DNA from: Heptranchias perlo
Lineage: Eukaryota
NCBI RefSeq assembly: GCF_035084215.1
Contig: NC_090342.1
Span: 20,956,001 to 21,020,000, forward strand
Direction: 5' to 3'
Length of the DNA stretch: 64,000 nt
In this document: piece by piece, positions 1 through 64,000 of the stretch
How positions within the stretch are numbered: position 1 is the stretch's first letter
Layout of the letters: each line of letters opens with the position of its first letter
Notes under the pieces: generated by a model
The model's database searches: none
What the model saw: only the letters and a program-made list of their open reading frames with translations
Told to the model about the DNA's origin: nothing
Program-made: the position numbers and the translations under genes

Positions 1-71
1 TTATTTTTTCAGTCCTTTCTTAATAAACATAACTGTGATTAAGTCCTTGTATACTTCCTTTTCTCACATGT

Positions 72-235
72 CTACCAAGCTAGCCCCTTTGGATGTTTTG
101 ATTTCCTTTTCTTTTTCAATTGTTCCTTGATCTTCTTTCTTTGTCTAGGATGCATCCATGCCGGATACTGTCCATGTACGTCTAGAAGAGTCTTTTTGCT
201 CCTTTTCTTATCTACGTTCATAGTAGATGAGTCAT
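72..235 (-). CDS. LLPH: LLPH last coding exon
   Basis: cacag|AT GAC TCA...GCT TGG TAG; not in ORF track. Confidence 0.95.
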
Positions 236-2360
236 CTGTGAAGGTCAAGGTTTGTTTACATAATTACAAAATAGTCACATATTCAAATTAATTCTCAAAT
301 GACCAACATTTAAGTTCTGGCAAGTAGTGCCTTATTAAAACTATAATGTTCAACCCTGCCAATGGCTCAACTGCTTAAGGAAACCAGTAGCTGCACTACA
401 CAAACTAGGTAGGACCCAGATTTAATCTGTGGTTTGTGTCGAGTTAGTTGATCTCAGCTACTTGGCCTCAGCACCCTTGGGTTAGGGAGATGAAAGGTTT
501 CCAGCAACCCATTGACCCCTGCAGGAAGTGTGCGTGTGTGGGCATCAGCAGAGGACAAGACTGGGCTTGGTTGTGATGCCATAACAGCCAACAATTTGGA
601 TGAGGCATAAGGGATCAGACAGCGCCAGTGACAAATTTGCAGAAAAAGGAAGCAAAATTAATTCACAGATTCAAACCCTTCAACTTATAAATTAGATTTT
701 ATTGCCAATTTTGAGTCTCCAAAATAAGTTACTGAGCAATCACATATGTAAAATTTCTGTTTTCCCAATACGGAGTGCAGATTTTTTCCCTATATAAACA
801 CATCCTACTGACCTAAGTCCAGAGAGCCTAAGCGGAGGTTAAATACTATTATAGTACAATACATAATACTGGCAAGATTCCTACTGCTTGTCCAGCTAGG
901 ACCAACCTACTCATTAGTGTACTGGCTTGTAGAGCTATGTGAAGCCAAGCAGGCTGATCAATTAATTGACAGCGCTCTGTAGCACTGTAGACCTGCTTGG
1001 ATCAGGTGTTGGATTACCAAATCTGCCACATATGGTGCAAAGCCTCAGCAACAGGTAAAAATCTAAGATCTGGCATACACATCCAGCTTCTTAAGAACTA
1101 AATGAGGTACTAGGTTGAAGGCTTATCCGAAAATTGAAGAAAGCAATGTAAGTGGATTTCCACTTTGTTGAGGGGTCTATATAAGGATGAAACGATCTGC
1201 AAAATAAACACCTTGAGGTAGCACAATCAGTACTAGTACAGTGTGTGCCCCTTATGGGGAATCTTGAATAAAAAGAAATCCTGGCCTGTAATACAGGCAG
1301 AAGCTTTTTTAATGTTACACACCTCTAGAATTCTGCTCTTGAACACTTTGATGTCATTACCATAGACATTTGTAAAATCAGATAGGGTCTGGCACTGAGC
1401 CTTTTTAAACATGTTATCATTTTGTCTCCCACTGTGCTATGTCTATCTGGTTTCTTCTGTGTTGTAGTTGATCGTTCATCTTATGACCTTGCCCCATCAA
1501 CTCAGATTCCCCTGGCGTCTATCCTCTACTACTCTGTTCCCTATCACTGAGCTCCACTCAGCATCCAACCGTATCCACTCTTTTGCTTCTGATTTCACTC
1601 TACATTTATCAGCTTCCTTCAGATCGGATGTCTCAGTGACACCAACTTCTAATCATCTTGCAGTGTAATGCTGAATCATTAGTCAGCTCTTCAGAATTCG
1701 AAGTTACTTAATTCAAATCATTTGATAATTCAAAAGTTTTTTAAGCACTAAATTACATCGCCATGTTATTAACATTGCTTAATTCATATTATTGGATAAT
1801 TCGAAATTTTAGTGCAAAAAGCTTTGAAGTTGACTATATATCTAGATTTCTTCAAAGGAATAATGAAAATCTAATGTCTTGTTCCCTCAAAAATTCCAAA
1901 TTTGCTTACACGCTCTTCCTCCTTATATCCCGCTTGTTGAAATCAAGAGTCATTATAGTTTCCTATTCTAACTCATTAATTCCTATAATCTCAAACTCCT
2001 ACCCCAGGCTTTCCTGCCTCATAGAATCTTCAGGCTCTTAAAAACCAGTATTGGTACTGCTTAATCAAACTTTCTTGATGCACCTTGTCTTTGAACTTAG
2101 AGGCATTTTGTACTATGGTCATTGCCCAATAGTTTTTCAATAACAAAAAAAAAATTACCATCATCTCCTTCAGGTGGCTTCTGTTTGAGTTTTTCACATG
2201 GGACCACAGTTGCAACTTCTTTAACATCATTCATACTAATGTCACCACTGCCGTCCAATCCCAGTATACTTTTCAGCCGTGCAAGCTCCTTTGGTGCATT
2301 TTTTTTCCTCTTTTCTGCTCTCATCTTCCGCTTCCATTTACTTCTTGTACTTTTTGCCAT
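72..2360 (-). CDS. LLPH: LLP homolog (LLPH/LAP18), joined CDS 2360-2159, 235-72; 121 aa
   Basis: N-terminus [30 protein letters not shown] and C-terminus [21 protein letters not shown]...PKGLAW* are diagnostic; phase-1 GT-AG intron; 202+164=366 nt. Confidence 0.96.
360..600 (+). mobile_element. Degenerate SINE-like interspersed repeat (family not named)
   Basis: Shares blocks (gacccctgc.ggaagtg, ggacaggactgggcttggttgtgatgcc) with copies near 2500, 49600 and elsewhere. Confidence 0.55.
2159..2360 (-). CDS. LLPH: LLPH first coding exon (exon starts at 2368)
   Basis: tgcag|AACTAAGA ATG GCA AAA...GAT G|gtaatt. Confidence 0.95.
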
Positions 2361-2499
2361 TCTTAGTTCTGCATTTTACAAAAAAAATAAAATTACATTA
2401 ACCCCTGCTTTAAATATAAAGTTTGCATGTCGATTGAAAGATAAATTTTTTGTTCCCCCAAATGCCATCCTGAGTAAATGTACTGCATGAAGTAGTATT

Positions 2500-2770
2500 G
2501 AGCTATAAAAAGTCTCAGATTTGATCCCTGGGGCGAGGAAGGAGAAAAGAAAAACCAATTAGGGTTCCTGCTCCTGATTGTTATCCAGTGACCCTTTCTG
2601 TGAATTTTACTTGCATGGACAGGTTTGGGTTCCATGACTCCAAGTTCAATGCAAACACTCTCTCGGTTAAGAATGGCCATTTGAATGAGTCTCTTGAGGG
2701 GTGGTGTGGGATCATACTTGACTTCAGCATGAGTCAGTTTCTTCAAGTTAGGAGGGGAGAAAATTGGAAA
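2500..2770 (+). mobile_element. Degenerate SINE-like repeat, same family as 360-600
   Basis: agggttcctgctcctgattgttatccagtgaccc core and ggaggggagaaaattgg end recur in the window. Confidence 0.55.
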
Positions 2771-3619
2771 AAAATTAGGATCATTTCAATATTTTACACT
2801 TTTTGTCGAGTGCTTTGGGATTTTTTTCTGCATTAAAGCCCGATATAAATGCAAGTTGTTGTTACTTATTTTGATCAATGGCATCATACCATATTTCACT
2901 CTAATTTTAAAATAGGAAATAAAGATCTTACTGTGTTCTCATCATGAATATGGAAAAATAAAAGGAGAGAACAGAATGGAAATTTATGACCCCACTCCCA
3001 ACAGGGTAGTAAAACTTTTTGAAAACATTTAAAATTATAGTTTTAACTAGTGTAGTATCACCAACCATAAGAGTTAAGGCGTTGTGAATGAACATTCCAT
3101 GATGCAAGTGCATCATTTACAACAAGTCCAAATAGGTCAAAGACTGGTGACTTGTTTATTTGTATCTCCATGGAAAAACAAAACAAACATAGTAACATCT
3201 ACAGGAGTAGCATATAAGCTGTCCGCCAGTATTTATCAGTACACCAACCAGCATTTTTGCTCCTGATGTCCCCTCACTTGTTTTTAGATCAAAAACCAAA
3301 GGCCATTCTTGTACAGCACAAGCATATTTATCTGGTATCCAGAGGGCATAGCATTAGCATGTTACCTGTATAGTAGTCCTGGATAAAAGATCCCAGGTAT
3401 CAAGCTCGGGCTCCTAGGAGAAGATTTTCTAACAATTTAATTCATAACATAACCCAAACTCGGCATATTCATCTCAAATCATGAAAAGGGTTGGCTCTTG
3501 CTGCAATGCTTCTATTTCAATTTTTCTATGTAATCCTTATTGTTAATGTCATGAATTGGTATATAAGCACTTTTATACTGACAGTGTAGCATAAGGAGGA
3601 GGCACACAAAACAAAAATA

Positions 3620-4035
3620 AATTGTATTTATATTGCATCTTTTATGTCCAAAGTCTTGACAGCCAATTGATTATTTTGAAACGTAACCACTGTTAAATAG
3701 GCAAACGCAGCAGCCAATTTTGTACAGAGTAAGGTTCCATGAACAGCAATGAATAAATGACTAATTGATCTTTTTTGATGGTGTTGGTTGAAGGATAAAT
3801 GTTGGTGAAAACTCCCCTGTCCTTCAATTGTGCCATGAGATCTTCATGTCCACCTGAGCAGGCAGGTGGGACCTCAATTTTAACATCTCATCCAAACGAT
3901 GGTATGCCTTGGAATGCAGCACTCCCTCAGCATTATACTGAAGTGTCAGCCTTGATTATGTGATAAAGTCTCTCTATCAGGGCTTGAACCCACAACTTTC
4001 TGCCCCAGATGCAGGAGTGCTACCATTTGCCATAC
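3620..4035 (-). mobile_element. tRNA-derived DeuSINE (SacSINE1-like)
   Basis: Reverse strand reads Deu-domain-like gtgctgca...tttggatgagatgttaaa...caggtggacatgaagatctcatggcac, with a tRNA-like head (gtgggttcaagccc) and an L2-like tail. Confidence 0.75.
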
Positions 4036-4389
4036 TGACACTATACTGTACTCTACTGCCAGAACACTATATTGTACATGAGCCCAACTTCACGGCTGTG
4101 ATGGCATCTGAGTTGCTCATATTGATCTTTCAATGGATTCCAGTTACTGCTAAGCGCATTGTTAAGTGTAAAAAGGGAAGACTTGGACTCAGAGGTCACA
4201 AGTCTCTCTGCTAGGGCTCCCAGCATTGATGTAAAAATGTCTTCTGATACTGAACTGACCTATATTTTCAACATTCTGTTTCATTCCAGTTTCCACCATT
4301 AACATTGTTTTTCTTTTTATCGTTTCATATAAACAGTGGTGCAAACAGTCCAAAACACAGATCTGGTTTTAGTAGTCCTAGATACAGAT

Positions 4390-4515
4390 CAGCACTCCCT
4401 CAGTACTACAATGACGTGCCAGTCCAGATTTTGTGCTCAAGTCGCTGGAGTGGGACTTGAAACCATAACCTCCATGATTCAGCAGTGAGAATACAACCAA
4501 TGAGCCACAGGCTAA
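4390..4515 (-). mobile_element. 5' fragment of the same DeuSINE
   Basis: agcactccctcagtac...gtgggacttgaaacc...tgagccac matches 3918-4030. Confidence 0.65.
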
Positions 4516-4574
4516 TCTTTAATTGCTGGGGACTCCAGGACAATTCTGGAGCGTTGGCAGCCCTATGCAGAACT

Positions 4575-4745
4575 CGGGTGGGGAGATATCGTCCCTACGT
4601 GGGGCGGTATCTGGGAACACGAATGGGTTCTGTTATGTGTCAGTGTATGGGAACACGGATGGGCCCTGCGTGGAGCAGTGTGTGCGAGTATGGAGGCCCT
4701 GTGTGGGGCAGTGTCTGGGAGTACGGAAGGGCCCTGTGAGGCGCA
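4575..4745. repeat. Degenerate ~34-bp minisatellite, about 5 units
   Basis: Unit approximately gtggggcagtgtctgggagtacggaagggccctgt. Confidence 0.7.
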
Positions 4746-5250
4746 GGCAGAGCTTTCAGCATCGGCATAAAATCGAGCATGTTTCAAATCACAATGACCG
4801 ACATTTATCGGGTCTGAGCACACAGCCTGATGCTGGACGCCATCCCTGTGCTGCGCGATGCGAACACCTCCCAAGGACAGAAGCAGGAGGCCGAGCTCAC
4901 CGCCATTTCCTGCTGGGAGGAATTAATCAAGGCAGAATCCACTGATTTCACGATTCCCTGGAGTGTAACTTCACGGCCGCCCGTCTTCCTGCCTATTAAC
5001 AGTGGGGGGAAAACGGTAAAATATTCACTTACATTTGTCACTCCGACCACCAACTACGCACACCCGCACTTCGATCGCGACACGTGCCGACTCCGAGACA
5101 ACATCAGGGGATTATGGGAACTTGGAGGATCTCCTCAGACCTCCCAATACTCCTCCAGTCTATCGGGTACAACACAAACAATTCATTGTAAAAGAATTGA
5201 TAGCAGCTCGAACTGCATCAGCCCAGGGGAAAAGTAGACATTTACCGCAC
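4740..5250 (-). promoter_or_regulatory. LLPH: CpG-rich LLPH promoter / non-coding exon 1
   Basis: Local CpG enrichment; minus-strand donors GTAAGTG (5032) and GTGAGC (4900); YY1-like AAATGGCG (4901-4908); E-box CACGTG (5081-5086). Confidence 0.7.
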
Positions 5251-5802
5251 ACTATATTAAAGCAAATAATCAATATGCATGCTTTTCAGTTATTCTTAGA
5301 TATTTCCGTGTTTAGCAATATTTATTGTACTGATAGCAAATATACCACGCCCACAGCTGTTCCTGCTACGCTAAATCAGCACTGAGCCGATTCAATTGCA
5401 AATTAATCCGAGTCGAAGCAGAGGAGATTCTTTTTGAAGATGTACTAAAATGCTTACAAATATTTTGAGAATTTTGACACTGTTTTAGGGTCACTTAGGG
5501 TCAAATAAAACTGTTGGACTACAACCTGGTGTTGTAAGATTCCTTACTTCTTTAGTTGGTTCATCATCAATATTCAAAAGAAAATAATCTTTTATATTTC
5601 AATTTATAATGCTCCTGCACGTTAACTAAAAGTTCAGAATTGTTTAACTTGGCATGGTAAAAAGTAAGAAGACATACCTTTTATTTGTTGATTGCAGGTG
5701 TTTGGATTGATTAAAGGGTGACTGTTAGTGGTAGGTGCTAAGTACAACAATGGTTAGAAGGGAAAGTTCTAATATGTTTACTCTATTGGAACCTGCCCTT
5801 AG

Positions 5803-6090
5803 GAATATAGGAACAGGAGTAGGCTATTCAGCCCTTCGACCCTGTCTGCCATTCAATTAGATCATGGCTGTTCTGTATCTTAACTCCATTTACCCACCAT
5901 GGCTCTGTAAGCTAGCCTAACAAAAATTTATAAATCTCAGTTTTGAAATTTTCCATTGACGTAGCCTCAACAGCTTTTTGGGGGAAGAGAGTTTCAGATT
6001 TACACTACCCTTATGTGAAGAACTGCTTACTGACATCACGCCTGAACAGCCGAGCTCTAATTTTAAGTTTATGCCCCCTTGTTCTGAACT
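5803..6090 (-). mobile_element. CR1/HER1-type LINE 3' end
   Basis: Reverse complement of the tail seen at 26500-26600 (ggagtaggc...atcatggctg). Confidence 0.75.
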
Positions 6091-6147
6091 CTCCTACTTT
6101 GTGATATGGCAACTTGCACACCAGAGCATTCCTGATGGCCAAAATAA

Positions 6148-6750
6148 TGGGCAGAATTTGCTGGAGGGGGGCATCTCACACCACGTCCCATAAGTTGGAT
6201 TTTTTTTCCCTCACCCTTCAGCTCGAAAAATTTTTGTGCTGCAAGTTGCTGGATGTGTGAATTGATAATGGGGTCAACGTGACATCTGGGACCTTGGTGA
6301 ATGACAGGACCAATAGTCTATCTCCTTAAATTTCATTGGTTAAGAATAGAGAAACAGAGCGAACGACTGAGAAGGAAATAGGGTGAAAAAGTCAAATTAC
6401 ATACAGAAAGATAAATAAAATAAGGGAAGGAAACACTGGAATAAGAGTGAGAAAAAAAAGACAAAGGAAAAGAGATAAAAATTCTAAATTTAAAATTTAA
6501 AAAACCTCTAGGAATAATTTACTACCTGTAGGAGTGAGACACCCAGTTTCAATTGTTCCCTTTCTGGGCCTCAGACGTTGAGTGGCTTTGCGCGAGTATA
6601 AATCTAGTCATTAAAAGGGTCCTCACATCGTCAAATACCAGCAATTTGTGGCGATTCGTATCTCCTCCTCGCCATAAATTGCTGGGGTTTTTTTTTTAAA
6701 CACACTATAAATGGAGAAACAAGCAGGCGCAATACAAGTTACAATATTTG
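6148..6750. mobile_element. Non-autonomous DNA transposon remnant (Harbinger-like end)
   Basis: gggcagaatttgctgg terminus and internal 17-bp inverted repeat 6638-6685. Confidence 0.35.
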
Positions 6751-7557
6751 CACCAATTGTGTGGCTGACTCTTGCATTTTGTTTGGAGGGCTGCTGATTG
6801 CTGTACTTTTCTCTTGGATCCTTAAAATCATAATTTAACATAGAAACAACCATCTCCTTAATGCAAGGAGATAGATTTATAGTAATCATCTACTATACTA
6901 TTACTTGTTCTTTCTACCATTCATTTATGTTTATTGTTCAATTAATCTGTCTAGTAGTAAATAGCCTGAACCACAATCTGATAGTGTTTATTCTTCTGCC
7001 TTTACAAAGTCAAGGAAACCACATGGCAGATATAGCCAGTAAGCCAAAATACAGGGACAAAGGTTCTCTGTTCCTAGTTATTGGGTAACTAAAGTCACAC
7101 TCTGGTTTATGGAGCTTGGGTTTGGTTCTGGGAGTGATTTGTGATGCTGAACCCAAGGGAAATATGTACTGTGACAACCCAAAAACATAACATCTTGAGT
7201 GCAAGTACACATATGCAGAGCTCTTTCTGATCCAGAGAACTGATTTGGAGCCAGACAGCATAAATCAGCTTCTTCCAGACTGGAATCATTTCTCTAACCA
7301 CCAGTATTAGATCATTATCTACAAAGTAAATGCAATATTAGCATTATGATATATTGTATATCATTTTATATCTTGTTCCTAAGCAATTTTTTTTCCTATT
7401 TAAAGAGCAATATGTAATTTCAGTTGTGGCAGCTGATAAAAGCATTGACTTTTTGAAAGTAATGCAGAACATAAAATAGGGCTGTAAATGCAATTGAACA
7501 CATAATTGAACATAAAATCTACTCAATACACAATGAAGCAGGGAAATGGGGACCATT

Positions 7558-7810
7558 GTTACATAGAATGTACAGCACAGAAACAGATTATTCAGCCCAA
7601 CTGGTCTACTCCGTTTATGCTCCACATGAGCCTCCCACCCTACTTCACCTAACACGATCCTCCTCCCACCCTACTTCATCTAACCCTATCAGCATATCCT
7701 TCTATTCCTTTCTGCCTTATGTACTTATCTAGCTTCCCCTTAAATGCATCTATGCTATTCCATCCAACTACACCACATGGTGCCAGTTCCACATTCTAAC
7801 CACTCTGGGG
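7558..7810 (-). mobile_element. CR1-type LINE 3' end
   Basis: tacagcacagaaacag...atgctccacatgagcctcc matches 29155-29360. Confidence 0.75.
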
Positions 7811-9887
7811 TGAACTAGCCTGCATGCTTGGCTTACTTTAAAAGCATTTGCAGATTATGCTGTACTGAAAATAGGACTTCTCATACCTCATCTAGGTCAC
7901 AACAGATCACTGCAGATGAAAACAAGAGATGCCTACTTACATGCCTGAGTTTCTACTGCCACTTGCTTGAGTGTGTGTCATTTTATAAATCATGTGAAGA
8001 AAAATGCAGCAAGGGTACTTATGATCCCAACCAAAAGTGATGTGTCTATTAAAAATAAACTTTGAATAAATACAAGTTTTTAAAAAAGCAGTCCTGACAG
8101 GGGCAGGGACTGTCCAAGAGACCGCAGTAGCAGGGTAAGAGCACAAAAATTACATTTTCCACAATAACACGTCAATTGAATTGTTGTGTGTCTTTTGATG
8201 CTTTATTAGAGCTTACTTGAAGGATTCAGCCTCTCCCAGAAGCTTGGGCCTGGAGTTGATATTTTGTCCATTTAAGCCAGTTTGGCTGAAGGCAGGTCCT
8301 GAAGTCTCACCATGTGCAGTGTGCACTATTTATGCAGATGCATCAATAGCATTTAAGCTAACCAGATGATACAATGCTTCTCTCTTAGTTTCTAACAAAA
8401 TCTTTTTGGTTGTTTTTCAAAATTATTTGTAGAAAGGGAAGAAAGTAGATAGCAGTAAAGTGTTTTTTGAGGACTTGGCTCAAATTTTGAATCAAAGTAT
8501 TTGATTGACTTCTTGGGTTATTTAAACTAATGAGAAAAGCATCAGGTCTGTGGGTTATGGGCACAATCTATAATAAAGACTTAATGAGATTTCAACACAA
8601 TTGTCACTAAATTGGTTGATATGTATTTTGAAAGATTAAAATTCAACACGTGCAGTCTCTAAACTCTGCAAAAAAAACTTCATACTTATTTCACAATTAA
8701 GCAATGATAATGCTATCCACTCCCCATTTAAAATGGAAATTGATCTAACAATAGTTAAAAGAATACCATAATTCTCTCCATATAATGTGCCCTTTTCCTA
8801 TCCCTGTAATTCACATACAAGTCAATTTTTCTCTGCTCTGTTGATTTACATTTAGAGTCTCACATACAACACAAACTAGATATAATTTGTTTCAATAGGA
8901 ACAGAACTGCACATTTTATACATAAGTCATTGGGTTCAGTTTTCATTTTTAAAAAATCACTATGCAACGTTCAGACATATTTAGAAAAGAAAATGGGTAA
9001 CAGAATCAGTAAAAAGTTACAATACCCAGCTAGCAGTCTGCATAAAAGTTGCATTATTTATATTCATGAGGAGCAAACTGTCCCCCATGAGCTAACCGCC
9101 ACTTCATTAAAATCCCAGACCTCGAGTGAATTATCCTTTATGCAATTTTTTTTCAAACAAGGATTCCCATTTCATAGAACTACCTGCTCTCCCCCTCCCC
9201 CAAACACAGATTTCATCTAGAATGTTCTGGGAGCCAAATAAAAGGGGTATTTCACAATTGGTTACCTAACATAAGATACATTTTTAATTCCTTTTAAAAT
9301 AGACACTTTCAAGTAGAAAAGGCAAATTGCACAAATTTTATTCAAAGGGATGACTTACATTCAATTAAACAAAAAAAGGTTTTTTTTACAGATAGACTTC
9401 AACCTATGAGCATTCAAATAATTACAAGCAAGAGAAAGAGAGGTATTGCACAAGAAAGGATAAGAAAACAATCCTTCATTGAATCCATGTCAAATCTAAA
9501 ATCCCATTTTAGCACCAAATTTCAATCTAGGAGAGAGACTTTTTTTTTAAAAAAAGTTTTAAACAATCTAAATTCAAACCAAGCAAAGCTAACAAAAAAT
9601 GTTGCTGGATTCTGAGTCTGGATTGGTGTTCATTCCCAATTTATAATATTTTTTCTTTAAAACTATTCTCCCAAAAGTGCCCTTCATGTCCCCCAAAGAA
9701 AAACTGTACAAATTGACAATTACTCAAAATTATCTACATCATACTATAATGAACATAAATATGATCCATCAAGAACAAAGTCAGCCAATAAAGTAAACCA
9801 GCAAGTCCTTACACAAAGTGCATTCCCTTCATTAAAGTTTTACAGTTAGAGACATATTAAGATCTTTTTCTGCAATAATCCTAGTCA

Positions 9888-10094
9888 TCACTTTTTGTTA
9901 AACGACTGCAGGATTCGGAGGATATGTAAGAAGAGGTTAATGATGTCCAAGTACAAGTTAATTGAAGCCAGTACATATTCTTCAGGTGAAAGTTTGTGCA
10001 TCAGTAGATGTGTGTCATAGATAATAAAGCCGCAGAAGAGGAAAGCGCCTGCAGATGCAAATACAAGCTCCACTGTGTTGTTGAAGAAGAACAG
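9888..10094 (-). CDS. TMBIM4: TMBIM4 exon 7
   Basis: ttcag|CTG TTC...AAA AAG TGA; contains both conserved aspartates (YDTH, YLDII). Confidence 0.96.
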
Positions 10095-13000
10095 CTGAAG
10101 TAAAGCAAGAGACATGTGTTAGGAATCCTCTTAAGGCTGATGCCATTATGACAAATATGAAGCATTTTTGTCTATGATGTCATGGTATTATTTTCTTTCC
10201 TGTGACTGTACATAGTTAAAACCAGGCCCATTACAACTTGCATCTACATAGCATCTTTAATGTCAAAAAATGTTCCAAGATACACAGAAACTGGTGCATC
10301 TCTGGCAGGGCACCTTGACCTCAGGTGACTTTCCAGTGCCAGGAGGTCATAAAAAGGTCAAAGATTGTTCATCATTGGAGCCATTCACTACAAATCAGGA
10401 CTAAATGTACTTCAGCTGGAGAGTACAGAATATCACATATGAACATGTTCCCCATCAAAATTAAGATCAATCTCCTTACAGCATTGACTATGGTACATCA
10501 AAGTAGTGTTCCTTCCCCGTAGGACCAGTGAATATACTGGGCTATTTTCAACGGATGGAACCAAACCTGTTATGTGGGTTACCTCACTGGTGCAGGATTA
10601 TGACTTATCTGTCAGGGCCCCACTATGTCAGATATACTTGAGTATATCCTTGCAGCACTAAAGCTGGTTCCAACAGATGCTAGTAGAGAATCCCATGTAA
10701 ATCTCATATGAAAGCATGCTATGTTCAGATAAAAACCACCACAGGCAGTGTGGACAGCCAACATAAATATTTGAGCATTTCAAACAACTCTTAAATCATA
10801 GTCACTGCAAAAAGTTGAGCAACAAAACAAAACCAGATAGTAAGGAGTGACAGGCATACTGGTAACTACACAGCTGTCTCCAGTAGACTACACTGCCTTT
10901 TAGGCTAGAAAAGTTATGGATTTATAAAACACTCGTTCAATTATTGGTAAAATCTGACATTTGCTTATACAAACTAATGTCTCTAGCCGTATGTTTATAA
11001 CAAAATCCACATTAAAATATCAATTTTTATGATTTCGAGTGACTAATTCAGTTGCAATTTAAAACAACTAATACTTACTCTTAAAAATCCAGCCAGGATC
11101 AAAATCCACAGACATGCAAAGAGACTAAAGATAAAATGAAACAAAAATAAATATTGTGGCATTTAGTCATTGTCCTGTGTAGATTACATGTTGACATGTA
11201 CTCCAATCATCATCAAATTCTACATGGCACCATAGGCTAAGCTTCACCATCAGGACTGTGGAAACTACAAGATATGGTACGTAGGTAACGCCCCTATTTT
11301 ATAGTGGATATTTTGGTAAAACCCTTATATAAAAAAAATATACAAGCCATTAATACAGTGCATGAAATTATGACTGTGCAATATTAAACAGATTTTACAA
11401 TATATTTGCATTTTCATACAAGAAGGAGGTACTCTCTTTCAGATTAAACATATCAAGTCATCTCAATTTGTGGCAAGTTTGGCTTTTGAACTGAATCCAG
11501 AGTTATTGTTATAAAACCAGTGGTACATGACATGTTTCCACAATTTGGTAATTACAAAGAAATATATACCAGGACTGACATGGTTTTTATCTGCTGGACA
11601 GTAGTTTTTTATCTGCTGGACGGTAGTGGTCACAAATATCCTGGCACTGCATCTAACATCCAATGGCTTTTCACCAAATAATTCTTAATGCAAGTAGTTA
11701 AATAATATAAAGCAGCATGGCTACTATAGTCAAGACTTCGATTATCAGTACATTACAGGTAAAAATTAAACAGAAACTTGTACTATAAATATAAATAAGA
11801 GCATACAAGATTTGGCACTCTTTTCCCCCATCTCTTCTGAAGGCTGCAATTTATGGTATGATTCTATTGGGACACGCAGCCCTTCAGTACTTCACCCAAG
11901 GTGCAATTCTTTTGAGTGAATGTTGGCAGGCTATGCAACTGCAGGGCATCATAGACAACTACAATCCTGCCCTGAACCTAGATCCACTTTCACAGTAAAT
12001 ATACAGTTTCTATACTTTGATTTCGCAGTGCTATTAATGAAGTAATTAAAAATAATTTGTTGTTGAGCTTGATTAGCTGGTGTCCAAAACCATAAGGTTC
12101 CTATCTTTAGTACTCAAGTGCCACAAAGTGGCAAGAGGCGAGTCTGTGCCTACAATTTCCCAAATGGAAATCCCTGATCTCAGCCAGGTCACTGGAGCAG
12201 GTGGGAGAGCAGGCAAGAGGACAAGTGGAACACTTTCTAGTGGTCAATTATTCCCAGTTATTTCCAAAAAAAGTTATCTGCAAATTTCTTCTGCAAAGAG
12301 AATGCTGCGTACCTCAGGGTCCTAAAATGGAGGGACAGAAAAATGAATCATTATGCAGAACTTTTAAAATATATCCAGTCTTTTTCTAGTGCACATACCC
12401 TGCTCCATATTTACTGAAATCTCTCTTCGACTGGAACGTGTAGACAGTCAATGCAAGGAATACAGCAGTTGTAAGAACAAATGCTTGCAGAACCACCGAA
12501 TAGTCATAGAAAGTGACTAAAAATGAAAAGAAAGACAGATTTAAAACATGGTTACCACAGAACTTCAAGATAGACTATTCACATATTTATATCTCTGAAG
12601 AAAGACCTGATTTAATTCAGTATTCTATAGCATTAGGCACACAACGATTGATTAATACAAGCAATTCCATATAGGTGAACAACAAAAAGGTATGGTGGAG
12701 CGCTCAGAAGTCAATTTGTAAAATTAAATAATCTTGTTTTTCTGCAAATTACTATGGAACATAACCAGATTTCTTGAGCTCATATGTCACACAGCATTCT
12801 CAATTAAACGAATATGAAAACCAAAAGCAAAATACTGCAGATGCTGGAAATCTGAAATAAAAACAGAAAATGCTGCAAATACTCAGCAAGTCAGGCAGCA
12901 TCTGTGGAGAAAGAAACATAGTTAACGTTTCAGGTCAATGACCCTTTGTCAGAAGTGGAAGAAGTTGATGATTAAACAGTTTTTAAAGCAAATACAGAGC

Positions 13001-16000
13001 CACGGGAAGGGGAGGAAAGAACAAAAGGGAAGGTCTCTGATAGGGTGGAGGGCAGGAGTGATTAAACGACAATGGGATGATGGTGCAAGACAAGGAGGGT
13101 GGTAATGGGACAAGCAAAGATGGGTCTAGAGGAGCTGTAAATGGCAACACTGGAACCATTACCGGTTGCTTTCCAAAAAAAAAATGGGAGCAGTGGTTAT
13201 GATCTGAAGTTACTGAAATCAATGTTGAGTCCAGAAGGTTGTAAAGTGCCTAATCGAAAGATGAGATGCCGTTCCTCATGTTTCCGTTGAGCTTCATTGG
13301 AACAGCGTAAGAGGCAGAGGACAGAGGTCAGAGTGGGAGTGGGACGGGGAATTAAAACGGCAAGCAACCGGCAAGTCAGGGTCATGTTTGCAGATCGAGC
13401 GGAAGCGTTCAAAGCGATCACCCAATCTGCGTTTGGTCTCCCCAGTGTAGAGGGGATCACATTGTCAACAGCGAAAACAGTATACTAAATTGAAAGAAGT
13501 ACAAGTAAATCACTGATTCACCTGGAAGGAGTGTTTGGGGCCCTGGGAAGGGTGGAAGTGAAAGGGCAGGTGTTGCATCTAACCAAATATGAACATGAAC
13601 TAATCAACTTTTGCTAAGCAATACCAGGTGACTATTGGTGAATTTGAATATTATTCCAACCTCAGTTCATTTGGTCAGCCAGGTGTCTGACAGATACAAA
13701 AATCCATCATCACGTGGAAGAGTATCCAATTCAAGCTATTTGGAAAACTAGACTCACCTGTAGGGGTTTTGTTTACCCAAAATAAAGTACATTCTCTCTC
13801 TCTCTCTCTATCTATCTCTCCCCATAAAGACACATCCCACTTCCTCACATCCAGAGCTTAGGTGTAGGTTGGCAGAGGCTAGACTTAGAAACTCCCAAGT
13901 CTGCGTAGAGGTACTGTGGAGGTTAACAAGCTAAAACTGCAGTTTACCAAAGCGGAGCACTGGTTTAAGCATCTCGGTGCTGGTTCAGCAAGGATCACCG
14001 TATCCATTGGGGTTATCTGGAGCTACTGTAGGAAAAATCCAAATTCCACCCTGCCAGATCCACCCATCCAGATTCTATTAGCTCCAATATAGAGTATTGT
14101 GGGCCTGCTTGGCTCATATTAAAGACTGCCACAGAGGGTTAACTTGGTACCAAACTTCAATTGCCAAATGTATCACCTTGGAAACATACCGACACCAAAA
14201 AGAATAACCACCCCCCTCCGCCTGAGGATAGTGAATGAGGAATTATAAACCACTCAATCTTAAAGCACTTGAACTTCAAAACATAGTTACTATCCTGCAA
14301 TTGATAGCTAACCAGAATTCTTGATTTGCTGGAAAAAATGCTGATCCTAAACAGGATTCAATCTAGATATTTCCTTAGGTTTTAACCACATTGAACAAAA
14401 GATTGATGCAGATTGTAGAGCCAAGTATCTACCACAAGATGTCATCACTACACTTCTGAATCCAGTTATTATACAGCACAATATACAAATGTCCATTTGT
14501 CGGTAGAAATCTGAGGGTTTGTGCCAGGGTCTTTCTAATTTGACATACGCAAATACGCTGAGGGGAGCACATGGACAGGATCCATGGCAGGTAGGTGAAA
14601 CTTACGCTCCCTCCAGCTCTTATTTTTAAACAGTCAGCATCCAAGTCAGGAACTGCTGAAACATTAACACCATATTCTGGGTAACACAAAAGAGATCACA
14701 ATTTCTTTTAAATTGTTGGAGGTTGGGGGGCCTGAAAACTTGCCCCTAACATGAAACGTCAACTAAAAAAAACACTAATGATTTCCAAGAGAATAGACCT
14801 AGCCCTTACTAGATACATGTAGGAAGGGGGAAAATGCCCACACAGAATGTGATATTAGCCATTTTAAATGTTGCTCTGGTGCCATACTTTGGGGTGGAGG
14901 GAGGAAAATGGGAGGCTTTTGCTTCAATGCAAGTTAAGTGGTATTGTGCCAAGCTTGTATTTATCATAAGAGGAAAATCGTGCCATTATCTTTGACAGCA
15001 TTACTAAATTAAATATAAACAAAGCATAGCCAACAGTTTATTATTTTGCTAATGGATTTTCCTTAGTGTTGCTCATTAGTCTGCAGCATGTTTATGATTT
15101 TTAACTGTTAGCCTTGCTTCTCCCTTTAAGGCTACTGCTGTAAATAGTGTACCAGTTTCAAGCTCCAAGACACTGACTGGATTTTATTTTCTTTTTAAAA
15201 TAATTTTTTTAAAAACTTGACTTGTACTATTAAGACTCAGAAGAACATCCTTATGTGCAAGTTGATTGTTCCAAGGGAAAAGTGGGCAGAGAATGTGATC
15301 ATATACAAGGATTTGATATTTTACAATGGAAAAAAATAGAAACTTTTAGATCTTAAGTGGGACTTAACTGACTCATTTTCATCCTGAAATACAATATATA
15401 ATTCCTCAAGAAAATGATACTTTCTTTAGATAGTGATATTTTCATAGCTCACTATTCCCAAGTCATATTCTGTTAGTGGTGTAACAAAGAAAAATATTGA
15501 AGCAATCTAAAAAGATCACATGAATATTCACATCCACACGGTAGCAGCTTCCCCATTTTCAAACAAAGTATCCATTACTTGGAAAAACATCCTCCATGTG
15601 ATATAAATCAAAATGTTACATCTTTCTGCAAACAAGAGCTAAAAGTTTTTGAGAAAAAGCCCTTACCAGCAGCAGCCACCGTAGAAGCCTCCAGCAGGGT
15701 CTGTGGAGAAAACATTTTACTAAATGTTTAAAAAGTCAGCTACAGTTTGCAACTCTCCTCAAAAAAAATGCTTTTTCATGAGAAATTTCTGCATAAAATC
15801 ACAACCTGAATGTGAGATTGCTGTATTTTATTTTATATAGTTTGAAATAGCTAGGGTTAAAATGGAGCCCATCTTTCCTTACCAAATTTCAAAATGAATT
15901 TTGGGAAACAAGTTGTCTACTGGACCAGGAGAGGTTGAATGATCTGAAATTCATCAGGATACAGGGGCTTCCCCCCTCCCTCCAAGTGCAACTGAATTGC

Positions 16001-19000
16001 AAATGGTCAAAGCATTAATATATAACTGTAACCCAATTAACGCACAAACACCTCTTAGTGTTCTATGCAGTAATTCCTACTATTACATCTTCAAATATGG
16101 ATAATTGCCAATTCTGACCTCAGGGGCTTTTGAGCATAAAAAGTACAGGGAATTTTCCCAGTTATCAGTTCTGGCAGTAGATAAGAGCTCCACAGCTGGA
16201 CTAGATCCAAACTCCGTGGCTGAAATGAGATTTTCATCAGCTACACACAACATCCCATTTGGAAGATCTACCAAGAGACAAATCTGACTATTTCATCTAA
16301 AGGTCCCATCACTCACCAGACCTTGTAAGAAATACATTATTAAAAATGACTATTTTAACTCTATAAGGATGGGTTCCAATGTTATTGTTTAAGTATTATG
16401 CTGATTCAGTATCTTGCTGTTCTATTTGGATGAGTATTAATTAACTTGTAAATACATCTGACTGTCACTTGTCACTCATATTACACTTTTTCAGAGAGAG
16501 AGAAGAATGTGGTGAGAATCCCTTGTGATCTTCAGTAAATAATATACTGCAATTAGGGGGTCAATTGCTAACCATACATGACACTTACAAGAATGTAGGT
16601 TTTAGTTCACAGGAGACTCAGTCTGCTTATAGAAACTGCTTTTAGCTCGGAAGGAAAGTGTTGGGGAAAAAGCCTGAACAATCAACTGTTGAAAAGATTT
16701 TAATAAAGTTTAAAATCATTACACAAATTCATAAACATTTGGAGTTTAGTATAATACAAACTTGAACATTGCCACAAACTTCTAAATTGAAAGTCAAATC
16801 TGTGAAACAATTAATCCTCAGCATAATTCTCTTTGTCCACTGATTTTATGAATAGAAACCAGGACTTGAACGTTCTCATTTGGCATTTCTTCTTTTTTGA
16901 GGCCTAATCTTATAAATATTAACAGCAAGTTCCCAGTTTTCTGTGGTATAGAATCATAGAAAGGTTACAGCACAAAGGAGGCCATTCGGCCCATTGAGTC
17001 TGCGCCGGCTCTATGCAAGAGCAATCCAGCTAGTCCCACTTCCCCGTCCTATCCCTGTAGCTCTGCAATTTTTTTCCTTTCAAGTACTTGTCCAGTTCCC
17101 TATTGAAGGCCATGATTGAATCTGCCTCCACCACCCACTCGGGCAATGCAGTCCAGATCCTAACCACTCTTTATGTAAAAAAGATTTTCCCCATGTCACC
17201 TTTGCTTCTTTTACCAATCACCTTAAATCTATGTCCTCTGGTTCTTGATCCTTCCACCAATGGGAACAGTTTCTCTCTATCTACTCTGTCTAGACCCTTC
17301 ATGACTTTGAATACCTCGACCAAATCTCCTCACAACTGTCTCTGTTCCAAGGAGAACAACCCCAGCTTCTCCAGTCTATCTACGTAACTAAAGCCCCTCA
17401 TCCCTGGAATCATTCTAGTAAATCTTTTCTGCACCCTCTCTAAGTCTTTCACATTTTTCCTAAAGTGCAGTGCCCAAAACTGGGCACAATACTCCAGTTG
17501 TGGCCGAATCAGTGTTTTATAAAGGTTCATGACTTCGATACTTTTGTACTCCAGGTCTCTATTTATAAAGCCCAGGATCCCGTATGCTTTCTCAACCTAT
17601 CCTGCCACCTTCAACGACTTGTGCACACATACCCCCAGATCGCTCTGTTCCTGTACCCCTTTTAGAGCTGTGTCCTCTAGTTTATATTGCCTCTCCTTGT
17701 TCTTCCTACTGAAACGTATCACTTCGCATTTTTTCTGCGTTAAATTTCATCTGCCACTTGTCCGCCCATGCCACCAGCCTATCTCTATCCTCTTGAAGTC
17801 TATCTCTATCCTCCTCACTGTTCCAAGTTTTGTGTCATCTGCAAATTTTGAAGTTGTCCCCTGTACACCCAAGTCCAAGTCATTAATATATATCAAGAAA
17901 AGCAGTGGTCCCAGCACCGACCCATGGGGAACACCACTGTACACCTCCCTCCAGTCCGAAAAAAAACGTTCACCACTACTCTGTTTCCTACACATAGCTA
18001 ATTCTGTATCGATGTTGCAACTGTCCCCTTTATTCCACAGGCCGCAATCTTGATGATAAGCCTACCATGCAGCACTTTATCAAACGCCTGGTAGTACTGA
18101 AAATATTTACAGAAGTGGAACAAAAAGCAGCTGCTTATTCAATGACTCTATAGGAACACGTTTTGCTAGTGTTTGGCCAGACTTCTAGATCAAACATTGC
18201 ACAAAGGACTCTCACAATAAGATACATTGGCTAGACAAACTTCAGTTTTGTATGGGACCATGCAATCCTTAACAAGAGCTTAACTAAATGACATGAAATC
18301 ATAAAGTCTTTTATATAACCTCAATCCAATGCATTTGTTGAGTACTTACAAAAAAAAACAGGAGATACAGATTAACAGGATGCTGATGTCTGTAGATTGC
18401 CAGAGCAATTATGAGACCCAGAGATCCTAAACCAGCTACCAACACCAATGCAGGGCTAGAATAGGAACAAGGCAATAAATTAGAAGCACATATGTATAAT
18501 AGAAAAAGTGTATGCATTTTTATTAAATTTAAAATGAGTTTATTACATAGTAGCAGCCTACAACAGAAGAACTTCTGAACTCTATTTCTGACAATATTAG
18601 AGCTGAAATGGAATAGACAGCTTATGCCACAGTTTTACTGTAGCATAAATGGTCACAACCACCTCAAATTGGTCACAATAAAACAAAAGTATGGACATAT
18701 GTGATCTAAAACAAACAGAACTAATCCATCAGTATGTAACTTGTGTTATATAATTAATGGTATAGTTACCTTGCATGAACAAAATCCTTGATTGTATCAC
18801 TATACATGAAAACAGCAGACATCACAGTGGTCAGAATAATCTGGACTGACAAGATGCTATACACCTTCCGCAGAAATCCTATCACAAGAAAAGAACTTAT
18901 AAAGAACAATAGAAATCCTATCACAAGAAAAGAAATTGTTTACAATTGTCAACCCCAGTCCATCACCGGCATCTCCACATCAAGAAAAGAACTGACATTA

Positions 19001-19887
19001 AGCAGAAAGAATCTGGAGGCAATATTCATAAAACAAGGAACATTATGTAAACGGTGACATAAGATATTTGTTAATCACTGCAAACTACTTTTTTCACCCT
19101 TTGATTGTCAGGGGTTAACCTTTCCAACATCTTCCCTATAGCTCTCCCACTGCCCCCAACTGATATCACCATGACATCTTCCAGAATGTTTGGTCATTCA
19201 CAACCTCACTATCACAAGTCCAACGACACCCTGACGCCTACCAAAACGTGGCTCACAGATGGTGATTCCTATCTCCTGGTCATATATTTCACCACTTAGC
19301 CTGCCCAGGAGATGTGGCCCTCATTAAATCATACACACCTTGTGAAGCGCCGTGGAATTGTTTTTATATGTTATATGGGCGTTATATCGACAGAAGTGGT
19401 TGAAATCATAGCTTTAATAGCAAGAGCCCACTAAATATAATTGGGGACTACTGCCGTGAGAATTGGACCTTACCATTTCTTTAAATACTAGATTGCCACC
19501 TCTACTCCCATTTCGTACACGTAGTAAATGTTTGTGTCGATGATTTTAATGGATAGGCAAGTTTCTACGATTCTGAAATACAGGATCACAAACATGGAGC
19601 GAAAGGGCCCGACACCAGCTCTCCCCGACCGGTCGGTCGGTAGCGGGCCCGACACTTGCTCTCCCCGGTCAGTCTCAGTCGGTCGGTCGGTAGCGGGCCC
19701 GACACCGGTTTAATCAACCGCTGCGACGTCGGGCCCAGGAGCGCCTTCCGCAGGCCGCAGTCCGCAATATTTTATTTTTATTCATGTCCTCTGTCCTCTT
19801 ACCCATCCGAATATCGACGCTGGCAGACGCCACACTACTCCCGTAGTTAAAGTCATCTTCTATGGACGATCTGGGGTACGGATCCAT
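9888..19887 (-). CDS. TMBIM4: Transmembrane BAX inhibitor motif protein 4 (GAAP/lifeguard 4); exons 19887-19803, 18878-18770, 18455-18350, 15700-15667, 12516-12399, 11124-11079, 10094-9888; 234 aa
   Basis: [38 protein letters not shown]...[31 protein letters not shown]; all introns GT-AG; 85+109+106+34+118+46+207=705 nt in frame. Confidence 0.97.
11079..11124 (-). CDS. TMBIM4: TMBIM4 exon 6
   Basis: ctttag|T CTC TTT GCA ([15 protein letters not shown])|gtaagt. Confidence 0.93.
12399..12516 (-). CDS. TMBIM4: TMBIM4 exon 5
   Basis: [39 protein letters not shown]; tttag / gtatgt. Confidence 0.95.
12823..13580 (-). mobile_element. Penelope-like element fragment (GIY-YIG remnant plus terminal repeat)
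   Basis: Homologous to 20209-21422; minus strand has an FNLVYCFRC...LYTGETK remnant and [18 protein letters not shown]. Confidence 0.8.
15667..15700 (-). CDS. TMBIM4: TMBIM4 exon 4
   Basis: ttctccacag|ACC CTG CTG GAG ([11 protein letters not shown])|gtaagg; 34 nt. Confidence 0.93.
16948..18088 (-). mobile_element. CR1/HER1 LINE, 5'-truncated, decayed reverse transcriptase
   Basis: [22 protein letters not shown]...[21 protein letters not shown]; (ttctatga) tail. Confidence 0.92.
18350..18455 (-). CDS. TMBIM4: TMBIM4 exon 3
   Basis: [35 protein letters not shown]; ctag / gtaagt. Confidence 0.95.
18770..18878 (-). CDS. TMBIM4: TMBIM4 exon 2 (alternative in-frame start at 18917)
   Basis: [35 protein letters not shown]; gatag / gtaact. 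Confidence 0.93.
19605..19706. repeat. GC-rich minisatellite in TMBIM4 intron 1
   Basis: gggcccgacac at 19605, 19645, 19695; ggtcggtcggtagc present twice. Confidence 0.8.
19803..19887 (-). CDS. TMBIM4: TMBIM4 exon 1 (coding part)
   Basis: gcgATGG Kozak context; ATG G|gtaaga. Confidence 0.95.
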
Positions 19888-19899
19888 CGCTCAAACTCG

Positions 19900-20000
19900 C
19901 TCCGCTCCTTTTAATTTCTGGAGAGAAAGATTCCGCTCCCTTGAGACTCAAATCAACCACTTCCGGTCTGGGCCCAACCACCTCGGTGATGACGTATCCA
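19900..20000 (-). promoter_or_regulatory. TMBIM4: TMBIM4 proximal promoter
   Basis: CpG-rich; ETS site CCGGAAGT (19959-19966); CRE/ATF-like GATGACGT (19988-19995). Confidence 0.6.
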
Positions 20001-20208
20001 ACGCAACAACAACCAGAGCCTTTTATTTAGACAAATGTCCCAAAGCGTCCTTCACATAAGTGAAATTAGACAAATATCGTGCAAAGAAGGAAATGTTAAC
20101 AACAACTGGCATTTATATAGAGCCTTTAACGTAGTAAAACGCCCCAAAGCGCTTCAGAGGAGTGTTATTAAACAACATTTGACACAGGGCCACATAAGGA
20201 GATATTAG

Positions 20209-21422
20209 ATCAAAAGCAAAATATTGCAGATGCTGGAAATGTGAAATGAAAACAGAAAATGCTGGAAATGCTCAGCAAGTCAGGCAGCATCTGTGGTGAA
20301 AGAAAGAGTTAAAGTTTCAGGTCGATGACCCTTTGTCAGAACTGGAAGAAGTTGAAGGTTAAACGGTTTTTAAGCAAGTACAGAGCCAGAGGGAGGGGGA
20401 GAGGAATGAACAAAAGGGAAGGTCTCTGATAAGGTGGAGGGCAGGAGTGGTTAAATGATAAAAGAGATGATGGTGCAAGGTAAGGAGGGTGGTAATGGGA
20501 CAGGTAAAGAAACAACATTTCCTGTGCCATTTCCACCACCTCCAGCGCGATGTCACCATCAAACACATCTTCCCTTCCCCTCCCCTCCCCTTTCAGCATT
20601 CCGAAGGGACCTCTCCCTCCGCGACACCCTGGTCCACTTTTCCATCATCCCCAACACCCACTCTCCTCTCCACGGCACCTTCCTGTGCAAGCGCAGGAGA
20701 TGCAATACCTGCCCTTTCACCTCCTCACTTCCCACCATCCAGGGCCCCAAACACTCCTTCCAGGTGAAACAGTGGTTTACTTGTACTTCTTTCAATTTAG
20801 TATACTGTATTCACTGCTCACAATGCAGTCTCCTCTACATTGGGGAGACCAAACAAAGATTCGGTGAATGCTTTGCTCAACACCTCTGCTCAGTCCACAA
20901 GCGTGACCATGACCTGCCATTTTAATTCCCCATTCCACTCTGATCTCTCTGCCCTCGGCCTCTTACACTGTTCCAATGAAGCTCGAGGAACAGCACCTCA
21001 TTTTTCAATTAGGCACTTTACAACCTTCTGGACTCAACATTGATTTCAATAACTTCAGATCATAACCACTGCTCCCATTTTATCGGACAGCAGGTGGTGG
21101 TAATGGTTCTGATGTTGCCATTTACAGCTCCTCTAGACCCATCTTTTGTTTCTTTACTTGTCCCATTACCACCTTTCTTGCCTTGCACCATCATCCCTTT
21201 TATCATTTAATCACTCCTGCCCTCCACTCTATCACAGACCTTCCCTTTTGTTCTTTCCTCCCCTCACCCCTTTTTCCTGGCTCTGTACTTGCTTAAAAAC
21301 TGTTTAATCTTCAACTTCTTCCAGTTCTGAAGAACGGTCATCGACCTGAAACGTTAACTCTGTTTCTTTCTCCACCGATGCTGCCCGAGTTGTTGAGTAT
21401 TTCCAGGAATATCTGTTTTTAT
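20209..21422 (+). mobile_element. Penelope-like element with GIY-YIG endonuclease remnant and inverted terminal repeats
   Basis: CKRRRCNTC...[29 protein letters not shown]; ~20240-20515 is the inverted copy of ~21146-21422; 14-bp TSD taaggagatattag. Confidence 0.88.
21323..21359 (+). ncRNA. Minimal type-I hammerhead ribozyme motif (Penelope terminal repeat)
   Basis: AGTT-CTGAAGA-AC-GGTC atc GACC-T-GAAA-CG-TT-AACT. Confidence 0.6.
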
Positions 21423-23689
21423 TAAGGAGATATTAGGAAAGATGGCCTAAAGCTTGGTCAAAGAGGTAGGTTTTAAGGATGGTCTTAAAGGAGAGAGGTA
21501 GCAAGGCAGAGAGGTTTAGGGAGGGAATTTCAGAGCTTAGGGCCTTGACAGCTGAAGGCACGGCCGCCAATGGTGGAGTGATTAAAATCGGGGATGCACA
21601 AGAGGCAAGAATTGGAGGAGCGTGGAGATCACAGGAGGGCTGGAGGAGGTTACAGAGATGGGGGGGGGAAACAAGGCCATGGAAGGATTTGAAAACAAGG
21701 ATGAGAATTTTAAAATCGAAGCGTTGCCGGACTGGGAGCCAATGTAGGTCAGCGATCTCAGGGGTGATGGGTGAACGGGACTTGGCGTTACAGTTGGCAG
21801 AATTTTGAATGAGTTGAAGCTTAAAGAGTGTAGAATTTTACCCACTTTGTAGGATTTCATTCTAATGTCTATAAATTTTAGGTTCAAACCCAGAGGGAAG
21901 ATCAGTTACAGAGATAAGTCAACGTAGTGGTCAAATCAATGCTGGAAGTGAGGATGGTGGAAAAAGGGGAATGGCTTGATTTTATGTTTGGAGTCTTGGG
22001 ATTTTTGTGTCCGGGGAGTCTGGCTTTTTGCGTGTATTGTCACTTTTTGGTGCATGAGGTCTCGCATTCTTTGTGCACGGAGGTTTGATGTTTTGTGTAT
22101 GGAGGTGTTTGAATTTTCTGTGTATCAGAGCTCCCATTTCTGCAAAATCATGCAGCTTACTGGCTTACACAAATGCGTGTACGCTAATCACACTGATATG
22201 AGCCCATTGTGCCTGTCTTGTGCTCTTACCTTACCTAGTGCTCCTGGCTGGCTTTCTGACACCAAGATGGGCATTGGTTGAGGGGTTAGGATTTGGGTGC
22301 AGATGTGCAGTCATCCTGAGAGAGGGCAACATGTTCCATTCTCATTGCATGACTCCCCCTGCTATGGGGCTGTGGCTCAGCATTCCCATTGATCTGCAGG
22401 GGAGCAAATTATTGGGCAAATTGTGATCCAGTTGAAGCCCCCTTCCATTCGGTCTACCAACCTATCCAAGACAGAAGAGGTAATGCAGCACTGAGCCTAC
22501 ATGGCCCCAGTACGAGCATACCTGAGAGATGCTACTATTGATGCCAGAGTCCTGCAGCCCAGCTGCAGCGTCCATTGAGATGACTTCACGCTCCATGGTT
22601 GACTGCAGAGCATCGATACCATGCGCCAGAACCCCACACAAGTTGGTAATGGATTCCTTTACACTCTCTGGCATGTTTCAGAAGCTCCCTAGCAGGCAGT
22701 CCAATGCATTCAGCAATTGCTGATGCATGGAAAGTATTTTTCTTTTAAGGTCTATATCTCTGTCCTCTTTAACAGAGCTAGAATGTGGACAATCTTGGAT
22801 GTGGGCAGATGAGGAACACGGGGACAGAGATTGAGGATTCTCACTGGAAGAACCTTGGGGAAGGGAAAAGGAAAATTCTTGAACCAAGGGTTATTTGACT
22901 GCTGGATGCTTCACAAGTAGCTATTGAGGTAGCAACTAGAACATCATTTAAAAGGGAGTGGCATAAATATCTGAAAAGGAACAATATAAAAGGTTCGGGG
23001 GAAGGGTAAGGGGGGGTCACAGGAAAGAGTGCAAGTGACTGGGGAACCTGACCGCACCTTGTGCATTGCAGGGGGTTTCTGGGATAGTTTCAGGGTGAAT
23101 ATCAGTGGGTTATAGGATTACTACTATTGTATGACTGCTGGTTACGAGGGAAATCTGAGTGTTACCAGTATCACTATTAATTATCGGTGCAATTTCAGTG
23201 AGTTACTATTAGCTCCTGGTGGAATCAAAGTTCCTCCCACCTCTGGTTTCCCCTCTCTGAATTGCTCCCCCACCTTTGTTTTCCGCTCTTCCCTGCCCTT
23301 GGTTTCCCTTCTTCGCTTGCTCACGGGTGGCCTCCTGGTTCTAGGAACTTCTCACAAATGCTGGAGCAAAACCCCCTGAGCAAAGATACTCAACTACAGA
23401 GGGGAGGGGGGGGGGGGCAACGTTTAGAAGGTAAATGCAATAACATTTGCAGACCTCATGTGCTTAGATTATCACAAGGTGAAAACTCCACCTCCAGGAA
23501 TGCCTCCAACCAGAATTGGCAACCCTATCTTTACATATAATGATGCTTAAAATGTTTGCACCATTCGGGGTATGGTTGATTAGAGAAAAAGAGTATTTCA
23601 TAGATCTACGAGTGTTAGGTAAAACAGCAAATCTAACAGCATTATTGAATATTAGAGCATAATAACAGGAAGTTGAGAGTTGCTAAAGA

Positions 23690-23796
23690 GTGGATTTGGA
23701 AGCGGCCCTGCTCGGATTGGTGCTCGGGGGGAATGGGCGGGTTGCAGTTTGGTGTCGGAGGTCTGGGACTGGTCTCACTTTGCTCAGAGCCCAACG
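23690..23796 (+). promoter_or_regulatory. HELB: HELB CpG-rich promoter / 5' UTR
   Basis: Reverse CCAAT (gattgg ~23715), GC box gggcggg ~23735, CpG-rich to ~24050. Confidence 0.55.
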
Positions 23797-23995
23797 ATGG
23801 CCTGGCGACGCTCGGGGTTTCGGAACACCGTTGTTGTGGAAGGTTACATTTTAGCGCTAAAGGGCGATGAGGCGGAGGAAGGGTCGGACACGGAGGAGAA
23901 CCAGGAGGAGCTGCAGTTCCTCGATCTCAGCGAGATGATCAACGTGTCTCACGGCGCAAGTTCCATCAAAGCCTCTTCCGTGGCGCGGCGGTTCG
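23797..23995 (+). CDS. HELB: HELB exon 1
   Basis: acgATGG; acidic [23 protein letters not shown]; TTC G|gtaaaa. Confidence 0.85.
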
Positions 23996-26900
23996 GTAAA
24001 AGAAAATTAATTTCAGTTAGAATACGTTCAGTGCCGAGGCGTTAGTCAATGGTGCAATCCAGTTCAACGTTACTGCTGGTTTGAGCATTTAAAAAAAAAA
24101 CCTTTTCAAACTTCCCCGCCGGGTGAAAGGGCTCCGTCACTGTTCTGGATGAGGCAGGTCTGTCATGTGCTCTTTTGCTTTAAGTGCATATTTTACAGGA
24201 CTAACTACTTCAAGGCATAGTTACACCACCATCCGCAGCAAAAGTGCCAATAAAGCTCTTAAATTACTGATCAAGATCACAAGCTAAATACAGTTCAGGT
24301 GGTAGACATCAGGAACAATTGGAGCAGACGTGTAATGAAAACATAAAGCAAGCATTAAAAACTTGACAAAAGGGATACATCCCACTCATTTCACCATAGT
24401 GATTGTGCCTATGGTCTGTTGGCCTCCCTTGGTTCATCCGACCAGAATAAAATACAATTTTATTCACAACAGCAATATTTAAAACACTTTGATACTTAGG
24501 TTTGGGAGAGGTACCTCAGGCATGGCTTTAAGTTTGTGATTTTGGACATTGGATGATGACCAGGGTAGATGGCCTTCATGTTAAAATAGCCCGCTGATTC
24601 TTCTAGGGTGGCACATGAAGAATGGCCACTTTGGAAAGATGTGGGATGACTGCCCGTACCCTTAGAACCATACCTTGGCATGAGTCAACAAACTGGAATT
24701 TCCTTCGTGGATGCAACCTGGAAGTTAAACCCAAAAATGCACTAATTCCTGTGGCCATTTTGCTTATGGCAACATATGCTCAAATTTCTTGTGAATCTCA
24801 TTAGAACACGCCCGAATGTATAATGGGCAGAAATCAGCATAAACAGTCAGGGCCCAAGGAAAGCACTGAACTCGCACCGTATCTTTAAGTATAAAAATTA
24901 AAGTTTCAAATCATTTAACCATCATTCATGCACATTAGGCACAGCATGTTTAGGAACCTGCAAATGGGGAAGCTTTTTAATTTTTAATGTGACAGTGCCG
25001 GTCTCTGAGGGCCCATTTTAAAAAAAAATTCAAAAACTTTCAATAAAACACCAGAACTTTGATTCCTGCGGCACCTCAAAATCTGGTTGTAATTTGAAGA
25101 GAGCCTCTGAGCAAGTGCAATTGCAGGAAACCCGCCTGTAAGGCTCTGCTTGGAGATAGGGCTGTTATGGGTGGAGAGATCGAAAAACGATCATAAAAGA
25201 TTGAGGACTTGGGTGTACAGGGCACAATTTCAAAATTTGCAGATGACATAAAACTTGTGAGTGTAGTAAACAGTGAGGAGGATAGTAATAGACCACAGGT
25301 TGGTGGAAGGGGCAAACGCATGGCAGATGAAATTTAATGCAGAGAAGTGTGAAGTGATACATTTTGGCAGAAAGAACAAGGCAAGGCAATACAAACTAAA
25401 TGGTACAATTCTAAAGGGGGTGCAGGAACAGAGATTTCTGGGGGTATATGTGCACAAATATTTGAAGGTAGCAGGACAGGTTGAGAAAGCGGTTAAAAAA
25501 GCATATGGGATCCTGGGCTTTATAAATGGAGGTATAGAGTATGAAAGCAAGGAAATTATGTTGAACCTTTATAAAACACTGGTTCAGCCACAGCTGGAGT
25601 ATTGTGTCCAATTCTGGGCACCGCACTTTAGGAAGGATGTGAAGGCCTTAGGGAGGATGCAGAAAAGATTTACTAGAATGGTTCCAGGGATGAGGGACTA
25701 AAGTTACATGAATAGACTGGAGAAGCTGGGGTTGCTTTCCTTTAGAGCAGAGAAGATTGAGAGGAAATTTGATAGAAGTGTTCAAAATCATGAAGGGTTT
25801 AGATAAATTAAATAAAGATAAACATTGGTGGAAGGGTCGACAACTGGAGGACACAGATTTAAGGTGATTGGCAAAAGAACCAAAGGCGACGTGAGGTAAA
25901 ACATCTTTACGCAGCGAGTAGTTATGATCTGGAATGCATTGCCTGAAAGTGTAATGGATGCAGATTCAATCGTGGCTTCCAAAAAGGAATTGGATAAATA
26001 TTTGAAGGGAAAAAATTTGCAGGGCTACAGGGAAAGAGCAGGGGAATGGGACTAACTGGACTCTTACAATGAGCCAGCACAAGCTCGATGGGCTGAATGG
26101 CCTCCTTCTGTGCTGTAACAATTCTATGATTCTATAATTCTATGAGAGGGTTGTCCTATGAGGGGAGATTGAGCAGAATGGGCCTATATTCTCTGGAGTT
26201 TAGAAGAATGAGAGGTGATCTCATTGAAACATATAAAATTCTTAGAGGGCTTGATAGGGTAGATGCTGAGAGGCTGTTTCCCCTAGCTGGAGAGTCTAGA
26301 ACTAGGGGTCATAGTCTCAAGATAAGGGGTTGGCCATTTCGGACCGAGATGAGGAAAAATTTCTTCACTCAGGGTTGTGAATTTTTGGAATACTCTACCA
26401 TAGAGGACTGTGAATGCTCAGTCATTGTGTATATTCAAGACTGAGATTGGTAGATTTTTGGACACTAAGAGAATCAAGGGATATGGGGATAGGGTGGGAA
26501 AGTGAAGTCGAGGTAGAAGATCAGCCATGATCTTATTGAATGGAGGAGCAGGCTCGAGGGGCCTTATGGCCTACTCCTGCTACTATTTCTTATGTTCTTA
26601 TTCCGTCTTTTCAGTGTAAAACCCTAGCAAGTTATTGTTAGAGACTATTCGTGTAACTGTAATTATCTATCTTTCTCTAGTTACAATCAAAGACCTTGCC
26701 TCTGATGTAATTTACAAGGTGTTTGGACGGTTTCATTTTACTGCTCCTTGGTGGAAAGTGACTGCAAAGATCTTCTGTCACCAGAAAAAATGGTATTTAC
26801 AGTCGTATCCATCTTACTCTCTCAGGAGACACCTGGGCCATCAAAGAATGGAAATTTTCAGCCTGTTCCTAACAGCATGTCACGTCCATGAACAACACAT

Positions 26901-29900
26901 ACAATTCTTTATTGATTTTTTGTCTGACAGTTGTAATCTTGAATTTTCAAACTTATGGATGACTTTACAATGGCTTGCAAATGAGAAGAAGGATACAAAA
27001 GAACAAGGATTTGCAGAAAGCATTATTAGAGGCATAAATAGTTCAGGTAAGCATGGGTTTTGCTCTTTTATTGCAAGCTTGTATATGATCACCTGGGATC
27101 AATAACAGAAAATATTTTTGATCATCAGTCGTAAGAGTAAGATAAAAGGAAATGAAAGTTGCTGTAATTTGTCCCATTAAATTTTAATGGAAGTAAAACT
27201 CCCACTGTACATCGAGTGAATATAGACAGAAATATTGATCTTTTGGCTCCTTTAGAAAAGTTGTGCAGAAACTTAATGGTATTAAACTGCAGGAAGTTGG
27301 AGAATGATAAAGTAAATATTTGCATATAATTGCAGGCCATTGTGTCGATCGCGGGACAACTTGAGCAGCTTGGTGAGGGCTATAGGAATGCTTGGAAAAT
27401 GAAGCATTTTGAAAACCAATATTCCAAATTCACTAAACAGTCTCTCACAATTACTATTGTTAATGCAGATTTTCAGAAATACTAATTTGCCCAATTAATC
27501 AGTTCCAGTGGCAGCAATTATAATTTCCTTTTGATCTTCTATTTTTACCTAAAGTAAATGTCATCACTCGAATGCAAAATGTGTCTCCCTGTTTTGTATG
27601 GTTTGAGTGACTTTAGCTTAGCAATTTGATCCACAGAGTGAAGTTTGAGTGACTGATGCATTGTGTACAACAAATGCTTGCAGTGTTCAGAAATCACCCT
27701 GTAGAAGGCACAGAATCCTAACTGATGGGTTCATGACCATCTACTAATACAAACTACTAATTAAGTCTTTTAGGGGGGAAAAATGAGCTCTACATCTACT
27801 GTTAATAGTAACTGGCTCAGAAATGAATGTACTAAAAATGAGAGCCAGGACTTTCAGAAGTGAAGTTAAGAAACACTTCTACAAGCAAAGGGTGGTAGAA
27901 GTTTGGAACTCTCCTGCAATTGGCAGTTGATGCTAGCTCAATTGTTAATTTTAAATCTGAGATTGATAGATTTTTGTTAGCCCCATATCCCGTAATACCT
28001 TTGGTTAAGGCAGGGATATGGAGTTAGGTCACAGATCAGCCATGATCTCATTGAATGGTTAGGGTTAGGGGCTAAATGGCCTACTCCTGTTCCTCTGTTC
28101 CTGTGAAGAGGTTCTTCTGTGCATCTTCATTATGTTAAAACAGTAGTCTGATCAGCTCCAACTTGGATGTCCCAATCAAAAACTGCAAAAATAGAGTTTT
28201 ATCTAATGGCCACATATTAAATGCCCATTACCCAGTCAAATGAGGTGTTATGTTCATTAGTGTTATCTGCATACTATACAATTACTGCACTTGATAAGGT
28301 ACCTCATTTAGTATTCTTACCTTGATGGGAATGGAATAATATCAAATAACACAACTGATACGATTATTTACAATGTAGGGAATAAATTATAAATGGTAGA
28401 ACTCTGAATTAATAACAGAAACTGCTGGAAATAAACAGGTCCATCAACATCTGAAAAGAGGAAAGACTGTTTAATGTTTTGGAGAGGAAGGATCTTCCCC
28501 CGACAAAATAATATGAGATTAAAAAGATAAACTACAAAGAATGAAGTGCAAGTCTATCAGCATCTGAAAAGGGAAGTTACTTTGACAGAATCTATGTTGT
28601 CTATTTTTCTTTTCTTTTCAAAATACTTAGAGAGGATAAAACCCCTGGATGGATTGCATTCGCGCATATTAAAAGAAGTGAGGGCAGAGATAGCAGAGGC
28701 ACTATTACATATATATAAAAATTCATTAGAAAATAGTGAATAGTGTCAGAGAACTGGCATACAGCTAATGTGATTCCTATATTTAAAAAGGGAGATAGAA
28801 CCAGTCCAGGGAATTAGAGGGTTAGATGAAGTAGGGAGGGAGGAGCCTCGTGTGGAGCATAAACACCGGCATGGACCTGTTAGGCCGGATGGCCTGTTTC
28901 TGTGCTGTACATTCTATATACATCTATATACACCTTTCATGATCCTGTATGCTGAAAGGCTATGTGTAAGTATAAGGGATGGGGAAAAATTAGAATTCAC
29001 ATTTCTGACTATAAAATGTGTATCTAGCCTTTTATTGCTATATTTCATATTCACTTTTTGTATAGCATTAATGTTTCAGGTTACAATCAAAAAAAAAATC
29101 GAGCTAGAAACATAATGCAACTAGAGCATTGCTATTCCACAGCTGTTACATCATGTCTACAGCACAGAAACAGGCCATTCGGCCTAACTGGTCTATGCAG
29201 ATGTTTATGCTCCACCTGAGCCTCCGCCTTCCCTACTACATCTACCCCTATCAGCATACCCTTCTGTTTCTTTCTCCTTCATGTGCTTATCTAGCTTCCC
29301 CTTAAATGCACCTATGCTATGTGCCTCAACCACTCCTTGTGATAGTGCGTTCCACATTCTTTGGGTATAGAAGTTTCTCCTGAATTCCCTATTGGATTTA
29401 TTAGTGACTATCTTATATATATGGCCCATAGATTTGGACTCCCCCACAAGTGGAAACATTTTCTATGCGTCTACCCTATCAAACCCTTTCATTATCTTAA
29501 AGACCTCTATCAGGTTATCGCTCAGACTTCTCTTTTCTAGAAAAAAGAGCCCGAGCCAGTTTAGTCTTTCCTGATAGGTATATCCTCTCAGTTCCGGTAT
29601 CGTCCTTGTGAATCTTTTTTGCATCTTCTCCAATGCCTCTATATCCTTTTTATAATATGGAGACCCAGAACTGTTCACAGTACTCCAAGTGTGGTCTAAC
29701 CAAGATTCTATTCTAGTTTAACATAACTTCTTTGCTTTTCAATTCTGTCCCTTTAGAAATGAACCTCAGTCCTTGGTTTGCTTTTTTTATGGCCTTATTA
29801 ACCTGCGTCGCTACTTTTAGTGATTTGTGTATCTGTATCCTGAGATCCTTTTGCTCCTCTACCCCATTTAGACTCTTATTATCCGAGTAAAATGTGGCCT

Positions 29901-32900
29901 CCTTATTCTTCCTACCAAAATGCACTGCTTCACGCTTACATATATTGAAATTCATTACATACCCATTCTGCAGGTTTATTCATGTCTTCTTGCATTTTAA
30001 CGCATTATTCCTTTGTATTAACTACTCCCCCAAATTTCTTGTTGTTTGCAAGTTTTGAAATTTTGCTTCCAAATCGTTGATGTAAATTGTTAACAGTAGT
30101 CCCACCACTTCCCACCTTTTGCCAGTCTGAGTATCAACCCTTAACCCCTACTTTCTGTTTTGTAGCCAGCTTGCTATACAATCTGCTACCTGTCCCCGAC
30201 TCCATATGCTCTGACCTTAGTCATGAGTCTACAATGTGGTACCATATCGAAGGCCTTTTGAAAATCCAAATATATTACATCTATTGCATTACCCTTGTCT
30301 ACTCTTTCTGTTACTTCTTTGAAGAATTCAATAAGGTTGGTCAAGAATGACTTTCTCTTCTGAAATCCATGCTGACTATTCTTTATTATATTTTCATTTT
30401 CTAGCTGTTTTTATATTACATCTTTCCTACCACCGACATTAAGATAACTGGTCTATAGTTCCCAGGACTTGTTCTATCTCCCTTTATAAATATAGTAATC
30501 ATATTAGCTGTCCGCCAGTCCTCTGGCACTATTCCTTTTTTAATGAATTTTTATATATATGTAATAGCGCCTCTGCTATCTCTTCCCTAACTTCTTTTAA
30601 TATGTGCAGATGCAATCCATCCAAACTAGGGGTTTTATCCTCTCTAAGTATGATTAGTTTATCAATTATCTCCCCCCCACTTTCTATGTCTTTATGCCTT
30701 TTTTGATCTCTTCTAATGTCATACCCACCTTGTTCGTCTCCCTGGTAAATACCGAGGCATTTTGCTGTCATTACCTGTGAGTTTATCTTGTGAATCCCTT
30801 AGTGCTGGCATTTAGAAGTACAGTGTAATAATAAGCAGCATAGTGAGCCTCTGAAGTGCATCTTCTAAGATGGAGCCAAGAAGTAACAAGGGGCAGAAAA
30901 TACTGGTGGGAGTAGTTTATATGCCCCCTAACAGTAGTTATAGTGTATGACAGAGTATAAGGTGCGGCCACCAATGGTGGGGTGAAGGGAGTGGGGGATG
31001 TGTAAGAGGCCTGAGTTGGTGGAATGCAGAGAACTCAGAGGATTGTAGGGCTGGAGGAGCTTACAGAAATAGAGATTTGATCAAGAGGAGAATTTTAAAA
31101 TGGAGTCATCGGTTAACCGGGAACCAATGTAGGTCAGCGAGCACAAGGGTAATGGGTGAGTGGGACTTGGTACGGGTTAGGATATGAGCAGCAGAGTTTT
31201 GGATGAGCTCAAGTTTATGGACGGTGGAAGATGGAAAGCTGGCAGGAGAGCATTGGAATAGTCAAGTCTAAAAAGCCTGGTCAGATAAAAAAAATCTTTG
31301 TAACTACATCAAAGGCATTAAAAATGGTCACACTCACACTCACGCGCTCGCTCGCGCGCACGCTTTCTCTCTCTTTCGCATGCGCGCTCGCTCTCCTGGA
31401 CCTACATCCTTGCTGAGATACGTTTCCACAGAGTCCAGTAGCTTGCTAGTAACTTTCGCAGTTAGCCATTCCATGAGTGAGAGTAGACAATGAGGCCTAG
31501 AGTTTCAATGCTAACGGTCTTTGAAATAAATTTTAGTCCTGGCATTAAAATAACACCGACTAGAAAATCTAGGTTTGAGTGTTGGCAAGCTTCGCAACTT
31601 GAGAGCATGTAGCTGAGCCTCACCCTATTTTCAGCTAATATCCACATGCATACTTTCCTGTAGAAATTACAGGGTAATGATCAGGAGCAAGATCTATGGC
31701 TAAAATGTTTTCCTTCCCAAGTCCAAGGAGCAGAGGCCAATTATAGTCCCTCAACTGAGATTAACCAATTCAGCACATTCCTGGAATTGAGTCTGGGACT
31801 TTTGGTCTGTATGACTTAGTGCAGCGCTGGATGATGCCGTTACCCATTGGGTGATGTGGTGATTTCTAAATAAAATAATGGATGGTTTAAAATATAGGAA
31901 ATTTGATGCACAGAAAGTTTTAAAAATAGAGAAAATGATTGTAAGAAAACATTATAAAGCAACTTGAAAAACTAAGTGATGCAACAAACTTCTCCACCCA
32001 CATGCTTCCTACCAGTGTTTAAAACCTAGTGTGAGGTATGTATGATTCCAACACTAATACCAAGCTCATGGATTAAAAACCTTCAATTATAGCAGATACT
32101 TTTGATATTTCATTATTTTAGAAATGGACTAGTGCAGTCCTTAAAGGGATTGTCTTGTTAATGTTAATCTGAGTGTTAAATGGAAGGATGTGTGTGTAAG
32201 GTACCATTTGAGATTCAAGTTATTAACTGTCCAGTAATTTAGTTGAAGGTCAATATGTGCAGAAAGCTTTGAAGTTCCAAAATCTGATGGAGTATCTGCC
32301 ACTACTTTTGCCACGACATTTTTTGCATATTTTGTCGCCAAAGGAGGATAAGGAAAATGTCAGCGAGCACCTCACCATCAGTACTCTGGAGAAACTGGAG
32401 CAGATGATTTGTACAGAAGTGTGGAAGCTCGGATTCAGTCTTGTAAGTTATTCTGTGGGCACAATTGCCAATATGAACAATTCACCATTATGCTGTTGAT
32501 TCTTACCTGTATGCATTTAAACATTATACTGCATGCAATTGTTTTTCATCTGGAAGTGACTTCCAAGGTATCACTTTACTGACTTCAGTACGATGTTATT
32601 TGGCTTCAAGGCTGTGGGGCTGCGACCGGGGGGAGGAGGGTGTATTTTCCCCTCTCTGTTCATTTAATCTATGCTTGTTGTTAATCTCAGATCTAATGAA
32701 AATTATGCTGGCCTCAGGAGCAATACAATTATAACAATCCAAAACCACTTTTTCATGACACTACCTTTAATAACTGTGAAATGTATATGTTGACCAGGAG
32801 TCTGAGCGAGGAGAGCAGCAAATTAGAGCTGACCAGTAATGTGGGAGGCTATCACATATTTAAACTCGGAGATTCTGGCCAACTTTCACTGTTTGGGTAT

Positions 32901-35900
32901 GTCAGTAATAGCAGCTTGGTAGAGTGGGAGACCAGCAGGAGAGTAGGCATGGGCAAGGGGCAGGTAAATGTACGTGAATGGAGTCACAAAATTAGTTCTA
33001 TCATAGTACAATTCAATACAATGTTTTGCAAGGGGCTGGGACCAAGCTAAAATTTTGATTATATTGAGACATTTGATCCATTGAAGTTAAATATATCTAG
33101 TCTCCAGTGCAGAAATAAATGAGATGATATTGTATTTAAACTACTTTTGGATCTGACTACACATAATGTACATTGGACTTCATTGCTCATGCGATACGCA
33201 TTCAGGTCCACTTGGGTGATATCACACCAGGTCCCATATGGGGTAGTCCATAAGTATAGACAGCTTTCATTATTTTAGGATTAGGTTTAATGAAAATGAG
33301 GACATTGGCATTTTGTAGGCATATTTTATTATTTTAGGGGATTTAAGCAGCAGGCACCAACACCTTGGGAAACTCCCAGATATGCTGCGTCGTGCTGTGG
33401 TCTGACTGGGAGATTGTAGTAGTTCCCCTGTAAAGATATGGGGACCTGTAAAGATTTGGGGGAGTAGCGTGGCAGTCAACTTTTAAGATATGTAACAGAC
33501 ACTAAGAGCTACAGAACTTTCAGGGCCTGTTTACTTCAGGCATCTTTTATGAAACATAATGCATTTTCTCACTTGAAACAAGTTGATGGGCTGGCAATCT
33601 GTTTTCATGTTTCTGTTAATGCTGTTCTGAAACTTGCAACTAGGGGTCATGGGAGAATGTGCCAGCTTCATTCATCTTCAGCTTTCAATCTGGTGTACCA
33701 TTGTGGCACACTACGATGGGGCAGGACATCCCAGGACACTTTCTATATTTTAATTCTGTTCTGAAAAGAAGAGCACGGTTATGGAGTAGAGTCTCAGGAT
33801 AAAAGAAAGACAAATTTGAATTATTCAACACGAAGAGAACCACATGCAGTTTAAAATAAAAATTAAAAACATTGTAAGCAAAGGGAGCAATTCTTTGGCT
33901 GTTGATTCCATTTGAGAGTTAGGCAGGTATCTCAATATTGATGTAATAACTTGAAACCATGTGATATCGCTAAATATTTGAAAATGGGACTTGCAGAAAG
34001 TAAATAGTGACAACAGTAGTCAGACAGCAACAAAAATATCGACCATACAATGAGAAAAATCTATGACAGCCATACTGGGGAGAGGAAAAACTGTGACAGA
34101 GAGAAATACAGCAAGAATTAGAGATTGGCAAAAAAAAGAAACAATTAAAGGGAACAATGCCATGGGAGATCAACCAGTATTAGTAAATATTGAAGAATGA
34201 TATACCTTAGTCTTTTCTACAAGACTAACATGGTTATTACAGATATGATTAAAGACTCTCTTAAGATGCAGTTGTTATGTCATATTAAATGCTTAGTTTA
34301 AGATTGATTTCTGAAAGACATTTCTCTCCTTATGATAGATTCTCTTAAAGGAGCTTCAACTTATTGGTTGTGAGGCATCCTTGTTGGCCTTTGAGGAAGC
34401 TGATCTACTGAGGACAATTCCAGAGTTACAACAACATGCTTTGGTGATTTATGATACACTCAAACAAACTTGCTGGAGTAAAGGACATACCTATGTTCAA
34501 GTTGATGAGCTGACTGGATTACGTACATCCAAGTTCAGTGTTGAAAGCGCATGGGAATCACTAAAATTTTTAAAGGATTACAAGATTATCGTAATAGAAA
34601 AAAAGCGCGTGTTTCTCACGCGTTTTTACAACTATGAGAAAGAAATTGCTAATTGTATAGAGGAACTTGTGGAGAGACCTCCATGGCGCATTTCTGTGAT
34701 TGTGGAGGAAGTTCTGAGAAAAGCTTTCACTCCAATCCAGAAGGAAAGATTACCTGAGGATACAGAGGCTGGTGAAACAGAGTACAGTGAAGATGTTGAT
34801 TTGGACCCAGATCAGGTGAAAGCTGCTGCCATGATGTGTGAAAATCCTGTTACGATCATTAGTGGTAAAGGCGGCTGTGGAAAGACTACACTTGTTAGCC
34901 TCATCTTCAAGGCAGCAGTTGAAAATATGGAGAGTGCGGATAATGAGGAACTTTTGCAAGCATGTCGAGATCTTGAGCGGGATCAATGCGCTCCTGAAAG
35001 TTGGGATATTCCATCAAGTAAAACTCCAGATGTCGCCTGTGTTGAAAAGGATGGAGTCAAAAAAGAATCTGTGCTGTTCACTGCACCGACTGGAAAGGCA
35101 GCATCTCTTTTAAAGAAAAAAACTGGGTTTGGTGCTTATACTTTACATCAGGTAACTGCCATCTAAGGATACTGTTGCAGATAGTTTAAACCTTTTGATT
35201 GCATATAGCATGAAGTAAACACTTGACCTTTAAGAGGACTCCTAAAGCACACACTACTACCGCGTTGGAGGTTAAAATGAGGGCGTATGTTTTTAAGGAA
35301 TACGTTACTTCAGGCTACATGTAAAATGTTAATCTTGTTAATGACTTGTTAATCAGTAATAACTAATTTGAGTTATATTAATAATGTAGATTTTCAGATT
35401 GGGCAAGACATTATTAAGATCAACCAATTTTGGTTGCTCGGCCTCATTTTATAGGATCAACTTAATTAATGTCATGTGGGAGCTCCTGAAAGGGTCAGGA
35501 AATTGTGTGTAAGTAACATTTACAGGTTGCTAAAAAGGGGTGATGAATCAATGTTAAGGAATCTATCTGCATATGGGGATAAAAATCTTGGTAGCAGTTA
35601 CAAGGCTGCTAACGTATACTTCAGCTTTTGCAAAAGTGGTTTGGGTAACAAAAATGGCTGACAAAACTCAGTGACTGACAAGAAATGGAGTCTATGGCCA
35701 AGTGATGGAATGAGGCAATACTCCAACCCCTGTTTGATGGCTGGAAAAATGGAAATGGTGAAGAATAAGGTGATAGCAAGGATGGTGGTCCTGCTTGCTG
35801 CTCTAAGAAACCCTTCCCATAAGACTGTAATGCAGCATGCCTGGAAGGAGGCAGAGGACTTGAGGGCACAGTTGACTATTACTGCCAGTGCCACCTCAAT

Positions 35901-38900
35901 GGTGCAAGTTAGGTGTATGTGTCTTTGCAGCAGATGGTGCAGCTCACCTGGCCGATTGCCAGTTCTACATAGCCATAAAGGTGATAGGATACCAGGGTAT
36001 GGGTGCAGACAGCCCCACCTACCTGACACCCTTCTTCCTCCCCAAAACATAAGTAAATGAGAAGTTGCATTAGAAAACCTACTGTCCCAATATTGTGGAC
36101 ATAGCTAAAAAGCAGCAGTGCTTGAACCCTTGGCTCAAAACCACCTGAACAACTTAGTGGAAAGAAAGAAACAAACGAAAAAAGTGAGAAATGGTTTGTT
36201 AATAGTCTCAAAATGCTGCTAGAAATGTTACTATAGGACTCTTTTAAATTCACTCCTGTAGCCAGCACATGCAGCAGCCCTAGGCACTGATTTTATATGT
36301 GTAGTAGATGAATGAGTGCTGTACCAGCATAAATGGCAGGAGATTGGTTGAAAATGTAAATGATGCCTTCAAGCCTAATTTTAATATAATTAACTCAAAC
36401 TTCTGGCACCAGTACAAAATCTGACTGAAAAATTGGATGAGCTGCTACGTGGGTGGAAATATTGGTTATGGCCACTTTATGGCATAACTGTTTGCAAAAT
36501 CTGCTGTTGTTTGTATGTTTTCAGCATGACCATTTCACTGGCAATTTTAGCAATTCGAATTAAGGTTTGAACTGGCCCGTAGCCCCAACTGTAGTCCATT
36601 TTCATTTAGTGACATTTTTGGCCTCATTACCATTTCTGACCTCAGTGGTTCTCCCATATCACCTCCAATGATAAATCTGCCTCCAAAAAGCTTGGTTTTC
36701 TCTTAGAATCATGTTACAGCTACCTTTTCTACTCTTGCTTTCCCCCTCTCCCTGCCATATTAGTTTAATCCACTCACTCTTACAGCTCTAGTAACCTCCC
36801 CATCAGAATATTGGTCCCAGTATTTCTACACTTTCCTAGCCAATTACTTACCTCCTTAATCTGGCTGTTCTTGTACTGACTAGCATTCAACACTGGTCCT
36901 ACTTCTTAATCTACCTCTCTGCTCCTGAACTCTTGTGAAGTTTTGTGTCAGACACTTATTTCAACTTCTCAATGATCTTTGTACAGCTCAATTCCATCAA
37001 TACCTGATATTTGGTTTGGGCACTTCCAACATTTCTCTTGCACTTCTGAACAGGATACAAGAAAGAGCTTATTACCCAATATGTCATTTTTTCACATCGT
37101 TCACCTGACGAAGGAGGAAGCCTCCGAAAGCTTGTGAATTTAAAATAAAATTGCTGGACTATAACTTGGTGTTGTAAAATTGTTTACAATTATTACCCAA
37201 TAGACAGTCCTTCACTAATCTGTCTCCATTGTAACCTTTCTTGTCTTTGTCTATTTTATTGATATTACTATGGTCAGTACTCTTCTGAACATATAGAATC
37301 TTTGATTTGGTGAAAGTGTGGCCAATATTTGATTTGCAATACAAGTTAACTGTAAAACAAAGCGATCAGTGGGAATCTGACAAATATGAAGTACTTATGC
37401 CTACTTTTGGTTTGATGGCTCTTTAAATACATAAGGAGAGTTTAACAGCCAGCTAAGCCTGATTCCTGTCGCAAGACTATTCTACTACACTGTTGATAGT
37501 TTGGTTGAATATAGGCTGGAGAGGAATAATCCAAACTCAAACAATGTTGTGTGGTTGGTTCAGTTTTGTACATGACTGGTAATTCCTTTTTTAAGATTTG
37601 AATGGTCAGATATTCAAAATCTAAGAAGTCTCACTAACTTTTCTGAGATATAAAAAGAGCAGTTCTGGTCAAATAAAAGAGTTAATTTGAGAAAATCTCA
37701 GCAAAAGAACTGATCAGTTTGAAACTGTCAAGCAATCATTTAAATTTAGAACTGGCTCCTGTAGGAGTAAGAAATTTATAAAGAAAAGAAATGTGTAACA
37801 TAAAAGTTATTTACAAAGTGTTAGCTTAATGTTGCAATCCTTTGTATTTTTGTCCACTTAAAGAGTTGGATAATCTTGCTATTGTAAATATATGACTATT
37901 ATATGATTGTTGCTTATTTGGTTGTTTGTCTTTTGTTAAATAAATTTGCTTAATGGTTTTAAACATAAAACATGGTTTGAAACTCTGATGCTTATCAAAG
38001 ATGAGAGGATAACAGAGGGGGCTTTCTGTTTCATTATTCCTGGCTTGTTACAGAAAGCTTACCGAGATCTCAAGACTGAACAGACACTCTTGAAGGTGTA
38101 GGGGGTTCAGACTTGCTCATGGGAGTGATGCAAGATATAAGAGTTAATATGAATAAGAGGGGTAGAAAAGACCCCAAAACACAACAGGGTGCTTCAGCGT
38201 AGACTGTGCTTTTCACTCTTCCCTCTTCTCCAAATTTAAAGTCTTATATGGATTTAAGTCCTATTAAGGATTAAAAATGAACATGTAGAATTGCAATAAA
38301 ATTAACATGAGAAAAGAATAATCAACAAAATGTTGGTGCAGACTGGTGAGTTTTTCTTCATTTGGGTTTGATTAGTAAAAATTGCTTCGAACTTTTTGGA
38401 GGTATTTGACATTGATTAGGGAGAAAAATGTAGATTTACACTTTGAATCCTCTCCAGATAAAGAACATTTTAATTAATATGTGTTTTTTTTTAACAGGTG
38501 ACATGGAGTTTCTGGTCTAGCGAGAAAGCTCGCAAGGCAGGAGCACCCCTTGATTGGATGTTTTCTGAAGTCCAGGTTCTGATTGTTGATGAGGGGAGTT
38601 TGGTCTCTGTACAGATCCTAAGTACAGTTTTAAAGTTGCTTATGAGACATGCCAATCTTAAAAAGCTTATAATCCTTGGTAAGTGTCTGCTGATAGGAAA
38701 TTTGCTTGTCTTTGGAATGCGTTACTATCATTAACATGTGATGCAAAATACCATTTTTGTTAGTTTTCTCTTTGCCCAGAGAGAGACAGACAGACAAACA
38801 GATCATGGAGTAGCTAATGGTGTCAAGTAAACTTAAAATTTATATGGTTCCAAATTTAATGCTAAATAACTATCAGTAATTTGGTGAATGTGAATTGACA

Positions 38901-50900: not shown

Positions 50901-53291
50901 TTTTAAAATTCTCATCCTTGTTTTCAGATCCCTCCACGGCCTCACCCCTCTACTTCTGTAACCTCCTCCAACCATACAACTCTCCGAGATCTCTGTGCAC
51001 CTCCAATTCTGGCCTTTTGCTGTGCCTTCAGCTGCCTAAGCTCTGGAATTCCCTCTCTAAACCTCTCCATCTCTCTACCGCTCTCTCCCACTTCAAGACG
51101 CTCCTTAAAACCTGCCTCTTTGACCAAGCTTTTGGTCGCCTGTCCTAATAGCTCCCTATGTGACTCGGTGTCAAATGCGCTATATAAATGCAAGTTGTTG
51201 TTATAGCACCTCAACTGCTGCCTGGCTGAGATGAGCGAAATCAACACAGCCCTGGGACATTCTAATCTGTATGTGTGCTAAGGTCTGTTAGACACACATA
51301 CTTAGAACACTCATGTATTTCAACTCCACTTGTATTTTAGGGCTCTGAAGCTGACACAGTTGTATATGTTGTGGGATTAGTAGGAAGACAGAACTGGCAG
51401 CACATCTATACTGCAGTCACACGAGGGTGCCAGCGTGTCTACGTTGTTACTTCTGAGAACCATTTTATTAAAGCGGTAACGGCCAAAAGCCCTCGCCGAA
51501 ACACACGCCTGCGTGAATTGCTGCAAGAGAAACTGCTAAAAGCAGGACCTACTTCAGGTATTGAGGAATCACTGTCCCAGCAACAGCCAAGTTGTATGCC
51601 TTCGGGAGTGCCGTTCACACTTGCAGTACCCAACTCAACCCAGTTTGATTCATCTGTACCCTCCAGCCAGACAGTGGGTGACTTTGCCTCCCGTAAAGCC
51701 AGTGAAATAAAAAAGGAAAGCAGCAACACCGAATCGCAGAAGGAAGACTCCTTTTCAGAAGATTTGGCATTTGCACAAAATTACAGCTGGTCCCCTCAAA
51801 GTCTGGAGTTTGACAACAGAGAATGTGATGAGGCCCAGGAGAGCACAACAGCAGCATGCACCTCCTCTCTTCAAACTAGTGATCGAACCAAGATGGATTC
51901 TTCTGTGGGGAAGACTGAAGAGTCCACTAGTTCTAATAGACTTTCTACACCTTGGTCTCCTGGCAATAAGAGAATTGGTAATACTGTGGACGAAAAGGGA
52001 TCCTCTCCAAAATACTCTAAGGTAAATTAAAATGTTCTGTGGGGTGGTGTAAATTTCTGAAGAATTATTGTTGGATCAAGGTTGATTTTTGGGAACATGA
52101 AATGTTAATAACCACATGATCTGTCCATGCCATCAGCACTGTTTACTGCAAAAATATTTGATTGAACATCAGTCCACCGAGCCAGTAATATCCCTACCTT
52201 TGATCTGACTCCTGAGCAACTGTAATTTACATTAAGGCATTCTCCATATTGTTATTCTTTTTGTCCTTCCTTCAGGACTGGTGAGGGCAATCATTTGCTG
52301 ATCTGTTAAAATTTTATATACATACAGTTACAAGAGAAAATCCCATTCTTTGGTATATGCTGAAAATATTTAATTGCACAGCAATAGTTTTAACAAGGCA
52401 TTTCTTATTTAATGGTCACTTGCTGAATGCTTTTGCCTCAAGTTGTCTAAAGGCAAGGAGGTAAATTTTATAATTGTGCACACCCAGCCAGAGCTCAGAT
52501 CAGGAAATCATGAGCATGCTACCTGTGATTTCCTGCCCATTAATTTTAATGGATAGAAAATCATAGGTTGCATATGTGCTTCCAGCAGCGGAGGCTCCAT
52601 TGGGACCGCACAATCAGAAAATTTACCCCAAGGAGTCTAATCTGTTTTTGTTTTTCTTTCCTTCCTGCATCTCTCCCTCAATTGAATGGTGATCTGCCTA
52701 TAACTGGTGAAGTATACCTTCACTTTTCTTTCCTCCCTCTGACTTCCACCAATTTTTTTTTCCTCACGCCTCCTTGCTGGAGTATGATTCCATTGGCACT
52801 TGTCACACTCTGAGGCCGTGCCTAAATAGTTAATGTTGGCAGCCTATTTAACTATAAGGGGATGACTGCCAAGCCAAATCCTAAAGAATGATGACTATTG
52901 AACTTTAGGATGAGTAATATAACTTTAAATAACTTGGAGAGTGGAATTCTTGATCTGTACCATCAATGACACAAACAGCTCTAATGATTGGACTCAATGA
53001 AGGTAGGCAGAGAGTTCAATTCAACTTAAATAGCTGGGATTTTTTTTATTGCATCATGTATTGGCTGGTGTTCTTTAAATGCTTGGAAACATGACTAAAT
53101 TTATTTTATGGATAGATACTTACAAACTCAACCAATGGCTCTTTCTGGGGAATTTAAGATTTTCTTTTATTTTGCAGGTACTCTTGATGGAATCGCCTCT
53201 TGGCTGCACTAAGTTTAAGCAGCTGGCACTCGACCACTCACCCCCAAGAGGAAAAATGAATGCGAAGCAGCTCTTTAAAGAGGAAAAGTGA
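23797..53291 (+). CDS. HELB: DNA helicase B (SF1B, RecD2-like), 13 coding exons, 3312 nt, 1103 aa
   Basis: Walker [18 protein letters not shown], Walker [44 protein letters not shown]; N-terminal VFGRF..TAPWW; all junctions GT-AG and phase-consistent. Confidence 0.96.
25207..26141 (+). mobile_element. CR1/HER1 LINE 3' fragment
   Basis: [16 protein letters not shown]...[19 protein letters not shown]; attctatgattctat tail. Confidence 0.92.
26142..26601 (+). mobile_element. Second CR1-type LINE 3' fragment
   Basis: [32 protein letters not shown]; ttcttatgttctta tail. Confidence 0.9.
26681..27046 (+). CDS. HELB: HELB exon 2
   Basis: ctctag|TT ACA; [24 protein letters not shown]; TCA G|gtaagc. 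Confidence 0.93.
27790..28102 (+). mobile_element. Degenerate CR1 3' end
   Basis: agatcagccatgatctcattgaatgg...ggcctactcctgttcct. Confidence 0.7.
28628..28916 (+). mobile_element. Internally deleted CR1 copy
   Basis: [19 protein letters not shown] fragment fused directly to a CR1 3' tail. Confidence 0.8.
29150..30770 (-). mobile_element. CR1 LINE fragment
   Basis: [35 protein letters not shown]. Confidence 0.9.
30960..31272 (-). mobile_element. L2-type LINE fragment
   Basis: Matches 44680-45002. Confidence 0.8.
32243..32442 (+). CDS. HELB: HELB exon 3
   Basis: [19 protein letters not shown]...WKLGFSL|gtaagt. Confidence 0.92.
34339..35151 (+). CDS. HELB: HELB exon 4 (Walker A, acidic HELB-specific motif)
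   Basis: gatag|ATT CTC; [40 protein letters not shown]; CAG|gtaact. Confidence 0.96.
37082..37189 (+). mobile_element. 108-bp Penelope-type terminal-repeat insertion with 13-bp TSD
   Basis: TTATTACCCAATA at 37069-37081 and 37190-37202; related tail at ~5500-5548. Confidence 0.8.
37100..37138 (+). ncRNA. Minimal type-I hammerhead ribozyme motif
   Basis: TTCAC-CTGACGA-A-GGAGG aag CCTCC-GAAA-GC-TT-GTGAA: stems I and II fully paired, core boxes intact. Confidence 0.7.
38498..38678 (+). CDS. HELB: HELB exon 5 (Walker B)
   Basis: [14 protein letters not shown]...LKKLIILG|gtaagt. Confidence 0.96.
39535..39994. mobile_element. Non-autonomous DNA transposon remnant
   Basis: ggggtagaaatt ... aatttgatcccc imperfect termini, similar to the MITE at 54117. 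Confidence 0.4.
40165..41143 (+). mobile_element. L2-type LINE 3' fragment
   Basis: YAHDTHLY...[10 protein letters not shown]...RNLGVLFD; SRLDYSN; (gtt)n tail. Confidence 0.92.
41770..41911 (+). CDS. HELB: HELB exon 6
   Basis: [12 protein letters not shown]...[14 protein letters not shown]; ctag / gtatgt. Confidence 0.96.
42640..42785 (+). CDS. HELB: HELB exon 7
   Basis: [41 protein letters not shown]; cttag / gtgagt; phases 2 to 1 fit. Confidence 0.88.
43526..43610 (+). CDS. HELB: HELB exon 8
   Basis: [28 protein letters not shown]; ggcag / gtaact. Confidence 0.92.
43965..44470 (+). mobile_element. CR1 3' fragment inserted in an L2 (AAC)n tail
   Basis: [10 protein letters not shown]...[14 protein letters not shown]; aacaacaac on both sides. 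Confidence 0.9.
44470..46400 (-). mobile_element. L2-type LINE, reverse transcriptase region
   Basis: ORF 45320-46309: [37 protein letters not shown]; frameshifted. Confidence 0.93.
46776..46835 (+). CDS. HELB: HELB exon 9
   Basis: [19 protein letters not shown]; tgcag / gtgaga. Confidence 0.92.
47872..48049 (+). CDS. HELB: HELB exon 10
   Basis: [10 protein letters not shown]...[10 protein letters not shown]. Confidence 0.94.
48510..49380 (-). mobile_element. Old CR1-like fragment interrupted by a MITE-like insert (~48578-48712)
   Basis: ggaaggccattttgccc tail; accagaactgaacacagta motif; insert has aatttccagagg / cctctgaaaatt ends and resembles 59115-59260. Confidence 0.5.
50201..50347 (+). 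CDS. HELB: HELB exon 11
   Basis: [15 protein letters not shown]|gtgaga. Confidence 0.95.
50750..51203 (+). mobile_element. L2-type LINE 3' end
   Basis: Matches 40580-41143; ends atataaatgcaagttgttgtt. Confidence 0.88.
51341..52021 (+). CDS. HELB: HELB exon 12
   Basis: [27 protein letters not shown] then low-complexity tail; AAG|gtaaat. Confidence 0.94.
53178..53291 (+). CDS. HELB: HELB exon 13 (last)
   Basis: ttgcag|GTA CTC; MESP...KFKQLAL...KQLFKEEK*; AATAAA at 53327 and 53897. Confidence 0.88.
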   Translation, partial: VLLMESPLGCTKFKQLALDHSPPRGKMNAKQLFKEEK

Positions 53292-54116
53292 AGATGCACA
53301 GACTTTATAAAAGGAACAAACACTGAAATAAAGTGAAGTTAAAGGAGTAGCATGCTTTCACTTGGAGGTTTAATGCCCTCGACAAAGTTGAAAGTTCCAC
53401 CCATAGTGCTTTTAAAGTGGTTGTATGACTGCAACTTGCACCAACCAAGACATGTAAAATTGTCATCAAATCTTAGATGTTCCTAATGGATATAGTTCAG
53501 CTATTCTGCTCTTTATTCATGTTAGTTTGTGATAATTTAACAGTTGCTATTTTAAAAAAAATTCATTATTTCTATTTCCTGAAAAAAAATGGTGATTGGC
53601 TTCTGCAAACCAGTGTTTAAATTTTACCATCATCTTATACATCACAGATATGGCTAAGTGATGTACTATATAAAAAAAATTTTTAAACCATTTTGCATTT
53701 TAAGTACAAATGCAATCTTAAAACTAAACTACTGCAGTCACAGTGCATGTTTTTACCTGGTTTTATTTCATCTTGCATATCCCATACAAATTAGCAGTGA
53801 AGTTTCCCAAAACCTTAGAGGACGATAAATATCATGCTACCAAAGTAGGAAATTTGTACAAAAATACTTTACAGTTTATAATACTTGTTTGTTACAAATA
53901 AAAATACATTGTCCAAAGGACATAGGTATGACAGATTTGATTCAAGTTTACCTAGATTATAGCTGTCTATATTTGTGTTGCTGGCAGTGCTTTTTTTAAA
54001 ATATGAATCACATCTGTAGGCTGGAAAACTTAATATAATGGGTGTGTTCTTCAGTGGTTGTAAGTTAAATAAGTCAAAGCAGGGTACAGATGTTCCCTTG
54101 ATTTCTTTTAAAAACC

Positions 54117-54264
54117 GGGGGTAGATTTTAACTTTCACCACTGGGCAGAAAACTGGCGTTAGTCGATCGGTTGTCCATTATACACCCCGCCTGATATTCC
54201 TTTCCATAAAGTCAATCTGCGACCACCAGTTTTCACCTGGCAGTGAAAGTTAAAATCTACCCCC
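54117..54264. mobile_element. MITE with perfect 22-bp terminal inverted repeats
   Basis: GGGGGTAGATTTTAACTTTCAC ... GTGAAAGTTAAAATCTACCCCC. Confidence 0.85.
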
Positions 54265-55494
54265 ATGTGTTTTGATTCACTGGAGTGAGGCACAACCAAC
54301 AATAATACTAACATTTAACCAGCCTTAAATTCATATACATCAAAGTAGAATTCATATTTCAGTTATACTGATTTACAAAGTCAATCTTTTACAAATACAA
54401 ATGTGTTCATTAACTATTTACCAGCCCCAATGATGGACCATAAAATGTAGAAGACACTATACACATAAATGAGCAGGTTTAGGATTACCTATTTAAAAAT
54501 GGATTAATATTAAGACTAAGTAATCCAAATGGCAGGTACTTATCACGAGTTACAGTCCTTGTGGCAATATCAGAATCTCCATGGTAAAAGATAAGACTAT
54601 AAAATCCTAGCAGAGAGAAGGTCACCTGTGGTTAGTTGTTTTTTTTTATTACTGGGGATGGCATTTTATTTTCTCATTAATTAGGGTTCTCCCTTAGCAA
54701 GTCAGTGCTTTTAAAAATCGAGACTAAAGCTTAGCTATAATTCTAACATTTTGGAGTTTGTGAAAGGAGGGAAATGTTCAAGGCAGATCACTGTGTAGTT
54801 TTAAGCATTACTGGAAATAAGAGCAGAGAAATGCTTCACAAGGCCATTGCTGCTTCCCAGCAAGTTCCCTCTCAAAGGCTAATAGGAACAAAACATTTTG
54901 GCCAAAAACCAGTTCACAGAAGACTGGCCAAATAAATTATTTGTCTGTGCAGTTTTAAACTTTTCATTAAAACATATACACTCACCAGGGGTAAAGACTC
55001 TGTGCTGCATCAATAGTTTTACAATATTTTTTGAATATAATTGAGATTCTCAATTTAATTAAAAAGGTTCACTTTACATTTTTTAAGCAGCACAGGTGTA
55101 AATTTCTTTTGGCCAGTAACCAGCTGGCAGCATCATAAATAGATCATAAAAAATATTAGCTTTTCTAGAATTTGGACAGTAATTGCCAGAAAAAAAACCC
55201 ACTCTTGGCATAATGAGTACAGTTTTTGTTTCCTGGCTGTGCCCTGCATAGACTGGCTTAATTATGCTTCACAGTTTTGTCAAACCTGTTAATTTTTTTT
55301 GTCATTTGCAGTGGGTGGGAGGGGGCTTATCAAAAAAGGTAGGTTTCTGCTCATTTATGAAATCTGTGTGCTTGGAACCTGTGATTCACATGACTGACTA
55401 AAAAGGTGGCTTTTCCACAAATGAACATTATTAAAGTGAGTTAGCACCATTGAAAATCCACAATGCCTCAGTCTATCGGACTGAATACCTTACA

Positions 55495-55734
55495 CTACAA
55501 TGTGTTTGTGTTTTCCTGCATCTCTGTACTACAAAGTCTTCCTTTCTGTTGCCTGAAACCGTGAGCTTCATCCTGCTCACTCCATTCTCCTGCTTGTGAT
55601 GTCTGATCTACAGGGAGCACTTCCTGAAAGGCCAGTGGGTTTCTGCTGATGACCAGTTCAAGTTTATTGCCAGAATCTGCAATTAGAGGCACCACCAGGC
55701 AGCAGTCAAAGTCTCTGGTACGAATGTGATTTAC
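55495..55734 (-). CDS. GRIP1: GRIP1 last exon
   Basis: caacag|GTA AAT CAC...ACA TTG TAG. Confidence 0.94.
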
Positions 55735-58700
55735 CTGTTGCAAGGAAAGGAAGTAGACATCAATCTTTTTAGTCTCGCCTTCCAAGAAATATGAACAGCA
55801 ATAATTTTTTTTTAATGCTTTATGTGGGTTAAAAATGGATTTAAGTGTTGAATTTGATATACCTGCAACAACCTATCATAGGGCTTGACACCACCAAGGG
55901 CAGCTGGTCCATTTGGGCGAATGTTGTTGACATACACACCTTTCTCCAGCAGGCCATCTGAAACACTGAATCCAAAATCTTCAATATCTGAATCTTTGTA
56001 TAGCGTTACCTGTGAAAGGTTTCAAGAAGGTATTAAATTAATTAATAGCAAAACTTTCCAACTTGGTACGGAATCAATGTAATTTCATGATTATGTTTGA
56101 GTAGAGGAATGCATGCTGGTTTCTGCAATGTTCCATTAAAACTCCTCTCCTGGATAAAGAAATTATCCAACACTACAGTGTAACTTTGTGCTGCCTTAGC
56201 ACATCCTATTTGAATAATCAGGCCTTTGTGATTGAAGTTAAATTACAACACAGATCTACTTTCAATTCTAGGTTTACAAATGAGGAAAAACAATGAGTTT
56301 TACTAGTCTAATTACTGTAATTGGTCAAACTGATAATTCCATTCTCAACACTTCAGTTTCTATAATGAAAAAAACCTGAATTTAGAAAGACAGAAACATG
56401 ACCAGCATAAATATATTTTATAGAGTCTAAAACCTTGTGCAACTCCACTGGTGTTGGAGACATGATTTCTTTCATTTCTTGCTTGATTTTTCTAATAGCA
56501 AACGACTTTGATCTCCCACCATCTGACGGTAAAGTGTTGCTGCGGGAAGCCTGGGTGTAATGTGTCCTGACAGCATTTCTCTCCTGAAAGCTTGATTGTC
56601 TTCCAAGTGGCCTGTGCGCCAGACTGTTTTCATGATTCAGACTCAGTGTGCTCCCAGACATGATTGTTGCCTGTTGGATTAAATAACAAATCTGTAAAGT
56701 TCGGGGTCCCAGAAAATAAAGTGAAAAGGCAACTCTTTGCATTAGCGATGGTGAATAAGAGTTAGGCACATTGTGGAATGCAGTGTTATGTTCACACACA
56801 TTTTGTATTTTGAGTTGATTCAGAAGATTAGTAAGGCAGAATATAGCTTGGTGTTATTATTTAAACTAAATGTATGTACAGGTTTGTGTTAGTATGGATT
56901 ACAAAGCTGCATTTATTTAGTGTTAAATACTAAGCTGTTAATTTTAGCGAGTTTTAGGCAGAAGTCTTGCCACTACATTGTATGTACGCTCTTAAAAATT
57001 ATTGCTTCACACCACGACTAAACATTCAAAAAAGTACCAATATAGCCAAGTTTCTCAAATTCAGTTGGTTTTGGTTGCCAGCCTTCTTTAAAGAGGAGCT
57101 AGGTTCCTGTAATTATTAAGTAAGACCGTATGATATAGGCTAAAGAACAAAAGCTGGGTCCAAAATAATGACTCATTCAATATTACTTCTCTGAAATAGT
57201 GAAAACCTCATACCTCCAATTCTCTCAGGATTCCTGACTGACCACACGTTTCTAAATCTTCTAGAGCCTGGGACCAAAAGTTTTCTTCCTGATCTGCTTC
57301 TAATCCATCATGACCACCTACATAACTGAAATTTGTTCAAAGAAAAAGGTATATATATACATATTAAAATCCTTGTGTAGGGTACGCTCTTCCTGTCCAA
57401 AAATCTTACTTGAAATGTTAAAATAGAAATTACATTCAGTTTTGCTGTATTAACTGTTATGATGTAGTTGCAGGCTGTGGTCACTAGGTGACTCTGGGAG
57501 GCAGTTTCTAATAACTCGCCATCTTATATATAAAAAAAAATTCAACAACTAACTTCGGGTAATGCCATACAAATATATATATATTCACCCACAAGTTAAT
57601 AAATTACCTTGTAAACTGTTAAAATAAGATTAAAATCTATTAAATGTTGGTGTTCAGGGAGACTTGCGTGTCCTCGTACAAGAAACACAAAGTTAGCAAG
57701 CAATTAGGAAAGCAAATGGAATGTTGGCCTTTGATGCAAGGGGGTTGGCAGTCTTCCCACAATTGTACAGGGCTTTGGTGAGACCTCACCTGGAGTACTG
57801 TGTATAGTTTTGGTCTCCTTATCTAAGGAAGGATATACTTGCCTTAGAGGCAGTACAGCGAAGGTTCACCAGATTAATTCCTGGGATGAGAGGGTTGTCC
57901 TATGAGGTGAGGTTGAGTAGAAGTAGCCTATACTGTCTGGAGTGTAGAAGAATGAGAGAGGATCTCATAGAAACAAAAAATATTATGAGGGGGCTTGACA
58001 GGGTAGATGCTGAGAGGTTGTTTCCCCTGGCTGGGGAGTCTAGAACTAGGGGGCATAGTCGCAGGATAAGGGATCGGCCATTTAAGACAGAGATGGAGGA
58101 AGAATTTCTTCAGAGAGTTGTGAATCTTTGGAATTCTCTACCCCAGAGGGCTGTGGATGCTGACTCATTGAATATACTAAAGGCTGAGACAGACAGATTT
58201 CTGGACTCTAGGAGAATCATGGGATACGGGGATCAGGCAGAAAAATGGAGTTGAGGTCGAAGATCAGCCATGATCTGACTGAATGGCAGAGCAGCCTCGA
58301 GGGGCCATGTGGCCTACTCCTGCTCCTATTTCTTACGTTCTTATGTAAAATTGGAACGGTTTCCTTCATCATGCCTTTAGTGTTATTTACTTGTGAAATA
58401 TGTGGCTTGGAGTTAAGAATGGAGAGTTGAAATTCTGGCCCATGGAGGAAGGAGGTGGAGTTTGTGTAGTTGTTGCTGGGGCCACAATTTGAGGTAGAAC
58501 CCAGATACGCCAGGTTTGCATCTCTTAAGATGAAAATCCTGACCCAGGGTAGATGGTGCTTCTTCTCCCTGCCCTCTGCATCCTGGCAGCAATTTTGGGG
58601 CATGGCTAGGGGCATTCCCAACCAACCCTGTTAGCGAACATGTAAACTGCTGAGCCTGAGCAGGCTTGGGTTGCAATTTGGACTTCCTAATCTATACCAT

Positions 58701-60132
58701 TTTGAAAATAAGGTCACCCAATGCATGTCCCTAATTTACAGGTTTCACTATACTCAAAATATTCAGAATTTTTGCCACCCTAGTACGATTCCTAATTAAT
58801 TGTCCCCATCCCTTTAAATTTCACTTAAACACAGTTACCACTCCCACCACTAGTGTGCCTTATTACCGCACCTTAAGCCATGCTCATCAGATGACCATGG
58901 AAAATTTGATGGGACTTGCAGTTGAGTCTGTTTACAACCCATCAAAAGCCTTTGTGGCATAAACTACACCAAAAGCAGAAAATCCAGGCTTCATTGCTTA
59001 GATTAACGCATAAAGAATGACACGTGTGGAAGGCATCAGTGGGTTGTCAGTTCCCAAGGAACCATATCCAGCATGAGGTGGTGCAAGATCTGGGTAGAAT
59101 AGTTAAACATACATGCCCGGAATTTGTTCTGGAGCTCATCAGTGTGAGAAACAGTATAAATGGCTTAAAATGACCATTTACACCATTTTTCCAGGATTTC
59201 CATGATCTTCTGATGAAATGATGATGGGAGATTGGGAGAACCCCGTGGAAATTCAGGGCCACAATCTCCTACTTCAAAAGTAATTTGGGAGAATGGGACT
59301 GTAACAGGATAATAGTAATGTACAATTTGTCAAATGTCACTGAGGCCAAGTATTTAAAATAATTTTTGTGGCCTTCCTGCATAAATGCATTAAACAGAGT
59401 GGTACTCAGGAAACTCTTGGATCCAATCCCCAGGTTACACTGAGTTAACCCAATTCAGCTGGCCCAGATATGGGGACACTACAAGTCAACCTCAAAGTTC
59501 TAGACATTTTGTGGGTGGGTGGGTGGGTGGGTGGGTGGGTGGGTGGGTGGGTGGGGCGGAAATGAAGAAAGAAACAAACAGAGTTCTGCTCCTGACTCTT
59601 GTCCAGTGACCCCCTGCTGGAACTGCATATTTGTGGAACTTCATCCATATACTAATTTGCTGGCTTCAGAAAACAAGTGAGAGAAGCAATCAGAAAAAAC
59701 TAAGTGAGGAAAGACAAAAATAAGACGTTCATATGCATTCTAACATTACACTGTCGTCGTCTTCTTTACAATGTAAAAGCTCATATATTGTTTCACAACT
59801 GCCATTCTCTGATGTATTGGAACATGTGCAAACTTAACAACTGTTCCTGTTCATTATTAAAGTTGTTCATTTCACAGATGAAATCTTTCAACCAAAAAGA
59901 AGCCAAACCATAGCACAGGGGAAAAATAAAAGTTATTTCAGCTGCTATTCCTACTGAAAAATTAATTGTACAACTCACCCACTAGTGGTGGGTCTATCCC
60001 ATTCATCATCACTCAATGCTACATCATGATAAGGGTTATTACGTTGCCTGCTGGCAGGCGAAAAACTTAGTTTAGCACTTCTCCATTCGTGTGCATGAAG
60101 ACTATATCCAGAGGCTTGATATCCAGAAGGAC
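55495..60132 (-). CDS. GRIP1: Glutamate receptor-interacting protein 1, 3' part (linker and PDZ7); exons 60132-59979, 57325-57214, 56670-56434, 56009-55863, 55734-55495; gene continues beyond the window
   Basis: [26 protein letters not shown]; RSNTLPSD; [39 protein letters not shown]; [13 protein letters not shown]; ends TNTL*; synteny with HELB. Confidence 0.95.
55863..56009 (-). CDS. GRIP1: GRIP1 PDZ7 exon
   Basis: [19 protein letters not shown]...KPYDRLLQ|gtatat. Confidence 0.95.
56434..56670 (-). CDS. GRIP1: GRIP1 exon
   Basis: [14 protein letters not shown]...SPTPVELHK. Confidence 0.94.
57038..57085 (-). CDS. GRIP1: GRIP1 candidate cassette exon (or start at 57106)
   Basis: [16 protein letters not shown]|gtactt, phase 0-0; resembles my recollection of human EKADRRVSLRNMTLL at the same position. 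Confidence 0.65.
57214..57325 (-). CDS. GRIP1: GRIP1 exon
   Basis: [37 protein letters not shown]|gtatga. Confidence 0.94.
57645..58345 (+). mobile_element. CR1-type LINE 3' fragment
   Basis: Same family as 26142-26601. Confidence 0.9.
59513..59556 (+). repeat. (GGGT)10GGGG microsatellite
   Basis: Direct reading. Confidence 0.95.
59979..60132 (-). CDS. GRIP1: GRIP1 exon
   Basis: [17 protein letters not shown]...[16 protein letters not shown]|gtgagt. Confidence 0.9.
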
Positions 60133-61584
60133 CTAAGGAAGGAAATAATGATAATGTGATTCAAAGCTAATATTTCAGAAACAATCTAGTAATGTTTAAT
60201 AAAAGATTCAAAGCCAGTTGAAACACTTGGCAGAATCCTGTGTATGCACAACTGAAGGGATTTGAGAAGGCAAGAAACACAGTGATTATGGGGCCATTCA
60301 ATCTTAAAAATGTTTCACAGACAGAAAATGGCATTTAACAAAAAGAAATTCACAAATGTGTCCAAGTTCCTCATTGAGTTGATTGTTAATGTTTTTCGAA
60401 TTAATAAACTGGTTCCACACCAGCATATACTGTAGTCCGGGCCATGTCACAGTTTATAGTTTAATATCACACACTGACACACAAACTTAATTTAATCACA
60501 CTCACGTAACCTGCCAACAGTGGAAATATTTTTTGATTTTTTAAAAAAACAGTTGCTATGTCACAATCACTTAAAGACAATCAGATTTGACAGCATTAAC
60601 CCACTCTTTTATAAAATCAAAACTATTAGATATCCAAAATTATAGCAAATGATAGCCAGATTACTTAAGCCTTGTTGTGAAATACAATCATGATTCCTAC
60701 AAGTGATAGCAATGGTAACTCGCATGCAATTTAGTCACAAGTTATTCAACAAGCTTTACTTGATAAAAATGATATTTTATAGTGAGGCAGAGATTCCTCT
60801 CTGTCCCCTCTGGGTTAGTAGAATGCAAACCATGAGTCCAACTACTAGAATGTGACATCCCCATTTGTAAATTTAAGAGTAGTGTCTAGTATTTGATTGG
60901 TAACAATCAAAATTCTAAGCAGTTCATTATACAGAGAACCGATTCTGCAGTCAAGACTTATCGACAAGGTAAGAAATCTTGAAATGTCTAAAATGACAGG
61001 AAATCACTGAAGGAAATGCAATAATCTTCTGGGTGGGACATTTAATCAAGCAGATATAAGATAATTTAGTCTAGTCTAAATTAATAAATTAATAATGACA
61101 GATTCCTGAAATGAGTTTTACTGCTAAGTGAGGTCACATTTCTTTGACTAGTGAATCTCTAAACGAATTTGATATTTAAATGAGTTTGCCAGCTGCCATA
61201 ATTTATTGGGGAAAATGTGAAGCCTGTTAGCATGCTTAATTGATTAATACTAATAAATTATTTAAAGAGAAAGGTTAATTGTCTCATCCAGCCAGTCTTT
61301 TCTATAATGCTGGAGCTGGGATTAAAGTCTGTTAAATAGGCAGCTATTAAATTCACTACACATTACCATGTCCTTGTAATTCCAGGAATATGACCAGATG
61401 TATCAGAAGTTAGTCATTATATAAATTATGCAGGATATTGCTGATGTTCAAAAATGGTTTTCATATAACTTTATTACATATAGAGCTACGGAAATATTTC
61501 AAGCAGTACAATTACAATGAAATCGCACACTTAGGTGTTAAAAGCTCAGTATAGTGACTAGCACAACTGGAAATTTCTTTTCCC

Positions 61585-62040
61585 CTTTATCCTGCACCAA
61601 ATCCCACTCCCTCCATTCTTTGCTGACCTTGATTGGCTTCCAGTCCCACATTGCCTCAAATTAAAATTCTTGTCATTGTGTTTAAATTCCTCCACTCGCC
61701 TCACTCCATCTCTAACCATCTCTAGCATTGTAACTCCTACTCCCGAACTCTCCATTCCTCTGACTCTGGCCTCTTGTGTATCCCCCCACTCCCCACCACC
61801 TTGTGTTCTATCATTGGCAATCGTGCCTTCAGCTGCTTAGGCCCCACACTCTGGAATTTTATTCCTGAACCTGTCCACCTTCCTCTTCTTCAAGATCCTT
61901 CTTAAGACCCATCTCTTTGGCCAAGTTTTTGCTCACTATTCCTAATATCTCCTTTGGTTCAGCATCTATTTTTTCCTTATGCCTGTGTGACGCACTTTCA
62001 TATATTTTTCTGCATTAAAAGGTGACAGAAATGTTGTAGT
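61585..62040 (+). mobile_element. Old L2-type 3' end
   Basis: ttgctgacctt.attggctt...gccttcagctg...ctctggaatt matches other L2 copies. Confidence 0.7.
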
Positions 62041-62111
62041 TATGTGGCTTTCAACTGCCATAGACCGACTGGCTGCAGCTCTGCATGCCACAGTGTCCCT
62101 TTTATTGAATT

Positions 62112-63110
62112 ACAGAACTTACAACATGGAAACAGGCTATTTCGCCCAACTACTTAGTGTTGGTGTATATCCTCCACAGCAGTAGACCTAATCCAATGTG
62201 CCACTCTTTTTCCATATCCCTTTATTCCCCTTTCCTTCAACCATCTATCAAACCTGTTCTTAAATGTTGGCGTCGCCTCTGCATCAATCATTAACTCTGG
62301 TAGTACATCCCACGGCCTCACAAACCTGTGTAAAAAGGTTTCTCCTGCTCTCTGACCTAAATCTCTTACATTTAATCTTATATTTTTGTCCTCTTGTTTT
62401 AGACCCCTCAACCATTTGAAACAGTCTGTTCTTATCCACTCTGTCCCATTCCTTCATAACACCTCTATGAAATCATCCCATAATCTCCTCTGTTATAATG
62501 AAAACAGCCCGAATTTTTAAGTCTTTCTTTGTATATGTATTTTCTCATACTAACATCCTAGTGAATTTTGCTGTACCTTCCTTTGTTGCCTCAACATCCT
62601 TCCTGGAGTTCAGAGCCCAAAACTGCATACAATACACCAACTGTAGTCTTACTATATAGGTTCACTTTTACATCACAAATTTTATATTCCATACCTATTG
62701 CTATAAAACCCAATATTCCATTAGTTTTCTTTATGTCCTTAACCACTTTATTGTTTTGTCAACCTGAACCTCCAAATCCCTCAGTTTTCCCCCAAAGTAT
62801 TGCTTTTTTTAAAAAATGTACCGCATCACATTTATTGACATTGAATTCCATCATTCACTTTTTTGCCTATTCCACCATCTCATCAATATCCCCTTGCAGG
62901 TTCCTTTGGTGCTCTAAATTATTTACTATGACCACCATTTTTGTAAAGTCTGCAAATATGGACACTACTTCGTCTAGTCTTATATCCAAATCATTGATGT
63001 AAACAGTGAACAGAAGCTGTCCTAGAATAGAACCCTATTCAACACTGTTACCCACTTCCAACCCTCTGAGAAAATGTCCTCCCTTCTAATCAGTTTATAA
63101 TCCAATCTGC
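62112..63110 (-). mobile_element. Old CR1-type fragment
   Basis: Reverse strand DLDIRLDEVVSIFADFTK remnant; CR1-like 3' tail. Confidence 0.7.
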
Positions 63111-63374
63111 TACTTCATTTAGTTAAAATACTGGATAGCTTAAATTCCAACTTAGTATAGCAAGTTTTAATTTGTGATTTTGTACACAGAGGATTCCTTA
63201 ATCTCAGCAATGCTGGCAGGGAGCTCAGGCACCTTCCTAGAATTGGTACAGAGCAACATTGGCAGAGGCCCAGAAGCAGTGCACAGATCTCAGCTCAGCT
63301 GGGAACAGTTTGTCAGCAAAGAGCCTTTGAAAGTGGAAGGAGGGACAAAAAGAAACAACCTAATTTTGAGATAA

Positions 63375-63610
63375 AACTCTTTATGCAATATGTTGTTGGA
63401 GCATGGTATGAAGCAGGGAGTGGTTGAAGCAGAGACCATTACATCTTACAAGGGAAAATTGGACAATTATCTGAAGCAGTGGAAGGCACAGGGCTTTGGG
63501 AAGAGCACAGGGTGCTGTGATTAGTTTTAGGCTGCTCTACCAAAGAGCTGGCACAAACATGATGGGCTGAATGATTTCTTTCTGTGCTGTAAATTTCTAT
63601 GGTTCTATGA
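63375..63610 (+). mobile_element. CR1 3' end
   Basis: gatgggctgaatg...tctgtgctgtaaatttctatggttctatg. Confidence 0.7.
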
Positions 63611-63619
63611 ATTCAAAAA

Positions 63620-63800
63620 GTCTTGTGCTTGAACACATAATCTAGACTGACATGCCAGTGAGGTGCTGAGAAGTGATGCATTGTTGGATTTGCGGTCCTT
63701 TGGATGAGATGTTAAAACAAGGCCTGATGTACCTATTCCAATGGTTCAAGTGGGTGTTAAATAGTCCGTAACATTATGGGTATAGGAGCAGAGCGTTCCA
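63620..63800 (+). mobile_element. DeuSINE fragment
   Basis: tttggatgagatgttaaaacaaggcc Deu-like core. Confidence 0.55.
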
Positions 63801-64000
63801 GGTACTATATGTCATAGGGTTTTCCACAGTTCACTTGGGTTGTCATTTCTCAAAGCTATTAGGAAATTGATCAGGCTGGATCCTCCCCTTCCAAATCTAT
63901 GCTCACTGTTATTTACTAGGTTATTGGTCAGCAGACAGTCTTCAAGTTTACCTTCAATACCACTATTCTACATGGGATTGAAGAAAAAATAATCAATCAG

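Follow-up and report, generated by a model that had tools for sequence, protein, structure and literature searches.

A hammerhead-bearing insert in a shark HELB intron, probably a promoter-less pseudo-LTR stub of a Penelope-like retrotransposon

The pseudo-LTRs of Penelope contain a promoter (PMC2377424, PMC3846280), and a TATA box together with an initiator-like element has been reported in a Penelope pseudo-LTR (PMC3846280). Within the Penelope-like elements, a CX2-5CxxC linker between the reverse transcriptase (RT) and the endonuclease defines Neptune and Nematis (PMC8557442). The integration reaction has been described for PAc, Poseidon of Anolis carolinensis, in which a nick made by the GIY-YIG endonuclease in AT-rich DNA primes reverse transcription, which begins at two internal RNA sites bounding the tail. 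The PAc template requires the first 172 nt of the ORF, ribozyme cleavage is dispensable, and the PAc ribozyme cut only with its protein present (PMC11167929). The minimal hammerhead alone gave no cleavage in vitro, and its dimers showed low activity only (PMC4209133).

We analysed a short insert with such a hammerhead in intron 4 of HELB, located in a 64,000-nt stretch of DNA from Heptranchias perlo (hereafter the window). That the insert is a stub of a Penelope element is highly probable. The whole account, to which we give a probability of about 0.85, is that of a promoter-less pseudo-LTR stub made by run-off copying, whose ribozyme, within the HELB intron, probably has no activity.

The insert and its hammerhead motif

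The host gene was assigned through exon 4, the translation of which is 100% identical to a shark protein named DNA helicase B. This protein (P0001) maps as 13 exons on the + strand and places the insert in the sense orientation in coding intron 4 (35152-38497), in agreement with the first-pass annotation, made from the sequence alone, while a PDB sequence search using exon 4 gave no match. The features of the locus are as follows.

34339-35151 (start approximate), + strand: HELB coding exon 4, upstream of the host intron (protein match)
37069-37081, + strand: left target-site duplication (sequence; family duplications of 8-15 nt in 21/31 scored solo copies)
37082-37088, + strand: 5' junction, 7 nt beyond the ungapped match (sequence)
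37089-37191, + strand: exact Penelope-like pseudo-LTR segment, tail-less form (identical to L096:4019-4121)
37100-37138, + strand: minimal type I hammerhead motif (sequence; pairing probabilities; compensatory variants among subfamilies)
37144-37149, + strand: AATAAA carried by the element (sequence; three further AATAAA in the same intron)
37190-37202, + strand: right target-site duplication, its first 2 nt common to the element's 3' end (sequence)
38498-38678, + strand: HELB coding exon 5, downstream of the host intron (P0001 exon match)

The repeat TTATTACCCAATA stands at 37069-37081 and again at 37190-37202, with 108 nt in between, and the composition-based chance of such a 13-mer repeat within 50 positions is ~3e-6. 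The 108-bp insertion with a perfect 13-bp target-site duplication (TSD), as it had first been read, was thereby confirmed at 37069-37202; since the initial TT of the right-hand repeat matches the element too, we refined the length of the duplication to 11-13 bp. This duplication is supported indirectly, by the statistics of the family, in which flanking repeats of 8-15 nt were found in 21 of the 31 scored solo copies, versus 0.5% of 200 shuffled pairings. In two DNA runs, possibly from the source sample, both flanks enter the insert at flank depth and no insert-skipping joint was found, in contigs that drop rare variants and include no other individual. The seven bases at 37082-37088 read as two extra bases followed by the element's TCA with a T-run two longer, or as untemplated bases.

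In the hammerhead motif, stem I is formed by 37100-37104 with 37134-37138 and stem II by 37113-37117 with 37121-37125, each of 5 bp. The core consists of CTGACGA with one extra A and an intact GAAA box, while the palindrome AAGCTT at 37128-37133 replaces a closed helix III, and the cut is predicted after 37133. The sequence features of a minimal type I hammerhead are present, namely the core boxes, helices I and II, the extra base after position 9 and the palindromic helix III; the layout, including the AATAAA, is as the first-pass annotation had described it. The insert is not largely ribozyme, as had been stated, since the motif takes up 39 of the 108 nt. In contexts of 260-500 nt, the predicted pairing probability was 0.95-1.0 for stem II and ~0.5 for stem I. 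A comparison of the subfamilies revealed a stem II variant, GGAGA/TCTCC, and stem I variants that still pair, and these both-sided changes in stem II with kept pairing in stem I point, at the level of sequence, to selection in the autonomous element and not at the HELB locus. Rfam gave no hammerhead at the gathering score across the window, nor at E<=10 in 36900-37400; we did not weigh this against the motif, because the motif is without a helix III as a monomer. By analogy with the described systems, the minimal hammerhead is probably idle within the HELB intron.

Two relatives of the insert lie elsewhere in the window.

5503-5547, + strand: fragment of a related pseudo-LTR subfamily, no ribozyme (84% over 45 nt)
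18933-18982, + strand: second, shorter tail-bearing copy of the insert's family, no ribozyme (100% over 50 nt)

A tail-like relative at ~5500-5548 had been recognized earlier and the fragment is indeed there, but the closer copy at 18933-18982, which is flanked by an ~11-bp repeat (18924-18934 and 18981-18991), had been overlooked. The 5503-5547 fragment starts near its AATAAA and resembles, by eye, the 3' parts of copies L085 and L111. A second minimal hammerhead, of a different family, occurs at 21322-21360 (+ strand), within ~21290-21425 upstream of the HELB start codon; its palindrome is AACGTT, its stem II begins with a mismatch at the base, and it probably represents an older Penelope end. 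Upstream of HELB and in its introns there are also several LINE-like fragments with RT-like reading frames, for example at 16953-18089, 25205-26130, 40510-41143 and 43958-46342.

The Penelope-like parent family

The segment L096:4019-4121, to which 37089-37191 is identical, is the end of a ~2.6-kb copy in which an RT reading frame of 732 aa lies upstream. This exact match to the pseudo-LTR of L096 bears out the earlier suggestion of a truncated Penelope terminal repeat. L096 itself is 5'-truncated and its ORF end is altered; in a sister subfamily, L165 consists of head-to-tail 3,081-bp units with an intact 902-aa ORF, the ATG of which begins at the tail end. The tandem unit length is 3,082 bp in L163 and 3,086 bp in L152. 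These three tandems (L165, L163 and L152; contig C1, 3.12-4.47 Mb), with open ORFs of ~900 aa, are candidate source elements. Among the sampled loci, no full-length intact copy of subfamily A, to which the window copy belongs, was found. A 3.3-kb spacing at L068 was considered as a full unit and rejected, since unrelated DNA separates independent stubs there.

The Pfam domain RVT_1 matched the ORFs of both L096 (E 2.4e-10) and L165 (E 3.1e-10), and the L165 ORF carries a C-X4-C-X2-C linker. In these two ORFs, Pfam detected the RT only, with no match to the GIY-YIG domain; the translations have a C-terminal VVY...YIG motif, which may mark a GIY-YIG endonuclease. By the tested features, the element belongs to the endonuclease-bearing Penelope-like elements and it works as they do; judging from its sequence it is probably a Neptune.

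The genome-wide count that the first-pass annotation had proposed as a check yielded, in the 3.25-Gb genome, 8,213 exact copies of the 35-nt ribozyme core and 43,901 exact copies of a 36-nt anchor from the 3' part of the insert, with none for the reversed control in either case, and the copies vary in length. The ends were analysed in the first 100 core and the first 100 anchor matches listed on contig C1, plus one extra anchor match inside (101), which span the first 36 Mb and the first 5.75 Mb of this one contig. Merging gave 186 copies, of which 12 were local duplicates, leaving 174 that hold the ribozyme 3' arm; 11 shorter copies are outside the 174, and 30 query-biased loci from the initial search were excluded from the end counts.

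The 3' ends of the 174 non-redundant copies are bimodal, with 76 tail-less copies ending 0-6 nt past the anchor and 79 tailed copies ending at 34-39 nt; 5 are intermediate and 14 were unscored. The insert is a solo copy of the tail-less form. Head-to-head pairs combine one tailed and one tail-less arm in 26 of 31 cases, although the arms of an inverted pair are not independent of each other. Same-strand neighbours within 600 bp were seen only 3 times, and no array of at least three short units was found among the 174 copies. In 120 copies the 5' end lies downstream of a TATA-like box, while 54 extend past the box; every subfamily contains both kinds, short and long, which share the subfamily sequence. 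The insert had been called young, and its 103-nt match to other copies at 100% identity supports, as sequence evidence, a relatively young age.

At least five pseudo-LTR variants (copies L031-L188) diverge in the stretch from the TATA box to the ribozyme; the 3' part is common to them, and so, in nearly identical form, is the ORF end wherever long copies were seen. This sequence pattern suggests promoter swapping among the pseudo-LTR subfamilies. In L163 and L067, the 3' end of the element is directly followed by long arrays of short tandem repeats, perhaps produced by repeated copying at the insertion site.

5' ends and their possible origin in run-off copying

The 5' ends pile up behind the TATA-like box. 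Counted from the first T of the box, 30 of the 174 copies end at TATA+29/30, and the window copy ends at TATA+30. The stop rate per nucleotide at risk reaches 14.6% at +29/30, as against 1.6% between the TATA box and +27 (27 copies), and a broad shoulder of 37 copies lies at +34 to +42 (2.8%/nt). Farther than 160 nt upstream of the box the rate drops to 0.04%, a value from the anchor sample, in which 10 events were counted over 23,541 nt. In subfamily A the peak lies 48-49 nt from the ribozyme core end (20/83 short copies) and in subfamily B 41-42 nt from it (6/15 short copies), in both at TATA+29 to +31; the position in subfamily B had been set as a test ahead of its result. When only solo copies were counted, 15 of 34 ended at +29 to +31. 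Peaks off +29/30 were observed in subfamilies C (+32/33, n=7) and B2 (+23/24, n=6), and some assignments to subfamily D are doubtful. A binomial test of the peak (p 4e-11) is not relied on, as the arms are paired and the test window was chosen after subfamily A had been seen.

Of 101 copies, 1 ended within 2 nt of the predicted cleavage site, and 8 at or 3' of the ribozyme 3' arm. T-runs of 5-6, where the element has four, were confined to copies ending at the junction (5/28 versus 0/30), as expected for a polymerase at the end of its template. In subfamily A the ends peak on the A of TCATTTT, a base that fits the initiator consensus. Contig depth on L096:3580-4179 rises near 4020 in one DNA set and three presumed-RNA sets; we do not use this rise as evidence, since contig depth cannot reveal starts or levels and the upstream part is subfamily-specific. 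A-rich loose ends at L096 3771 were rejected as a poly(A) site, since they are present in DNA too.

On balance, the pile-up of 5' ends in these genomic copies would mark the transcription start of the element, a reading that we favour with some reserve. Transcription may thus start ~30 nt behind the TATA-like box in the pseudo-LTR, so that 37089-37191 is likely the 5' UTR of the element's mRNA. The RT start sites would lie ~105 and ~140 nt downstream of the transcript start, just ahead of the ATG. Running off the 5' end of the RNA, the RT would leave a promoter-less stub of ~105 nt without the tail or ~140 nt with it. Since the RT would begin within the RNA, shortly ahead of the ORF, an ordinary transcript would be copied into 105-140 bp of DNA representing its own 5' UTR. 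We hold this run-off step to be somewhat probable. Long copies bearing the ORF would require a read-through RNA spanning the ORF and the next pseudo-LTR, and the AATAAA of the element may be its own poly(A) signal, acting in the downstream pseudo-LTR. With a similar modest preference, we read most insertions of the family as built-in by-products, not failed full-length copies, the 5' ends of the stubs recording the start site.

If this is true, each active element scatters SINE-like hammerhead stubs, devoid of a promoter, by the tens of thousands, and run-off would account for the many minimal hammerheads dispersed through animal genomes. If the peak is the transcription start, it ties internal initiation in vitro to the mostly tiny copies of Penelope, promoters can be mapped with nothing but the genome sequence, and a hammerhead monomer dispersed near pseudo-LTRs is not necessarily a retrozyme. 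The single insertion is ordinary, one of thousands of stubs from a known class of retrotransposon, and the pattern at the family level matters more. A statement that short Penelope copies end at the transcription start was absent from the literature searched, including the text of the PAc supplement; subscription papers or the figures of that supplement may hold it.

The short copies could instead come from ordinary 5' truncation, in which copying of a long RNA aborts early and either A/T microhomology joining or structure near the ribozyme makes an apparent peak. Such truncation is the standard description of Penelope-like elements (PMC8557442), some long copies do stop in a T-tract of the 3' UTR, 172-187 nt upstream, both peaks are on A/T-rich bases, and an alternative stem pairs ~37091-37096 with the 3' arm of stem I. 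Against this, the stop rate drops ~300-fold from the peak to far upstream, the peaks of subfamilies A and B keep their distance to the TATA box and not to the ribozyme, and only the 8 of 101 ends mentioned above fall at or 3' of the ribozyme 3' arm, where the polymerase meets the structure first. We therefore regard ordinary truncation as the less likely origin, though one to be taken seriously. The first-pass annotation had set random 5' truncation of an autonomous Penelope against its own proposal of a separate, retrozyme-like mini-element; the copies are truncated Penelope copies, but the truncation is strongly non-random. That proposal, a non-autonomous ribozyme retroelement (a non-LTR retrozyme, or SINE-like) with its own short or circular RNA that borrows Penelope enzymes, would suit the predominance of short copies (120/174) and the suggested derivation of animal retrozymes from pseudo-LTRs (bioRxiv 10.64898/2026.07.22.740005). 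It is nevertheless highly improbable: the insert is an exact piece of an autonomous element's pseudo-LTR, each subfamily has both short and long copies with common subfamily sequence, and the short ones are without the TATA box and variable at the 5' end. Moreover, same-strand neighbours are confined to the three noted among the 174 copies, with no short array, just one end in 101 is at the cleavage site, and the stubs do not contain the first 172 nt of the ORF that the PAc template needs (PMC11167929).

Whatever its origin, the insert might affect HELB through cleavage or premature polyadenylation of its pre-mRNA in intron 4, as had been envisaged in the first-pass annotation. It lies in sense, its core boxes are intact and a GU-rich stretch comes after its AATAAA; folding in context predicts stem II, and many RNAs of the family could in principle pair with the palindromic helix III (-4.3 kcal/mol). 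However, the monomer has no helix III, single minimal hammerheads showed no cleavage and such motifs are inactive alone (PMC4209133), and cutting by the PAc ribozyme required its protein (PMC11167929). The sole other motif found by the descriptor in the window (21322) has a different palindrome, intron 4 holds the three other AATAAA, and the annotated HELB is full-length (1,103 aa). Cleavage or polyadenylation of HELB RNA by the insert is thus unsupported, and we consider an effect on HELB very unlikely. We retain the run-off stub, with a probably idle ribozyme, as the preferred account of the insert.

Comparison with known systems

Animal non-LTR retrozymes (PMC7229834; bioRxiv 10.64898/2026.07.22.740005) are, like the insert, short and non-coding, with a type I hammerhead and a relation to pseudo-LTRs. 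They are described in these sources as tandem repeats of 150-450 bp expressed as circles, whereas the shark insert is a dispersed monomer; its family is arranged in head-to-head pairs, with ends that fall on Penelope start sites and not where the ribozyme would cut. Of the retrozyme features, short-unit tandem repeats were absent from the 174 copies of the one contig, and ends set by cleavage amounted to 1/101.

The motif resembles the minimal hammerheads of metazoan Penelope-like elements (PMC4209133), which are likewise of type I, with a short helix I, a palindromic helix III, an extra base between positions 9 and 10.1, a G10.1-C11.1 pair and mostly dispersed single copies. Helix II is of 5 bp in the shark versus 7-8 bp in Schistosoma, and the shark copies are highly uniform, like those of D. 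virilis (PMC4209133).

With regard to the Neptune/Nematis-type elements (PMC8557442), the shark element has the same single ORF, with an RT, a presumed C-terminal endonuclease-like region and a CX2-5CxxC linker, and shares the tandem pseudo-LTRs, the inverted 5'-truncated arm, the hammerhead in the pseudo-LTR and a 30-40-bp tail on one side. The sharp peak of 5' ends at TATA+29/30 is not stated in the text of that paper used here.

PAc belongs to the Penelope/Poseidon clade, and its ORF starts within the ribozyme, with the start sites of reverse transcription 111-118 nt inside the ORF (PMC11167929), unlike the shark element, in which the ATG of the ORF begins at the tail end. In both, two neighbouring 3' ends delimit the tail, the targets are AT-rich, there are signs that extension proceeds from both strands, and the ribozyme is located upstream of the start sites (PMC11167929).
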